This document shows positions 1 through 64,000 of a stretch of 64,000 nt of DNA, one piece after another. Made by a program: the position numbers and the translations under genes. The notes under the pieces were generated by a model. The model saw nothing but the letters and a program-made list of their open reading frames with translations. It was not told where the DNA came from and searched no databases. The DNA comes from an uncultured Nitrososphaerota archaeon (GTDB taxonomy: Archaea > Thermoproteota > Nitrososphaeria > Nitrososphaerales > Nitrosopumilaceae). Location of the stretch: contig OY969559.1 in NCBI GenBank assembly GCA_963701075.1, positions 1,760,001-1,824,000 of the forward strand, given 5' to 3'. Each line of letters opens with the position of its first letter. Positions within the stretch are counted from its first letter, which is position 1.

Positions 1-2
1 AG

Positions 3-1154
3 ATGGGAACAAAACCAAAGAAGATCCACATCCTCGATAGTACTCTGAGGGAAGGAGAACAGCACCCAGGTGTTACGTTTTCCAACAAGCAGAGAATCCA
101 GATTGCATGGATGCTAGACTATTTTGGTGTTGACCAAATTGAGATTTCACCAGTGGTGTCACCAGATCATAAAGAAGCTACCAAGACAATAATCAAGCAG
201 GGACTCAAGGCAGACATCGTCACTCATGTGCGCGCCCTAAAGGAAGATGTTGATATTGCACTAGAGTGCGATGCCACATGGATGGCAACCTATCTTGGAA
301 TATCTGACATTCACATGAAAGACAAGCTGAGAATAACAAGGGAGGAGGCACTACGAAGAGCAGTGGATACGGTAGAGTATGCAAAATCGCACGGATTTAA
401 GATGCGATTCACAGTTGAGGACGGCAGCAGGGCTGACCCAGAATTTCTCATCAAAGTTTGCAAAGAGATTTCAGATGCAGGTGTTGACAGAATCAGCATA
501 CCGGATACTGTTGGAATAATGAGACCAAATGGTATGTACAATCTAGTAAAGGCAGTTCGTGATAAAATAAAGACCCCGCTTGATGTGCATTGCCACAATG
601 ACATTGGACTTGCGTTATCTAATGCACTTGCAGGATGCGATGCAGGAGCTGATCAGATTCACACTACTATAGACGGTATCGGTGAAAGAACCGGCATACC
701 TGCCCTTGCAGAGACTGCAGTTGCACTCACTTATCTTTACAGGTCTCCAAATAATTTTAGACTGGACATGCTGATGGACCTATCAAGATTGATTGAGCAG
801 TACACAAGCATTACCCCGTATGATTCTAAACCAATTGTTGGCTCAACCGCATACAAGCACAAGGCAGGAACACACCTGGCTGCAATTCTTAGAAACCCCG
901 CAGCCTATGAGCCAATCGAGCCAAAGGTTGTAGGCAACAGGAGAAAAATAGTATTTGGTGAGCTTGCAGGCAAGAACGGTGCAGCATACCTCATGTCAAT
1001 ACTAGGTCTTGACCAAGATGAGGAACATGCAAAAAAAGTGGCAGCAGGCCTCAAGAATCTAAGGATGGGAGACCTACTTGAGATACCGCTTGATGACAAG
1101 CTTGAAAGAAAGATAATTAATGACACCCAGGTTAAGGTAAAGACAGGTAAGTAA
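3..1154 (+). CDS. Homocitrate synthase / 2-isopropylmalate synthase family (LeuA-type), lysine pathway
   Basis: DSTLREGEQ motif, HCHND metal motif, GIGER; upstream of lysW-lysX-lysK. Confidence 0.85.
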   Translation: MGTKPKKIHILDSTLREGEQHPGVTFSNKQRIQIAWMLDYFGVDQIEISPVVSPDHKEATKTIIKQGLKADIVTHVRALKEDVDIALECDATWMATYLGISDIHMKDKLRITREEALRRAVDTVEYAKSHGFKMRFTVEDGSRADPEFLIKVCKEISDAGVDRISIPDTVGIMRPNGMYNLVKAVRDKIKTPLDVHCHNDIGLALSNALAGCDAGADQIHTTIDGIGERTGIPALAETAVALTYLYRSPNNFRLDMLMDLSRLIEQYTSITPYDSKPIVGSTAYKHKAGTHLAAILRNPAAYEPIEPKVVGNRRKIVFGELAGKNGAAYLMSILGLDQDEEHAKKVAAGLKNLRMGDLLEIPLDDKLERKIINDTQVKVKTGK

Positions 1155-1155
1155 T

Positions 1156-1320
1156 ATGAAATGCATAGAATGTGACGCCGACATCAACCCCCCAAAGGAT
1201 TCAATGGAGGGAGAGATTGTGACTTGTCCAGACTGTGGTGCAAGTTTTGAGTTATCCAAAGGATCCTCAGGCTTTGAGTTAAAACCAGCACAAACTGTTG
1301 GTGAGGACTGGGGCCAGTGA
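1156..1320 (+). CDS. lysW: Amino-group carrier protein LysW/ArgW (54 aa; not in ORF track)
   Basis: Translated by hand: MKCIECDAD...VTCPDCGASFEL...VGEDWGQ*; two CxxC pairs and EDWG tail. Confidence 0.9.
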   Translation: MKCIECDADINPPKDSMEGEIVTCPDCGASFELSKGSSGFELKPAQTVGEDWGQ

Positions 1321-2166
1321 GCTCCGGTCTATCGATACTCTACGATACCATCAGGTGGGAAGAAAAAGACTCTGTTTGATGCCGCAAAGAAAAAAGACAT
1401 CGATGCAAAGATGGTTGATTGTAAGAGTTTATCCATTAATTTAGACAAGACCGAAGAGAGCTATGGCACTGCCATACAGAGATGTGTCAGCTATTATCGC
1501 AGTCTGCACTCCACTGCAGCACTTGAGGGAAAAGGGGTCAATGTAATCAACAGCTTAAACACCAGCATATTTGCCGGAAACAAACTCTTCACCCACATGC
1601 TCTTGGTAAAAAATGGAATTCCAACACCATTTAGTGCAGTTGCATTCTCAGAAGAAGCTGCACTAGAGACTTTGGAAAAAAGGGGATACCCAATGGTTCT
1701 AAAACCAACTGTTGGAAGTTGGGGAAGAATGATTGCCTTGCTAAATGACAGAGATTCTGCACAAGGAATAATGGAGACACGGGAGACAATGTATCCAATT
1801 TATCAGGTGTATTACTTGGAGGAATTTGTCAACAGGCCACCACGAGATATCAGAGCCATAATGATAGGCGACCAGGTGGTCGCAGCGATTTACCGCTATT
1901 CTGGCGATGGGCAGTGGAAGACAAACATGGCTCTTGGTGGCAAGGCAGAGCCACTGAAGGTGACAAAGGAACTAGAAGACATTTGTATCAAGGCAAAAAA
2001 TGCAGTACAGGGGCAGATAGTAGGAGTAGATCTGATGGAAAGCAAGGAAAACGGCCTGGTGGTTCACGAGGTCAATAACACAACGGAATACAAAAATACC
2101 GTAAGAGTTACTGGCGTAGATATACCAGCCTTGATGATAGATTACGCAATACAGTCGAGAAAGTAA
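1317..2166 (+). CDS. lysX: LysX/RimK-family ATP-grasp ligase (apparent +1 frameshift near 1365)
   Basis: GTG at 1317 gives MSSGLSILYDTIRWEEK; removing one A in gaagaaaaagac joins it to ORF 1411..2166 with KPTVGSWG, WKTNMALGG, GVDLME, EVN. Confidence 0.85.
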
Positions 2167-2169
2167 GAA

Positions 2170-3306
2170 TTGGACTCTTCAATTACCATTACACCAACAT
2201 ATGCAGTAAAGATGCTAGAGAAGGCTCTAAGACTTTACACGCCATCTCTTTCTGAAAAACCACTTGCGGATTTTCTGGCAGACAAGTGCGACGACTTGGG
2301 CTTTGAAAATATTCGCGTTGATGAGGTAGGCAACCTTATTGCAACAAAGGGCTCGGGTTCCCCAAAGATACTTCTTTGCGGTCATATGGATACTGTTCCA
2401 GGAAAGATAAAGGTCAGAAATGAGAACGGGTACGTCTATGGCAGGGGAGCTTCGGATGCAAAGGCGCCATTGATGTCAATGTTGCTAGCAGCCGCATCTG
2501 TTCAAAATAACACAGGAACAGTTGTCTTTGCAGCAGTGGTGGACGAGGAAGGAAATGCAACTGGGATCAAAAGTTTGGTCAAACAAAAATTAGATATCGA
2601 TTACGCAATTTTTGGCGAGCCTAGCAGCATAAAAAATATCACCATTGCATACAAGGGAAGAATTGCCATAAACCTGAAGATAAATGTAGGAGACAGCGCT
2701 CATGCCAGTGCACCATGGCTTGCAAAAAATGCAATTGAAGAGTCATATGTTTTTACCACTGCAATAAAGGAAGCGCTGGAAGGAAACCAAGATGGCAAAC
2801 CAAAAAGCATGATGTTGACTGTTGCACTCACGGAAATAAAGGGAGGCTCAAGCCACAACGTAACTGCAGTAGAGTGTGATGCAATCATGGACATAAGAAT
2901 TCCAGTAGACATGAACTGCAAAATGGTTGGAGAAAAAATTGCAACAACAGTCCAAGAGGTTGCCAAAAAACAGGGAGTAAATGCATTTTATTCCGTTCTA
3001 GACGAGACAGAACCATTTGAGGCACCGCATGCTTCACCACTTGTCAGGGCATTGACATTAGGAGTATTAGATGTCGAAAAGGCAAGGCCGCAACTTATCA
3101 GAAAGACTGGAACAGGTGATATGAATATCATTGGAAACACACTGAATATTCCAGTGGTAACATATGGACCTGGAGACCCCCATGCATCACATACAATTGA
3201 TGAGCACGTATCAACAGATGAATATGTACGAAGCATTGAGGTATTCAAGAGAATGCTGTACCATCTCAAGAGATTGCACGACAATCACACAAGTTCTGAC
3301 AAATAA
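2170..3306 (+). CDS. lysK: [LysW]-lysine/ornithine hydrolase (M20 family)
   Basis: GHMDTV, GRGASDAK, DEE, GEP, GTGDMN, HT.DE motifs; lys cluster context. Confidence 0.85.
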   Translation: MDSSITITPTYAVKMLEKALRLYTPSLSEKPLADFLADKCDDLGFENIRVDEVGNLIATKGSGSPKILLCGHMDTVPGKIKVRNENGYVYGRGASDAKAPLMSMLLAAASVQNNTGTVVFAAVVDEEGNATGIKSLVKQKLDIDYAIFGEPSSIKNITIAYKGRIAINLKINVGDSAHASAPWLAKNAIEESYVFTTAIKEALEGNQDGKPKSMMLTVALTEIKGGSSHNVTAVECDAIMDIRIPVDMNCKMVGEKIATTVQEVAKKQGVNAFYSVLDETEPFEAPHASPLVRALTLGVLDVEKARPQLIRKTGTGDMNIIGNTLNIPVVTYGPGDPHASHTIDEHVSTDEYVRSIEVFKRMLYHLKRLHDNHTSSDK

Positions 3307-3348
3307 CATAAAACGAACACCAAAATATACAACAAAGAGATTTGCGTT

Positions 3349-4386
3349 ATGTTATGGTTTATCGGACTTGGGATTTCAGGACTAGATGGAATTAGCCCAA
3401 GCACATCAAAGATTTTAAAAAAAGCTGACTTGGTTTTCTTTGAAAACTTTACAAGTCCTATACCAAAAAGTGACCAGTCCAAAATAAAAAAACTTGTCAA
3501 AAACAGGTTCAGGATTGCTCCGCGGTGGCTAGTAGAGGACGGCAAGATAATTCTTGCAGCAGCCAAGAAAAAGACAGTTGTTCTTCTTGCATATGGCGAC
3601 CCTTACATTGCAACCACGCATATCGAGCTGCGAACTAGGGCAGAGATTGAAAAGATAAAGACCAAGACTGTACACGCAGCATCTGCAATACCATCCCTTG
3701 TTGGAGAGTGCGGATTACAATACTACAAGATTGGGCGCCCTGTTACGGTAATGAGAGAGCAAAAGTCTTGGAGTACCGTATACCATACCATTTACGAGAA
3801 TCTTGTAAAGGGCGCACATAGTATTTTGATACTAGAATACAGCAGCATTGAAAATTTCTTTTTAGATCCAAGAGATGCAATCTCAAGTCTCTTATTTGCA
3901 GAAAGCGAACAGAAAAGAAATGTTATCGACGAATCAACATTTATCATAGTAGCTTCAAGAATTGGATCTAGGACCCAGAGCATAACGGCTGGAAAACTCT
4001 TTACTCTTTCCAAGATGGATTTTGGAAAACCCCCGCATACAGTCATCATTCCAGGAAGGATGCACTTTACAGAAACGGACGCGCTCAAGGCGTTTGCCAA
4101 ATGTATTGACGAGCCCTTTGATAATTCATCGAAGATACAAAAAATATCAGACCAGATGATTACAAAGTATGTTCCAAAGGCAAGACGAGCACTAGACGAG
4201 GTCATCAAGATCTTCCAAGACGACAAGAGTGTACAGCCAGTCATAGAAAATGCGCATCTCTATATCGATGACGCTGAGAAATTTCAAAGCGATGGAAAAG
4301 AAGAGCTTGCAATACTTAGCATTGGATATGCAGAGGGCCTGATCGATGCGTTGCGTCTCTCAAAGGGCATAGACCCGTGGACATAG
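3349..4386 (+). CDS. dph5: Diphthine synthase with C-terminal DUF357-like domain
   Basis: MLWFIGLGI, GDPYIATTH, PPHTVIIPG; C-terminal YIDDAEKF...IGYAEGLIDA. Confidence 0.9.
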   Translation: MLWFIGLGISGLDGISPSTSKILKKADLVFFENFTSPIPKSDQSKIKKLVKNRFRIAPRWLVEDGKIILAAAKKKTVVLLAYGDPYIATTHIELRTRAEIEKIKTKTVHAASAIPSLVGECGLQYYKIGRPVTVMREQKSWSTVYHTIYENLVKGAHSILILEYSSIENFFLDPRDAISSLLFAESEQKRNVIDESTFIIVASRIGSRTQSITAGKLFTLSKMDFGKPPHTVIIPGRMHFTETDALKAFAKCIDEPFDNSSKIQKISDQMITKYVPKARRALDEVIKIFQDDKSVQPVIENAHLYIDDAEKFQSDGKEELAILSIGYAEGLIDALRLSKGIDPWT

Positions 4387-4425
4387 ATTAATCAAGTGTT
4401 AGAATATCGTATCTTGAAGCTTAAA

Positions 4426-4483
4426 CAATCCAACGCCCTGCCCTACAATTCATTTATTCTCTAATTCGTGGTCTTTCGTCAAT
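4426..4483 (-). repeat. Cassette-repeat copy F (3' half only)
   Basis: Minus strand ATTGACGAAAGACC...GGGCGTTGGATT; same 42-nt spacing between AATCYAACGCC and TGGTCTTTCGTCAAT as the copy at 20981. Confidence 0.7.
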
Positions 4484-4753
4484 GTGAGCGTCACCCAAAT
4501 CCTTCTTTAAAAGCGCAACTTGTTCAAGTTCTCTAAACAACATATCAGCTGTAAGAAGTTGAACATATAGCTCCATCACTTGTTCATCTGACATGTTTGT
4601 TTTTTCTGGCATTAATCCATAAGGAACTAAAACACTTTCTATAAACTTCCACATATCTTCTAACGCATGACTATTTTCATTCATACTCTTATGATGATAA
4701 CGTGAATGATATACAAGTGCATTTTCCGTTGTCGCCAACACAACTATAGCCAT
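4454..4753 (-). CDS. Hypothetical cargo protein
   Basis: 99-aa ORF; its 3' end runs into repeat copy F. Confidence 0.4.
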   Translation of the reverse strand: MAIVVLATTENALVYHSRYHHKSMNENSHALEDMWKFIESVLVPYGLMPEKTNMSDEQVMELYVQLLTADMLFRELEQVALLKKDLGDAHIDERPRIRE

Positions 4754-4883
4754 GAGATTTTAACACATAGTGTTCCTTTATCTCATGTCCACAACTTTTG
4801 CACTTTGCTGTATCAAGTCTATCAACAGAATCTTCTTTTCCATACATATGCGTCGTAGTCAAATTCCTACCCCCCCCCCCCAA
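4689..4883 (-). CDS. Small Cys/His-rich (zinc-binding) hypothetical protein
   Basis: CKSCGH...H...C......C.C pattern; likely start at MYGKED. Confidence 0.45.
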   Translation of the reverse strand: MGGGGRNLTTTHMYGKEDSVDRLDTAKCKSCGHEIKEHYVLKSHGYSCVGDNGKCTCISFTLSS

Positions 4884-4992
4884 GTCTTATACTTTTTGCT
4901 TACACTCCCAAAATCTGGTCTTTCGTCAATTAGCGGAGTGTGGGAATGAGGAACGAGTGACGAATGTAGCGTAAGACCTGAAAGACCGCTTA
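4880..4992 (-). repeat. Cassette-repeat copy A
   Basis: TAAGC-GGTCTTTC...GAAAGACC-AGATT-TTGGGA; begins 7 nt after the stop of 5000..5578; near-identical to 21010-21100. Confidence 0.9.
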
Positions 4993-4999
4993 GAAAAAC

Positions 5000-5578
5000 T
5001 CACATTCCTCTATGACTTTTAGGAGGCCCAATTTGTATTCTGTATGACTGGGTATCTGCACTCCAAAGCAGAGCAAACCCTGCACCGTGTGGTCTAATCG
5101 CTTCACATGTTTCGGCATCAAGAACGAATTCTGTTTGGAATAATCTGACAGGAGTTCTTGCACCTACCAATGAAGCGTAGATTTCAAGCAGATGTTTTCC
5201 TGATGTAAAACTGAAACCATCAGTCTCGCCTGATAAAAGGAAGTGGTCAAACAAAGTCCGTCCTTCCTCACCAATTTTAACTCCTCCAAGATGAACCTTG
5301 TTTCCCTCAAAGTATATCCATTCACCGAAGGTTGCTACTGACCCATCTCGTATAACTTTGACAAACATAGATTCCACTACTTGACCACGCTTTGCAGTAC
5401 TGTAGAGTAAAGCCGTTACCACTATTTTGAACTGACCGTCATAACCATCTCTTGTAAAGAACAAGGCTGTCGGTCGTGTCAATTTCAAATTTCCTCGTTG
5501 AAAATATGTCAGGTATAATGCAACCATAGAAATGACAAAAGAACCTGATGCAATCGCTAGACTAAACAGATCAACCAT
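5000..5578 (-). CDS. Hypothetical protein with N-terminal TM helix (cargo cassette)
   Basis: 192-aa ORF, hydrophobic N-terminus, beta-rich remainder. Confidence 0.7.
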   Translation of the reverse strand: MVDLFSLAIASGSFVISMVALYLTYFQRGNLKLTRPTALFFTRDGYDGQFKIVVTALLYSTAKRGQVVESMFVKVIRDGSVATFGEWIYFEGNKVHLGGVKIGEEGRTLFDHFLLSGETDGFSFTSGKHLLEIYASLVGARTPVRLFQTEFVLDAETCEAIRPHGAGFALLWSADTQSYRIQIGPPKSHRGM

Positions 5579-5621
5579 TACGCATCTATTCTTTCAAAAT
5601 AATATTAACATGTTGAACTAC

Positions 5622-6069
5622 CCCTGCCAAACGACTATCAACGAAGTTGAAGGAGTGCGGAGTCATCGTCAGATGACGGAGACCCTGCCAAACGAACGTA
5701 GTGAGTGCGGAGCGAAGCGGAGACCCTACGAGCCGACATAATCCGAGCGGAGCGAGGACGAGCCTTGCAAAGCAAGGCGAAGCCCGAGGGTGCGTATACG
5801 CACCCGAGGTGTTATGGAGGGGAGTGCGTAGGGGGTGCGTTCTGACGCACCACCGTAGCCCGTAGCACAGCGTAGGGTGAGGCCTGGAGCAAAAAGAGGG
5901 TGGCTCGAAGAGACGGGTGAATTTTTGCGTAAAGCCAAATACTGCCCTCCATAACAATAGCAATCACGGAACGAGCAAAGCGAGGAGGATTGCGTGGGTT
6001 ATGTCGGCGAGTCATAATTATGGAAGCGAAGTCTCAAGAGGGGTGTCCGAAGGACGGGGTGAATTGAGA
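5622..6069 (+). other. GC-rich structured non-coding region (putative single-strand or transfer origin, or attI-like hub)
   Basis: Nested inverted repeats 5732-5744/5996-6008 and 5810-5821/5945-5956; hairpins 5662-5677, 5762-5778, 5788-5805, 5834-5851; tandem unit CCCTGCCAAACGA at 5622 and 5683. Confidence 0.7.
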
Positions 6070-6132
6070 TTGAGCATATCAAAAACAATATTAGAATAAT
6101 CTACAACCAAAATAAGTATAGCAACACGCAAA

Positions 6133-6378
6133 ATGAAAATAATTAATGTTGGATTATCTGCTCTCGGCATGACAATATCATTAATTGGCACTTTTGGACT
6201 ATGGTTCACAACCCACAAATTTTATCTTTGTATAACAAATCCTGCTAATAGCGCAAATTTAACAAATTGTGTAAACATGTCTAGCGAAGATTTTCCCTAT
6301 GTTCTTATGTCAATACTGGGTATCTTCTTACCTATCTTCGCTATGGTATTAACAACAAATCTCAAAAAAGACGATTAA
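6133..6378 (+). CDS. Small two-TM membrane protein (cargo cassette)
   Basis: 81 aa, two hydrophobic segments around a C..C loop; stop overlaps repeat copy D. Confidence 0.6.
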   Translation: MKIINVGLSALGMTISLIGTFGLWFTTHKFYLCITNPANSANLTNCVNMSSEDFPYVLMSILGIFLPIFAMVLTTNLKKDD

Positions 6379-6433
6379 AGTTGAGCCTTCGATTCTCTTG
6401 TGATGTGCAAAAGGCAGTGCATTAGCGTTGCAA
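6375..6433 (+). repeat. Cassette-repeat copy D (degenerate)
   Basis: TTAAAG..GAGCCTTCGATTC-TC-TTGTGA-21nt-GCGTTGCAA; aligns with copy B. Confidence 0.6.
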
Positions 6434-6543
6434 ACCACAAAATATAACGTTGTGCAACGTATCTAAGAATAGTCGGAATTTGCCAAAGCGGGGTATAAAT
6501 AACAATAAATAACAATAAATAACTCGGACGCAGTAATTACAGT

Positions 6544-6678
6544 ATGACCAGACATTGGACAGATCAAGAAGTTCAAGCCTTCAAAACATGGAATGAAAAA
6601 CGCAGTTCAGGCGGTTTAGGAAAACCTATGCGTTTTAATAACGTAGATTCTTTGATGAACTGGTTACATGCAAAATAG
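6544..6678 (+). CDS. Putative antitoxin (44 aa; not in ORF track)
   Basis: MTRHWTDQ...RFNNVDSLMNWLHAK*; C-terminus resembles RelB/DinJ-type tails; overlaps the next ORF. Confidence 0.5.
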   Translation: MTRHWTDQEVQAFKTWNEKRSSGGLGKPMRFNNVDSLMNWLHAK

Positions 6679-6961
6679 TAATTGGGAAATCGAAGCCTAT
6701 CCACTCTCAGATTTTAAAAATGAGTTTAATTCTCTAAGTTTACCTGCACAAAATGAAATTGAACAATTACTTCGGGAGTTAGTGGTTTTATCTGACCCAG
6801 AGGATAATGATTGTGCAGTTGATTGCCCAAAATTACCTGGATTCAATAATGCTGTAAAATACATAACCCAAAATGGCGCAATCCTGATTGTTGCTTTAGA
6901 AAGAATAGAACTTGATACTCTTAACACATACACAATAGTCCTTTTCTCCTGTTCTGAATAA
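6668..6961 (+). CDS. RelE/ParE-like toxin, divergent
   Basis: 97 aa, W.I....FKNEFNSLS...QNEI...L..L..DP pattern typical of RelE N-termini. Confidence 0.4.
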   Translation: MQNSNWEIEAYPLSDFKNEFNSLSLPAQNEIEQLLRELVVLSDPEDNDCAVDCPKLPGFNNAVKYITQNGAILIVALERIELDTLNTYTIVLFSCSE

Positions 6962-6964
6962 AAT

Positions 6965-7024
6965 TAAGCGAGCCTTCGGCTCACCTCTTGGGATTGTAAG
7001 AAACAGATGTTAAGGCGTTGGATT
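6965..7024 (+). repeat. Cassette-repeat copy B (short-hairpin form)
   Basis: TAAGC-GAGCC TTC GGCTC-ACCTC-TTGGGA-21nt-GCGTTGGAT; starts 3 nt after a stop codon. Confidence 0.75.
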
Positions 7025-7076
7025 TTATTAAATCCCGACAAGACTCTTTTATACTTAGAATTGTCATACACCGTAA

Positions 7077-7460
7077 ATGTATGATATGTCATCAATAAAA
7101 GACAGATTTGATTTATTTCTCAAAGCATCTCTTCACTATAAGAATCGCATAGAGTCTTTATCCCATGATGATGACATGAAAGTATATTGTGAGATAACAA
7201 CGAATTTTTTGAGTAAAGATGTGTCATTATTAGAAGAAATAACCAAGGTCATTAAAAACAAAGATTTACAAAGTTTCAAAGATCAGATGGACAGATACCA
7301 ACCAATTATCTGTTTAGCAATAACATGCTACCTCAAGGATTTACAAAGTTTCAAAGAAAAATTACCGAAGAAATTTGAATATGTTATGCTCACTTCCTTA
7401 CAAACTGTAGCAAAGGAAATCGAAGCCATTGAAGAACTTAAAGCAAGTTTTTGTAGATAA
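7077..7460 (+). CDS. Hypothetical helical protein (cargo cassette)
   Basis: 127-aa ORF with internal duplication KDLQSFK; TATA-like TTTTATA upstream. Confidence 0.6.
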   Translation: MYDMSSIKDRFDLFLKASLHYKNRIESLSHDDDMKVYCEITTNFLSKDVSLLEEITKVIKNKDLQSFKDQMDRYQPIICLAITCYLKDLQSFKEKLPKKFEYVMLTSLQTVAKEIEAIEELKASFCR

Positions 7461-7517
7461 CATTAAAGTGCAAGATCGCCGTATTATAACTGCCTAAGAA
7501 CTAGGCGAGGTGAAACC

Positions 7518-7673
7518 GTGTCAGACAACATCGAGCAGATGGCTTGGAAACTAGTGGAAGAAAACCCACTGTTCAAGCACGCAAAACCATACCTCAAGTA
7601 TCTAGCCATGAAAGAATTGGAATACAAGATACGAAAGGCGGTATGGGAACTCAAAGACCTCTTAAGACAGTAG
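7518..7673 (+). CDS. Small hypothetical protein (51 aa; not in ORF track)
   Basis: GAGGTGA ribosome-binding motif before GTG; MSDNIEQMAWKLVEENP...KDLLRQ*. Confidence 0.5.
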   Translation: MSDNIEQMAWKLVEENPLFKHAKPYLKYLAMKELEYKIRKAVWELKDLLRQ

Positions 7674-7742
7674 CACCTTTCGAGCCACAAGAAAAGTAAG
7701 CGTTCAATCAAGAACGCCCAAAAAGTAATGTGGCTCAACCCA

Positions 7743-8057
7743 TTATTCTCTCAAAAGTCTCTTTAGTTCCTTGATTTTAGACTCGCTCACAACTTCGCTA
7801 TCACTAGAGTCGTTAAGGTAGTGCCATAGTTTCTCTTTAGACCTCTTGAAAATATGGTAACCTATTATGGCAAGCGAGTCAGACGAACCCAGCATAGAGA
7901 TAAAGTCAATCAGTTCTACAAGGCTAATCTCAGAAACAAGATAGAGAACCAGAGCCACTACACCATTAATCAAAAAGAAGGCAATCGCTATCACGACAAT
8001 CTGCGTAAAAGCAATAGCGATTTTATGGTCTTGTCTAAGCCTCATCTTTCTCATCAC
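7743..8057 (-). CDS. Small membrane protein of the integrated element
   Basis: 104 aa, hydrophobic helices; overlaps the upstream gene. Confidence 0.55.
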   Translation of the reverse strand: MMRKMRLRQDHKIAIAFTQIVVIAIAFFLINGVVALVLYLVSEISLVELIDFISMLGSSDSLAIIGYHIFKRSKEKLWHYLNDSSDSEVVSESKIKELKRLLRE

Positions 8058-8295
8058 TTGTTAGTGGCTTTTGCCTGTGCCTTCTCGCTATATGGTCTGC
8101 CAAGTTTTCTGCCGAAAAGAATCTCATGCTACACCCAGCCATACTGCACCTATACTTTGGCTGTTCTTTCTGCTCGCCTCTTGTCTTGAACCAATCCAAA
8201 AGGAGTGTGTTAATCAACTCGTTTGGGTCTATATGCTCTTCTTGTCTGAGACGTGTCAACGCCTCAAAGTTTTGTCTTGTTAGGTATATTTGCAT
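8035..8295 (-). CDS. RHH-like DNA-binding protein with C2H2 zinc finger
   Basis: MQIYLT..NFEAL..L N-terminus; C..AGC..RF......L.DHIARRH. Confidence 0.65.
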   Translation of the reverse strand: MQIYLTRQNFEALTRLRQEEHIDPNELINTLLLDWFKTRGEQKEQPKYRCSMAGCSMRFFSAENLADHIARRHRQKPLTSDEKDEA

Positions 8296-8541
8296 TTTAT
8301 CACCAATAATGATATGATAAAAACATCTAAGAACCCATACGCCAGTTTGCTTTTACTTTAATGCTCAAGCACTAACATGAAAACTGCAAAACCTATCATG
8401 AAAAAAATTGGAAACAATTTTTCAAACAGTCTTTCTTTACTTCCTTTTCCAGAATCCTCTATTGCCCATTGATTTTTAGTCTTAGGATAATCTGGGTGTT
8501 TTCTTAGTAGCCTTTCAAAAAGCCACCACATCTGCGAAGCC

Positions 8542-8775
8542 CTATGATTTCTTGCCATTTAAATCCCTGAACTCTATGATGCCAAACTTTTTCTTTACAA
8601 TTATCGCCAGAACAGCAACAACAACCAAGAAAGCAATAGCAACTACAAAGATATTATTATCATGAGTAGCAAACCAACCAACAATCGCAAGAATTTCAAT
8701 TCCAAATACAAACGAAAGTATTTTCTTAAGAAACCTATACAATTCTAAACCGCTTACGCTCTTTCTCAATCTCAT
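8542..8775 (-). CDS. Small two-TM membrane protein
   Basis: 77 aa, translationally coupled to the ATPase stop. Confidence 0.55.
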   Translation of the reverse strand: MRLRKSVSGLELYRFLKKILSFVFGIEILAIVGWFATHDNNIFVVAIAFLVVVAVLAIIVKKKFGIIEFRDLNGKKS

Positions 8776-10653
8776 TTCTCAAGTTCCTTTACAGTGTCAG
8801 CCAATTCATTTAACAAAACAATTTTTGTCTTTCCAGCCTCTACACACGAAAGATATGAATATCGTTCACGATCCTGCTCGTTGCAAACTACCGTAATCAC
8901 AAACTTATCAGACGCATTTGTCTTTTGGTCGTATTCAGCAAGGCTCTTCTTTAGCGATGTTTCGCACTCAATATCAAAGCCATCGCATATAATATCCACT
9001 CCTTGATTGATAAAACCAAGTTCATATTTTGCATTAGTCTTTTTCAGAATCACCTCACAGTCTTTGAGCATTGTGCGGTGCAATTGACTCTCTCCATTTG
9101 GGATAGAGAAGTAATATCGTCTAGGCTTCTGTCCCGCCTTCAAGGTTGAAGTTACATACAGTTTTTCACGTATTTTTTCTTCTTTAACAAGACGCTTCAG
9201 GATATTTACTATTCCAAGCCTCTCCATGCTGTTCTTGGGATAGCCTAACGCAGTTGCTATCTCTGAATAATACATACAAAAATCAGATTTTGTCAAAACT
9301 TCTATGACTCTACTTTCAATCTCATTAGCAGTTTCTTTCTCTTTCTTTGCTTCCTCCTTCTGCTCTTCTTCCGTAAAACTTTCGTCAGGTTCGGAACAAA
9401 ATCTAGCCTCTAATTTCGCATTTTCCAAGTTATCATAATTCAATTTCCATACAGGTATCACACCTTCACCATGCTCATACTTCAAATCCATAAATTCAAA
9501 ATCAGAGAGCAATCTCACTCCATCCCTGACATACGCCCCATGCGCTCCCTCAATCGCTTTCATATCTTCATCATTAGAATTACGGAAGCAAAAGACGCTA
9601 CCAAAATGCCCACGATAATCTTTATCGAGATGACAGAAATTTTGAGTTATAATTATTAGATGTATGAAATACGCACCTTGCAAAAGTAGGTTACCGATAA
9701 TAGATTTCTGTTGTTTTGCTTGTAGTAAGTGCCAAGCCTCATCTATGACAATATACAATTTCTTTTCTCTTTGTTCTTGTTCCTCGATCCTGGCAATCTG
9801 TCTTAGATAATATTCTGCAAAGAATGTTTTAACTTCCTCATCTGCTAGATTGCCAAAATCCAACACTATGTCACCCTTTCTGAAATCTATGCTACCAGTT
9901 TTAGCGTTCTTGGTTGCTTCTTCAAGTAGCCTAACCTTACTTTCAACTAAATTTGCTATGTTATTTTCCCAATTGCCTTTTGCGACCTTGTTTAACTTCT
10001 CAAAGAACTCGCTGAAACTCTGAGGCTTCTGCCTCATTACTTCTGCATATCTAGACTTTATTGTATCAATCATCAGTCCTCGACTATTTGCCTCTGCAAA
10101 GAAAGCCGTGCCAAACGCCTCTATTGCACTCTGCGAATCTTCCCAGAAATTCGGTAAATGCTGGCTTACGTCAGTCCAATTATACCCAAAATCAAAATCT
10201 CTTATTTTAAGTTGAAACTTCTTAAATGAGACGATGATTTTTCTTTGTGGTAATTTTATGCAATTATATTCTCCAAGCGAAGTCTTACCCAACCTACTTC
10301 CACCAATAATTTCTGCGTTCCTGTTTGCTTTCGATTGAGTGTACGCAATTAAATCAAAACCTGTCGAATGCACATATTGTTTTTTAATTTGTAAAAAGTT
10401 GTGCAAGTCCTTATTCTCAATCCTACAAATAACCGCAGTAATAGCCACATCAGGCTTATGCCCGTGCTTCCAAAACTTCCAACCCAAAATACTACCACCG
10501 ATCGCCACAGCGACAAGCCAATAATGCAGATACGCAAGTAAAGCAAGAGCAGACGCTAACGCAAAGTAGCGTGCAAAATGAACGTCTTTTGGAACATGTC
10601 TTATCTAATCTACCAATAATATTATGCACCAAAATAACTAAATGGCTTTGCAT
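8772..10653 (-). CDS. HerA/FtsK/VirD4-like membrane-anchored ATPase with C-terminal wHTH and nuclease-like domain
   Basis: Walker A GGSRLGKT, Walker B IVIDEAWH, ITQ; in-frame hydrophobic extension upstream of 10508 (FALASALALLAYLHYWLVAVAIGG); true start uncertain, possible frameshift near 10600. Confidence 0.7.
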
Positions 10654-10896
10654 CAACCACACCCTGCAGGAATTTCGTCTAGCGATTTTTTCTTCTTTCT
10701 TTTTTCAAGTATTATCTTGATAAGTTCGTATAACTCTTCAACAGGCATAGTCTCAGCCTTGGCAATCGCATTCTCGCATTCTTCTTCATAACCCAGTAAT
10801 TTATCAAGTTCTAGTGTTTCTTCGTCAGTTACTCGACAATTATACGATGATGGATTTCAAGTCGTTGTCTTACAATTTCAGAAAGTCTAATGCCAC

Positions 10897-12045
10897 TCAT
10901 GCCGTTGTAGTCTCCCCATCATCCAATTTCTTTTTCCATGAATTTACAATGCGTAAAACAACTTCGTGCTCGCTTCTAGAACTTCTAAAAATTTTTTCAA
11001 CCTCATTTTTATGAAGATCGCACCATACGCCCAAGCCACGCTCAAAAAAGTCTTTTTTGTATGACTGTAATTTGTTCCATACATTCTTTCTAGAAATAAT
11101 TATCCTTTCCTCGATTTCTACTCTAGTTGTATCTGTTCTAACCCCTAGTGCGTCTCTTTCAGAGATCACAGAAGTTCTGACATTTGTATTTGTGGCATCT
11201 CTTAATTGAATAACAGGCTGTGGTGGTGGAGGTGGTAAACGTGGTCTTAAACTCCACGCAATAGAGAAGAAAATCGCTACCACAGTCAAACAAATCAATA
11301 CTGCAACGAAGAGCCAGTTATTGAAATGGAAAGCATCATCCTGTTGCCCTGAACTTTGTCCTGTATTTTGTGGCTCATGTGCTTGACTATATGTAGACTC
11401 TGTTCCTAGATTGGAAGAACCAGAAGAGCCAACAGGGGCAGTTGAAGCCGAAGACTCAACAACATCAACATCAGTTAAATTGAATTTTGATTGATATGGA
11501 TTTCCCACCGAATTTATGGCAACAAATGCGAAAATATGCATACTTGGTAATAGATGAATTTCGTTGAATGTGAAACTAGTCGCAGGATAGTATGTTTTTA
11601 AAAATTTTCCATCTTCGTAAAGGTCAATAGAACAAGGGCATAACGTTGCATCTGGTATCCACCCTGCCACAGTAAACTCTTGACCTGCTCCAATAGTTTC
11701 ATTTAGAACCGCAGAATTGATATGAAACTCATTACTATTTTGAACACTTCCCTGTTGTCCTGAATCCTGCGCCTGACCAGAAATCCGCAAATTACTTTTT
11801 TCTTCTACACTTTTAGGGACATAATCATCACAATTCCCATAGTTATCTAATCTATCACAAACCCATCCCGTTGCAGAGCAAGAGCCTAAACCAGCCGAAT
11901 GACTGCACATGTAATTTCCATAATAATTTTCTGCAAATGCAGACTGAATAAATAAAATCAAAAAGAAAAATGAAAGAAGTGTTACGATTTTCAAGATCGC
12001 ACCTCTATTTTTCTTACGAGACTGGCGAGGTAGACATCTCCGCAT
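10897..12045 (-). CDS. Secreted/membrane-anchored protein of the integrated element
   Basis: Signal-peptide-like LLSFFFLILFIQSAFA, Cys-rich and Ig-like region, Ser-rich linker, TM helix, poly-Pro. Confidence 0.65.
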   Translation of the reverse strand: MRRCLPRQSRKKNRGAILKIVTLLSFFFLILFIQSAFAENYYGNYMCSHSAGLGSCSATGWVCDRLDNYGNCDDYVPKSVEEKSNLRISGQAQDSGQQGSVQNSNEFHINSAVLNETIGAGQEFTVAGWIPDATLCPCSIDLYEDGKFLKTYYPATSFTFNEIHLLPSMHIFAFVAINSVGNPYQSKFNLTDVDVVESSASTAPVGSSGSSNLGTESTYSQAHEPQNTGQSSGQQDDAFHFNNWLFVAVLICLTVVAIFFSIAWSLRPRLPPPPPQPVIQLRDATNTNVRTSVISERDALGVRTDTTRVEIEERIIISRKNVWNKLQSYKKDFFERGLGVWCDLHKNEVEKIFRSSRSEHEVVLRIVNSWKKKLDDGETTTA

Positions 12046-12179
12046 TTTTGACGCTGTTCTGGGCTATGTCCTGTATTATCTTCCGTTGGTCTGATGGGAT
12101 TTCCACAAACGATGCAGCGATTATTCGGCATTTCCCTGCGATTCCTTCGGCACATACTTCCAAAGGGAGATGTATCCAA
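11991..12179 (-). CDS. Small Cys-containing hypothetical protein
   Basis: CIVCG...H......C; upstream of 10897..12045. Confidence 0.35.
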   Translation of the reverse strand: MDTSPFGSMCRRNRREMPNNRCIVCGNPIRPTEDNTGHSPEQRQKCGDVYLASLVRKIEVRS

Positions 12180-12339
12180 TCAGTTCCTCTTTCCCGTCAG
12201 TTCCTTTTTTTACGACTTTTCCCGTATAGGTAGGGCTTGAGTTCTTTGTCATTAAGGTTGTAATACACCGACTAAATAATTAAAAAGCCAGACCAAAACA
12301 ACCGTTGTCCAGAACGTCGCAGAAAACTTTTTAGCTCTA

Positions 12340-13053
12340 ATGGTCAAAATAGCAACAGTGTCTAATAGAGTCAACCAACCTCCAGATCCTTTCAAACATC
12401 TAGAAACATCTCAACGTCCTCCATCTTCCACAAATCTCCTAAAAGCAGAACAGTGGATTATTTTCACCCTACTTGTCGCAGACGAATTTGAATTTGATGC
12501 TGACTTTAATTTAAAAACAAAACAGTCTCACAGCAGATTATCAGTAAATGAACTTGTTAGGGCAGTCCAGAAAAATCTTAAACAATTCCAACCTGACGCT
12601 AAAATCTCAGAAACCACAATCAAAAACGCAAGACTTCATCTTGTAGAATTAGGCGTAATCAAAGAAATTCATGACAAAAAGAGCAATATCAAAAACCCTC
12701 CTACCGTGAGTTATCTTAACTATGGCAATCCATATGTTAAGTCACAGATTCAACATGAAAGACAAGAAGAATTTGAAAAAAGAATCATACCAAAATTAAA
12801 ACATGGTGTTTATCTTAAGTATTTAACAGAATTAAATTTCTATCAGACGCTATTAAGATTGATAGTGAATTCTAATGATAGACATTACTGGCAAGAACAC
12901 TCCATGGACATTCCATATCATTTCAATGGCATTACTGAAGAAGCAAAACAAGAGATATTATCTAACATAGAGGATTTAATTCAAGATAAGAAGGACGAAG
13001 TAAAAAAATTACTTGATAAATACAATAACAAAAAAATACGACTTACTCAATAA
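12340..13053 (+). CDS. Winged-helix DNA-binding protein (element regulator)
   Basis: LSVNELV...ISETTIKNARLHLVELGVI wHTH signature; divergent from the transfer-like operon. Confidence 0.55.
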   Translation: MVKIATVSNRVNQPPDPFKHLETSQRPPSSTNLLKAEQWIIFTLLVADEFEFDADFNLKTKQSHSRLSVNELVRAVQKNLKQFQPDAKISETTIKNARLHLVELGVIKEIHDKKSNIKNPPTVSYLNYGNPYVKSQIQHERQEEFEKRIIPKLKHGVYLKYLTELNFYQTLLRLIVNSNDRHYWQEHSMDIPYHFNGITEEAKQEILSNIEDLIQDKKDEVKKLLDKYNNKKIRLTQ

Positions 13054-13056
13054 TCA

Positions 13057-14130
13057 TTACTTCTCTTTACCTAAAAGTTCATACAAATTACGAATATCTT
13101 GTTTCAGTTCAGCAATTTCTCGGTCTTTATTGTCTTGTAGTTCAGATATTTTTTCTTGTTGATTCTGAATAATTCTCTGGCTCTCATCAATCATCAACGT
13201 ATTCATGTGCTTGGCATATTCACCGAGCAGTTGAGCTGCACTTGGTTTGAAATACGAATTGTCAAGTTTTACCACTCCTGAATGTCCTGCAAGCTTTTCA
13301 ATTAAGGAAATATTAGCATTATCTGCACTCTTGCACAAAGTGATAAATCGTGTCCGATAACTATGGCTCATCGCCTGCGAATGCCTGACATACTTTCCGT
13401 AATTTTTCCCCCTGACTTTGCACGCCATTCGATACAAGACCAGCTTTATCGAAGTGTAGCTCATGGGTTTGACAGGCTCTATACCAATTCTAAAAGAAGA
13501 CCGCAATAAAGGGCTTGAACCCTTGATGCTTTCTCCAACAGTTCTACGGCTTTCAATATACGAATCCAGTAGTTTTGAGCAAGACGCATTTACGAATGCT
13601 ATGTATTCATCTTTCGTTCCAAAATACACAATAATTTTTTTGCAACCATATTCTACATTAGAAACATGTTCTATTTTCAGCAGAGGCAAAGACCCAACTC
13701 TGACTCCGCTTGCGCACAAGATATTTACGATTAGTTTGTTTCGCAGACTTTCGCCGTCCAGCATGGTCTTGATTTGTTCATTACTCCAAAATCCACCGCC
13801 TCCTGCCTTTGAGGTTTCTGGATACATCTTTTTCAATTTTTTAATCCGCACTTCCTTATCGTTCAAAGTAAGAAATAGATCAATCGCATTAATCTGCGTC
13901 CGTATAGAACTTGTGGATAATCTCTTTTTCATGTGAAACAAATAGTCTTCTAAAATCTGTTGCAGAAAATCCGTCTTTAGTTGTAATAGTCCTTCTGGAG
14001 TAGAAATCTTAGCCCATTCACAAAACTTTCTTAGTGCATAGTGGTAAGCCTTCCTCGTGGCCTCTGACTTTATCGCATTATCAAAAACCAACATAGCCCT
14101 GTTTTCCACATATCCTTTACCATTCCACAA
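13057..14130 (-). CDS. Tyrosine recombinase / integrase
   Basis: SGVR (R1), HSYR (HxxR), LAGH, catalytic Y in DNSYF; N-terminal SAM-like domain; coiled-coil tail. Confidence 0.92.
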   Translation of the reverse strand: MWNGKGYVENRAMLVFDNAIKSEATRKAYHYALRKFCEWAKISTPEGLLQLKTDFLQQILEDYLFHMKKRLSTSSIRTQINAIDLFLTLNDKEVRIKKLKKMYPETSKAGGGGFWSNEQIKTMLDGESLRNKLIVNILCASGVRVGSLPLLKIEHVSNVEYGCKKIIVYFGTKDEYIAFVNASCSKLLDSYIESRRTVGESIKGSSPLLRSSFRIGIEPVKPMSYTSIKLVLYRMACKVRGKNYGKYVRHSQAMSHSYRTRFITLCKSADNANISLIEKLAGHSGVVKLDNSYFKPSAAQLLGEYAKHMNTLMIDESQRIIQNQQEKISELQDNKDREIAELKQDIRNLYELLGKEK

Positions 14131-14192
14131 TAATTAAGCTTCATATCGCCAAACTATATCAAGTGGTAAAGCTTCAGCTCTTGTGAATACAT

Positions 14193-14807
14193 TTGGACGC
14201 ACTTGACAAGGAAATAATTTCAATATGTTATGTTGCCTCACTTTCCGGAGAAGATCCAGTGGAGATAATAAGAAAAAAACTCTCTATTAGTCCCGATTAC
14301 ATCGCAAGCAGACTTGATTTGCTTGTAAAAAATGGTCTGATTGAAAAAGACAGGACATTGACTGAGATTGGGAGGGGTGCTATCAGAGTAGTGCTGGCAG
14401 GAGGAGTCTTTGATATAATTCATCCCGGGCACATACACACACTGAGAGGTGCAAAGGCACTTGGAAATGTACTGGTGGTAGTTGTCGCAACAGATGCCAC
14501 TGCACAAAAGATGAAAAAACGCATACCATTGCACAACATGGAGTTGCGAAGAGACCTTGTCGGCTCACTGTCAATGGTAGACTATGCAGTGGTTGGCCGC
14601 GAGGGTGACATATTCAAGACCGTAGAGCGCATCAAGCCCAACATTGTAGCGTTAGGCTATGACCAGATACACCAAGAAAAATTCATCATAGATGGATGCA
14701 AAAAGATTGGAGTAGAGGTATCAATTGCAAGGCTCCAGTCCCCAATACCAGATGTCAAGAGCTCAAAGATAGAAAGTGATTATGGAAAATCCATCTACGG
14801 TATCTAA
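14193..14807 (+). CDS. ribL: FAD synthase (cytidylyltransferase fold) with N-terminal HTH
   Basis: GGVFDIIHPGH, LGYDQ, SSKI; adjacent to riboflavin kinase. Confidence 0.8.
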   Translation: MDALDKEIISICYVASLSGEDPVEIIRKKLSISPDYIASRLDLLVKNGLIEKDRTLTEIGRGAIRVVLAGGVFDIIHPGHIHTLRGAKALGNVLVVVVATDATAQKMKKRIPLHNMELRRDLVGSLSMVDYAVVGREGDIFKTVERIKPNIVALGYDQIHQEKFIIDGCKKIGVEVSIARLQSPIPDVKSSKIESDYGKSIYGI

Positions 14808-14818
14808 GTGTCACGCAG

Positions 14819-15512
14819 TCACTGTGAAAGTTTAGGTTTTACATTGACCCGAATCGTAACTTGTGAGCCCGTTGAAAGCTTTGTCAACTTTTTGATGTTC
14901 TCTTTTGAGACAAGCTCTATTATGGAATCATCATGGTGTGTTCGTTCAAGTAGAATCAGTGCGGCATCCACGTTGTTGATCCTTGCCGGATAGCACTTGA
15001 CCCATCCATAGGTGCGTTTGCCGTCCGAGAATCCAGCTACCATTATTGCAGGATGTGCGTCAAGTGATCGTTTTGCCTCAATGAACTCCTTGTCCTTGAG
15101 TTTTACATTGAGTGTTCCCGGAAACGGGGCATAACCAAGCTTTGACTTGAATTGTTTTGTGTAGCCTTTCATTGACATGTAGTATGCCCCCTCTCCCATC
15201 CCTGAAATTATTGTTCCCTTAAACTCCACATATGGTAAAGAGGTCTCAAGACTTGATTTTAAGACAGAGAAAATCTTTGACATCTCCGCATGTCCTTTGG
15301 TTGTAATTCGAATAGATACTTTTGGCCCTGTCCTTAGCCGCTCTATGTATCCATCAGCTTCTCAGCTCCAAGAGATGTTTTGATGCAGCTTGTTGAGATT
15401 TGTGTATGCTTTGTCCAAGCGATGAGGTTGTGATTGGAATGTAATTATATCGCGCACCTTTGGCAAAAAGTTCTGCAAGCGTGAGTATGTGTTGTAGCTT
15501 TAGTTCCGGCAT
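14819..15512 (-). CDS. ribK: CTP-dependent riboflavin kinase with N-terminal HTH (frameshift near 15361)
   Basis: GTIISGMGEGAYYM, FPGTLN, RTHH; HTH portion upstream in another frame from ATG 15512. Confidence 0.85.
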
Positions 15513-15517
15513 TGGTT

Positions 15518-16663
15518 TTATGCAATACCAAGCTCTGTAAATGTTTTGAGGGTCAGCCCGTCAGTTGATTTTAGGTTTGCAGCCCTATGCCCTACAACGC
15601 ACTCTATTCCTGCCTGTTTTGCAGAATCAATGAGCCTCTGTGTTATGATGCCGTCAAGTACGAGGTACTTTATTCCAGAACCAGGAGAGAGTTTTGCCAC
15701 TATCTCGCTTACAGGAACTTTGAATAGACTATTGAGTCCCTCATCTAGCGCTACAGCCTCTAGAGATTCATTGAGATCCGGATATACTTTTTTTACAATG
15801 TTTGCGATTGGTTCATCTTTTGGATCCTGAAGTTTTGGTTTGGCAGTTTCTTTTTTCATCTCCTCTGCTGTTTCCTTGAGAATATCTGCAATTTGTTGAG
15901 GAGTAAGTTCTTCTACCTCCACACCATCTGGTGCGCGATGAACCACGTCAACTGTTACAAGTGACTTTAATTCTTTTAAGATGAAACCGCCTGCCCTGTC
16001 CCCGTCAAGAAATGCAACTACTTTTTGCTTTGATTCACAAAGTGACTTGATGGATTCGTCAATCCTTGCACCTTCTATTGCAAGTGCGTTGTCAAATCCC
16101 GCCCTTAGAAGATTTATCACGTCTGCTCTTCCCTCAACTAGAATTACCCAAGGTGCATCAAAGACTCCTGAACCGCATGCAAGTTTTTCTTTTCCAAATG
16201 CAACAAGTTTTCCAGAAGATGTTACTTCTTGGACGTCCTTTAGCATCTCGTCTCCTTCACTAATTGTTTTGGTAGACCATTTCTGAACAATCTGTTTTGC
16301 TCTGTCAACAATCTCTTTCTTTTTGGCAGAACGAACATCCTCTATTGCTTCCAGTTTAAAGTTCGCCTGGAATGGGCCCACTTTATCGATGCTTTCTATT
16401 GCAGCTGCAATTAGTGCGGCAGTATTGATATCAGTACTCATAGGAATTAAGGCATCGCCTTTTGTTTGATTAGTCGTGCTCGTAGTGTTGACCTCGATTC
16501 GTCCTACTTTCGAGACTTTCTGAAGTTCATTTAGGTTCATCTCTGGACCAAGCAGACCTTCTGTTTGGCCAAAAATAGCGCCTATGATATCGGCTTTTTC
16601 GACGAGTCCATCTACGTCAAAGCTGAGCTTAACGTGATACTTGACAATTCCACTATATGGCAA
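15518..16663 (-). CDS. dnaG: Archaeal DnaG-like primase / exosome-associated protein
   Basis: GAIFGQTEGLLG, VEGRADV, FLDGDRAG Toprim motifs. Confidence 0.95.
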   Translation of the reverse strand: MPYSGIVKYHVKLSFDVDGLVEKADIIGAIFGQTEGLLGPEMNLNELQKVSKVGRIEVNTTSTTNQTKGDALIPMSTDINTAALIAAAIESIDKVGPFQANFKLEAIEDVRSAKKKEIVDRAKQIVQKWSTKTISEGDEMLKDVQEVTSSGKLVAFGKEKLACGSGVFDAPWVILVEGRADVINLLRAGFDNALAIEGARIDESIKSLCESKQKVVAFLDGDRAGGFILKELKSLVTVDVVHRAPDGVEVEELTPQQIADILKETAEEMKKETAKPKLQDPKDEPIANIVKKVYPDLNESLEAVALDEGLNSLFKVPVSEIVAKLSPGSGIKYLVLDGIITQRLIDSAKQAGIECVVGHRAANLKSTDGLTLKTFTELGIA

Positions 16664-16728
16664 ATCATTATCCTCTTAATTTTTTATCAATTAACATTCT
16701 TCAGGGGCAGATATAAGTGCTTATTGTC

Positions 16729-18006
16729 GGTTCTGTCAACTTGATGGCTCATGACAGGCATGTAAACTTTTTATGATATATCACAATTACCTTCTTCTTA
16801 AGAAGATCAGAGATATCAAAAGCCTGCCGTGCTATCAGTCAAGTGTGCAACACAGAATCATCGCTGTACCGAGATTCTACCAGTGATGAAGGATTTCAGG
16901 TTTGTCGTAAACGAGGCAATAAGGCTAGGTATCGAACATGATATCACATCTAGATTTAAACTGCGTAGTCTTGTCTATCCAAGGTTCAACAAGACGATGT
17001 ATTCCGGATATGTCCAAACTGCAATCTGGAAGGCTTGTGCCATGCTCAAAAACTATCGTCGAGCAAAAAAGAAGAATACGAGTGTAAAGATACCATTTAT
17101 GAAAAGATGCATACTTGTAATTGATAACCAGAGATACGAACTGGTCTACAACCATCTCAAGTTTCCGGTTAGACCAAGACAGTTTGTCTACATCCCTCTC
17201 AATCACTATACCTGTAATGTTTTGTTGCAACCAGGTCTGAAACTAGGAGAGGTTACATTAACTGATAGAAAATTATCCATATCTTATACAAGAGAGATGC
17301 CAAGAAAGGAACCGGCTGTATGCATTGGAATTGACATGAACCTTGAGAACGCAACTGGCACGGACGAAACAGGCACCACTACGGTACTAGACATGTCTGA
17401 TATCGTATCAATGAAAGTAAGATACAGAGATGTACTGTCACACTTTACAAGAAACGATGCCAGAATACAGAAGAGACTCAAACAAAAATATGGCAAGAAA
17501 CAAAAGAACAGAGAAGATACATTCCTGCACCAGAAATCAAGGGAGATTGTATCGCAAGGCAGACAGGTCATAATGGAGAAGCTCACTGGAATGCGAAAAC
17601 TGTACAGAAAGGGAAATGGTCAGGGAAGAATATTTAGGTTCAGACTAAACTCGTGGTCAAGATTCAAGCTGCAGCGACAGATTCAATACAAGTCGGTTGA
17701 CTGGAACAGCCTTGAAGTGATTTTTGTAAAACCAAATGGGACCTCATCGAGGTGTGCGGCATGTGGGTCTAAAATGATACCCGAAGAGCACCGAGTGATG
17801 AGATGTCCGACCTGTCGTATTACGATAGACAGGGATGTAAACGCCAGCAGAAACATTCTGGCTAGAGGCTTGGCAATGCTGGAACAGAAAGTGCCAGCAC
17901 GGTTCGAGCCTGACGCAGTGCAAGGTGAAGCGATGAAGCAGTTCAAAGATGTGGAGCAGATTGCACCGAGTCTACTTGTTGGATGAGCCATCAAGTTGAC
18001 AGAACC
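16729..18006 (+). mobile_element. Non-autonomous tnpB element with 24-bp terminal inverted repeats and 8-bp target duplication
   Basis: GGTTCTGTCAACTTGATGGCTCAT (16729-16752) is the exact reverse complement of 17983-18006; TTATTGTC duplicated at 16721-16728 and 18007-18014. Confidence 0.92.
16829..17986 (+). CDS. tnpB: TnpB RNA-guided endonuclease
   Basis: RuvC-I GIDMN, RuvC-II MEKL, zinc finger CAAC/CPTC, RuvC-III DRDVNASRNI. Confidence 0.92.
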   Translation: MLSVKCATQNHRCTEILPVMKDFRFVVNEAIRLGIEHDITSRFKLRSLVYPRFNKTMYSGYVQTAIWKACAMLKNYRRAKKKNTSVKIPFMKRCILVIDNQRYELVYNHLKFPVRPRQFVYIPLNHYTCNVLLQPGLKLGEVTLTDRKLSISYTREMPRKEPAVCIGIDMNLENATGTDETGTTTVLDMSDIVSMKVRYRDVLSHFTRNDARIQKRLKQKYGKKQKNREDTFLHQKSREIVSQGRQVIMEKLTGMRKLYRKGNGQGRIFRFRLNSWSRFKLQRQIQYKSVDWNSLEVIFVKPNGTSSRCAACGSKMIPEEHRVMRCPTCRITIDRDVNASRNILARGLAMLEQKVPARFEPDAVQGEAMKQFKDVEQIAPSLLVG

Positions 18007-18025
18007 TTATTGTCAGATCCTCGTT
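17890..18025 (+). ncRNA. Putative omega-RNA overlapping the tnpB 3' end (boundaries approximate)
   Basis: Inferred from TnpB biology; low-information protein tail over CGGTTCGAGCCTGA...GTGAAGCGATGA. Confidence 0.4.
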
Positions 18026-18390
18026 CAAGAGTACAAAGACAGATCCTCGATATGTCGTGCCTTGCCTTTTGTTATCTTGATCAATCTTCGTCTAAATGAG
18101 AGATCTACAGTCATGCGGTGCTCAAGGTGTGAGACTGTCCTTTTAGTAAGATATGCCCCCTTCCTGTCGTAATCAAAAAGTACAATCAGTTTCTTGAATT
18201 TTGGCATCGAGTCTACAAATTTTACCAGGCCCTTGAAGCTGTGAAACTGGCAGATCCTGCCAGAAAAGCCAAGTTCTCGTAGTGCTTCTTCGTCTTTTTT
18301 TCCCTCCACTGCTACAATACAGTCCTTTTTTGAATTAAGAGAATGGATGAAATGGTGTAACTCTGATATCTCAGATTCATCAAGATGCAT
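18025..18390 (-). CDS. Small Toprim-domain protein
   Basis: VAVEGKKD, LFDYDRKG. Confidence 0.85.
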   Translation of the reverse strand: MHLDESEISELHHFIHSLNSKKDCIVAVEGKKDEEALRELGFSGRICQFHSFKGLVKFVDSMPKFKKLIVLFDYDRKGAYLTKRTVSHLEHRMTVDLSFRRRLIKITKGKARHIEDLSLYS

Positions 18391-18438
18391 GGTTTTATTT
18401 GCAATTAAACATATTAAGCAATTTTCAAAGATTCATCC

Positions 18439-19129
18439 ATGGCAAGCGTTCTGGCAATACAGAATACAAGAAATGAAGGAATTGCCACGCTAGGCAAGTT
18501 ATTTGAAGAAGACGGTTTTAGCATTACAACAGTTCTTGCAAAAAAAGAAAAAATCCCGTCAATTGACCCCCGTGTCATAGTAATACTTGGTGCGCCAGAG
18601 AGTGCAAACGATGACCTACCTTACCTCAAAGAAGAGATGGTATTGATACAAAATGCAGCCAAAAATAATACCCCGGTTCTTGGAATATGCCTTGGGTCGC
18701 AGCTTATCGCCAAGGCATTTGGTGCCAAGGTCTACCAAGGCAAGAGAAAGGAGATAGGATTCTATCACGACATAGAGTTTGACAACACTACAAAATCAAG
18801 GCTCTTCCAAGGAATGCAGAGTCCTGCCACCGTATTTCATTGGCATGGAGATACGTTTGATCTTCCCGATAATGCCATAAGGCTTGCCCATTCAAAAGAC
18901 TATCAGAATCAAGCAATAAAGGTTGGAAGCGCAGTAGGGGTACAGTTTCATCTAGAGGTAGACGAGCCCACAATCCAGTTATGGCTTGACAAATCCAAAG
19001 ATGAGCTGAAGTTCGGTACCATACATTAGGCCTGAAGAGATAGTCAAGAGTATCCCTCAAAATATCAATACCGTACAAAACAACATGCGAATATTTTACC
19101 AAAATTTCAAGTCAGAGTTTAATCTTTGA
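18439..19129 (+). CDS. Class I glutamine amidotransferase (GMP synthase-like; frameshift near 19015)
   Basis: LGICLGSQL, HWHGDTF, QFHLE; C-terminus continues in another frame. Confidence 0.8.
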
Positions 19130-19199
19130 TAAAAGTTACTGGTATCATTTCTGAGAATCGTCTTCTTTCAATAAATACAAAGAAACATACCGCCATCAC

Positions 19200-19661
19200 A
19201 TGAAAGAAAACACAAAGATTGTAATTATCCTAGGCATTTCAATAGCAGCCATATCTATTGCTTCAATTTCAATAATGACTTCCAATAGGGAATCGTCTGA
19301 AGAACCGTTACATTACATGGGGGTCACAAAAGAGTTCTGGCTATTCAATAGTGATATTCCTGACTTTAATGAGACCAAAATGAACATGCCACATGATGTT
19401 TTTAGCATGCAAACCATACACGTTATAAAAGGAGATACTGTTCTGATTCACTTTTTCAATCTAGAAGAAGCAGGAGGGGATACTCATGACTTTGTCATTG
19501 GCCAACCATACAACATAAGTGTAATAGTGTATCCTGGTGAAAACAAAACTTTTTCTTTTAATGCAACCACAGCTGGAATATTTACTTACGAGTGTACATT
19601 CCATCAACCCACCATGAGAGGACAATTAATAGTAGACGAACCAAGCGCATTCAAGGACTGA
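19200..19661 (+). CDS. Cupredoxin-domain (blue copper) protein
   Basis: N-terminal TM, H...YECTFHQPTM type-1 copper ligands. Confidence 0.85.
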   Translation: MKENTKIVIILGISIAAISIASISIMTSNRESSEEPLHYMGVTKEFWLFNSDIPDFNETKMNMPHDVFSMQTIHVIKGDTVLIHFFNLEEAGGDTHDFVIGQPYNISVIVYPGENKTFSFNATTAGIFTYECTFHQPTMRGQLIVDEPSAFKD

Positions 19662-19753
19662 TTACAAAAGACAGATTTCATTTTTGAAAAAACTAAGTGT
19701 GGTGAGTCAATCATCTTTTCATCATGGCTTTTTTTCAAATTTACGTTTTCATT

Positions 19754-20755
19754 TTAATGAACACATATTGGATTTCCAATGCAATGTAGGTTTGCACCTG
19801 CTAGAACAGCTCCCGCAAGATCAGCGTTTGTAAGATTCGCTCCTGTCAAGTCAGCATTTCCCAAATCTGCATGCGTAAGATTTGCAGACGCCAAATTGGC
19901 ATTCTTGAGTACTACCGAGCTAAGACCCGTATTTTGCAAACCTGCTCCAGATAGGTCGGTTCCCGTGAGATTAGAATTGGACAGATCAGCGTCCAAGAAA
20001 TTGGCACCTGATGCGTCTGCAGATGTAAAGTTAATGCCTGTCATGTAACATTCTTGAAAGTTGGCGCCTTTTGCATTTGCACCAGATAGATCCGCGCCCA
20101 CAAACTCTGAATGACTAAAATCAGTATTTACAAGTGTGATGTTTTCAAGCACGGCCCAGTTTAGAGAAGAGCCTCTAAGGAAAGAGTCGCTAAGGTCAGC
20201 CCCAGTCATATCTGCAAACCGCAAATCAAGATACTGTCCCAAGACGCTCACAAGGTGTGCATGTTGGAGATAGGCTCCTGGCAAGTCAGCATTTCGTATA
20301 TCCGCGTAGTTTAGGATTGAGTTTTCAAGATGTACATCTACAAGATATGCCTTCTCAAGATCTGCGCCAGACAGGTTGATTCCAGTAAGATTTGAACCAT
20401 GAAGGTCTGCATGGTTCAGGTTTACACCTGAAAAATTGCAGCCAGACCAGGTAACGATTGGAAAGTTCATATCTTGACAGTTCTTTGGTTGCCCTGCCTG
20501 AATTACTTGCGAACTCGGAATCATGGTAACAATATAACCTTCTTGCCCCTCTAGTTCCAACTGTAGCAAGTCATGTTGGATGGCATACCTGTACGCAGTA
20601 GTGAATGTCGATTCGCTTATCTTCCCTTCGTTAGCCCATTTTGCAGTATTTTGTAACCATGTAGGCGGGTTGTAATTTTCATTCTCCTCTTCGTCTTGTG
20701 CTGAGACAAAATAAATAGAACTTGGAATGGTCGCAATAACCAAGATTGCTACCAA
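19754..20755 (-). CDS. Secreted pentapeptide-repeat protein
   Basis: Extended A(D/N)LxG repeats; N-terminal PTWLQNTAKWANEGKI thaumarchaeal motif. Confidence 0.9.
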   Translation of the reverse strand: MVAILVIATIPSSIYFVSAQDEEENENYNPPTWLQNTAKWANEGKISESTFTTAYRYAIQHDLLQLELEGQEGYIVTMIPSSQVIQAGQPKNCQDMNFPIVTWSGCNFSGVNLNHADLHGSNLTGINLSGADLEKAYLVDVHLENSILNYADIRNADLPGAYLQHAHLVSVLGQYLDLRFADMTGADLSDSFLRGSSLNWAVLENITLVNTDFSHSEFVGADLSGANAKGANFQECYMTGINFTSADASGANFLDADLSNSNLTGTDLSGAGLQNTGLSSVVLKNANLASANLTHADLGNADLTGANLTNADLAGAVLAGANLHCIGNPICVH

Positions 20756-20980
20756 TCCTGCAACAAGATAGGAAAATGTATTTTTGGTCGTCTCAGATCA
20801 ATACACTTCACAGTATGCAGCATATTAGTAGAAAGGACGAATATCAACAATAATAACAAGAGATCATCTCAAAACCCCCGTTAATCAGAAATGATTAACT
20901 ATGATCCTTTTTTGTCAAGATATATTTTCCTGCATTCTGACAGAAGTTTAATGCCGTATTAAACTCTCTTAAACTCATTC

Positions 20981-21100
20981 CAATCTAACGCCCTACCTCT
21001 ATCTTGTTTCACATCCCAAAATCTGGTCTTTCGTCAATTAGCGGAGTGTGGGAATGAGGGACGAATGACGAACAGAGCGTAAGACCTGAAAGATCGCTAA
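20981..21100 (-). repeat. Cassette-repeat copy C (complete)
   Basis: TTAGC-GATCTTTC...GAAAGACC-AGATT-TTGGGA-22nt-GCGTTAGAT; about 90 nt near-identical to copy A. Confidence 0.9.
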
Positions 21101-21108
21101 GCAGGAGA

Positions 21109-21284
21109 TTATAATTTTCCAATCTTCATCTTATAAAATACAACTAATGATGTAATACATATCAACAAAACTGGAATCGTAAATGAAAATTATTAGAATT
21201 AAGAGAATAGAAGAAAGGAAATTCAAATTAATAAATGCAAAACTTTGATTAAATGTGTCTTTGACTGTGTCCATGCTACACATC
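21109..21284 (-). pseudogene. Frameshifted or truncated small membrane-protein gene
   Basis: Minus-strand reading ...FTIPVLLICITSLVVFYKMKIGKL* ends 8 nt before repeat C. Confidence 0.35.
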
Positions 21285-21388
21285 TTTCTAAATCCATCGC
21301 AGATATCAAACCCGGATTCGAAGTGAAAAACTGGCAGAGAATATCTTGAAAATAGTTTAACATTTTAAAAGATCGTAAAAGGTCAAAT

Positions 21389-21856
21389 TTAGTGGTTATA
21401 TGTAGGAATTATGCGAATAGTTTTTTCCATCGTATTGCCAAGAAACGAAATGCCGATTTTATAAATTCCTTCCTCATAGATAGCTAAACTTCCTAGACTA
21501 CCTTCGGTAAGATGCCAATTTTGAGTTACTGTCCAAGAGTTAGTCACAATATCACAATACATCGGATCTAGTCTGCTTGTCCATATGATGGTTCCATTTT
21601 CACTGGTTACAACCACGGATGGTCTTGAACACTGTTTCGAAGTAGTTGTTATGTTAAATTCAATTGGTTGACCTACTAGATATTGGTCATTCAGAATATC
21701 AACACTGAGTTTTATGCCGGTAGAATTTCTTTGAAATATGGAAATTTCGGAATTTTGTTGACTCACGATACTAGATTCCATAAAATACAACGCGAATCCC
21801 GCGATAGCTAATATGACAAGTCCTATTATAGTGAACACGGGAAGATAAAATCTCAT
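21389..21856 (-). CDS. Membrane-anchored Ig-like hypothetical protein
   Basis: N-terminal TM; Y.VGQPI.F and G.Y.I beta-sandwich pattern. Confidence 0.65.
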   Translation of the reverse strand: MRFYLPVFTIIGLVILAIAGFALYFMESSIVSQQNSEISIFQRNSTGIKLSVDILNDQYLVGQPIEFNITTTSKQCSRPSVVVTSENGTIIWTSRLDPMYCDIVTNSWTVTQNWHLTEGSLGSLAIYEEGIYKIGISFLGNTMEKTIRIIPTYNH

Positions 21857-21966
21857 CTTGTTAAGTGGATAATTTGTACAATTTAAGAATTATGAAAGAT
21901 TGTTCTTTTATCTCAAAGAATATTTTCAAAACTGAAAATTATTTTAAAATAAAGTTGGGTAGTTGG

Positions 21967-22950
21967 TTATGACCAACTATTTGTTATTGACGCTGTTGTT
22001 GTCCCTGTTGCACTATATGACATTGATATTCCAGTACTACTTGTTGGTCCATTGTAATCTTTCATGGAGGAAGAATAAGCATCCACCATACCTGTATTGG
22101 GAACGTACAATGTAACAGAAGTAAAGCTTATGGATGAGGATGGGAAGTAGCTCGTTGTAGGAGCATCATATGCTTCTAGGCTCACAACTGGATATGGTAG
22201 GCTATCTGATAGCCCCGTATCACTGAATGGTATTACCGTAGTTACATAGTCGAAATCGTTGTTGTCTGTTGCGTAAGCAACCCATTCGCTGTCTGTGACA
22301 TCTGCATAATTTTCTGTCGATATGGAATCTCCCGCTGTTTCAGAAAGAGAATTGCCACAGAAAGTAGTGTCACAATACACTGAGCCATACTGGAAATCAC
22401 CCCAAATTTCAGTGAACATGAATGGTCCGTTGAGACTTCCAGTGTTTGTAGCATTGTATAGCCATCCCCCTTGTACCAACAAAGAAGATGAAGGACATGA
22501 TGGTCCAGAACTTCCAGAACCTGAACAATTAGTTAATCCATCCCAATAGCTTAATGCGTAATTTGTTTGTGCACTGCTTGGTGCCGAACCTATGTCTGTG
22601 TCACCAGTTATTTCATCATAAGAGGAATAATAATCAAATTCTCCTCCTGCAAAACAATGGCTACTACAATCTATAGTTGTGGGCCCCCAGCTCATAGGTC
22701 TCATATGTGGATGAATGCATGAAACTTCTTTTATTGTTTCATCTTTGAGGTTACCTGTGAGACAGCCAGCAAAATGCGGATGTGTTGTAAGCCAATTAAC
22801 AATAGGCTTTGGCATCGATAGTTCATTGACTGCATTTACATTGGGCATTATGGAGGTCGGTGATAACAGTCCCAATCCTATCACTATTGCTGAAATGATC
22901 ATTGTCGTTTTGTTGTTTTTGATGTTATTATTTGTCATTGTCCTCTTCAT
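21967..22950 (-). CDS. Secreted protein, possible glutamic peptidase (G1/A4-like)
   Basis: Signal peptide, pro-region, YWDGL, LVQGGW, FTEIW, AGDSI, VSLE resemble eqolisin motifs. Confidence 0.45.
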   Translation of the reverse strand: MKRTMTNNNIKNNKTTMIISAIVIGLGLLSPTSIMPNVNAVNELSMPKPIVNWLTTHPHFAGCLTGNLKDETIKEVSCIHPHMRPMSWGPTTIDCSSHCFAGGEFDYYSSYDEITGDTDIGSAPSSAQTNYALSYWDGLTNCSGSGSSGPSCPSSSLLVQGGWLYNATNTGSLNGPFMFTEIWGDFQYGSVYCDTTFCGNSLSETAGDSISTENYADVTDSEWVAYATDNNDFDYVTTVIPFSDTGLSDSLPYPVVSLEAYDAPTTSYFPSSSISFTSVTLYVPNTGMVDAYSSSMKDYNGPTSSTGISMSYSATGTTTASITNSWS

Positions 22951-23095
22951 GTCCAGTACATGCTAATAAAACGGGCAGTTCATCATGGTTAGAAATAGTT
23001 AGATTCTAGTGCAATTGAACACAATACATTGCATGAAACACTCATAACGCTAGTTGGAATATTATTGTTCACTGCGACATTTGAATCTTTGATTC
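22939..23095. repeat. Duplicated ~150-bp promoter and regulator 3' end (copy 1)
   Basis: TTCATGTCCAGTACATGCTAATAAAACGGGCAGTTCAT... nearly identical at 24511-24665. Confidence 0.85.
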
Positions 23096-23185
23096 TACAA
23101 AAATGATGATATTCACCACCTATTCACTAAATTATTTTATGCATAATAAAAATAAAAAAGAAAATGAAGGGTTGTAGTTTTTCCG

Positions 23186-23719
23186 TTATTGTTGTACTTC
23201 TAGATTGAGAGGAATGCCGGAAGCTTTACCATCTCCTTCAAACATAACTATTGTGAGAAGATACATGCCAGGTTTGGTATCTTGGGATACTGAAATGCTC
23301 AAATTGGTCGTATCTCTTTTTGTTATAGTTATTCCGCTTGTTCCAAGTGATGGAAGATTGACAACGGTCTTATCTAATGTTGCAGATATTCCCGCGGGTA
23401 GGCTAGCCTGCCCTCCATGAATTAACCCTAAATGGTCATTCATGAGTGTTACACCTATTTTTGCTTGTAAGGCATCTGGCGAAGCAAAGATTCCTACTGG
23501 AATGACAGTACTCTGTCCAGCCTTAAGTACAATGTTCCTATCAGGAACATTCAACGCGAATGGGATTTTCTGGGACGCTGGTTGTTGTGCATCTGCCTTC
23601 TGACCAAAGAAGTTTTGTACAGATGCATCATGTGATTCAAACACAACTGCGGTTACAACTAATATTGCGATAGCAGATACAGCATACAATGATTTTTTAT
23701 GTGTGTTCAATTTTATCAT
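23186..23719 (-). CDS. Exported Ig-like hypothetical protein
   Basis: Signal/TM segment; TKPGMYLLTI motif. Confidence 0.65.
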   Translation of the reverse strand: MIKLNTHKKSLYAVSAIAILVVTAVVFESHDASVQNFFGQKADAQQPASQKIPFALNVPDRNIVLKAGQSTVIPVGIFASPDALQAKIGVTLMNDHLGLIHGGQASLPAGISATLDKTVVNLPSLGTSGITITKRDTTNLSISVSQDTKPGMYLLTIVMFEGDGKASGIPLNLEVQQ

Positions 23720-23722
23720 CTC

Positions 23723-24394
23723 TTATTTGTAACACGATCCATCGTCACATATTGTCATACTGTTCGTTTCCGCGTAACCACTACTAGTACCGCCCCAGTA
23801 ATATGCTTCTGACGTTGACGGATTTCCTCCTCCTTGTGCCTGCGCATCATTGAAAACTCCTTCGTAGAATGTGTTGCTTCCGCTATTCACAAGGCTACAA
23901 TCTGTATAGTACGAACCTGATACACTTCCGCTGGTGTTGACAGGCGAACTGTCACAATATCCAACGAAGCCATTCTGGTCGTACATATCCACCTCAGTAG
24001 TCATTGCTACATAACCCGAACTTGATATCGTGTCTTGACCATAATAGCTAATGTTTGCATTATAATCTATGGTGGATGCAGAAGATGATATCGAGGGACT
24101 TGAACCGACACTGGTTCCATCATAATTATTGTAAGCTGTTGCTTCACTAACAGTCGAACTTGTTGATATTGCTACGAGTTGGTCTATACCACTGGATGGT
24201 GCATATGCACATGCCGCGGACGAACCAGTACACTGTCCATTAGAATAACTTGGTACTTCCTCGGTTAATGTCCATGGTCCACTTGATGTGTCACTTGTTG
24301 CAAATGCTGGAATTACTGAAACACCTAACAATAGTGCTGTGAATATAGTCACAATTCCTGTTAAAGCTTGTGGCTTTTCATTCTGTATTTTCAT
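23723..24394 (-). CDS. Secreted Ser/Tyr-rich protein
   Basis: Signal peptide ending PAFA; paired Cys residues. Confidence 0.65.
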   Translation of the reverse strand: MKIQNEKPQALTGIVTIFTALLLGVSVIPAFATSDTSSGPWTLTEEVPSYSNGQCTGSSAACAYAPSSGIDQLVAISTSSTVSEATAYNNYDGTSVGSSPSISSSASTIDYNANISYYGQDTISSSGYVAMTTEVDMYDQNGFVGYCDSSPVNTSGSVSGSYYTDCSLVNSGSNTFYEGVFNDAQAQGGGNPSTSEAYYWGGTSSGYAETNSMTICDDGSCYK

Positions 24395-24510
24395 TTTGGA
24401 TCATTTTTCTCCTTTTGCTTTTTCCATATGAAGGGACTTTATCTTCATACCACACATATGAACATCTGTGTCATACGAATAACACATCTCATAGTGGTTA
24501 ATGTTAAGCA

Positions 24511-24665
24511 TGTCCTGTTCATGTCCAGTACATGCTAATAAAACGGGCAGTTCATTATAGTTAGAAATAGTTAGCTTCTAGTGCAATCGAACACAGAGTG
24601 TTGCTTGAAATATTCACAACGCTATTTGAAATATTATTGTTCTCTGCGATGTTTGAATTTTTATT
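24511..24665. repeat. Duplicated ~150-bp promoter and regulator 3' end (copy 2)
   Basis: Matches 22939-23095. Confidence 0.85.
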
Positions 24666-25177
24666 GGCTCTTTTATGGTACAATCAATTAGTGATTTGAT
24701 AAACTCTCCAAGAAATACAGAATACTTTTCGTTGATGTTGTGAGGTATTGAAAACCAATGAATGGAGCCGTGGCTTTTATGCTCATAGCCTGCAAACCTG
24801 CCTGACCACATCTCCAAGAACTGCAAAATAGTACTCTTGTTTATGTCATGATATAGCAACCTCATGTATTCTACTGCGTTGTGCGACCCTAGCTTTTTTG
24901 CCAGCTGAATAATCTCTTTATCATCAACTAGCTCAAACAGTCCTTTTAGTGCATCATTTGGTGTTAACGTAGAATCAATCTTGTCGAAATTTACCTTGAA
25001 GGCATGTTCCTTTATCATTTGATTTAATGTCATGTTTATTGAGACGCTCTTCTTTTTTGCTTCTTTTTCCAATAACTCGTACGAATCAGGTTCTATGCGA
25101 AAGGTGTGAGATACTGGTCTTTTTGCATTCTTGTCCATTATCATGAAGATTACATCAAGATCGTACGTACGGTACAC
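24614..25177 (-). CDS. Thaumarchaeal RHH-domain transcription regulator
   Basis: SHTFRI...LEKEAKKKSVSIN..LNQ; H.INEKYS.F C-terminal domain; paralogous to 40230. Confidence 0.7.
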   Translation of the reverse strand: MYRTYDLDVIFMIMDKNAKRPVSHTFRIEPDSYELLEKEAKKKSVSINMTLNQMIKEHAFKVNFDKIDSTLTPNDALKGLFELVDDKEIIQLAKKLGSHNAVEYMRLLYHDINKSTILQFLEMWSGRFAGYEHKSHGSIHWFSIPHNINEKYSVFLGEFIKSLIDCTIKEPIKIQTSQRTIIFQIAL

Positions 25178-25205
25178 AAACTATTTTAGGGTTACGTATT
25201 ATAGT

Positions 25206-26290
25206 TAGGAGTTACGCAGTTGACCTTCACAAGATAGCCTAAGGATTCATTCCATAAATCTTAGATCCAAGACGATCCCCTCTTTGCAATGAACCAATCA
25301 AGATGTGATGTACTAGACTACATACAGTTCCTCATAGCATCCCAGAAGACCTTTACATGTACAGAGGCTGCAAGATGCCAGCCCGTGGAGCTGTACAAAA
25401 TCCCATCCCATGACTCCTTTACGCGCCTTCTACAACGACAGACTCAAGACACTGAGACGGTTTGGAAGGAAGCAAAGGCAATGATAGGAAGCGGGGGTGT
25501 TATTGTAGTCGACGATACCACTCTTGACAAGCCGTATGCCTCAAAGATGGACCTTGTAACATGGCACTGGAGTGGCAAGCACAGATGTGTGGTCAAGGGA
25601 ATAAACCTCATCACGCTTCTGTGGACAGATGGAAAAAAGCGCGTACCGTGTGATTGCAGGATCTACGACGCACCTGTCACAGGTCTTACAAAGAACGACC
25701 GCTTCCAGGAGATGCTGGTAAAGGCCAGGCAGAGAGGCATGAATCCGCTGTATGTGCTCTTTGACAGTTGGTACTGCAGCATTGGAAACCTCCATCTTGT
25801 CGCAAAGCTTGGATGGTATTTTCTGACAAGGCTGAAAAGCAACAGGACTGTCAGTCTGAAAGATGGTAAGAACGTGTCAGTGAGTAGCATGGAAATACCA
25901 AAGCATGGAAGAACAGTCTACCTCAAAGAGTACGGAACCATAAAGGTATTCAGGACAGTTTCCAAAAACGGAGACGCTGAGTACTGGGCAACAAACAATC
26001 TGTCAATGAATGCGGTAAGAAGGGAGGAGCTTGAAAAACATGGATGGTCAGTAGAGGTGTATCACCGTGGAATCAAGCAGTGCTGTGGTATTGAAAGGTC
26101 GCATGTCAGAAAGGCAAGATCGATAATCAGTCACATACTCTTGTCTGTCAGGGCTTTTCTGCGTCTTGAGGCATACCGGATAGAGACAGGGACGAGCTGG
26201 TATGAGGCAAAGAGTGCCATAATCCGGTATGCGATACGGAACTATCTATCCCGTCCGTTCTGTCATTTGGGCTCAACTGCGTAACTCCTA
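25206..26290 (+). mobile_element. IS701-family insertion sequence
   Basis: 18-bp TIR TAGGAGTTACGCAGTTGA (25206-25223 / 26273-26290); 5-bp TSD ATAGT on both sides. Confidence 0.9.
25289..26284 (+). CDS. IS701-family DDE transposase
   Basis: VDDTTLDK, FDSWY, WSVEVYHRGIKQ. Confidence 0.9.
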   Translation: MNQSRCDVLDYIQFLIASQKTFTCTEAARCQPVELYKIPSHDSFTRLLQRQTQDTETVWKEAKAMIGSGGVIVVDDTTLDKPYASKMDLVTWHWSGKHRCVVKGINLITLLWTDGKKRVPCDCRIYDAPVTGLTKNDRFQEMLVKARQRGMNPLYVLFDSWYCSIGNLHLVAKLGWYFLTRLKSNRTVSLKDGKNVSVSSMEIPKHGRTVYLKEYGTIKVFRTVSKNGDAEYWATNNLSMNAVRREELEKHGWSVEVYHRGIKQCCGIERSHVRKARSIISHILLSVRAFLRLEAYRIETGTSWYEAKSAIIRYAIRNYLSRPFCHLGSTA

Positions 26291-26344
26291 ATAGTATTGT
26301 AATATATATAAAAAATATAGATTAGTGTTTCATAAATCAAGATT

Positions 26345-26471
26345 GTATCAATGCTTCACGCTCACATCCCAAAATCTGGTCTTTCGTCAATTAGCGGAGC
26401 CTGTCAAAACTGCTGTTTTGATAAAACTTTTCCTAAAAGTTTTGCAGAGCGTAAGACAGGAAGACCGCTTA
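26345..26471 (-). repeat. Cassette-repeat copy E (different internal loop)
   Basis: Same arms TAAGCGGTCTT...GCTAATTGACGAAAGACCAGATTTTGGGATGTG with a new centre holding two small hairpins; 11 nt after the stop of 26483..27391. Confidence 0.85.
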
Positions 26472-26482
26472 CCATTCCAAAG

Positions 26483-27391
26483 TTATGGATTTGGAACATA
26501 CCAGATACCGATGTTGCTTAGACCTACAATATTGTATTGATAACTCATAAGAGGACATGCAGTAATCTTGTTTACCCAAGGGAGATCATTCACAGTAATG
26601 TTTGATTGGTTATCGTATCCCACTGCAAATGGCATACCTGAACAAAATATAGTTAATGCGTAGAGTCCTGTCTGATTACCTGTTTTTATCCAATATACTA
26701 CTGTAGAATTTCCTTTTGGTATTGTTGTTCTGTTTCCTAGTTCATTCCATGTTGTAATTTCTGTGGCATTTTGATTCATGTTATTTGCGTTAGAGGCTCT
26801 GATTCCTAAAGGTGCAGGAAAATCATTAAAATTGGAATATCTCACACATATTTTTCCAATAGAATTTGCAGGCATGTATAATACCACTATGCCTGTGTTT
26901 GATTGTGGAAAAGGTGTGTCACATGGCTCAAATGAGACATGTAATGTAGAATTCTGAGAACTTGTTGTATTTTTCCCACTTGATGTTTCAGAGGGAAAAG
27001 TTTTTTCCGATAAGACAGGTAGCTTTACGAGGGGATTTCTTGCCCAGCCACGTTCTATCAAGATATTGGCTGTATCAGGTGTTACACATGCTGGAGAACC
27101 ATCTTGCGATTTAAGAATCAACTCAAACCCTGTTTCACATTGAATATCTTGTGCTTGTATCCCTGATTTTAATTGTCTTAGTGGAGAAAGCATTGTTTCA
27201 GGCTGTGCAAATATTGTATTACTGCCTACAACAAGTATAACCGTCAGAATTGCAATTATTGCAAGATGTAGAGTTTTCAAAATATACCGTTCTTCAATCT
27301 TCAAACCATAAAAAACTGGCGTAGATTCCCACAATAAGATTGTTCTAAAAAGAAGCAAATTCCTTAGATGGTGTTTTCTCGATTTTGACAA
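26483..27391 (-). CDS. Exported thaumarchaeal hypothetical protein
   Basis: SPLRQLKSGI...C..G..LILK..DGSPACV...TA..LIERGW domain common in AOA surface proteins; start probably downstream of 27391. Confidence 0.7.
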   Translation of the reverse strand: MSKSRKHHLRNLLLFRTILLWESTPVFYGLKIEERYILKTLHLAIIAILTVILVVGSNTIFAQPETMLSPLRQLKSGIQAQDIQCETGFELILKSQDGSPACVTPDTANILIERGWARNPLVKLPVLSEKTFPSETSSGKNTTSSQNSTLHVSFEPCDTPFPQSNTGIVVLYMPANSIGKICVRYSNFNDFPAPLGIRASNANNMNQNATEITTWNELGNRTTIPKGNSTVVYWIKTGNQTGLYALTIFCSGMPFAVGYDNQSNITVNDLPWVNKITACPLMSYQYNIVGLSNIGIWYVPNP

Positions 27392-27478
27392 AAGTTTAAT
27401 ATAATGACATCAAGACTCGGATCTCGTTATGATATCTCAAACTAGAATGCAGAATGGATTCTATCCAAACAAAAAGGA

Positions 27479-29612
27479 GTGTTTGCCTTGAGCGCAGTTA
27501 AGAAAGTTTTCGAAGAAACCATATCGACAGACCACAAGGTAATAACAGAAGATCTCTCAAAAGCAGTTTTGAAAAAATATGGAATCAAGGTTCCAGGATA
27601 TGCACTGGTAAATAATGTAAAAGAGGCAACACGTGCAGCCAAAAAACTAGGATTTCCTCTTGTCATGAAAGTAGTATCACCGCAAATTCTTCACAAGACA
27701 GATGTGGGAGGAGTCAAGGTGGGTCTACAAAATGAGAAGGAAGTAAAAAAGGCCTTCACTGACATGTACTCCAGACTCTCCAAGAAGAAAGGTGTGCAGC
27801 TGAAAAGGAATCTTGCTTGAAAAGATGGTCCCACAAGGAGTTGAGCTAATTGTAGGATTACAAAACGACCACCAGTTCGGTCCTGTCATAATGGTAGGAC
27901 TTGGTGGAATCTTGACTGAAATATTCAAGGATGTTGCATTTAGAATGCTTCCAATCAGTATAGACGACGCAAAATCAATGCTTGCTGAATTGAAAGGCTC
28001 CAAGATACTTCAAGGGTACAGAGGCAGCAAGCCAGTTGATCTGAACATGCTTGCAAAGGCACTTGTCCAGATTGGAAAGATAGGAGTTGATAATGCAGAT
28101 TATTTTGACAGCGTTGACTTTAACCCAATTGTGGTATATCCAAAATCATACTATGTTGTAGATGCAAAGATAATTCTAAAAAAAGAGGTACAAAAGGGCG
28201 CAATATCAAAAGCGCAGCCAAACATAGAGTTCATGGAGACATTCTTTACCCCACAATCAGTTGCACTGGTTGGAGCTTCTGCCACGCCAGGAAAGGTAGG
28301 CAACTCTGTGCTTGATAGTATTGCAAAGCATGACTACAAAGGAAAGGTCTATCCAATAAATCCAAAAGCAGATGAGATTCTTGGAATCAAGTGTTATCCA
28401 TCTCTTGAGGCCATACAGGATCCTGTGGATCTTGTTGTAGTATGTGTGGATCTTTCTATTACCGCACCAGTTCTTGAGACGTGTGCAAAGAAGGGAATCC
28501 ACAATGTTGTCATAGTGTCAGGCGGAGGAAAGGAGCTTGGTGGAGAGCGAGCTGCATATGAAGCTGAAATAAAGAGACTCTCAGAGCAAAACAAGATTAG
28601 AATAATTGGTCCAAACTGCATAGGCATGTTCAATGCAGCAAACAGACTGGATTGTGCGTTTCAGGGTCAGGCAAGAATGGTTCGTGCAAAACAAGGTCCA
28701 GTGGCGTTGCTATCGCAGAGTGGAACAATGGGAATCAGTTTCCTTGAGACTGCAGATTCTTTTGGTTTATCTAAAATGGTAAGTTACGGAAACAGGTCAG
28801 ATGTAGATGAGGCTGACATGATTTGGTACTTGGCAAATGACCCACAAACCAAGGTAATTGCACTGTATGTAGAAGGATTTGGAGACGGACGCAAATTCAT
28901 CGAGACCGCAAAACGCGTGATGCAAGAGAAGAAAAAGCCCATTGTCATATGGAAGAGTGGAAGAACAGCACTTGGTGCAAAACAAGCTGCATCTCATACA
29001 GGCTCACTTGGAGGCTCTAACGCAATCATCATGGGCGCCTTCAAGCAAGCTGGCATAATCTCAGTAGAAAGCTATCATGAACTTGCATCTGCTGTCAAAG
29101 GGCTTGCATGGCAGCCACATGCCAAAGGTCCAAGAGTTGCTCTAGTGAGCAACGGAGCAGGTCCAATGATTGGAGCAATTGACCAGTTTGAAAAGTATGG
29201 ATTGGAGCTTGGCAAAGTAACAGAGGCTACACTAAAAGAGATGAAAGAACACTATCCTCCAACATATGTGATTGGAAATGGCAATCCTGCTGATGTCACA
29301 GGTGGTGCAAATGCAGATGATTACCGATATGCAATTCAAAAGTTCATGGACGATCCAAATATCGACATTGTAATGCCGTGGTTTGTATTCCAAGACGATC
29401 CATTAGAGGAGACAATAATTGATTACCTAGGAGAATTCTCAAAGCAAGGAAAAAAGCCATTGCTTGTAGGTGGAAATGGTGGTCCTTATACGCAGAAGGT
29501 GTCAGCACTCATTGAGAAACACAATGTTCCAGTATATGATGACGTTAGAAACTGGGTAGCAGCTGGTGCTGCTCTGTACCAATGGGGAAAGCACAAGCCA
29601 GACAAGGTTTAA
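27479..29612 (+). CDS. ADP-forming acyl-CoA synthetase, probable 3-hydroxypropionyl-CoA synthetase (frameshift near 27805)
   Basis: ATP-grasp HKTDVGGV, CoA-binding [19 protein letters not shown]; next to a crotonase as in the AOA 3HP/4HB locus. Confidence 0.8.
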
Positions 29613-29638
29613 TTTCCTCTAGTTTTTAGAGTCCCAAC

Positions 29639-30400
29639 ATGTCTCTTGTTATTGTTTCAAAGTCAGATGGAATCTGCACTGTCAAGATAAACAGACCAGA
29701 CAAGCTCAACGCCATGAACATGGATGTTGCAAATGATATCATCAAAGTATTCAAAGAAATAGAAACAGACGATTCAGTAAAGGTAGTAATTCTTACAGGC
29801 GAGGGAGACAAGGCATTCTCTGCAGGTGCAGATATTGCCTACATGTCAACTATTACGCCAATTGAGGCTGAAGCCTATGCCAAGGTTGGCCATCTTTTGA
29901 CTTTTACCGTAGAAAATTGTAGCAGGCCAACAATTGCAGCAATCAATGGATTTGCACTAGGCGGTGGATGTGAACTTGCACTTGCGTGCGACATGAGAAT
30001 AGCTGCAGATACTGCAAGGATAGGCCAGCCCGAGGTGACAATTGGAGTCTGTCCTGGATGGGGCGGTACACAAAGACTGCAGAGAATCATTGGAATATCA
30101 CAGGCAAAGGATTTGATCTATACTGGAAGAATGATAAAGTCAGACGAGGCAAAAGAGATGGGATTGGTAAACAAGGTTGTCGAGCTTGCAAAATTAATGG
30201 AAGAGACTACAAATGTTGCCAAGATGATTGCACAAAACTCTCCCATGGCAGTTAGAATGTCAAAGGTTGCAATAAACAAGGGTAGAAACTCAGATATCGA
30301 TACAGGCCTTGCACTCGAGCTTTACACGTGGGGACTGTGCTTTACACACCCAGATAGAGCCGAGAGAATGACTGCCTTTGTAAACAAGTCAAAGAAATAG
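29639..30400 (+). CDS. Enoyl-CoA hydratase (3-hydroxypropionyl-CoA dehydratase / crotonyl-CoA hydratase)
   Basis: [27 protein letters not shown]. Confidence 0.88.
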
Positions 30401-30481
30401 AAAAACTGCCTTTTACTACCATTCATTCCTAATATGCCCGGTATGAAAAGATTATTATAATTTAGACGCCAAGTTTGACTT

Positions 30482-30832
30482 ATGAGCAATACACAGACAA
30501 CAAAACTTGTCACAATCACACCAAAGGCCGCAGAAAAGGTAACTGCTTTCATGAAAGAGGAAGCAGAGAAACCAGAGTTTCTGAGAGTTTACGTACAGGG
30601 CGGCGGATGCTCGGGATTGTCCTATGGAATGGGCTTTGAAAAACAGGCCGAGGAAGACGATCTCCTGATCGAAGAGAATGGTGTAAAGATGATCGTTGAC
30701 AGTTATAGTGCTGAATACCTCAAAGGCGCAAATATTGACTACATTGAGAGTCTAATGGGCGCGGGATTTAAGATAAACAATCCAAACGTGACCAAGTCAT
30801 GTTCTTGTGGTCACTCGTTTAGCACCTCTTAA
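30482..30832 (+). CDS. A-type Fe-S carrier (IscA/ErpA/HesB)
   Basis: GGGCSG, CSCGHSF. Confidence 0.92.
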   Translation: MSNTQTTKLVTITPKAAEKVTAFMKEEAEKPEFLRVYVQGGGCSGLSYGMGFEKQAEEDDLLIEENGVKMIVDSYSAEYLKGANIDYIESLMGAGFKINNPNVTKSCSCGHSFSTS

Positions 30833-30881
30833 ATTCAGATCTTTTAATTTTTATTTTATGATATCTACTGGAAAGAATATT

Positions 30882-31109
30882 TCAGACCACAATTAGTGTC
30901 ATCGTAGTAAGGACATGGGGCACTTTGCGTATGTATCCTGTAACGGCCTTCTCCAGAGTCATTGAATCATTAGATTCTACTTCTACAATCACATCATATA
31001 GGCCAAGAACCCCAGTGACATTTTTTATTTCCTTTATCTCGGTAAGTTTTCGAATTACCTGCGACTCTTTTCCAGTCTCACAATGAATAACTACAAACGC
31101 CTTGGTCAT
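30882..31109 (-). CDS. Lrp/AsnC ligand-binding domain protein
   Basis: 75 aa, GLYDVIVEVE, TMTL. Confidence 0.85.
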   Translation of the reverse strand: MTKAFVVIHCETGKESQVIRKLTEIKEIKNVTGVLGLYDVIVEVESNDSMTLEKAVTGYIRKVPHVLTTMTLIVV

Positions 31110-31137
31110 TGCATCATCCGAAAATAAAGAATTTTGT

Positions 31138-32385
31138 TTACGGCCAGAGGCCTCTTGCGTCGTATGCCTCTAAGACTCGTCCCACGGCAAGCACCATGCT
31201 TGCTTTTCTCATGTCCACATTGTGCTTCTTAGATAAGGCAAGTGTGTCATGGAATCCCTTGACAATGTGGTGTTCCATCTTGCCTGCCACCTCGTCAAAT
31301 GGCCAGTAGTATCTCTGCAAGTTCTGCACCCATTCCAGGTATGAAATGCATACGCCTCCAGAGTTTGCCAGTATATCTGGAATGACTGTTATCTTGTTCT
31401 TGAATAAAATCTCATCAGCTTCTGGTGTTGTCGGGCCATTTGCTGCCTCTGCAACTATCTTACAGTCAACATTTTTTGCAATCTGTGGAGTTATCTGATT
31501 TTCAAGAGCTGCCGGTACCAATATGTCACATGGAGTAGTGAGAAGCTGTTCTGTAGAGATCTTTTTGCTTCCGGGATACCCTACTACGCTTCCATTCTTG
31601 TTCTTGTACTCTAATACTTTTTTGGAATCTAGCCCCTTTGTGTTTATTATAGAACCTTTAGAGTCACTGACTGCAATTATTTTTGCACCCATTTTTTCCA
31701 TATACTCTGCAGAATATGTTGCTGCATTGCCGTATCCTTGCACTACAACCTTTGCGCCTTTTAGTCTCAGTCCAAGTTTCTTGGCAGCTTCTCTTACACA
31801 GTATGAGACACCAAGACCTGTTGCAACATTTCTTGCCTGGGAACCTCCTATAGAAAGCGGTTTACCAGTAATTACAGCAGGCTCTCCTTGTCCGTGCATC
31901 ACACTGTAGACATCCATTATCTGCGCCATCTCCTTTCCTGTAGTGTAAACATCGGGAGCAGGCACATCTTTGCCAGGTCCTATTATTTCAGAAATAGCAT
32001 ATGCATATCTTCTAGTCAGCCTCTCCTTTTCTCCAGCAGAGAGTCTTTTAGGATCACAAATGATTCCACCCTTTCCGCCTCCAAAAGGAACATCGACTAT
32101 GGAACACTTCCAAGTCATCCACATTGAGAGTGCTTTTACTTCCTCTATTGTTACATCGGGGTGATATCTTATTCCACCTTTGAATGGTCCCCTAAAATCA
32201 TTATGCTGAGATCGAAATCCCGTGAAAACTTTGATTCTTCCATCATCCATTTTTATTGGAAGAGAAACAGTCAAGACTTTTTTTGGCGATGCGAGCATCT
32301 CGTGTACGCCTGGATCAAGTTTTAAAATCTTTGCAGCAGATGCAAGTTGTTTTAGTGCATTCTGCCATGGATCTATCTTGTTCAA
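31138..32385 (-). CDS. gdhA: Glutamate dehydrogenase
   Basis: KGGIRYH, GGGKGG, VPAPD, EAANGP, PDILANSGG. Confidence 0.95.
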   Translation of the reverse strand: MNKIDPWQNALKQLASAAKILKLDPGVHEMLASPKKVLTVSLPIKMDDGRIKVFTGFRSQHNDFRGPFKGGIRYHPDVTIEEVKALSMWMTWKCSIVDVPFGGGKGGIICDPKRLSAGEKERLTRRYAYAISEIIGPGKDVPAPDVYTTGKEMAQIMDVYSVMHGQGEPAVITGKPLSIGGSQARNVATGLGVSYCVREAAKKLGLRLKGAKVVVQGYGNAATYSAEYMEKMGAKIIAVSDSKGSIINTKGLDSKKVLEYKNKNGSVVGYPGSKKISTEQLLTTPCDILVPAALENQITPQIAKNVDCKIVAEAANGPTTPEADEILFKNKITVIPDILANSGGVCISYLEWVQNLQRYYWPFDEVAGKMEHHIVKGFHDTLALSKKHNVDMRKASMVLAVGRVLEAYDARGLWP

Positions 32386-32441
32386 ACTTACCGATTGTCT
32401 CCTAGGTATTGTATTTAAATTTGTTGAGACCAGATCGCATC

Positions 32442-32798
32442 TTACTTGGTAGGTTGCTCAGATCCTTTACCAGCGTTCTGTCCCCCAAGTTTGGACGAGA
32501 TCAGATTTCGTAGATCGTCATCTGTCTTGTCTTTAGAATCTATTCCAAGAGTTTGTGCCATGACCTCGAGTTTTTGTCTCTCCGAAGTTGCTGGACCCTG
32601 TATTGGTATGCTAAAATCGCCCTTGGCCTTTTGAATCTCATCGTGAACAATGTTTTTTGTTTTATTGAATTGCCCCATAATTTTTCCTATCTTTTTTGAT
32701 GCATCGGGCATGCGTTTTGTTCCAAGTAACATCACTAATGCCACAAATGCTATCATTATCCAGTCATTACCCATTATGACAAGGGAGAAATCTGTCAC
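32442..32798 (-). CDS. tatA: TatA/E-family translocase subunit
   Basis: TM followed by LLGTKRMPD amphipathic helix. Confidence 0.7.
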   Translation of the reverse strand: MTDFSLVIMGNDWIMIAFVALVMLLGTKRMPDASKKIGKIMGQFNKTKNIVHDEIQKAKGDFSIPIQGPATSERQKLEVMAQTLGIDSKDKTDDDLRNLISSKLGGQNAGKGSEQPTK

Positions 32799-32835
32799 AC
32801 AATGATTTTGCCCTTTCCAAAATTAAAGCTTTAGA

Positions 32836-33525
32836 CTACTTGTAAGCGGCAACTATTACTGCCCCGCCCATCATTCCGGTATCAAATTCAACTCTTGCAA
32901 ACTTTTCAAGAAGCAGTGATTCGAGTTTTTTATTTTGTGGCCACAATCGGTACGTGTCATAAAGCGCTGCAAATTTCAATCCCAGTTTTCCACCTGCAGC
33001 CAGTGCAATAACAGGCAGAAAGACTCGCAAGTAAAATGAGACGCCTGCCCTTATCAACAAGTTGTCTGGCTTGCCAAGATCAACAATAACAAACCGTCCT
33101 CCCTTTTTTAAGACACGATGTATTTCAGATATTGCTGTCCTAAGACTGATTGCATCGCGCAACGAGTATCCGCAAATGACTGCATCAAAATTCTCTTCCC
33201 TAAATGGCATGTGTTCAAACACGCCGCAAGTCAGAGCAGGAGTTTTTGCAAATAGTCTGCTTGTGTTCTTTAACATAGGTCTCAGAGGATCGTATAATGT
33301 GACTTGGAGATTATCTTTACAAATTTTCATGGCAGTCTTTGACATGTTACCAAATCCAGAACCTGCATCAAGAACCCTGTCACCTTGATTTACTCGGCCG
33401 CGGATTCCGCGTTCCCTAAACTCCAAGTCTTTTCCAAGAGAGATAAACGAGTTGACCTTGTCATAGACTGGAATTATTTGCTCCAGAACATCTAGTACCT
33501 GTCCCCAACTACTTCCAAGACCCAC
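32836..33525 (-). CDS. UbiE/MenG-family methyltransferase
   Basis: YDKVN..ISLG, VLDAGSG, RVLKKGG. Confidence 0.8.
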   Translation of the reverse strand: MGLGSSWGQVLDVLEQIIPVYDKVNSFISLGKDLEFRERGIRGRVNQGDRVLDAGSGFGNMSKTAMKICKDNLQVTLYDPLRPMLKNTSRLFAKTPALTCGVFEHMPFREENFDAVICGYSLRDAISLRTAISEIHRVLKKGGRFVIVDLGKPDNLLIRAGVSFYLRVFLPVIALAAGGKLGLKFAALYDTYRLWPQNKKLESLLLEKFARVEFDTGMMGGAVIVAAYK

Positions 33526-33559
33526 ACAAACCTAGGCGGGGGTACATATTATATGTCAA

Positions 33560-34450
33560 TCAGGATTTTATTTCTGAGACAACAGAGCCTACTCCCTCTT
33601 GATATGATGGGTATGCAAGATTGCATATTTTAGATATTTTGGAGTTTGATGCCTTGACTGATGTTGTAAGCAAAGTCACAAAGTCTGAACCCAGAATGGG
33701 TTTTGCAAGAAACGTTGGAATTGTTCCAGGTGTTTTTACACCCAGTTTGGAGCACACAAAACTTACAAACTCTGAAAACACGACAGGATTAGAATCAGTT
33801 ACGACAAATGACTGGTTTGTCTGATTTTTCTCTGCAATTGATACTAATGCAGATGCAACATCATCCACGTGAACAAAGCTTCGATAATATTTTCCAGAGC
33901 CTGGAATTTTGAATGAACCGTTCTTGAGTCTTTCAATCATTATAGACTTGAACCAACCGCCGTTGCCATACACGTCTCCAAGATACACAACGCTAAATGG
34001 AATTCCAATTTGCTTGCAGTTGTCTTCAAGATACTTTTGCGCTTCGAGTCTAATCTTGGCATAGTCTGTATTTGGATTGGGGTTTGTATTCTCGTCTATC
34101 GTGTTTCCGTTTGTGTCTCCAAAAGCACCAAGACCTGAGACATACACAAAGAATTTGGTCTTGTCCTTTATCTTGCTGAACAAGTTAACTACTCCGTCGT
34201 AGTTTACCTTTCTCTGCAGTTTCTTGTCTTTCTCGCCAGGCCATGCAGCCGCAAGATGGTACACTACATCATATTGATCATCTATAAAGTCAAAGTCAGG
34301 ATAAGTGAGATCTCCTGTAACTACCTTAACCTTGGGGTTTGGGATTTGTCCTGTACGTACAAGGGCAGTTACTTCATCTCCCCGTCCAGTCAGTTTGTTG
34401 ACCAATTTTGTTCCTATAAATCCCGTAGCACCTGTTACAAGTACTGCCAA
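33560..34450 (-). CDS. NAD-dependent epimerase/dehydratase
   Basis: VTGATGFIG, HLAA, VHVDD. Confidence 0.85.
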   Translation of the reverse strand: MAVLVTGATGFIGTKLVNKLTGRGDEVTALVRTGQIPNPKVKVVTGDLTYPDFDFIDDQYDVVYHLAAAWPGEKDKKLQRKVNYDGVVNLFSKIKDKTKFFVYVSGLGAFGDTNGNTIDENTNPNPNTDYAKIRLEAQKYLEDNCKQIGIPFSVVYLGDVYGNGGWFKSIMIERLKNGSFKIPGSGKYYRSFVHVDDVASALVSIAEKNQTNQSFVVTDSNPVVFSEFVSFVCSKLGVKTPGTIPTFLAKPILGSDFVTLLTTSVKASNSKISKICNLAYPSYQEGVGSVVSEIKS

Positions 34451-34547
34451 TAGTCCAAGATAGAATTTTCTTGCTTAAATGTTTGACCTGACGTGAAATT
34501 CCACATGTAACTAAAAATTAAATCAGACAGTATGTTTCCGTGACATA

Positions 34548-37059
34548 GTGCACTCGTGTCCCAAATGTAAATCCAAGTTAGAGGTTCAAAGAACATTTAA
34601 TCAAAAAATCCTATTTGGCTGCACACACTGCAAGATTGAAGATGTAATAGACTACAAGAAGAATTTAGATGAGGCATATCTTGATTTTTTGCTAAAATTT
34701 GACACTGGACAGACCCCAACCAAGAAAGAATCCCAAAATGCCCTAGAAAAAGAAGGTCTACTTCAAAGTGAAGACGAGATCAAAAAGATGATAGGAGATT
34801 CAAAGATTGACGAGTTAACTAGGTCAGTATTATTCTCAAAAAAACATTACGTATCGTATTTCAAATCAATTGAAGAGCCAGACCCAGAGATGGGCTCTAC
34901 TGTTGATGACTCTGGATTAGATGAGAGAATCATAGAGGTGTTAAAAGCAAAAGGAATCGTAAAATTTTACAAATTTCAAGAAGATGCCATTCAGGATATT
35001 GTATTTGGGAAAAATGTCATAATAACTGCTCCAACAGCATCAGGCAAGACAGAGGCCTTTGTCATACCGATAATGCAAAAGATAGTTGATTCAAAGGCAC
35101 CAAGACACAGCGTTCATGCTCTCTTTGTCTATCCAACAAAGTCTCTGTCACGTGATCAATATCCAAAGATAAAGGACATTGCGGACAAGCTCAATCTAGG
35201 AATTGCCGTTTTTGATGGAGACACAAAGGAGACTGAAAGAAAAGAAATCTCGGATACTCCTCCAGAGATAATAATAACAAACTTTGATGTACTGCATTAT
35301 CATCTCTGGCATAGGACAAAGTTTGCTGCACTACTAAATACAGTAAAGTTTTTGGCAGTCGATGAGGCGCACATATATTCTGGAATTTTTGGCTCCAACG
35401 TTCATTATATCATCAAGAGGCTAAAGAGAATCTGTCCCAAGATACAGTTTGTGGCATCTTCTGCTACACTTGAAAATGCCCTCTTGTTTTGTCAGGGCTT
35501 GTTTGGAGTTGATATGATACAGGTCACAGGATCTGGAAAGAAAGGAAGAATAGAGTTTTGCATGCTGTTTCCATCCCTTATTACTCAACGTGCCTTGATG
35601 ATTGACATACTAAAGAAGCTTGCATCAAAAAAGCGCAAGACATTAGTTTTCAGCAATTCACACCTAAATTCCGAACTTTTGGCCCTGCAGGCAGGACGAC
35701 AAAAAATAGACATCAAGGTTCACAGGGCCGGCCTGATGGCAAACTATAGACGGTCAATTGAAAACCTGTTCAAAAATGATAAATTGTTAGCAGTCTCTGC
35801 AACCCCAACTCTTGAGCTTGGAATCGATGTTGGAAATGTAGATGGGGTGATATCGTCTACCATTCCAGTCAATCGTCTAGTTCAAAGAATTGGAAGAGCT
35901 GCAAGAAAAGGCCAGGATGGTTTTGCATTCTTGGTGCTTGGAAATGATCCAATATCACAATATTACAAAAATCATCCAGGTGACTACTTTGAGGACAAGG
36001 AGCAAATCTACATAGACCCAAAAAATCCATTTGTTGAGGAATTTCAGGTACTTGCAATGGCCTGTGACAAACCTATTACAAAACACGAATTGTCAGAACA
36101 CCGTGATGCAGTTCAGAAGCACTTGGATGTTGGAAATCTAGTTCTAGTTGAAAATAGATATGTACCAAACTTTGATCAGAATCAAAAGCCTTCTAGAAGA
36201 CTATAGCATCAGAGGAATTGGCAAGTCAATTGACATTTTCTTAAATGGCAAAAAAGTAGGAGATAGGATTCTTCCCATCGCATTAGAAGAACTTCACCCA
36301 TCAGCTGTCTATTTTCTTGCCGGAATGAGATATCGCGTCAAGGAGCTTGGATATCCCCAAAACATGTCTGCAAAATTAGAATATCTTCCAAAAAATTACC
36401 CATATTATACAAAGGCACTTACAGAAGAATGGCCAACCATTGAAACAATTTTTGAGAAAAGGCAGGCAAATGGAATTGAGGTGGCATTTTGCAAACTACA
36501 CATACAAAAACGAGTATACGGCTATGTCAATATCGAGCTTGGCCAAGAGGTGACACAGGGCCAAAAAGTTATTCTTGAAAATCCTTTAGACTATGATTTT
36601 GTCACAAAAGGAATTGTCTTCAAGGCTCCAAGACCACTAGTCGAGATAGGCGAGTCTGAAAATGAGGAGTATACCGAGGCAAGCGGATATCATGCAACAG
36701 AACATGTAATCATAGAAGGCAGTAACATGATTACAGGGGGGGTATCACAAGACTTGGGCGGAATCTCTCTTGGCACATCAGGACTAATTTTTGTGTACGA
36801 TTCTGCAATTGGTGGAAATGGTGCAAGCAAGGCATTGTATGACAGACTTGAAAAGGCATTTGATCGTAGTTTGCACATAGTAAGAGAATGCCCCTGCAAA
36901 AATGAAGCAGGATGTCCACGATGTACCTTTTCCTATAGGTGTGGCAACAACAATGAATATCTGCACAAGTTGGCATCTGCTGAGATTCTCAAAAGAATCA
37001 CAGGCGGCGAAGTAACAGAGGTTTCAGAGCCTGTTGAAGGAGACAAGCCTCTAGTTTAG
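34548..37059 (+). CDS. DEAD/DEAH helicase with C-terminal 4-Cys domain (Hrq1/MrfA-like; frameshift near 36180)
   Basis: APTASGKT, DEAH, SAT, QRIGRAAR; CPC....GCPRC in the second ORF. Confidence 0.88.
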
Positions 37060-37165
37060 GATTAGAAGAAACGACAGAAGAGCCAAGGACAGGTTCTACT
37101 CACAGAAAAGAAACAGAAGATCAAGAAGAGTGCAGTAGAACCGAAAATATTAATACGATTTTAGA

Positions 37166-38035
37166 ATGCCAACTACTATGGAAAAAGTTGCAATTGTCAC
37201 TGGCAGCTCAAGCGGCATAGGCTTTGAGACTGCGCTTGCCTTGGCAAGAAATGGCTATTACACATATGCCACAATGCGCGATACAAGGAAAAGTAGCAAG
37301 ATGCTCGAGGCGGCAAAAAAGGAGGGCCTGAAGGTAGAGGTTTTAGAACTTGACGTAGACAAGGAAGAGACAATCAAAGATTCCATAAAAAAGATAGTTC
37401 AGGATAAAAAAAGGATAGATGTGCTTGTAAATAATGCGGGATATTTCCTAGTTGGTTGCCTTGAAGACCTATCAATAAAAGATATCAAGGCGCAGTTTGA
37501 GACTAATTTCTTTGGCGTCGTAAGAACAATCCAAGAAGTCTTGCCAACAATGCGCATGCAAAAGTCAGGAATCATAGTAAACGTAAGTTCAGTCGCTGGA
37601 AGAATCGGATTTCCTGTAACACCTGCCTATATCAGCTCAAAATTTGCACTCGAAGGGCTCAGCGAATCCATGAGATACGAACTTGCACCATTTAACATCA
37701 AGACAATAATAATAGAGCCCGGTGTTGTCAAGACCAACCTGTTTGCGTCACTGAAAAAATCCACAAAACCAGATTCCGTTTACAAGGATATCACTGAAAA
37801 GGTGATGCTGGGTCTAACCATGATGTCCGAGATGGGTACTCCTGCCCAAGAGGTAGCAAGAACCATAATCAATGCAGTAAGCTCTGAGAACCCATTACCT
37901 AGATATCCCGTGGGCAATGATGCCATAATGTTTCTTGAGGCCAAGAAGAGCAAGACCGATATCGAGTTTGAAAATTATATAAAAAAGGAACTTTTTAGTC
38001 AGATCTTTTCTACATATAAAATATTTTCAACATAA
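37166..38035 (+). CDS. Short-chain dehydrogenase/reductase
   Basis: TGSSSGIG, NNAG, YISSK. Confidence 0.92.
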   Translation: MPTTMEKVAIVTGSSSGIGFETALALARNGYYTYATMRDTRKSSKMLEAAKKEGLKVEVLELDVDKEETIKDSIKKIVQDKKRIDVLVNNAGYFLVGCLEDLSIKDIKAQFETNFFGVVRTIQEVLPTMRMQKSGIIVNVSSVAGRIGFPVTPAYISSKFALEGLSESMRYELAPFNIKTIIIEPGVVKTNLFASLKKSTKPDSVYKDITEKVMLGLTMMSEMGTPAQEVARTIINAVSSENPLPRYPVGNDAIMFLEAKKSKTDIEFENYIKKELFSQIFSTYKIFST

Positions 38036-38147
38036 CATGTATGATTATTCAAAAAATGTATGAATTTTTTACATTATTTTTGAATAGATTGATATAAGTC
38101 AGAGAGTCAATTTTTGTCAAAGTCAACAGATTTAGGTAAAAAATGCG

Positions 38148-39725
38148 GTGATAATGAAAATGAAATGGAAGACATTACAACATAATGGTATTGCGTTCCC
38201 TCCCCCTTTTGAGTCAAAGGGGATAACGATTAGGATCAAGGGTGAGAAGGTGCCCCTAAGCTTGGATGCAGAAGAGATGGCATACCAGTGGGCAAAAAAG
38301 AAAGACACCCCATATGTAAAAGATTCCGTTTTTCAGAAAAATTTCTTCTCTGATTTTATCACGGTACTGCCAGACAAGTACAAGAAAACTGTGTTTTCAG
38401 ATATTGATTTTTCAGATGCCTTCAAGGTTGTGGATAAAGAAAAAGACGCAAAACTCACAATAACAAAAGAGGAAAAAAAGAAGATTGCGACCACGAGAAA
38501 AGAGATCAAGGAAAAGATGAAGGGAGTATATGGAAAGGCAATAATGGATGGCAAGGAGGTAGAAGTTGCCAACTGGATGGCAGAACCGCCTGGCCTTTTC
38601 ATAGGACGTGGCGATCATCCAATCAGGGGGCGATGGAAGCCAAGAGTCACTGAAAAAGATGTTACACTAAACCTTGGAAAAGATGCCAAAGTCCCGCCAG
38701 GAAAGTGGGGTCAGGTAATTCACGAGTCTGATTTCATGTGGCTTGCAAGCTGGGAGGACAGGCTTACAGAGAAAAGAAAGTATGTTTGGCTCTCTGATAC
38801 TTCAGACCTAAAGCAGGAGCGCGACAAGATGAAATATGAAAAGGCGACCAAGCTATCAGAGCACATAGACAAGGTGCTCGATGCCATAGTCAAAAAGATG
38901 TCAGATAAAGATGAAAAGGTAAGACGCATAACTACAGTTAGTTATCTAATTTACAAGACTGCAATGAGAGTAGGAGACGAAAAGGATCCTGATGAGGCAG
39001 ACACTGTTGGTGCCACAACTCTACGTGTGGAACACATCAAGCTAAAACCCAACACAATAGAATTCGACTTTCTTGGAAAAGACAGCGTAAGATGGCAAAA
39101 GCCATTACCAGTAGAGGAGCAGGACAAGGTCTTTTATGAAAACCTAAGAAAATTCACTGAAAAGAAAAAGCCAGACGATCTCATATTTGACGGCATTACC
39201 TCAAGACATGTAAACGAGTTTTTGAGTGGCGTAGTCAAGGGACTTACTGCCAAGGTATTCAGGACATACTTGGCAACAAATGTTGTCAGGAGCTATCTGA
39301 AGAAGGTGGACAAACTGGATTCTAAATCAGAAAACATCAAGATTTATCATGCAAAACTAGCAAACCTTGAGGCAGCAATAACCTGTAACCACAAGAGAAC
39401 TATTCCCAAGAGTTTTGAGGAATCTCTCCAAAAAAAGAGAGACGTGTTAAAGAAACTCAAGGAGACTGCTACTAAGACTGAGAAGCAGGCAGAAAAGCAA
39501 AAACAGCGAGAGGAGAAACTGAAACTTACCATAGAACTTGCCGAAAAGACACGAGATTACAATCTCGGTACGTCGTTGCGCAACTATATCGATCCAAGAG
39601 TAGTCAAAGCATGGTCTGATCAGGTTGGTTTAGAATGGGAGAAACTCTACACCAGTGCGTTACAAAAGAAATTCCAATGGGTTGCCAAAGTAGATACCAG
39701 TTGGAAAGAGATTGCCAAAAATTAA
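38148..39725 (+). CDS. DNA topoisomerase IB (eukaryote-like)
   Basis: KWKTLQHNG, FDFLGKDS, AKVFRT, CNH, TSLRNYIDPR catalytic Tyr. Confidence 0.95.
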   Translation: MIMKMKWKTLQHNGIAFPPPFESKGITIRIKGEKVPLSLDAEEMAYQWAKKKDTPYVKDSVFQKNFFSDFITVLPDKYKKTVFSDIDFSDAFKVVDKEKDAKLTITKEEKKKIATTRKEIKEKMKGVYGKAIMDGKEVEVANWMAEPPGLFIGRGDHPIRGRWKPRVTEKDVTLNLGKDAKVPPGKWGQVIHESDFMWLASWEDRLTEKRKYVWLSDTSDLKQERDKMKYEKATKLSEHIDKVLDAIVKKMSDKDEKVRRITTVSYLIYKTAMRVGDEKDPDEADTVGATTLRVEHIKLKPNTIEFDFLGKDSVRWQKPLPVEEQDKVFYENLRKFTEKKKPDDLIFDGITSRHVNEFLSGVVKGLTAKVFRTYLATNVVRSYLKKVDKLDSKSENIKIYHAKLANLEAAITCNHKRTIPKSFEESLQKKRDVLKKLKETATKTEKQAEKQKQREEKLKLTIELAEKTRDYNLGTSLRNYIDPRVVKAWSDQVGLEWEKLYTSALQKKFQWVAKVDTSWKEIAKN

Positions 39726-39830
39726 TTTCTTAGGCCCTTGTCAGCAATAGTCATTTTAGATATTCCTGCGTCATACTTTGTCTTACATTGAATACGCCCT
39801 GATTATATTTTTCCTAGTGCAAGTAATACC

Positions 39831-40136
39831 ATGACAGAATCAAAACACGAAGACCGTGAGGCACCAAGAAATCTGATGCCAATGTTTTTCGGGTTAGGAA
39901 TGGTTGCAATCGTAGCTGTCATGATGACTATGGTTTGGCCCGTCTGGAATCTATTCCCGCAATATGTCACTGAACAAGTCAAGGTAGTCTCAGTAGACCC
40001 AAGCGGAGTATGGGCGGATACACAGGACAACTACCTAGTAAAATTAACAGGTACATACCACAATGTCCAACCAGGCCAGTACATCATGGGAACATATGAT
40101 GTCAAGATAAAGGACAGAATGAACACATACGGCTAG
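39831..40136 (+). CDS. Small membrane-anchored hypothetical protein
   Basis: Single TM followed by an OB-like beta region. Confidence 0.6.
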   Translation: MTESKHEDREAPRNLMPMFFGLGMVAIVAVMMTMVWPVWNLFPQYVTEQVKVVSVDPSGVWADTQDNYLVKLTGTYHNVQPGQYIMGTYDVKIKDRMNTYG

Positions 40137-40229
40137 GAACATTTCACTAGTGCCTAACTCTGGACAACACAGATAGCCCAACAATAGCAATGGGCTATTT
40201 TTTCTGCTTGTTTTTTCATTTGGAAAAAT

Positions 40230-40771
40230 TTATTCAGAAAACCTTAGTGCAAATGTATTTTTGTTGTACTTGACAGTTATCTTTTTGTGAAACAGTTCGT
40301 CAAAGATTAGCTCCAGGATTGTCTTGTTGTATAATGACCAGTTTTTTCCAAGATCGTGTTTCATAACAAAAGTGTGCACTCCTTTTTCAGACATATGGCT
40401 TACCTGAACAGAAGAGTTTACCATCTGTATCTCAAACCATGACATGAACGAACCAACGTCAATATCACCCTTCATGAATAATGCAACGTCTTTTACCTCA
40501 TCTTTTCCTATGGTACGTGCAATCTCTATCACTTCTTTTTCCTTCAAACCCCCAAAAATTTTGACAAATACAGGCTTGTTGAGGCTGACCAGTCCTATTC
40601 TGGGCTGATAAATGTCCCACTCAAGAAATCTTTTCATGGCCTGAGTGGCAAGTGTGTTTGTGCTTATCTGATGTTCCTTTGCTTCTTGTTGTACTTGTTT
40701 ATGAGGTCCTCTTCAAATCGAAATGTGATAGTGGCAGTTTTTTTCTTGGTGTTGATGTCTGACTCCCCCAT
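40230..40771 (-). CDS. Thaumarchaeal RHH-domain regulator (frameshift near 40700)
   Basis: TATITFRF N-terminus upstream; HDLGKNWSLY domain. Confidence 0.7.
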
Positions 40772-40896
40772 GAGATGTATTTCGGACTTTTGATATTTAT
40801 GAAATGATGAACATTGTTAGTGAGCATTCACTCAACAAAATGTTGTCTTACAATGTGTACTCAGACAATTTATTGTGGTTTTTACAATATAATGAT

Positions 40897-41367
40897 ATGG
40901 TAGAAATCAAGGTCAAGGTACAGATTGACGCACCAATAGAAAAAGTATGGGAGGTCGTATCAAGAGTTAATGACGATCCAAAGTTTTGGAATCTCACCAA
41001 GTCTATACGAAACATCTCAAAGAACGGCAACGAGATAGTTAGAGAAGTGATCTTGGGCAAAATGGAAAAATGCCATCAAAAGATAATTCTTGTGCCAAAA
41101 GAAGCAATTCACGTCCTTTGGACAAAAGGAGTGATAACAGGAGCAAAAGATATTGTCCTGACATCACTTGGTAGTGGAACGCTTCTTGAGGTCGCGATGG
41201 ATTACAAGATCTCAGGACCAGCTCGTTTCTTCCCAGGAACAATTGCAGATGAGCTGCACATGGAGGCTGAACTAGCAGTGGATCAGATAAAAGAGAAAGC
41301 TGAAGGAAGGCCTCATTATATCCCGATGGAAGAGCGAAAAATGTGGGCAGACCTAATACGTGGATAG
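40897..41367 (+). CDS. SRPBCC/START-domain (polyketide cyclase-like) protein
   Basis: IDAPIEKVWEVVS...PKFW. Confidence 0.8.
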   Translation: MVEIKVKVQIDAPIEKVWEVVSRVNDDPKFWNLTKSIRNISKNGNEIVREVILGKMEKCHQKIILVPKEAIHVLWTKGVITGAKDIVLTSLGSGTLLEVAMDYKISGPARFFPGTIADELHMEAELAVDQIKEKAEGRPHYIPMEERKMWADLIRG

Positions 41368-41561
41368 AGTCAGCAAAGATTGAACTAGAAAACAATTTGA
41401 CTGATCAACTATCGTGCCATTTGCGCCCTCTCAAAAAAGCAGTCTAATTAATTTTAGACTGCAAACTTCTTTTTGTATTTTAAAAGAATTAGTTTTTGAA
41501 ATTTTGCCGAATATTTTTCACAAGCTACATTTAATTGCAGTTGAAATGACGCGTAATCTAT

Positions 41562-41656
41562 GCCGGGGTAGCTCAGCCTGGCCTAGAGTGCCAGTCTCCA
41601 CAAAAAGGACAATACTCATAATCTGGAGGTCGTGGGTTCGAAACCCACCCCCGGTA
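41562..41656 (+). tRNA. tRNA-Met(CAT), elongator type, with ~19-nt non-canonical intron in the anticodon stem
   Basis: Acceptor GCCGGGG/CCCCGGT, T-arm GTGGG TTCGAAA CCCAC; removing ~41595-41613 restores CCAGA-CTCATAA-TCTGG. Confidence 0.85.
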
Positions 41657-41739
41657 TACATTTTTTTTAACATGTAATGATTTCATTTGCAGCAAATCTC
41701 TCAACCCAACAGATTAAAGAATAGTTCAGTGCGAATACA

Positions 41740-43010
41740 GTGATACGAAGGAGATCATTCCAAAGGGAAACATTGGCATACTGGTTATTACTACCTCAAT
41801 TGGAAGCATAGGCAACATAGCACTCTCATTTCTGCCAATCTACTTTACCTCACTTGGCGGAACAGTTCTCCAATATGGAATAATTACCACATTTGCGACA
41901 CTCATTGGAATACCATCAACTATTTCAGGCGGAATCATTACCGGGCGACACAGTCTCAAAAAGATTGCAATCCTGACTTCATGGATAGGGCCTGCCATAC
42001 TTCTTGGCTATTACCTCTCAAACAGCTGGACTGTGCTTTCAATTCCCATATTGATTGGGGCAGTAGGGGCAATTAGCTCAACAGCTTGGCGACAGCTAGT
42101 AGCTGACGCCACAATACAGAAAAGCAGAACTGCTCAGCTCTCACTTTACCAAACACTTACCACAATACCCCTAATCTTTGCACCCCTTGTTGGCGGGTAT
42201 TTGGTTCACACGATGGGAACAGTCGAGGGATTCAGGCTTGGGGTGTTAATATCACTTGCAATATCGCCAATTTCCACCATATTACTAGTCAAGTTTTTGC
42301 GCGAAAAAGATCCAAGATCGTCACATGATGAATCAGAACAGCCACTGTTACACAATATCAAAAAACAAGCGCCTCTTGAATCAGCATTTCGTTACTCAAA
42401 GGATTTTTGGTCCAATCTGACTACGTTACCAAAGTCACTGGTTCCGTTGCTTTCAGCCTACGTGTTAGTTATCGTAGCAAATTCAACAACAAGTCCTTAT
42501 TTGATATTTTATGGCATCACCGTTGCAAAGCTTGATAGCTTCCAATGGGGAATAATACTTAGTATGCAGATCTTGTTTGCAAATCTAGTTAGAACACCTC
42601 TTGGAATTGTTTCAGACAGGTTTGACAAGAGAAAGATGTTATTGCTGTCTGTCATCACAACTGCACCGCTCTCGATATTTCTTATCCTTGAGCATTCGTT
42701 TTGGGGCATACTTGCAATATTGCTTGCAATGATTGCAACAGGCGTCAATTATGGCCCAACACATGAGGCTCTTCAAATTGAGTTGACGCCGAGGGCAAAG
42801 AGGCCTGCTCTGTTTGCCATGTATGACGTATTAAGAAATGTGTCAGTGTCTGCTGGAACAATCATGGGAGCCATACTTTTCACCATAAACTATGCATTAC
42901 CATTTTACAGTTTTACCATAATAGAGGGATGCGCGGGAGCAATCATAGCTTGCGCATTTTTCTTAAAACCTGGAAAACAGAGATCAGTTACAACACCGCA
43001 AAAATCCTAA
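41740..43010 (+). CDS. MFS transporter (5' part extends upstream of the tracked ORF)
   Basis: Multiple TM helices, G..SDRFDKR motif; upstream frame open and hydrophobic; start uncertain. Confidence 0.8.
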
Positions 43011-43771
43011 CTAGGATACAATGATTGTATAGTATTATAAAAATTCTGAAGGTCGGCAATGGAGCTTGCATTAATATCTCCAAGCTGTCCTAGGCCATTT
43101 CTTCTTGATAGAACCGCACTCCATTGTTCTGTGTACCTGCCTGTAACGTCTTCTATCCTGTCTGGAGAAAATGCAATAACATAGACATATTGTTTCTTCC
43201 AGTTTTGTTCATAGTAGTGGGGATTGTCAAACGAGTGCGGATATTGAAACGTAGAATCTACATGAAACCACTTGCCATCAACAAATACCTCATTCCAGCA
43301 ATGATCAAGGTAGTCATATGCTATTCTAGACTCGATTGACACCGAATTTAGTATGGCACCAAAGAGTATAGACCATTCACCACATCTTCCATACCTAGTC
43401 TCGGCAATTTTCAATACATCGCTATATCTTGGAATTATTTTTTCTGCTCCACATTTACTGCAAGTATGAATCTCTGTCTTACGTATCCTCCAAGAATTTC
43501 CTGCCTGCACTTTAACTTGCATCAAGTTTTTCGAATCATCATCAGCATTACAATTATTGCAGGGAATTTGATTTGGAGTCCAAGTCATAAAACCCACAAA
43601 CCATTTCAAAAGCGATGGCACCAAATCCTTCTCCCCTAGTACATCTGCAGGTATCAAGTTCCTGACAGATCTTAAGACTTGAGGATCCTTGTACTGACTT
43701 GTCATAGTCTTGTAGAATAAGAAAGAGTTCCTGATTGTGTCAAAATCAAGATTAGAACAGCTTGATTGCAT
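43007..43771 (-). CDS. Peptide:N-glycanase-like transglutaminase-fold protein
   Basis: LLKWF..FMTW, two CxxC, PRY, ETRYGRCGEW, DHCWNEV, W.HVD, YEQNWKK, DVTGRY. Confidence 0.8.
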   Translation of the reverse strand: MQSSCSNLDFDTIRNSFLFYKTMTSQYKDPQVLRSVRNLIPADVLGEKDLVPSLLKWFVGFMTWTPNQIPCNNCNADDDSKNLMQVKVQAGNSWRIRKTEIHTCSKCGAEKIIPRYSDVLKIAETRYGRCGEWSILFGAILNSVSIESRIAYDYLDHCWNEVFVDGKWFHVDSTFQYPHSFDNPHYYEQNWKKQYVYVIAFSPDRIEDVTGRYTEQWSAVLSRRNGLGQLGDINASSIADLQNFYNTIQSLYPS

Positions 43772-43813
43772 GTTTTCTTGATATACAAACAGAAAGATAT
43801 GTTTTTTCTAGAT

Positions 43814-44794
43814 TTAGACTGTAAGTACGTCCTTACCGGACTTGTTTATTATGGTAACATGTTTGTTCATCAGCTCTTTTGTAGGTATTACCACGCTTTC
43901 ATTTTTCTCATTTGTTACAATAATGTGCAACAATTCGGAGGCCGTAATTGTTCCTGCTATATCTCCAATCTTAATTTTTTGACCTACTTTGAATATCGTT
44001 CTTTGTGTAGATGCGCCAGCTATTGCTGCTGGTAACACATCCTTTAGAGTAAATCCCAGACCTATGGCAATAGCGACTCCTACTGCTATTGCAATACTCC
44101 ATGAGAATGCGGCCACAAGTGTAGGTATTATTGATTGGCCAACCCCAATTTGTGTTAGTCCCACTGCAAAGACAATACTGTAAATCACTGTCTTTACTCC
44201 CACGCCTATGTATCTTGAACCTCCGTAATGTCTAACCATGAGTTCATGGTTTACCCACTTGATCACATAGTTTGCAATAATAGAACCTATCATGACAATG
44301 AGTACGAAAGCAAGTAGGTTTGGAATCCATAACCAAAGTGATGTCATTGCGGTAGTAAGTTGTTGTAGTTGTAATGCGTTAATTGCTGCCACTATAAAGA
44401 AAAGATAAACGAACCACCTTATTGTTGCTGAAATCAGGTGAACAGAGTCAAATTTACCCATGGTTTCTTCGACCAAGTGAACCTCTGATATGCTCTGCAA
44501 GTTTGTTTTTTGCATGAGTTTCTTTGCAGCTTTTTCTACTATCCTGCCCACTATTTTTCCTATAACAAATCCAATTGCCAAGAGAACACCAGCCGCAATT
44601 ATTTTAGGAGCTGCTCCTGCTATGGAGTTAGCAAAGGTTGTCAATGCAATAGTTTCTGGAGTATAGAATGTGCTACCAGGAGTGCTAGTTTGGGCATAGG
44701 CCAAGTTTGCACTCAGACCTAGTGCTATTACAGAAAATATCATCATACCGTATATTGGCAAAGCTAAACTAGATTTTTTTGGATTAAAGATCAA
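43814..44794 (-). CDS. MscS-like mechanosensitive channel / TM-helix repeat protein
   Basis: WIPNLLAFVLI repeats, KVGQKIKIGD. Confidence 0.8.
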   Translation of the reverse strand: MIFNPKKSSLALPIYGMMIFSVIALGLSANLAYAQTSTPGSTFYTPETIALTTFANSIAGAAPKIIAAGVLLAIGFVIGKIVGRIVEKAAKKLMQKTNLQSISEVHLVEETMGKFDSVHLISATIRWFVYLFFIVAAINALQLQQLTTAMTSLWLWIPNLLAFVLIVMIGSIIANYVIKWVNHELMVRHYGGSRYIGVGVKTVIYSIVFAVGLTQIGVGQSIIPTLVAAFSWSIAIAVGVAIAIGLGFTLKDVLPAAIAGASTQRTIFKVGQKIKIGDIAGTITASELLHIIVTNEKNESVVIPTKELMNKHVTIINKSGKDVLTV

Positions 44795-45149
44795 TATGTT
44801 CTCTCATCTTTTCATAACTATTTCTACATAGACGTGAAGACTCTTCTTACAGCGTGCTAAAATCTTCTCAACCTAAGATTTTGAGCGCGATTTTTTTCAG
44901 ATTTTGCCAAACTTTGAAAGATTAAATCTTCTAACATGGCAGGATAAAGAAAAAATATTTCACACTAACAAGAACAGAATTAGAAATAATACAGTGAAAT
45001 TTTTAGATCAGATACAAAGTAATTTTGATTAGAAACTAAAGTTTCAAGCCATTTTGTAGTATTTTTGACATATTTGTTGTTTTTTTGATCTTTTAACAAT
45101 ATTTGATGCCAAAGTTAATGTTAAATGGGTTTAGATTGTCAAATTTGGG

Positions 45150-46340
45150 ATGGACGAGTTTGAAGAATTTGCCTTTGCTCTTTTAGACCAACTTTCAGTA
45201 GAATTAAGCGAAGAAAATACGATAAAAGAATCCCAATCAAAGGCTGTTGAGGCCTTTGCCTCAAAGATATCTTTTGAGGACATCAAGGAAATATCAGAGA
45301 GACTGTTTTCTGACAGTGCCCAAAAAGTGCTTGAATTTACTGGAATTTCAGTTCCAGATAACACCAAAGTTGAGTCTCCAGATTTGATAGAATTCAAGCG
45401 CTTAAAGGGTCGCAAGGTCTTCCCTACAAGAAATTCCTCTTCATTTGTAGACGAACTCTTCACTTCAATAGCACATGAAGATACTAAGAAAATAGCACAA
45501 CTTGCAAAGAACAATACTTCACAGTTTCTTGTGTATTCCACGTATGCCAAAGGATACATTTCACAGATATCTACCACCTACGGGGACTTTTACGAGTCAG
45601 TAATATACCTAAACAGATTTGTCCTTTCAGGCTATCCACAAATAATTTTGCACAAGCGGGGAGTTCCATACGAATCTAATTTTGATCAAGTAAATTCAGG
45701 ATACATTGGAGCCTTGAAGATGACCATGTTGGAAGAGCAGGTTCATTCTGTCCAGAAGAATCTCTACGAAACAAACAAGAATGCAGTAACTATGGTAAAT
45801 GAGATCAACGAAGAACTTGCAAACATAATACTGGCACTTGATAGCGCCAAAATAAAGGTGCTTTATGAATACCTGCAACTTCCCCCCGTACCAGATGAAT
45901 ATCCAATAGCGCAAAGAGCAAATCTCTTTTTTACTCTAAATCCTGACAACTTTATCGTCCGAGTTCTTGGACCAGATGTAATGACATTTACCAATGTCTC
46001 AGTTGACCCAAAGATACTAGAAATGATTCCTCAACTGCTAGATGTTTATCAGAGATGGCTCAAGCCCATACAAATTCATCATGCAGCATTTACAATCATG
46101 GAAGGAATGGCTGAGTTTGCAGTTAGAAGCATACTAAGAGATGACAAGGACTTTCACAACTACCTGACAACATTTGCAAACACAGACATATCTTCGTATC
46201 AGGTAAGAAAGAGCATTGGCATGGATTTCACAGAATATGTGTCAGCCAAGATTGGCAAAGGCACGTACAAGAGATTAATTGATGATCCCCCTACAACAAG
46301 AGAGCTCAAAAATCCTGAAAGCTATCTTAAAAGACTATGA
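45150..46340 (+). CDS. Conserved hypothetical protein, zincin-like
   Basis: LEEQVHSVQ and MEGMAEF resemble degenerate zincin motifs. Confidence 0.55.
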   Translation: MDEFEEFAFALLDQLSVELSEENTIKESQSKAVEAFASKISFEDIKEISERLFSDSAQKVLEFTGISVPDNTKVESPDLIEFKRLKGRKVFPTRNSSSFVDELFTSIAHEDTKKIAQLAKNNTSQFLVYSTYAKGYISQISTTYGDFYESVIYLNRFVLSGYPQIILHKRGVPYESNFDQVNSGYIGALKMTMLEEQVHSVQKNLYETNKNAVTMVNEINEELANIILALDSAKIKVLYEYLQLPPVPDEYPIAQRANLFFTLNPDNFIVRVLGPDVMTFTNVSVDPKILEMIPQLLDVYQRWLKPIQIHHAAFTIMEGMAEFAVRSILRDDKDFHNYLTTFANTDISSYQVRKSIGMDFTEYVSAKIGKGTYKRLIDDPPTTRELKNPESYLKRL

Positions 46341-47158
46341 ACGATTTTGATCCATTTGTAGCAGAGTGGATTACTTATGCAAGGAATCCTAGATATTCCC
46401 TTGTTGAAAAATGCCTGAAACTTGCTCAGACTCTAGAGTTTCCTGATCTTAACCTAAGCCACTATATTCAAAAACTAAATTCAATGGGAGAAGAGTTGCG
46501 AAATTCTGTGTCCGATGTGAAAAATCCAACATACTTGATTTCCATGTTAAACGAATACATGTTTGATAACCTTGATTTTCATGGGGACAGTGATGATTAC
46601 TATAACCCCAGAAATAACTTTCTAAATGTAGTAATTGATAAAAAAAGCGGCATCCCAATCACGCTGTCAATAATTTACATTCATCTTGGCAGCCACATAG
46701 AATTAGACCTAAAGCCTGTTGGCTTTCCAGGCCATTTTCTGGTAAAATATTCAGAAGAGATGATACTAGACCCTTTCAACGGAGGCATGTTGCTAGATAT
46801 CGACGATCTGCAAGATATACTTGATACTACATATGGAGAAGGCATACAGTTCAGCCCAGACTACCTAAACGAGATAGAGCCAGAAAACATACTGATCAGG
46901 ATTCTAAAAAATCTAAAAAATTCCTACATGCAATCTTTCAACTACAAAATGGCCATGCATTGCATAAACATGGTTCTAGGACTGGTTCCTGATTCTCCAG
47001 ATGAAATTAGGGATAAGGGAATTGTACAATCAAGATTACTTCAAAACGATCTTGCCTTACAGTCACTTGAAAGATATTTGGAGTTAGCACCTGAAGCAGA
47101 CGATGTTGATCATGTCCTAGATTTGATAAGAAGCATCAAGGAAAAAACTAATCAATAA
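46337..47158 (+). CDS. SirB1-family transglutaminase-like protein with TPR
   Basis: YYNPRNNFL..VID, GIPITLS, FPGHFL, EIRDKG. Confidence 0.85.
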   Translation: MNDFDPFVAEWITYARNPRYSLVEKCLKLAQTLEFPDLNLSHYIQKLNSMGEELRNSVSDVKNPTYLISMLNEYMFDNLDFHGDSDDYYNPRNNFLNVVIDKKSGIPITLSIIYIHLGSHIELDLKPVGFPGHFLVKYSEEMILDPFNGGMLLDIDDLQDILDTTYGEGIQFSPDYLNEIEPENILIRILKNLKNSYMQSFNYKMAMHCINMVLGLVPDSPDEIRDKGIVQSRLLQNDLALQSLERYLELAPEADDVDHVLDLIRSIKEKTNQ

Positions 47159-47393
47159 TTGATTTAATGTCAGTTCCTCTCTTGATCAGCCTGTGTTCGT
47201 ATCTTACTATCTTGTTTCTCATTGTGCCTTTTATAATATCCACTTCGTGTCGGAGTGTTGCTACTTCATCTTCAAGTCTCAGCTACTCGCTCGTAAATGG
47301 ACTCTTCTGCACTCTCTGCCATTACCCAGTCTGCACTGGATTTGATCTTAAAAATTTATGGTTTATTTTGTTGAGGGTTTTGTCAGTATTTTG

Positions 47394-47558
47394 CTACAGG
47401 TCAAACTCTGAATTGCATGCCTGGCACTTGCCTTTCTCGCTGCCAATCACGCCTATAATCAAAATTTTTCCTATGGTACCGCATTTAGGACACAACCCCG
47501 TTGTAATGTTCTTTGGACCGCTTGTTCTTGGCTTTACTGTTTTTCTCCTTACCATTAT
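47394..47558 (-). CDS. Small zinc-ribbon protein
   Basis: CPKCG...CQAC; likely starts at MVRRK. Confidence 0.55.
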   Translation of the reverse strand: MMVRRKTVKPRTSGPKNITTGLCPKCGTIGKILIIGVIGSEKGKCQACNSEFDL

Positions 47559-47610
47559 TGGAAAGAATCTCAAATTCGGTTTATTAAGTCTAAGTATGGA
47601 TCGCAGAAAG

Positions 47611-47694
47611 CGCGGGGAGTGGGATTTGAACCCACGGGTCCTTGCGGACATGGGATTAGCAATCCCACGCCCTACCAGGCTAGGCGACCCCCGC
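47611..47694 (-). tRNA. tRNA-Ser(GCT)
   Basis: Reverse complement gives GCGGGGG acceptor, TGGGA-TTGCTAA-TCCCA anticodon arm, long variable arm, TTCAAAT loop. Confidence 0.93.
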
Positions 47695-47924
47695 ACAGAT
47701 GTGCTGAAATTTAAACTGTTATTATATTATTGCTAGTCCAAGCTTAAATTATCTGTGAGGCATAATAGAATCGTTGTTCCTTGCCTGATTGATTCCCTTT
47801 GGGTTGAAGGCTTCTTTTAGAGGTTTTTTATTAGTGTTAAAGTCGCTTCTTTTAGGTTTTTATCAACCATAACAAGTATACTAGATTTACTGTTTATTAT
47901 GTATACTTTCTATTTTCTTAGATG

Positions 47925-48449
47925 TTAAGTAGTACTCAAATACATGACAACCTGCCCATTTCTTAATTTTCTAGTAGTTTCAAAGAAATATTGTTGATAA
48001 TACAATGCCCTGGCTTCGGTTGTTTGAAGTGTTATACATGCACAGGCTACCCGTTCGTTGAATTTGCGAGCAAGACCAATACAATGCTTACATATTGCAT
48101 CCCCTATTTTTCTGCCTCTGTATTTTTTATCAACACTCATCTGACCTATCAAAAGCGCAGGATAATGGGCAGTCATTTCTTTTACCTGTCTTGATCGCGG
48201 TACTTCTTCTAATCCAATTGAACTCATAGATAAAGTGAAGAAGGCTACAATTTTCTCCTCATACTTGACTCGCCATAAAGATGTAAGATTGTTTTTACTG
48301 TATATCAGAGCCTTTGTTACTAGAAAGTCCTGAACTCCTAACGGATCTGTTCCATCTAGTTCGGTACAATCAAGAATAGAAATATCGTCTCCTGCAGAAA
48401 CAATATCGATATCCAAATCATCCGGGTTTATTTTTTCTGGCAATGCCAA
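47925..48449 (-). CDS. GNAT acetyltransferase toxin (AtaT/TacT-like)
   Basis: IVAFFTLS, YPALLIGQMSVDKKYRGRKIG, A...YY...F. Confidence 0.75.
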   Translation of the reverse strand: MALPEKINPDDLDIDIVSAGDDISILDCTELDGTDPLGVQDFLVTKALIYSKNNLTSLWRVKYEEKIVAFFTLSMSSIGLEEVPRSRQVKEMTAHYPALLIGQMSVDKKYRGRKIGDAICKHCIGLARKFNERVACACITLQTTEARALYYQQYFFETTRKLRNGQVVMYLSTT

Positions 48450-48465
48450 ATAGGGTTAAGCAGAC

Positions 48466-48630
48466 CTATATTTTACAATGTTTAGCGTATACCTTGTCTG
48501 CTTCTGCATACAGGTTTAACTCTTCTGGAGTTCTTTTTCTGGACAAGTGTTCTAGAAATTTCTTTGCGTCCTTACCTTTTAGGTGCAGGATCTCATCACT
48601 GGTACTGGGTTTTACTTGTCTGGTTGCCAT
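48466..48630 (-). CDS. Putative antitoxin for the GNAT toxin (54 aa; not in ORF track)
   Basis: MATRQV...ILHLKGKDARKFLEHL...; resembles the C-terminal half of DUF1778-type antitoxins; directly upstream of the toxin. Confidence 0.55.
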   Translation of the reverse strand: MATRQVKPSTSDEILHLKGKDAKKFLEHLSRKRTPEELNLYAEADKVYAKHCKI

Positions 48631-48686
48631 GTTCACTATATTGTAATATAGCGGAATATATTAATATATTAATAGTCAATCGCTGC

Positions 48687-48731
48687 GTCTCAATTCACCC
48701 CGTCATCTGACGATGACACCCCTCTTGAGAC
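48687..48731 (-). repeat. Hairpin motif shared with the integrated element (6031-6069)
   Basis: GTCTCAAGAGGGGTGTC-[loop]-GACGGGGTGAATTGAGA present at both loci. Confidence 0.85.
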
Positions 48732-49039
48732 CGCTTTTTGTCTAATGACAAAATCCTCGCTCGCCTCTAACACCAGGCTTGTAAAACTCGCTTGGTGTTT
48801 TTTGCGGGTCCAAAACCGAGGCTCATCGAGGTAGAGGTAAAATTTCGTAGTTCGTTAGCCAATTCACCTGGATGTTTCCTCATGGCATTACCTCCGAAAT
48901 GTATCAAACATAGAATAGACATGATAGAGACCCATAAGGGTGCGTTTGACCCTAACGCATTTGATTCTAATGCATTTGATACGGGTTATCAATGTCCCAA
49001 ATGTATGGAAGAATCGAAAAAATAGTTACAGCGTCAGTT

Positions 49040-49348
49040 CTAAATTTGCTCTAATTTCTTAGCATCAAAGAACATAGCATGACCACAATCATTACATGTC
49101 AAGACAACTAATGCCATCCCAGACAAATAATCAAACGATTTATCTTTATTAATTCTTAATGTGACTCCAAGATCTTCCCACAAAGTCAGTTTAGGAGCCT
49201 GTGGAATATTTGTTGACATAAATGAACTACTTAACGTATAAGGAGAATAAAGAGGGGCTGGATTAATTAATTGTGATGAGCAACAGGGACACTTGAGATT
49301 AGGTGCTTTTGTCTTTATCCAACTTTCTATTTTATCTTTATCTACCAT
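49040..49348 (-). CDS. Zinc-ribbon hypothetical protein
   Basis: CPCC...CNDCGHAMFF. Confidence 0.65.
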   Translation of the reverse strand: MVDKDKIESWIKTKAPNLKCPCCSSQLINPAPLYSPYTLSSSFMSTNIPQAPKLTLWEDLGVTLRINKDKSFDYLSGMALVVLTCNDCGHAMFFDAKKLEQI

Positions 49349-50257
49349 CTAATTCTGGCTCACAAAGGTTATGCTGTCATCAAAGGCTTCATTCCATCTG
49401 CGCCCAATAAATTTTGTATCTTTGTTTTCTCTCTTTTGCTTTACATATTTTATAAAATCTTCATTGGAACCGATGTATCCTACCATTGCATTAGTCTCTA
49501 TTATTGGATTCCAAATATGTGTGTCGTTTGGGTTAGGTCTTACTCCAATTATTAGTACTTTATTTGCCTTACCTATGCTAGTCAACCAATTTTGTTGAAT
49601 TTTTCCAATTACCGAGGGAGATATCTGCGTTGGTTTTTTATCCATGTATAAACACATTGCAGGATAAAGTGCTGTGCCCGAAAGACAAAATTGGATTGCC
49701 TCATTTGGCGAAACTGCTTGTATGTTTGAATTAAAAGATACACCTGAACCGTAACTTACGCCACTTCCAGCGTGTATGTTTACTGGGATAAAATTGCAAG
49801 ATCCGTGTAACTTCCAAACTAACATTGAATTTTGAATGGGGCTGTCAGAAAAATAATTTACCTGTAAACCACTAGAGGTTATTGCTAGTTCTAATAGAAC
49901 ATCATAATTAAGCGAACTCATGGCTATCTCATTTGCATTTTGTTTTATACTTTCAATGAATCTGAAGTAGAGATTCTGACTAGGGTTATTTTGTCGAAAT
50001 TGTGCAAAATAAAGTGTCAAATGTCGCATAAGTAAACCGACATTATGTGAATGATTTTCCCAAACTAATTTCATTCCTTCCTCAAAATTATCCTGAAATT
50101 TTGTATCAATATCATGAGGTAAATTTCCCCACGTTGAGGGAAAGTTCTTTTTAAGTATTGTATAAAGGTCAGCTCCCAGTGGTGTAGCATGTGGAAAAAC
50201 ATCATTAGAACCATAACTTGCCCCAGCACCAAATAGAACTACAGTATTAATTGTCAT
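49349..50257 (-). CDS. SIR2-like protein (putative defence NADase)
   Basis: LFGAGAS, SLNYD.LLE, KLHGS, LIIG. Confidence 0.8.
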   Translation of the reverse strand: MTINTVVLFGAGASYGSNDVFPHATPLGADLYTILKKNFPSTWGNLPHDIDTKFQDNFEEGMKLVWENHSHNVGLLMRHLTLYFAQFRQNNPSQNLYFRFIESIKQNANEIAMSSLNYDVLLELAITSSGLQVNYFSDSPIQNSMLVWKLHGSCNFIPVNIHAGSGVSYGSGVSFNSNIQAVSPNEAIQFCLSGTALYPAMCLYMDKKPTQISPSVIGKIQQNWLTSIGKANKVLIIGVRPNPNDTHIWNPIIETNAMVGYIGSNEDFIKYVKQKRENKDTKFIGRRWNEAFDDSITFVSQN

Positions 50258-50316
50258 AATTTTCAGTCTTTTTTATACATAAAGGAATTATTAAATACAA
50301 TAATTGCTTCTATGCC

Positions 50317-50469
50317 ATGTTGGATAGAAATACTCTTACATGTCCTAACTGTGGCAATGTTTTCCAATCACCAGTTCAATTTGGAAGTGGAGTCACAATT
50401 GGTAGTGGTGTATCAGTAGGTGCAAGCTGCCCAAGATGTGGACATCAATTTAGTACTCCTCTTGGTTAG
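50317..50469 (+). CDS. Small zinc-ribbon protein (50 aa; not in ORF track)
   Basis: MLDRNTLTCPNCGNVF...SCPRCGHQF. Confidence 0.55.
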   Translation: MLDRNTLTCPNCGNVFQSPVQFGSGVTIGSGVSVGASCPRCGHQFSTPLG

Positions 50470-50478
50470 CCAATTTGG

Positions 50479-51225
50479 CTATTCTTCACCAAAACGCTTG
50501 TAGTTTTCAACAAGGTCCTTTAGTGGCATTCTCTTTCCACCTACAATTTTAAGGTCTACCTTGATCTTGCCTTTTTCAACAGTAATTATGTTGTAGGTAT
50601 TTTCAAAAAGACCTCGTACTCTTTCTGATGCCGCAGTTCCAGCGTTGGCAATTGAGATGTGTCCAAAATGCCAGAACCAAGGCCTGTGTTTGTGGCCACA
50701 CATTACCAAGTCTATCTTGCTTGCAAGCGCAGTACGCAATACGTCACCTGAATCAATTACCGTAACCCTGTCGGTTCCCGTGTCAGGCACGCCAATCAAA
50801 TGATGATGCATTGCAAGCATCTTTGTCTTGCCTTCATACTTTTTCATAGTACGTTCAAGCCAGAGATTTTGTCGGTATCCAACCTCACCCTCATCCCGAT
50901 CAGGTCTTGCGGTACCAAGAGTTACCAGTATTGTATTTTCATCCAATTCGTTTACGGAATCGATGGGAAAGAATTTTTTGAACAATAGGTATCCGGTATT
51001 TCTATAGTCATGGTTGCCGCTTATTGCAATTATTTTGTCTGTTTCAAATTTGGTAAACTTTTCCTTGCATCTTTCGTATTCTTTGAGTAAACCCTCATTA
51101 GTCAGATCGCCTGTTACTACAATAGCAGAAGGCTTGAGATCATTGACTTCTTGTATCACCTGGTCGAAGACCTCCTCCTGAAATTGCGCCCCCACGTGAA
51201 TGTCTGAGATTTGAACTATTTTCAT
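50479..51225 (-). CDS. Metallophosphoesterase
   Basis: SDIH, GDLT, GNHD, HH, GHKH. Confidence 0.9.
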   Translation of the reverse strand: MKIVQISDIHVGAQFQEEVFDQVIQEVNDLKPSAIVVTGDLTNEGLLKEYERCKEKFTKFETDKIIAISGNHDYRNTGYLLFKKFFPIDSVNELDENTILVTLGTARPDRDEGEVGYRQNLWLERTMKKYEGKTKMLAMHHHLIGVPDTGTDRVTVIDSGDVLRTALASKIDLVMCGHKHRPWFWHFGHISIANAGTAASERVRGLFENTYNIITVEKGKIKVDLKIVGGKRMPLKDLVENYKRFGEE

Positions 51226-51323
51226 GATTTTATTATTAACAAATTATTGTTTAAGCTTTGGGTTTCTCGGTCTAATTCCTGAAAAAATTTTCCAGTAGAG
51301 TTAAATATACTCAGCTTATCACC

Positions 51324-52361
51324 TTGGCTGATTTGGGCAAGAAAGCTGCAATCATCAAAGGAGATGGCACTGGTCCAGAACTTGTCGATGCTATGTTACG
51401 TGTTCTACGAGCTTGCAATACTCAAACTGAACTAATCTTGTGTGATGCAGGTTCTGAGCAGTGGGAAAAAAATGGTGGTGCCACCTACATTCCAGATTCG
51501 ACTATGAAATTGCTTGAAGAATGCAATGCATGTTACAAGGGACCTACTACAACAATTCCACGTCCCGATGCACCAAGAAGTGTGGCTGTTACCATACGTC
51601 AAAAATTTCAACTTTATAGTAATATCAGACCTATCAAGACATACGATAGGCTATCTCCAAACAAAAAATTGGATTTTGTTTGTTTCAGAGAAGCTACAGA
51701 GGGCCTCTATTCAGGAATTGAGTTCAAGATCTCCGATGATGCCGCTATTGCAATAAGGAAGACAACAAGAAAGGGCTGCCAAAGAATTGTCAAGGCTTCC
51801 TTTGCATGGGCAAAACAACGCAACATCAAAAAGATCTTTCCAATAACCAAGAGGAATATCCTAAAAGAGACAGATGGGATTTTCTGGAGCGAGGTAGAAA
51901 AAGCAAAGGCTGAGAACCCAGGTATCGAGGTAGAGGAATACTATATTGACAATATGACCCAGCAGTTGGTAAAAAATCCAGAGAGATTCAACGATTCAGT
52001 TTTGGTAAGTACCAATCTCTTCATGGATATCATATCAGAATGTGCATCAGGAAGCATCGGTTCAATTGGAAATGTCTATTCTGCCAATATAGGAGATTCT
52101 TATGCCATGTTTGAACCTGCCCATGGAAGTTCACCAAAATACAAAGGATTGGACAAGGTCAATCCCACGGCTGCTATTTTATCAGGCGCATGGATGGTTG
52201 AATATCTTGGTGAACCAGACATAAGAAATGCAATATTTGCTGCAACCGAGCAGGTAATCAATGAAGGAAAATATGTCACATACGATATTGGTGGAAATAC
52301 CAGCACTTCCAAGATGGCTGAAGTCATAGCAGATGTTTCAAAGCAAAAACTACGAAAGTAG
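51324..52361 (+). CDS. Isocitrate/isopropylmalate dehydrogenase family
   Basis: GDGTGPE, REATEGLY, FEPAHGS. Confidence 0.9.
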   Translation: MADLGKKAAIIKGDGTGPELVDAMLRVLRACNTQTELILCDAGSEQWEKNGGATYIPDSTMKLLEECNACYKGPTTTIPRPDAPRSVAVTIRQKFQLYSNIRPIKTYDRLSPNKKLDFVCFREATEGLYSGIEFKISDDAAIAIRKTTRKGCQRIVKASFAWAKQRNIKKIFPITKRNILKETDGIFWSEVEKAKAENPGIEVEEYYIDNMTQQLVKNPERFNDSVLVSTNLFMDIISECASGSIGSIGNVYSANIGDSYAMFEPAHGSSPKYKGLDKVNPTAAILSGAWMVEYLGEPDIRNAIFAATEQVINEGKYVTYDIGGNTSTSKMAEVIADVSKQKLRK

Positions 52362-52362
52362 A

Positions 52363-53292
52363 TTATATTCTTGTGTTCAGGTGCGAGCGGGTAGATATTA
52401 CTAGAACGGAAGCAATTGACAATACAAGAATAAAGTAAGATAGTGGACCAAATTCTGGAACTGTAGTTTTTCCATTTAGTGTAAAGTTCGCTGATGTCGG
52501 ATTTGGTTCTTGGCCTACGCTAATCTTAGGAATGGAAATAATATCTGATGAATAATCATTGCTTTCATTGGTCTGCCCGATAAGATTGTCTGCAGCTGCT
52601 TCAAAATTTAATCTATATTTTCCAGATTGAGGGTTATTCCATACAAAACTTACTGGAGAACTCTGTTTTGCTGGAACATTTGCGGTAGTTATGTTGTTAT
52701 AAAAAAGATATCCGGTATCATTTAGTATCCGTAGCCTAAAAATTATCGAGTTTGCATCAGTGCCTCCAGTATTTTCAATCTGTTTTGTCACTACCAGTCC
52801 CTGACTTGCATTACTGCCTTCATTTGTTATCAAGAGTGAACCATTAACCCATCCAAGCTCAGCATGAGTTGGATTGTCGTTTCTTACAACAACTACGCCA
52901 GAAGGCCACATGTCTACCTTATCATAGTATTGATACTTTCCCACAGTACCGAAGAATTGTGTGAAGGAATGGCCAGGAAGTATTTGGCCGCTATCAAATA
53001 ATCCCATAGGGCCATAATTTGGAGTGCCTGCCGTAGCAGTATGAGTTCTGGCATCATTGTTTACCCATGTAACAGTAGAACCCGGAGATATGTCAACCTC
53101 AAAAGGCTCGTAACATGATTGATATGGCAAACAATTGTTGGATGTACCATTAACGATTGTTACTTGAGTGTCTGCGGCATATGCACCTCCTGTCAGCATG
53201 AAAAGACAAGCAAGTATTGATCCAATACCATACATTACATATCTTAATTTCAATGAATCAAAGACGATCATCTTAGAGATAAATCCACCCAT
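52363..53292 (-). CDS. Cupredoxin-like surface protein with PEFG-CTERM
   Basis: VTWVNND...HTATAG; Ig-like domain; VPEFG + TM tail; canonical Cu-binding Cys absent (YYDKVDMW). Confidence 0.75.
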   Translation of the reverse strand: MGGFISKMIVFDSLKLRYVMYGIGSILACLFMLTGGAYAADTQVTIVNGTSNNCLPYQSCYEPFEVDISPGSTVTWVNNDARTHTATAGTPNYGPMGLFDSGQILPGHSFTQFFGTVGKYQYYDKVDMWPSGVVVVRNDNPTHAELGWVNGSLLITNEGSNASQGLVVTKQIENTGGTDANSIIFRLRILNDTGYLFYNNITTANVPAKQSSPVSFVWNNPQSGKYRLNFEAAADNLIGQTNESNDYSSDIISIPKISVGQEPNPTSANFTLNGKTTVPEFGPLSYFILVLSIASVLVISTRSHLNTRI

Positions 53293-53328
53293 GTCTTATG
53301 AGTAATGCTTATTCGCTTCCAGATAAGT

Positions 53329-53862
53329 TTAGAGTTTGACACATTCCACAAGTACCAGTTCTTCAAAGAACAGATTCTTTTTTGCAATTATTTTTACAGA
53401 AAAACCAAGGCTCTCAGTTCTTCTTACTAGTTCCTGATAATTTGCAAGAGATGATGTCAGGTATACCAGTTTGCCGTTCTGCCTGACCACTTTGCTTGCT
53501 GATTTTATTATGTTTATAGTAACGCCAAGACCTTCTGCCAAGCCATCTACTGCAGGGTCTGCAATTTCCTCTGATGGCAAATATGGTAAGTTACATACCA
53601 CTAGATCAAAATTGCAATTCAGAGCATCTGCCGCATTGCAGCAGATGCAATTTTCTACAATCTCATGTGCCTTTTTCAGCGCACGAAAATTGATATCAGT
53701 AGCCACTACAAATTCAAAATTATCAGATAAAACCCTTGCAAGAAAACCAGATCCTGTTCCTATGTCAAGCGCAGTGTTTCCTTTTTCGTTTTGAATGTGG
53801 TCAGCTAGAAATAGTGTGTCCTCTGCTGGCTTGTAATATTCATCAAATGATTTTTTTTGCAA
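53329..53862 (-). CDS. HemK2/PrmC-like methyltransferase
   Basis: YKPAEDT, DIGTGSG, NLPY. Confidence 0.85.
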   Translation of the reverse strand: MQKKSFDEYYKPAEDTLFLADHIQNEKGNTALDIGTGSGFLARVLSDNFEFVVATDINFRALKKAHEIVENCICCNAADALNCNFDLVVCNLPYLPSEEIADPAVDGLAEGLGVTINIIKSASKVVRQNGKLVYLTSSLANYQELVRRTESLGFSVKIIAKKNLFFEELVLVECVKL

Positions 53863-54550
53863 TATCGATTATTTCTCCATCAGATAGGTCTTCCAGTCTT
53901 TTATCAGAGTCTATAGTCAGGTTAAATTGTCTTGCAACATTTCGTACCGTCTTTCTTCTAAAGGAAAAGAGATTATTGACTGCCATTATGATGTCTTCAG
54001 ATACGCTTTGTTTTGGTTCAAGGTACAATACCACTGAATCAACCTTTGGTTGAGGCTGAAAATTTGTTTTCTTGACATCCATGAGCTTTGTCATTTCCAT
54101 GCAATAGCTGGCAAGTACAGAGATGGCTCTTCTGCCCTTCCCCTTTCCTGCAAGCAACTTTTGAGCAAATTCCTTCTGAACCATTATTACTGCGTGAGAA
54201 AACTTCCTTTGTACTAGCCATTCCATGGCATTTCTGCTCTCAGAATACGGTAGATTTGAGACAAATACGGTAAAATCCATGTCCATCTCAAAGGCATCAC
54301 CATGCTCCAGAGTCAGATTTGGGACATTGGAGAATTTTCTTTTTGCATCAATGTAGAGTCTAGAATCCTTCTCAACAGAGATCACACTTTTTGCCTTATC
54401 ACACAGGTAAGGAATCAGTATGCCTCTACCAGTTCCCACTTCGAGAACAACATCACTTTTTTTTATGGCAGCAAGATCAACTATAGATTTTGCAATTAAA
54501 TCAGATGTTAGGAAATGTTGCCCCAGTGAATGGCGTTTATTTTCTGACAA
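53843..54550 (-). CDS. ksgA: 16S rRNA adenine dimethyltransferase
   Basis: LGQHFL, EVGTG.G, SNLPY, PKVDS. Confidence 0.92.
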   Translation of the reverse strand: MSENKRHSLGQHFLTSDLIAKSIVDLAAIKKSDVVLEVGTGRGILIPYLCDKAKSVISVEKDSRLYIDAKRKFSNVPNLTLEHGDAFEMDMDFTVFVSNLPYSESRNAMEWLVQRKFSHAVIMVQKEFAQKLLAGKGKGRRAISVLASYCMEMTKLMDVKKTNFQPQPKVDSVVLYLEPKQSVSEDIIMAVNNLFSFRRKTVRNVARQFNLTIDSDKRLEDLSDGEIIDIAKKII

Positions 54551-55097
54551 AGAGATTCATCCTAGTTTCACCAGTGATCTCTTCGATGATTCTCTTTGCA
54601 ACTTGTTTTGCAGGTTCTTTGAGTCCCACTCTTCCTTGCAGGTCCTTGAAATCAGAAAATTTTCGTTTTTCTCGCTCTTCAAGCATTGTCTTCATGTAGG
54701 TTTTTCCAATACCTGGAATCAATTCTAGTGCATGTATTCTAGGAGTCAGGGGCTGGGCATTGTTTAGATAATCTACAAATCTTTGTTCGTTCTGCATGAC
54801 TATCTTTTCAACCACAGATATTAGTTCACTTTGTGCAGAAGATGAGATTTGATTAAATTCTAGCCTTCCCAGTACTGAAAGAATTTTTGTTCTTCCTTCC
54901 TTTCCTATGTAAACACGTTCACCAATTTCAAAAGTAGAATTTGGCATTGCAAGTAACTCTAGTATCGTAAGCCTTTCCTCACCTAATGCTGTAACAATAA
55001 TTCCATCTCTTCCTCTTACGGTGGTGGACTTGCCCCTAGTTACAAAATCTAATACGTATGCGTACTCTTCATACTTTCTAGTTTGAGCTCTCTCCAA
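54537..55097 (-). CDS. DUF655 putative RNA-binding protein
   Basis: EEYAYVLD, HALELIPGIGK; conserved gene order. Confidence 0.88.
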   Translation of the reverse strand: MERAQTRKYEEYAYVLDFVTRGKSTTVRGRDGIIVTALGEERLTILELLAMPNSTFEIGERVYIGKEGRTKILSVLGRLEFNQISSSAQSELISVVEKIVMQNEQRFVDYLNNAQPLTPRIHALELIPGIGKTYMKTMLEEREKRKFSDFKDLQGRVGLKEPAKQVAKRIIEEITGETRMNLFVRK

Positions 55098-55116
55098 GAA
55101 AACTCTACTCCTGAAA

Positions 55117-55443
55117 TCAGGCGTTCTCCTTGATAAGCTTTAGCATTTTTTCAAGCGTTTCTGCTAGAATAAGTTTTTTCCAGCCAAAAGTAAACGCTCT
55201 CAGTTCGGCCTCAGTAGTTGGAAGATTGTTTACAATCTCAACTGCTTCTTCGTCAGTGATGCTGCAATCTTTGACAAGTTGTTGCTTGAGTTTTTTTCCG
55301 GCCTTTGAATCGATTTTTGCAAACTTGGTAACATAATCATATGTCCATCGCTGAATTTGATCCATAGATTCAGGATCTACCTTTTCCATAATTTCTTTAA
55401 CCTCTGGGATAGAGATAGGTTGTTTTTTCTTAACTTCTTCCAT
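55117..55443 (-). CDS. rpo4: RNA polymerase subunit Rpo4 (RpoF)
   Basis: QRWTYDYVTKFAK, EIVNNLPTT..ELR; located after L21e. Confidence 0.88.
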   Translation of the reverse strand: MEEVKKKQPISIPEVKEIMEKVDPESMDQIQRWTYDYVTKFAKIDSKAGKKLKQQLVKDCSITDEEAVEIVNNLPTTEAELRAFTFGWKKLILAETLEKMLKLIKENA

Positions 55444-55445
55444 AT

Positions 55446-55745
55446 TTACACACCAAACGGTTTGATATGGTCTAACCTAGTGATTAAGGTTTTTGATTTT
55501 TTACCAAGATTGACTGCTAATTTTACTGTCCTGCGCCCCACTTCTTTTACAGTACCTACCTTTCCATGATACCTACGATGTGGTAGAGCTTTATGTTGAG
55601 ACGGGTCTATTATCACTAAGACTTTGTCCCCGACCTTGTACTCTCGCAGTAAGAATGAGACTCCTCTAACCTCGTCCTTTGTCATTACGGATCGCGCCTT
55701 GTGCATAAATCCGTGAGAGTGACCTCGCGGCTTCTTAGTAGTCAT
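55446..55745 (-). CDS. rpl21e: 50S ribosomal protein L21e
   Basis: GDKV...IDPS.HK.LPHRRYHGKVG, HIKP. Confidence 0.95.
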   Translation of the reverse strand: MTTKKPRGHSHGFMHKARSVMTKDEVRGVSFLLREYKVGDKVLVIIDPSQHKALPHRRYHGKVGTVKEVGRRTVKLAVNLGKKSKTLITRLDHIKPFGV

Positions 55746-55858
55746 ATCGCTAAGACTCTAGTTGACCTTAATTTAACACTTACTAGCGGTAAAAAGGAAA
55801 GTCGGTCTTGTTTTGGGTCTTGAGAACTTCAATAACTGACAAATAAAGGAAATGAGGT

Positions 55859-56858
55859 TTATTCCTCTGGATCTTCTTTCTTTTTCTTCTTTGTCTCTTC
55901 TTCTGGGTCTGCTACACCACCCTCGGTAACAGTAAAGAGTACTTCTTGTTCGGGGTGATGTGGGCTGTCTACCATTCTTGCAATTCTCTTCTTACCAGAT
56001 TTCTTTAGGTAAACACGATAAGTTGAGGCGTGACCGACAACATTTCCTCCGACTGGTCTTGTTGGATCTCCAAAGAACGTGTCAGGAGATGACTGAACTT
56101 GGTTGGTAGCTATTATTGCAACATTATACGCTTCAGCAGTTCTAGCAAGCAAATGCATGAACTTGTTTAGTCTTTGTTGTCTTACGGAGAGAGTTCCTCT
56201 ACCAAGATATTCTGCTCTGAACAATCCAACTGCAGAATCTACTACAATTAATTTTATCTTGTTTTCTTCAACTACAGGACCAACTTCTTGCATTATTAGT
56301 TCTTGGTGAGAGCTATTGTATGCTTTTGCTACTATGATTCTGTCAAGGGCTTTTTCTGGATCTAATCCTTTTGCTTTTGCAATTGAGACAATTCTTTCTG
56401 GTCTGAATGTTCCTTCTGTATCAATATACAAAACTCCTCCATCTAGTCCACCTTCTTCTTTTGGTTTTTGTACATTTACACATAATGTGTGACAAAGTTG
56501 TGTCTTTCCAGAGCCAAATTCACCATAGACTTCTGTAACTGCTTGTGTTTCGATTCCTCCATCAAATAGAGTATCAAGTGAATTAGTTCCAGTAGAGATC
56601 TTGCCTATATCCTGTCTTCTTTTGTAGATCTCAGTTGCGCTGACAAACTCTTTTTGAAGTTGACCGTTTTCAACCAGTTGTTGTCTTGCCTTGTTTACTA
56701 TTTTTACAGCTGCATCAATATCCATACCGGTAATTTCAGATATATCCACGGGACCTCTTACAACAAGATCCAGTATGTTATGGACTCCTGCATCACTGAG
56801 ACTTCTTGGAAGTTACGGGGCCTACCCCTTCTAGACTTTCTAATCTTAAATCATCCAT
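55859..56858 (-). CDS. radA: DNA repair and recombination protein RadA (frameshift near 56807)
   Basis: GEFGSGKTQ, YIDTEGTFRPER, NQV; HhH N-terminus MDDLRLESLEGVGP upstream in another frame. Confidence 0.93.
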
Positions 56859-57006
56859 CTTACCGTATGTTACGGTACGAGTACCTAATAAAGATATTGT
56901 TTGAAGGCTCTGTAAAGTTATCGGCTCAGCAAAAAACTGTAAAAATCGGCTCATTTGGACACCCTTTTAAAACACAGACACGATCTTCGAAACTAAGAAA
57001 CTATCA

Positions 57007-57804
57007 ATGTTTTACCAATGGATTATCAAAATTTTGGGTGTTATGCTTGGAAGTGTTTTAACAGTCTTGACTTTAATATTTCCAAATGCTACCAAAGCCT
57101 TCCTGATTGCTCATTTAGGAATAACAGACTCGACAATTGTGTCAGATTTGATATTTGGAACGGGTATAGTAGTAGCAATTGGAGTGGCTATCATCATAAT
57201 TCATAGTATACTCAAACATCTAGGGTATAGAATTATTCGTCAGGAAAATGGATTAACAAAACCAATGCCAAATCAAGAATTAGATAAAAAACCTCAAAAT
57301 GGTTCTCGGGATGAATTATTATTGGATAGTACAAGTACAATTAGTCCACAAACAAAAGAACAACAAGAATTGTACAAGGAAAAACCCCAAAAATCAAAGT
57401 TAGAAGATCTAATACAGGAATTAGACGCATTTAGGAAAAAATGGTCAAAACGTCGTGGTTGGAAAATTGGTTATCGTAGTAATATTCAAGACAGAAATAT
57501 GGGTAAGGGCACTATAGAAGAATTACGAGAGAAATCAAGACAGATACAATGGAAAATTAAATACTTTAAAGAATTAGAAATCGCAGATTCTCAAAATGTT
57601 CTCATTCCGTTAGAACAAATTGCAGATAGAATAACAGCTTTCACATTAGAAATCGAATCAACTTTTCAGGATAAATATCTAAAAGAAGCTAAGAAAATAG
57701 AATCTGAAAAAATAAACCGACTTCTATTAGATGGAGATAGAATCAATGGAGAGTTGAAATTGCTTATTCAACAATTAGAATCGTTAATAAGAAAACTACC
57801 ATGA
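57007..57804 (+). CDS. IS6 passenger: two-TM protein with helical C-terminus
   Basis: 265-aa AT-rich ORF inside the TIRs. Confidence 0.65.
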   Translation: MFYQWIIKILGVMLGSVLTVLTLIFPNATKAFLIAHLGITDSTIVSDLIFGTGIVVAIGVAIIIIHSILKHLGYRIIRQENGLTKPMPNQELDKKPQNGSRDELLLDSTSTISPQTKEQQELYKEKPQKSKLEDLIQELDAFRKKWSKRRGWKIGYRSNIQDRNMGKGTIEELREKSRQIQWKIKYFKELEIADSQNVLIPLEQIADRITAFTLEIESTFQDKYLKEAKKIESEKINRLLLDGDRINGELKLLIQQLESLIRKLP

Positions 57805-57808
57805 TGAG

Positions 57809-57949
57809 CTATCCTGATTTTCTTAAATACTCACTTAGTATGACTCTAATAGTTTCAGGTAACGTTTCTAACATTCTTTCCTTACGTTCCTTCTCTAATG
57901 CCCGTTCCATTTCTTCAGGTATAGAAACCATAAATCGCTTCATTGCCAT
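57809..57949 (-). CDS. Small RHH/CopG-like regulator of the IS6
   Basis: MAMKRFMVSIPEEMERALEKERKER...ETIRVILSEYL; divergent from the transposase. Confidence 0.7.
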   Translation of the reverse strand: MAMKRFMVSIPEEMERALEKERKERMLETLPETIRVILSEYLRKSG

Positions 57950-58012
57950 GTACTTATTGATACTTATAGATATATTTAATAATATCGCTATGTATAGTAT
58001 CAATAGGTATCT

Positions 58013-59171
58013 AATGAAACAACTAGACAAATGCAATAGAGAGGAAAGCGGAAAGGAAATAGCCCTTAATCCCAATCAGCAGATTCTAAGAATCAACGAT
58101 TACACTTATCACGTAAAATCACAGACTACCAAGAGAGAATATGACGTAATCTCTACTGAAAGCGGTTGGATTTGCACATGCCCAGATCACACATACAGAA
58201 AGATATGCTGTAAGCATATCCACGCAGTAGAATTTTCAATCAGGCTTCGAGAACAAGTGCGAAAGGAAAGATCAGTAACCATACAACAAGTAAACGTAAC
58301 TGCTTGCCCTGATTGCATGTCTGAGAACTTTGTAAGGCATGGAATCAGACACAACAAGCTTGGAGATATTCAAAGATACTATTGCAACGACTGTAAGAAA
58401 TGGTTCAGTTTCAATCTCGGATTTGAAAAGATGCACGCCACACCACAGGCGATAACATCAGCAATGCAACTCTATTTTACAGGCGAATCACTAAGAAGCG
58501 TTCAAAAGTTCTTGAAACTTCAAGGAATCAAAGTTTCTCACATGACCGTTTACAACTGGATCAGCAAATACACTAGTCTAATGGAAAAGTATCTCGAAAA
58601 GATAACTCCACAGGTAGGAGATACTTGGAGAGCCGATGAAGTGTGGGTAAAGGTAAAAGGCGACAAAAAGTATCTATTTGCACTGATGGATGATGAAACA
58701 CGATACTGGATAGCAAAGGAAGTGTCAGACAAGAAGGAAGGTCACGATGCTAGCGGACTATTTAGAGAAGCAAAGCAAGTAACAAAGACTAGTCCTAAAG
58801 TTATGATAACAGACGGCTTACCATCTTATGATGAAGCATTTAGGAAGGAATTTTTCACACAAAAGAATCCTAGAACCGTTCACATCAAGCATATCAGAAT
58901 GTCAGGGGATATGAATAACAATAAAATGGAAAGACTCAACGGTGAGTTTAGAGATAGAGAAAAAGTAGTCAGAGGACTAAAGAAGGAAGATTCGCCACTG
59001 ATTAACGGTTATCAGATATTTCACAACTATATCCGACCACACATGGCTTTAGACGGCAAGACACCAAGCGAAGCTTGCGGTATAAAGATCGAGGGTGACA
59101 ACAAGTGGCTTACACTAATTCAAAATGCCGAAATGAGCCGACAATTTACAGGGAGAAAAATGTGCCGTTGA
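58013..59171 (+). CDS. IS6-family DDE transposase with SWIM and zinc-ribbon domains
   Basis: CTCPD...CKH, CPDC/CNDC, WRADE, ITDGL.SY, NNKMER, HNYIRPH. Confidence 0.92.
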
Positions 59172-59240
59172 TTGTACAGAGCCTGTTTGAAGGTGCTGTA
59201 TAATCTGCGGTTGATAAATTTACTGTAAAGAATCGGTTGA

Positions 59241-59543
59241 TTATGGAATTGTAGGATTTTCTTTTGTACTTCTAATGTTCTGCATTCTGATCTGTTCTTC
59301 TTTTTTTACACTTGCCAAACATTTTAAAAATTTATCATGACCGATTTTGCTTTTATTAATGAAGTAACGTATCTGGATCTCTGGAATGTGATTTTTTCTA
59401 GGCAGTAAAATCTCAGTTTTTCCATCATATAGTAAAAAATTATCTACGACTGGCGGTCCTAACTTAAAACCATATTTCATAAAAACGGGTAACAAAATGT
59501 ACCAACTTTCATCTCTTGGTACCTTCAGACTTGGTGGATCCAT
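59241..59543 (-). CDS. HicA-like toxin
   Basis: K.GF.L...N...Y......LLP...I......I..S.I pattern; paired with a HicB-like gene. Confidence 0.45.
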   Translation of the reverse strand: MDPPSLKVPRDESWYILLPVFMKYGFKLGPPVVDNFLLYDGKTEILLPRKNHIPEIQIRYFINKSKIGHDKFLKCLASVKKEEQIRMQNIRSTKENPTIP

Positions 59544-59555
59544 TAAGATCCACGA

Positions 59556-59804
59556 TTAACAGCGTACTTTAAAACTCTTTAATCCCGCTGTACTTGCTCT
59601 AGAGCTTTTTAAAATATCATGAGCTATCGGTGAGGTATGCAGATATGCTACAGCTAGATCTTTTAATTTATTATTCACTATTTTGGACGTATCCCCATAA
59701 GCAGACACAGCTGGAAGATTGGCGATATAGCCAAAGTAGTTTCCTTTTGAATCAACTTTGAGGTCATAGTTCAATATGTGAACGCATCCTCTTGGCATTG
59801 TCAT
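59556..59804 (-). CDS. HicB-like antitoxin
   Basis: D..GNYFGYIANLPAVSAYGDT motif. Confidence 0.65.
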   Translation of the reverse strand: MTMPRGCVHILNYDLKVDSKGNYFGYIANLPAVSAYGDTSKIVNNKLKDLAVAYLHTSPIAHDILKSSRASTAGLKSFKVRC

Positions 59805-59944
59805 GTTATAATTAACAATAAACGATTATTTAGAAATTACTCATTTGGTATCACACTTTTTTTTTATTGTGATACTAGAGTGGTAATAGAGACATCTTTC
59901 TACCTTACATGAGAGGCGTTCTCAATAATGGTTTTCCATTTATT

Positions 59945-60110
59945 CTCACCCTTAATCTCAATTCCTGCCCTGTCTGCTGGCGTTTGACCGTCTAGTGCCA
60001 TGCGCGGTCACGTAATTATGAAAGATTTGATAGCCCTTAATCAAAGGCGAGTCGTCTTTTTTCAATCCCCTTACTACCTTTTCATGATCTCGGATCTCCC
60101 ATTCAATCTC
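59945..60110 (-). pseudogene. IS6 transposase 3' fragment
   Basis: EIRDHEKVVRGLKKDDSPLIKGYQIFHNY matches the C-terminus of the intact IS6 transposase. Confidence 0.8.
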
Positions 60111-60139
60111 TGGTTCTGTCAACTTGATAGCACATCCCT

Positions 60140-60388
60140 TCACTTTTTCTCCGTGTCAACTGTAGGTTCATTTTTACCATTCCATACGTGATACATTCTG
60201 AGGGAATACAGAATACTAATCAGTATTACTATCCCAAACATAACAAAGAGTAATGGAATACCTGTCGTCAGTTTATCTGGTGTTAATTGATACTTTTGTA
60301 TAACAAAGTAGGAAATTATTGAGTAGATAGCCGTAATAATAACAACTCTTGCAATGAGGTCTTTAGTAACCGTTCCAAAAATTCTCAT
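60140..60388 (-). CDS. Small two-TM membrane protein between IS6 relics
   Basis: 82 aa, two hydrophobic helices. Confidence 0.55.
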   Translation of the reverse strand: MRIFGTVTKDLIARVVIITAIYSIISYFVIQKYQLTPDKLTTGIPLLFVMFGIVILISILYSLRMYHVWNGKNEPTVDTEKK

Positions 60389-60424
60389 GTTTGTTTTTCA
60401 CTCGCATTTTGAATTAAGGTTTTC

Positions 60425-60580
60425 CACTTGTCATTCCCATGAATTGTTATACCACGAACTTCCGCAGGAGTCTTACCTTCTAAAGCCATGCAAGGTCTAA
60501 TGTAGTTATAAAATATCTAATAGCCTGAGATTAACGGAGAATTTTTCTTTTTGATTCCTTGTACACTTTCTCTCTGTCAA
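60425..60580 (-). pseudogene. Second IS6 transposase 3' fragment
   Basis: Minus strand reads DREKV.GIK...SPLISGY*IFYNYIRPCMALEGKTPAE with an internal stop. Confidence 0.75.
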
Positions 60581-60647
60581 TAGTCAGTTATGAATTAGAA
60601 TTTACACTAGCCATTGACTCCGTTCCGGTTTAGAGTCTAAGATAGCG

Positions 60648-60890
60648 TTATGGGATTGTATGGTATTTGCGCCCAGCAGCTCCCCATGCTATGGAAAAGG
60701 CAACTACACCAGCCACTAGAATCATTCCATACTGTTGTGCTGTAACTAGTGGTGTGCATCCAATGTATCCGTAAGCTTGTTCTCCACATGATGGTTGTTG
60801 CTGTGCAAAGGCTAAGTCGGTACCTGCAATAGCAAGTATACCTACTACCATGGTAACTCCAGCCAGTTTTGCTGTGCCTAGGTTAACCAT
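60648..60890 (-). CDS. Small exported/membrane protein
   Basis: Signal-like N-terminus, C..C loop, C-terminal TM. Confidence 0.55.
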   Translation of the reverse strand: MVNLGTAKLAGVTMVVGILAIAGTDLAFAQQQPSCGEQAYGYIGCTPLVTAQQYGMILVAGVVAFSIAWGAAGRKYHTIP

Positions 60891-61166
60891 ATCATAAATA
60901 GGACACCGCGATATTTACGCTTTAATTAGGACTTTCAGTTTTTCATCAAAAGTCAGGAAATCTCACGCTAATTTACGTGCCAGATTTTTTAATCTGTCAA
61001 ATATCTTGTAACCTTAATTCTACAATCATCACACCGCAAATACTTTATTTCACAATCATTATTCATTCTGATTTTACATAAAGAATATTCGTATGTGATC
61101 ATAGTTCTCACCGTTTAGGCGCGTTCCATTTTGTTATTGTTTATGATACCTTGCAATTTGAGACGG

Positions 61167-61500
61167 TTAACTTTCCATGGTTTTGAAAAATCTTTCCATC
61201 TCTTTTTCTATATCTACTAACTTCTCTAATTCCAATTTGATATCATCTAAAATGGACTGGTAGTCTCCCTTGTACACTTCTTTTAATATGATCCGTAGAT
61301 ATTCCGGATGCTCGTAACAATCTATAATTGTGCAATGGTAAAGAGAATCAAGTTTGGCCATTACCAGATGATAATTGGTATTTCCCCTTCTCATCAAGAC
61401 TACCTCTACACAGGTCATAAAGGCTAGCTTGTTTTGTTCCCGAGTAGAGTGCATCATCGTGAACCACGTTTGATATTTTATAATATTTTGTATCATGGGA
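61167..61500 (-). CDS. Thaumarchaeal output-domain (NitrOD5-like) protein
   Basis: LDSLYHCTIIDCYEHPEYLR.ILKEVY motif; start uncertain. Confidence 0.6.
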
Positions 61501-61558
61501 TTTGAAATTAATGATTCATGATTTTTTAAGTATGGCCTTGGCCAGTCCAGCGACTTTT

Positions 61559-62110
61559 CTATAATCCTTGCAATCTTCTTTTCTTTCTTTCTTTTAGGAT
61601 TACCCATCCAAATCCAATACTTGCTACTCCACAGACAACTGCTTCCACACCAATTCTTAGCAGCGTGCTTGCCCCAGGCTGATGAAGAACAAACAGGTTA
61701 TAGCTTACAACTTCGTTTGAATTATCTGAAATATCTAGAGTATAGCTACCTGGCTGCACTATCCACACAGTAGAGTCTGTTGTATCAACTCCTTTCATAT
61801 CTACCGGATCAGTGTCAGTCTGCGCACAGTCTGTAGTGTCACTATCTCCCTCAGGACACAATGTAACACTTGGATTTCCCTGAGTAACTTGGAATTTTAC
61901 AAACTTGTCATTTTGTGCAACATCTACTGTCAAAAGAGAATTTTGTGGTCCAGAGTCAGCATTTGTAAAGCTTATCGTATCAGAGACAACGGGAGTTTCT
62001 TCTAGTTCTGAAATTCTGACAAGGGTAGAACCAAACCATACAAGAAGACATATGCTAACTATTTCTGCTATAACATAAATTTTAAAATTCAAAGCAAACT
62101 CCTTTTCCAC
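61559..62110 (-). CDS. Membrane protein with extracellular beta domain
   Basis: N- and C-terminal TM; PGSYTL. Confidence 0.6.
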   Translation of the reverse strand: MEKEFALNFKIYVIAEIVSICLLVWFGSTLVRISELEETPVVSDTISFTNADSGPQNSLLTVDVAQNDKFVKFQVTQGNPSVTLCPEGDSDTTDCAQTDTDPVDMKGVDTTDSTVWIVQPGSYTLDISDNSNEVVSYNLFVLHQPGASTLLRIGVEAVVCGVASIGFGWVILKERKKRRLQGL

Positions 62111-62199
62111 ATACCTTGTTATATACTATAATAGCCCCTTTGTATTTAAAATCCTTCAATGCCAAATATTTACAAAATCAATATTTATGAATTGATTAT

Positions 62200-62469
62200 C
62201 TATGTTATACTAGCTGGCTTTATTTCCACATCGTCACGATTATAGAATATTTTTTCATGCGATATGGTAATAGTACAGTTTCGTTTAAACTTCATCTCTC
62301 TTCCATTTCCTACAGTGTCCTTGAAGAGCACTCTTGGATCATCGTTGATATCGATTGAATATTGTTTTCCTTTCTTGGTTGTGCTTGGTTCTTTACAGCC
62401 TCGCACATCGATTAATTTGGAACAACCCACAGAATTTGATTCATTTATAGACATGCAAAGATTCCCCAT
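62200..62469 (-). CDS. Hypothetical protein
   Basis: 89-aa ORF with ATG start. Confidence 0.4.
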   Translation of the reverse strand: MGNLCMSINESNSVGCSKLIDVRGCKEPSTTKKGKQYSIDINDDPRVLFKDTVGNGREMKFKRNCTITISHEKIFYNRDDVEIKPASIT

Positions 62470-62771
62470 TCATAACTATAAAAAGAGATTCTGTTATCGC
62501 CAAGTTATGAGATATCATTTGTAAAATAGCAAAATGATGAAATTGTGACTACTTTCTTCTTCTTTGACCTGGTTTATTTTGTCCAGGAACTCGTTTTAGG
62601 ATGAATCTTTTTCTAAAATTATCTCGATTTCTTGTAATGCCAATTTCTCCATGTCTTTCTCTTGATGGGACCTTTGGAGTTTGGCCTCTAACTTTACCTG
62701 CTTTAGTAAGCGATCCGTGAGTTGGCACGAATTAGTTCATCTGTTGATGCAATTTATGTATTTGGTTTCTC

Positions 62772-64000
62772 TTACCAGTACTTTGTCTTGATTGTATCAA
62801 TTACTCTTTGGTGTTCTGCACCTTTCTTTCGGGCATATTTTTCCATTGCACTCAATGGAACTCCTCCCAGTGTTTTTGCAATACCAGTGAATACTTTTCT
62901 TCTGAGTGGACCGTTCTGTCCTGTTTTATCCATGAACTTCTGAATTCCATACTTGAAGTTGTGCTGCCATGTCTTGTACATGACACCTAGCTGAGCTGCA
63001 GTCATCTCATTGCCAATATCGAAGAACTCTGATTTTTCAAGCAATCCAATTGGAACAAAAGTCAATGGAGTTGTTGTAAACATGGATTCTGGTTGTTCTT
63101 TTTCTAGCTCATTGATGAGGCGTATGGTATCCCATGCATCTTCTTCAGTCTCTGCATTATCCAATCCCATGATGAGTGTAAATGCAGGTATCCAATGATG
63201 CTCGTTTAATGTCTTGACTCCTTCCTTTACAACCCAATGCCATTCTTCTGGCTTGTATGGTGATAATTTTCTGTCTGCATATTTTCCAATCAATCGTAGG
63301 CTTCCTGTCTCAAAACCGCATTGGACTCCAATCTTGTTAGTTGGACCTGATTTGATGATTTTTGAAAGATTTGGAATTAATTTTTCATCAGCTATTGCAC
63401 CTGCAAGTGTGCCGTGAGTTGGATTAGTGTGGGCTATACCAGCTGACATTACTGCCGTAAATAGCTCTTCTAGCGCTTCTCTGTTTGGTGCCATGTTCTT
63501 TGTCTTTCTTGGGTCAAGACCATACACAAAGATATCATCACTGTGCAACCAAGCATTTCTTTGTCCACCTTTTTTTATGTTGACTTCGATCTCTCGTTTT
63601 ACTTTCTCAGGAGGATAGTATCTAAGAGGCCTCAGAGTAACATCACAGAATTTGCATCCTCTTCCACATCCTCGCATGACCTCAACCATTCCGTGCATGC
63701 TAGGCTCTACAATATCAGGTATCTCATCAACTTCAGGCTCGTCCCAATAATGGATGAATCTTCCGTGGAACTTGTCGGCATCTCTTCCAAATTCTTTTAC
63801 CTCAACTTTGAAATCACTTTTAACGAAGGGATTCATGTTTTCAAATTCTCCGCCGATTAATTTGTTAAAGAACTCTCCTGCATGACCATCTAGCTCAGGA
63901 GCAATGCCGCCAAGCTCTCCTTCCAATACGGCATACAAACCGTATTCTTGGATTTTCTTTGGATCGTAATTGTATTGCCAAGTTCCTGATGCACCAACAA
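62772..64000 (-). CDS. B12-binding-type radical SAM protein (5' end outside window)
   Basis: RGCGRGCKFC CxxxCxxC; GFETGS; reading frame open to the window edge. Confidence 0.88.
   Translation of the reverse strand, partial: VGASGTWQYNYDPKKIQEYGLYAVLEGELGGIAPELDGHAGEFFNKLIGGEFENMNPFVKSDFKVEVKEFGRDADKFHGRFIHYWDEPEVDEIPDIVEPSMHGMVEVMRGCGRGCKFCDVTLRPLRYYPPEKVKREIEVNIKKGGQRNAWLHSDDIFVYGLDPRKTKNMAPNREALEELFTAVMSAGIAHTNPTHGTLAGAIADEKLIPNLSKIIKSGPTNKIGVQCGFETGSLRLIGKYADRKLSPYKPEEWHWVVKEGVKTLNEHHWIPAFTLIMGLDNAETEEDAWDTIRLINELEKEQPESMFTTTPLTFVPIGLLEKSEFFDIGNEMTAAQLGVMYKTWQHNFKYGIQKFMDKTGQNGPLRRKVFTGIAKTLGGVPLSAMEKYARKKGAEHQRVIDTIKTKYW

Follow-up and report, generated by a model that had tools for sequence, protein, structure and literature searches.

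A tnpB gene between IS6-type inverted ends in an ammonia-oxidising archaeon: a transposase-less element and a candidate for RNA-guided homing on a DDE chassis

The 64-kb stretch of DNA analysed here, which comes from a soil ammonia oxidiser and is referred to as the window, contains a 1278-bp element (16729-18006) whose single gene is an intact tnpB. The element is probably a non-autonomous transposon, in which tnpB and its own guide-RNA scaffold are enclosed by two right-end-type ends of archaeal IS6 elements. Because its sole gene is tnpB and an IS6 transposase is absent, it is a transposase-less IS6 relative and not an IS6 insertion sequence proper. Beyond this, we propose, tentatively and stopping short of calling it probable, that OMEGA homing has been rebuilt on an IS6-type DDE chassis: the terminal repeat would double as a stem of the omega-RNA, the guide would start with the target-site duplication (TSD), the TAM would lie at the edge of the TSD, and only TAM-adjacent copies would persist. 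Cas12 descends from TnpB, which is itself a compact nuclease for genome editing. The role generally accepted for TnpB is cleavage of the site that the transposon has left, upon which the element is copied back; for this to work, the transposase must always insert beside the TAM and must excise precisely.

The element and its immediate borders consist of the following parts:

16721-16728, no strand: left copy of the TSD, TTATTGTC; the octamer is single in 29 of 29 empty sites
16729-16752, plus strand: left terminal inverted repeat, GGTTCTGTCAACTTGATGGCTCAT, of IS6 type with a GG tip and CTGT, matching the right arm at 24/24 positions
16753-16828, plus strand: 5' untranslated leader; contains a conserved box, ATATCACAATTACC, at 16778-16791 and, at 16794-16805, the palindrome CTTCTTAAGAAG
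16829-17986, plus strand: tnpB, 385 aa, RNA-guided nuclease family, the sole long ORF of the element
17983-18006, minus strand: right terminal inverted repeat, holding the tnpB stop codon (17984-17986)
18007-18014, no strand: right copy of the TSD, TTATTGTC; the octamer is single in empty sites

An inverted-repeat search recovered both arms, which are 24 nt each, 100% complementary and separated by 1230 nt. The repeat starts GGTTCTGTC, and a GG tip with a cTGTt motif is given as the signature of the IS6 family in the text of its review, which describes canonical members as 0.7-0.9 kb long with one gene (Varani et al., 2021, PMC7986276). With up to 3 mismatches allowed, the 24-mer matches the window at three places, where shuffling predicts 0: the two arms and a solo end at 60112-60135. 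The 8-bp direct duplication, a feature of IS6 membership, is present, and other copies of the element bear different 8-bp TSDs. In 29 of 29 congeneric loci (four of them from unpublished genomes, the unpublished set being G011, G012, G019, G028 and G034), the site is empty and consists of GATATAAGTGC, one TTATTGTC-like octamer and then directly the right flank, without the element. Because all of these relatives have an empty site with one octamer, the TTATTGTC pair is a true target duplication and the element was inserted as one unit. The repeat search and the empty sites thus bear out the sequence-only reading that preceded this work, which had described a tnpB-only element of 1278 bp with perfect 24-bp terminal repeats and an 8-bp TSD. 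The ATATCACAATTACC box of the leader also occurs, by eye, in other copies and in paralogues, and the leader is possibly a promoter or operator.

The encoded protein matches Pfam Cas12f1-like_TNB (1.7e-16) and NCBIfam guided_TnpB (104 bits, cut-off 100). The RuvC E (VIMEKL) and D (DRDVNAS) and the CxxC...CxxC zinc ribbon align to solved structures of TnpB, Cas12f and TranC, and the first RuvC D (GIDMN) was assigned by eye; the intact D-E-D triad and zinc finger proposed earlier are therefore confirmed by alignment for E, D and the ribbon, and by eye for the first D. The stop codon (TGA, 17984-17986) falls within the right inverted repeat, again as had been claimed. Among the three intact tnpB copies of the same genome, dN/dS is 0.20-0.27 at a dS of 0.24-0.40, and from these ratios we judge tnpB to be under purifying selection.

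These three copies (the window copy, A and B) and one frameshifted pseudogene occupy four different sites in the host genome. The TSDs of the window copy and B are perfect (TTATTGTC and TATTTGAC, 8/8), that of A is TAATCTT[A/G] (7/8), and the frameshifted copy has none. Because the intact copies are 83-87% identical in protein, we judge them to be old and without sign of current activity. Their silent sites are 24-40% diverged, yet only 1-2 of the 48 end bases differ between copies. The genome G074 carries an independent copy of the window lineage at a different locus. This copy (L102) was considered as an orthologue of the window copy on account of similar right flanks, and was rejected because G074 has the window site empty on another contig (L169) and the L102 flanks map to G000 at 1.251 Mb.

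Comparing the repeats, TSDs and flanks of other copies, as the sequence-only reading had suggested, showed that inverted ends recur in divergent lineages and uncovered a flank motif, which is described below. A second TnpB lineage is 31-35% identical to the first and has ends of a different type; altogether, three TnpB lineages, mutually 31-57% identical, have such ends and 8-bp TSDs in several genomes. Decay has affected most of the TnpB loci. A good end pair together with a TSD was found in only 4 of the first 30 loci, and a set of 44 TnpB loci (18 newly fetched, 26 re-scanned) yielded no clean end pair with a TSD, two of them (L182 and L018) passing a looser filter with a TSD of 6/8. Several loci (L003, L005/L007, L029 and L201) retain the ends without a matching TSD. 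A metagenome scan gave 11 TnpB loci, three of them of the window lineage; among these three, one is truncated where its contig stops and a second shows decay of its left end. The elements are common in soil ammonia-oxidising archaea of this group, and these hosts are environmentally important. Such elements would be mis-annotated as IS200/IS605.

The window itself contains two further features with IS6-type ends:

56906-59183, plus strand: autonomous IS6-family element, 2278 bp, with the TSD TGTTTGAA at 56898-56905 and 59184-59191
60112-60135, plus strand: solo end of IS6 type that agrees with the TnpB element's ends at 22/24 positions

The autonomous element encodes a transposase at 58014-59171, one base off the start of 58013 given previously, and an extra 265-aa ORF (57007-57804). 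Its transposase matches NCBIfam IS6 (130 bits, cut-off 125) and Pfam DDE_Tnp_IS240 (3.4e-18), and is the only protein of the genome with the latter domain. The 8-bp TSD earlier ascribed to this element is indeed found on both sides. With regard to the pairing of the two elements, the assignment of the TnpB ends to the IS6 type stands, but the transposase at 58014-59171 does not hold as the best-matched partner, since the TnpB end agrees with the left and right ends of the window IS6 at only 17/24 and 16/24 positions, respectively. Closer matches are provided by the end of a decayed IS6 at 60112 and by the ends of intact IS6 elements in sister genomes. Decayed IS6 transposase fragments lie around the solo end on the minus strand (59903-60098 and 60400-60564), and an intact IS6 in the unpublished genome G034 (L038) has a right end identical to it. 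The TnpB end also shares 22/24 positions with the right end of an IS6 in G006, and 21/24 and 22/24 positions with the respective ends of an IS6 of 2336 bp in G014. In 9 of 30 fetched IS6 loci, a script recovered an end pair with a perfect 8-bp TSD.

For the second lineage, the match is exact: the ends of its TnpB elements in G036 and G014 are 24/24 identical to those of G066:C14:3722-8631, a 4910-bp, transposase-bearing IS6-like element with the TSD TTTATTGA. The TnpB of G005:C23 is 79-82% identical to the G014 copies and so belongs to the second lineage, yet it has ends of the window type; by these comparisons, therefore, the ends follow the transposase and not the TnpB lineage. Apart from the four empty sites mentioned above, three items depend in part on unpublished genomes, namely the identity between 60112 and L038, the TSD of L034 and 3 of the 15 rows of alignment A2 (L002, L008 and L029), and the main claims stand without them.

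An IS6 transposase was found in none of 30 TnpB loci, and TnpB in none of 30 IS6 loci. Because the TnpB loci hold no transposase, mobilisation in trans is something that we infer. With tnpB only, IS6-type ends and an 8-bp duplication, the element would have to borrow an IS6 transposase. Neither Y1_Tnp (PF01797) nor Resolvase (PF00239) was detected in the single-contig, 95%-complete genome, while control genomes responded to the same search. The earlier proposal that a tnpB within IS6-type ends is moved in trans by an IS6-family DDE transposase thus gains support from near-identical IS6 ends, multiple copies, empty sites and the lack of a Y1 or serine TnpA.

A further set of features concerns the 3' end of tnpB and its predicted transcript:

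17900-18006, plus strand: putative omega-RNA scaffold, limits approximate, overlapping the 3' end of tnpB
17970-18000, plus strand: predicted guide-proximal hairpin, in which the final codons of tnpB pair with the right repeat at its positions 7-20
18007-18026, plus strand: predicted guide-encoding flank, comprising the duplication and the next 12 nt, placed from known TnpB architecture

The 3' region of tnpB is conserved at the nucleotide level across proteins that are 55-100% identical. Synonymous-codon identity reaches 0.84 in columns 361-380, compared with approximately 0.55 over most of tnpB and 0.44-0.67 in the other windows before column 361. In the predicted hairpin, 93.9% of cells are paired, as opposed to 17-55% when the pairing is slid, and 0 of 500 shuffles reach the observed value; the AGAACC beyond the hairpin is left single-stranded. 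Two of its pairs show compensatory changes, switching from UA to CG (8 vs 6 sequences). The covariation comes mainly from two end types in one clade, and hence from few independent events. The hairpin is seen with each end type and in both TnpB lineages, whereas it is absent or weaker at nine autonomous IS6 right ends, and in 13 of 14 elements the right end folds more stably than the left end of that element. For the 157-nt tail as a whole, the predicted fold is only slightly more stable than those of shuffled sequences (z = -1.68), its long-range UUCUG/CAGAA closure has no covariation support by eye, and a search of Rfam returned only a chance miRNA-like match (E = 0.65). Hairpin and synonymous conservation fit an omega-RNA that reaches the tip of the element, and the covarying hairpin favours the earlier guess that the omega-RNA includes the inverted end. 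A target matching the predicted guide is present at the empty sites of relatives, with AAGTGC upstream, and 4 of the 29 keep an uninterrupted match of at least 12 nt.

The sequence-only reading had assumed that there is no fixed insertion motif, a premise that is contradicted by a motif directly 5' of the duplication:

16716-16720, plus strand: candidate TAM, AGTGC, with T-G-Y at positions -3 to -1, directly 5' of the left duplication

T-G-Y occurs in 7 of the 9 window-lineage elements with an identifiable left end, the exceptions being L002 and L200. The second lineage has a T-T-R motif: in each of its 12 independent sites, position -2 is T and position -1 is a purine. The motif is one-sided, as the right flank has no mirror copy, and it is absent from the flanks of nine autonomous IS6 elements. 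Simulations put the probability of chance occurrence at 2e-5 for the second lineage and 1.5e-5 for the window lineage (7 sites), with the motif defined post hoc and the null drawn from random genomic sites and not from AT-rich intergenic DNA. In G005:C23, the one clear swap case, the motif goes with the TnpB lineage, not with the type of end. No flank motif is common to L202 and L208, the 57%-identical sublineage, and the TSDs of the window lineage all begin with T and are AT-rich. We regard T-G-Y and T-T-R as candidate TAMs.

Taken as a mechanism, OMEGA homing on IS6-type ends might proceed as follows. An IS6-family DDE transposase, acting in trans, would bind the ends and insert the cassette via an 8-bp staggered cut. 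Transcription of tnpB would run through its 3' end, so that the last ~100 nt of the ORF and the right end would form the omega-RNA scaffold, whose final stem would be made of inverted-repeat positions 7-20 and followed by AGAACC; read-through into the flank would then supply the guide, that is, the duplication and the bases downstream of it. An empty allele would carry the guide-matching sequence behind its left flank, with T-G-Y (T-T-R in the second lineage) serving as TAM, whereas the occupied site would be safe because AGAACC stands in place of the TAM. TnpB could thereby cut empty or precisely excised alleles, and the element could be copied back by recombination, with copies that landed beside a TAM being kept preferentially. 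The best-matched transposase is decayed in the host genome, and the copies may now be stranded. According to the text of the IS6 review, the IS6/IS26 elements studied so far form copy-in cointegrates and do not excise (PMC7986276), which removes the usual rationale for TnpB homing.

This last point also speaks for another account, in which transposition is of the IS6 type and TnpB is mere cargo or a decaying passenger without a role in homing; the motif would then reflect a site preference of the transposase or AT-rich intergenic DNA, and the hairpin a DNA feature or a transcript-stabilising stem. The decay of most copies would suit such an account, as would the post hoc motif analysis with its exceptions and the T-initial, AT-rich TSDs of the window lineage, which indicate some plain target bias. 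We nevertheless consider it unlikely, given the purifying selection on tnpB (dN/dS 0.20-0.27) and catalytic residues that align with TnpB, Cas12f and TranC. Nor does it readily explain why the motif is one-sided although the window-type ends are identical, why it follows the TnpB lineage in G005:C23 and is missing from the autonomous IS6 flanks, or why autonomous IS6 right ends and the left ends of the TnpB elements themselves show the hairpin weakly or not at all.

The same lineage tracking, together with the fixed spacing by which, in both lineages, the motif directly adjoins the 8-bp duplication, could alternatively mean that TnpB helps to choose the site, in that TnpB bound to its TAM would steer the IS6 transposase towards insertion 8 bp downstream. 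This would be nuclease-assisted targeting in a primitive form, with a loose resemblance to Cas12k-guided Tn7-like transposons. We find this improbable, as no locus shows a transposase-TnpB linkage or an adaptor gene, TAM binding alone would give little specificity, and survivorship through homing gives the same pattern without a new mechanism. Effectors of guided transposition such as Cas12k are inactive, whereas the TnpB described here keeps its catalytic residues. Still far less probable is that an ordinary tnpB of the IS200/IS605 type (IS1341 group) landed once in a pre-existing IS6 MITE, with ends unrelated to the gene, even though the usual carriers of TnpB are IS200/IS605 or IS607 elements, which have no inverted ends (described in the text of a 2026 review, PMC13565253). 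The end of the ORF pairs and covaries with the inverted repeat, no room is left for internal IS605 ends with the stop codon already within the repeat, and the genome has no Y1 or serine TnpA. Such a one-off insertion was ruled out on the grounds that three divergent TnpB lineages (31-57% identical) all have such ends, with 8-bp TSDs, in several genomes.

The element can be placed among several known systems. It shares its nuclease family with the IS1341 group of IS200/IS605, and the predicted scaffold likewise overlaps the 3' end of tnpB and reaches the tip. IS200/IS605 elements, however, have no inverted ends and make no TSD, their Y1 transposase inserting 3' of a fixed 4-5-nt motif and excising precisely; in the present element, by contrast, DDE/IS6 is the type of the ends, of the TSD and of the likely transposase, and an 8-bp duplication separates the TAM-like motif from the element. 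As in the TnpB/omega-RNA homing model, reportedly described by Karvelis in 2021 and Meers in 2023 and reviewed in PMC13565253, the flank is the predicted source of the guide, and the candidate TAM lies 5' of the target. Fanzor nucleases reportedly sit in eukaryotic DDE transposons (Saito, 2023). Fanzor elements resemble the present case in that a TnpB-family nuclease is found inside transposons with terminal inverted repeats and TSDs, in several DDE superfamilies, but they are eukaryotic or viral, often carry a transposase and belong to different superfamilies (Bao and Jurka, 2013, PMC3627910).

A close precedent is the report of six TnpB branches, DDE-1 to DDE-6, and of solo TnpBs that share their ends (Altae-Tran et al., 2023, PNAS, PMC10691335). 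According to the text of that report, the DDE-associated TnpBs are surrounded by inverted terminal repeats, with the TnpB 3' end near the transposon end, and the ends of the solo TnpBs match transposase-bearing elements, implying mobilisation in trans, as in our case. The general idea of a DDE-linked TnpB with inverted ends, whose solo copies are moved in trans, is thus already in print (PMC10691335). The elements described here differ from those TnpBs, as presented in the same text, in that the transposase is never in cis, the repeat is the last predicted omega-RNA stem and the TAM-like motif abuts the TSD. The only DDE partner named in the text of PMC10691335 is IS630, while the text of PMC13565253 lists ISL2, IS630 and IS1031; IS6 is named as a TnpB partner in neither text. 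Conversely, the text of the IS6 review describes one passenger-carrying member and two MITEs, with 0 occurrences of TnpB (PMC7986276). With IS6/IS26 and their MITEs, as portrayed there, our elements share GG-tipped CTGT repeats, an 8-bp TSD and a partner transposase that passes the IS6 model, and non-autonomous derivatives exist in both. Unlike canonical IS6, the partners here are archaeal elements of 2.3-4.9 kb, with a zinc-finger-extended transposase and extra ORFs.

According to the text of the 2026 review, the rarity of TnpB in prokaryotic DDE transposons is possibly due to inflexible target recognition (PMC13565253). The elements described here offer a concrete and testable case, with IS6 named as the DDE partner family and a transposase-binding repeat that is predicted to have been recruited into the guide-RNA scaffold. 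Their flank motifs predict TAMs, T-G-Y for the window lineage and T-T-R for the second lineage, which, if true, would amount to a natural TAM read-out from genome sequence alone and would enlarge the toolbox by small archaeal TnpBs whose TAMs are predicted. If homing is confirmed, an RNA-guided nuclease would have been re-fitted to a different transposition chemistry, and these elements would be the first worked example of RNA-guided homing in a prokaryotic, TSD-making transposon without a sequence-specific transposase.

The arms of the TnpB element, 24 nt each (GGTTCTGTCAACTTGATGGCTCAT), are fully complementary to each other in an inverted-repeat search, and TTATTGTC stands directly outside both the left and the right arm. 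The tnpB product matches Pfam Cas12f1-like_TNB (1.7e-16) and lies above the NCBIfam guided_TnpB cut-off (104 bits vs 100); in an alignment with TranC, TnpB and Cas12f chains of known structure, its RuvC-II/zinc-ribbon/RuvC-III part retains the catalytic E and D.

16729-18006: TnpB element, 1278 bp
16829-17986: tnpB, single long ORF of the element, 385 aa

The neighbours of the element are a Toprim-domain gene (15518-16663, minus strand) on one side and a 121-aa ORF on the other. Empty sites were sought across the genus with the left flank alone as query, and all 29 loci fetched from other genomes carry GATATAAGTGC, then a single TTATTGTC-like octamer, followed at once by the right flank; the element is missing from relatives with 96-97% identity in this flank. 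This is therefore a real insertion specific to this lineage, with a true 8-bp target-site duplication (TSD), which confirms the sequence-only reading of a solo tnpB element with perfect inverted ends. The tnpB stop codon (ORF end 17986) is located within the right arm, as that reading had described. A leader box (ATATCACAATTACC) followed by a perfect palindrome (CTTCTTAAGAAG) lies 5' of tnpB at 16778-16805; the box is found again in other copies and in distant paralogues, and the two may represent a promoter or operator.

The host genome G000, a single contig of 1.92 Mb with 38.6% G+C, also holds solo ends and the following copies:

170124-171403: intact TnpB copy A, TSD TAATCTT[A/G], 7/8 match
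243783-245058: intact TnpB copy B, TSD TATTTGAC, 8/8 match
near 1701532: frameshifted TnpB copy (pseudogene), without matching duplication

The three intact proteins of G000 share 83-87% identity (dN/dS 0.20-0.27, dS 0.24-0.40), and despite this divergence no more than 1-2 of 48 positions vary between their 24-nt ends, so the ends are under selection. In copy A, CGA replaces the right-end TGA and the ORF continues past the repeat and ends in the flank (396 aa), so that the position of the stop codon within the repeat is not essential. A solo end like that of the window element (23/24) lies 1.5 kb from copy A, at G000:C1:168583-169057 (L112:1501-1974); inside it is a HicA/HicB toxin-antitoxin pair (Pfam 1.8e-19 and 3e-10), and the whole may be what is left of a further IS6-type element with cargo. 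A further copy occurs at an unrelated locus of the related genome G074, and three more on metagenome contigs. The right flank of the G074 copy (L102, G074:C56) after the duplication resembles window 18015-18036 (AGATCCT...TTCAAGA..., ~18/22 bases), the two insertions being independent and the G074 stretch not homologous to the corresponding G000 locus; chance, a co-transferred flank or guide-related targeting could account for the likeness.

Distant paralogues (31-57% identical) in G000, the genus and two other families of the order likewise bear GG[T/C]TCTG-type terminal repeats, so the case in which homologues lack inverted repeats, raised in the sequence-only reading, does not apply. Several have perfect 8-bp duplications:

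L021: duplication CTCTCTTT
L025: duplication CTACATAT
complete genome G014: five copies
L127 and L100
L202, L206 and L208, read by eye

Among the first 30 loci, only 4 combine a good pair of ends with a duplication, and a later scan of 44 loci (18 newly fetched, 26 re-scanned) yielded no clean end pair with TSD by the main criteria, L182 and L018 passing a looser filter only (TSD 6/8). Many TnpB copies retain the right end only, and decay is common. At L003 (G035), L005 (G007) and L007 (G030; the same as L203), the flanks beyond the GG tips form inverted repeats of 8-19 nt without a direct duplication, L005 and L007 being one old insertion present in two species. L128 (G070:C81, 449 bp) and L146 (G016:C164, 306 bp) are internal-deletion derivatives of a TnpB element of a second lineage (31-35% identical to the window lineage) at one shared site; both ends and the right-end region are retained, and the two are MITE-like offspring of the cassette. 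At L098 (G029:C20), L118 (G071:C65) and L113 (G080:C2), two end sequences face each other directly in palindromes of 23-45 bp; minimal MITEs, deletion products and solo right-end hairpins are possible readings.

The window also contains an IS6-type element and, downstream, fragments of another:

56906-59183: IS6-type element, 2278 bp, TSD TGTTTGAA
59903-60098 and 60400-60564, minus strand: IS6 transposase C-terminal fragments
60112-60135: solo IS6-type end, between the two fragments
60140-60388: membrane-like ORF, 82 aa, no Pfam match, between the two fragments

The window transposase lies above the curated NCBIfam IS6 cut-off (130 bits vs 125); no other IS6-type DDE domain (Pfam DDE_Tnp_IS240) was found in G000. 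Its element is roughly threefold longer than canonical members; a zinc finger extends the N terminus of the transposase, and upstream of the gene lies a 265-aa ORF (57007-57804) without Pfam match. The sequence-only reading had aligned the TnpB terminal repeat with the left end of this IS6 element; the IS6-type character of the TnpB ends stands, but this IS6 element is not the best-matched partner, its ends matching at only 17/24 and 16/24 positions, as against 20-22/24 and 21-22/24 for intact IS6 ends in G006 and G014. A window search with the 24-mer arm found a third occurrence at 60112 with 2 mismatches (22/24), where shuffles predict none, and this solo end among transposase fragments looks like the wreck of a matched IS6 partner. 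The right end of an intact IS6 in the unpublished genome G034 has exactly this sequence.

Within the genus, 56 of 63 genomes encode IS6 transposases, and at 9 of 30 fetched IS6 loci a pair of ends with a perfect 8-bp duplication was identified by script. The second TnpB lineage is, on its end sequences, an independent replicate of end sharing with IS6-like elements: its ends (GGTTCTGTCGGGTTATCGAGACCT) match at 24/24 positions those of a 4910-bp G066 element that carries a transposase (TSD TTTATTGA), and are close to those of a 4042-bp element in G008 (TSD CCTGAAAG). The TnpB of G005:C23 bears window-type ends though its protein is 79-82% identical to G014 proteins, indicating that ends are exchanged between TnpB lineages and track transposase type. 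The target ...ACCTAATAAAGATAT + TGTTTGA[A/T] (window 56876-56905) is occupied by IS6 in both G000 and G006 (L035), with transposases only 79% identical, and is adjoined by IS6 from the opposite side in the unpublished G011 (L034); it could be an insertion hot spot or reflect element replacement. At L032 (G015) and L033 (G079), ends of other IS6 copies stand exactly 8 bp away on either side of the IS6 element (…CAGAACC-8 bp-GGTTCTG…), which suggests insertion beside resident ends.

A genome search of G000 detected no Y1 or serine recombinase, and no examined locus has a transposase within the TnpB element, leaving trans-mobilisation by IS6-family enzymes as the only supported route. The element is very probably an IS6-type non-autonomous TnpB transposon, and we infer that its mobilisation in trans by an IS6-family transposase is quite likely.

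The last ~90 nt of the ORF are conserved as nucleotide sequence even where the proteins share only 55% identity, with synonymous-codon identity of 0.84 in alignment columns 361-380 vs ~0.55 for the bulk of the gene (0.44-0.67 across the other windows ahead of column 361). At 17970-18000 the last codons of tnpB form a stem with positions 7-20 of the right repeat, and AGAACC stays single-stranded. An alignment of 15 sequences shows pairing in 93.9% of the stem cells (17-55% with the partner slid), and two pairs switch between U-A and C-G (8 vs 6 sequences), a covariation reached by 0 of 500 shuffles and representing few independent events. Every end type of the second lineage shows this arrangement, and where one end type has replaced another, both strands of the stem have changed with it. 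Of 14 elements compared, 13 have a right end with a better fold than their own left end; the fold at the right ends of autonomous IS6 elements is weak. Rfam gave no match for the region. The 3' end plus right repeat fits a predicted omega-RNA (guide RNA) scaffold, and the window element is compatible with the layout of known TnpB systems, where scaffold and gene 3' end overlap and the flank is the guide.

Since a guide made of duplication plus right flank would place the left flank before the target, the bases 5' of the left duplication were examined in tnpB orientation for a candidate TAM, the motif 5' of a TnpB target.

Second lineage, 12 independent sites: GTA, TTA, ATA, TTA, TTA, TTA, TTA, GTA, TTG, TTG, TTG, ATA
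Window lineage, 9 elements with recognisable left end: T-G-Y in 7/9 (window element, A, B, G074, pseudogene, L199, L201)

The second lineage has T at -2 and a purine at -1 at all 12 sites; T-G-Y is absent from L002 and L200, whose ends are decayed. Random-site simulations put chance at 2e-5 (second lineage) and 1.5e-5 (window lineage) for a motif found post hoc, under a null that ignores intergenic AT bias. The motif is neither mirrored on the right flank nor found at 9 autonomous IS6 elements, and at G005:C23 it tracks TnpB lineage, not end type. All 29 empty sites read AAGTGC then TTAT..., 13 with full TTATTGTC, and in 4 the predicted guide is matched over at least 12 nt without a break. As TnpB could cut empty or precisely excised alleles, copies beside a TAM would be preferentially retained; direct TAM-assisted target choice is a less likely source of the motif. 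Functional omega-RNA/TAM homing of this kind has, from sequence comparison, about an even chance of being correct.

Six DDE-associated TnpB branches with inverted terminal repeats are described in the available text of Altae-Tran et al. 2023 (PMC10691335), which reports solo TnpBs with the same ends, proposes mobilisation in trans and names only IS630 as DDE partner; the elements described here share the inverted repeats, solo copies and proposed trans movement, and differ in their probable IS6-type partner. A 2026 review (PMC13565253) lists ISL2, IS630 and IS1031 in its available sections, those of an IS6 review (PMC7986276) mention one passenger-carrying member and two MITEs but not TnpB, and a thaumarchaeal mobile-element survey (PMC6563490), as far as its text is available, classes such genes as IS200/IS605. 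No paper linking TnpB with IS6 was found in the article texts searched. What would be new here is the partner family, the predicted scaffold stem embedded in the repeat and the flank-encoded TAM candidate.
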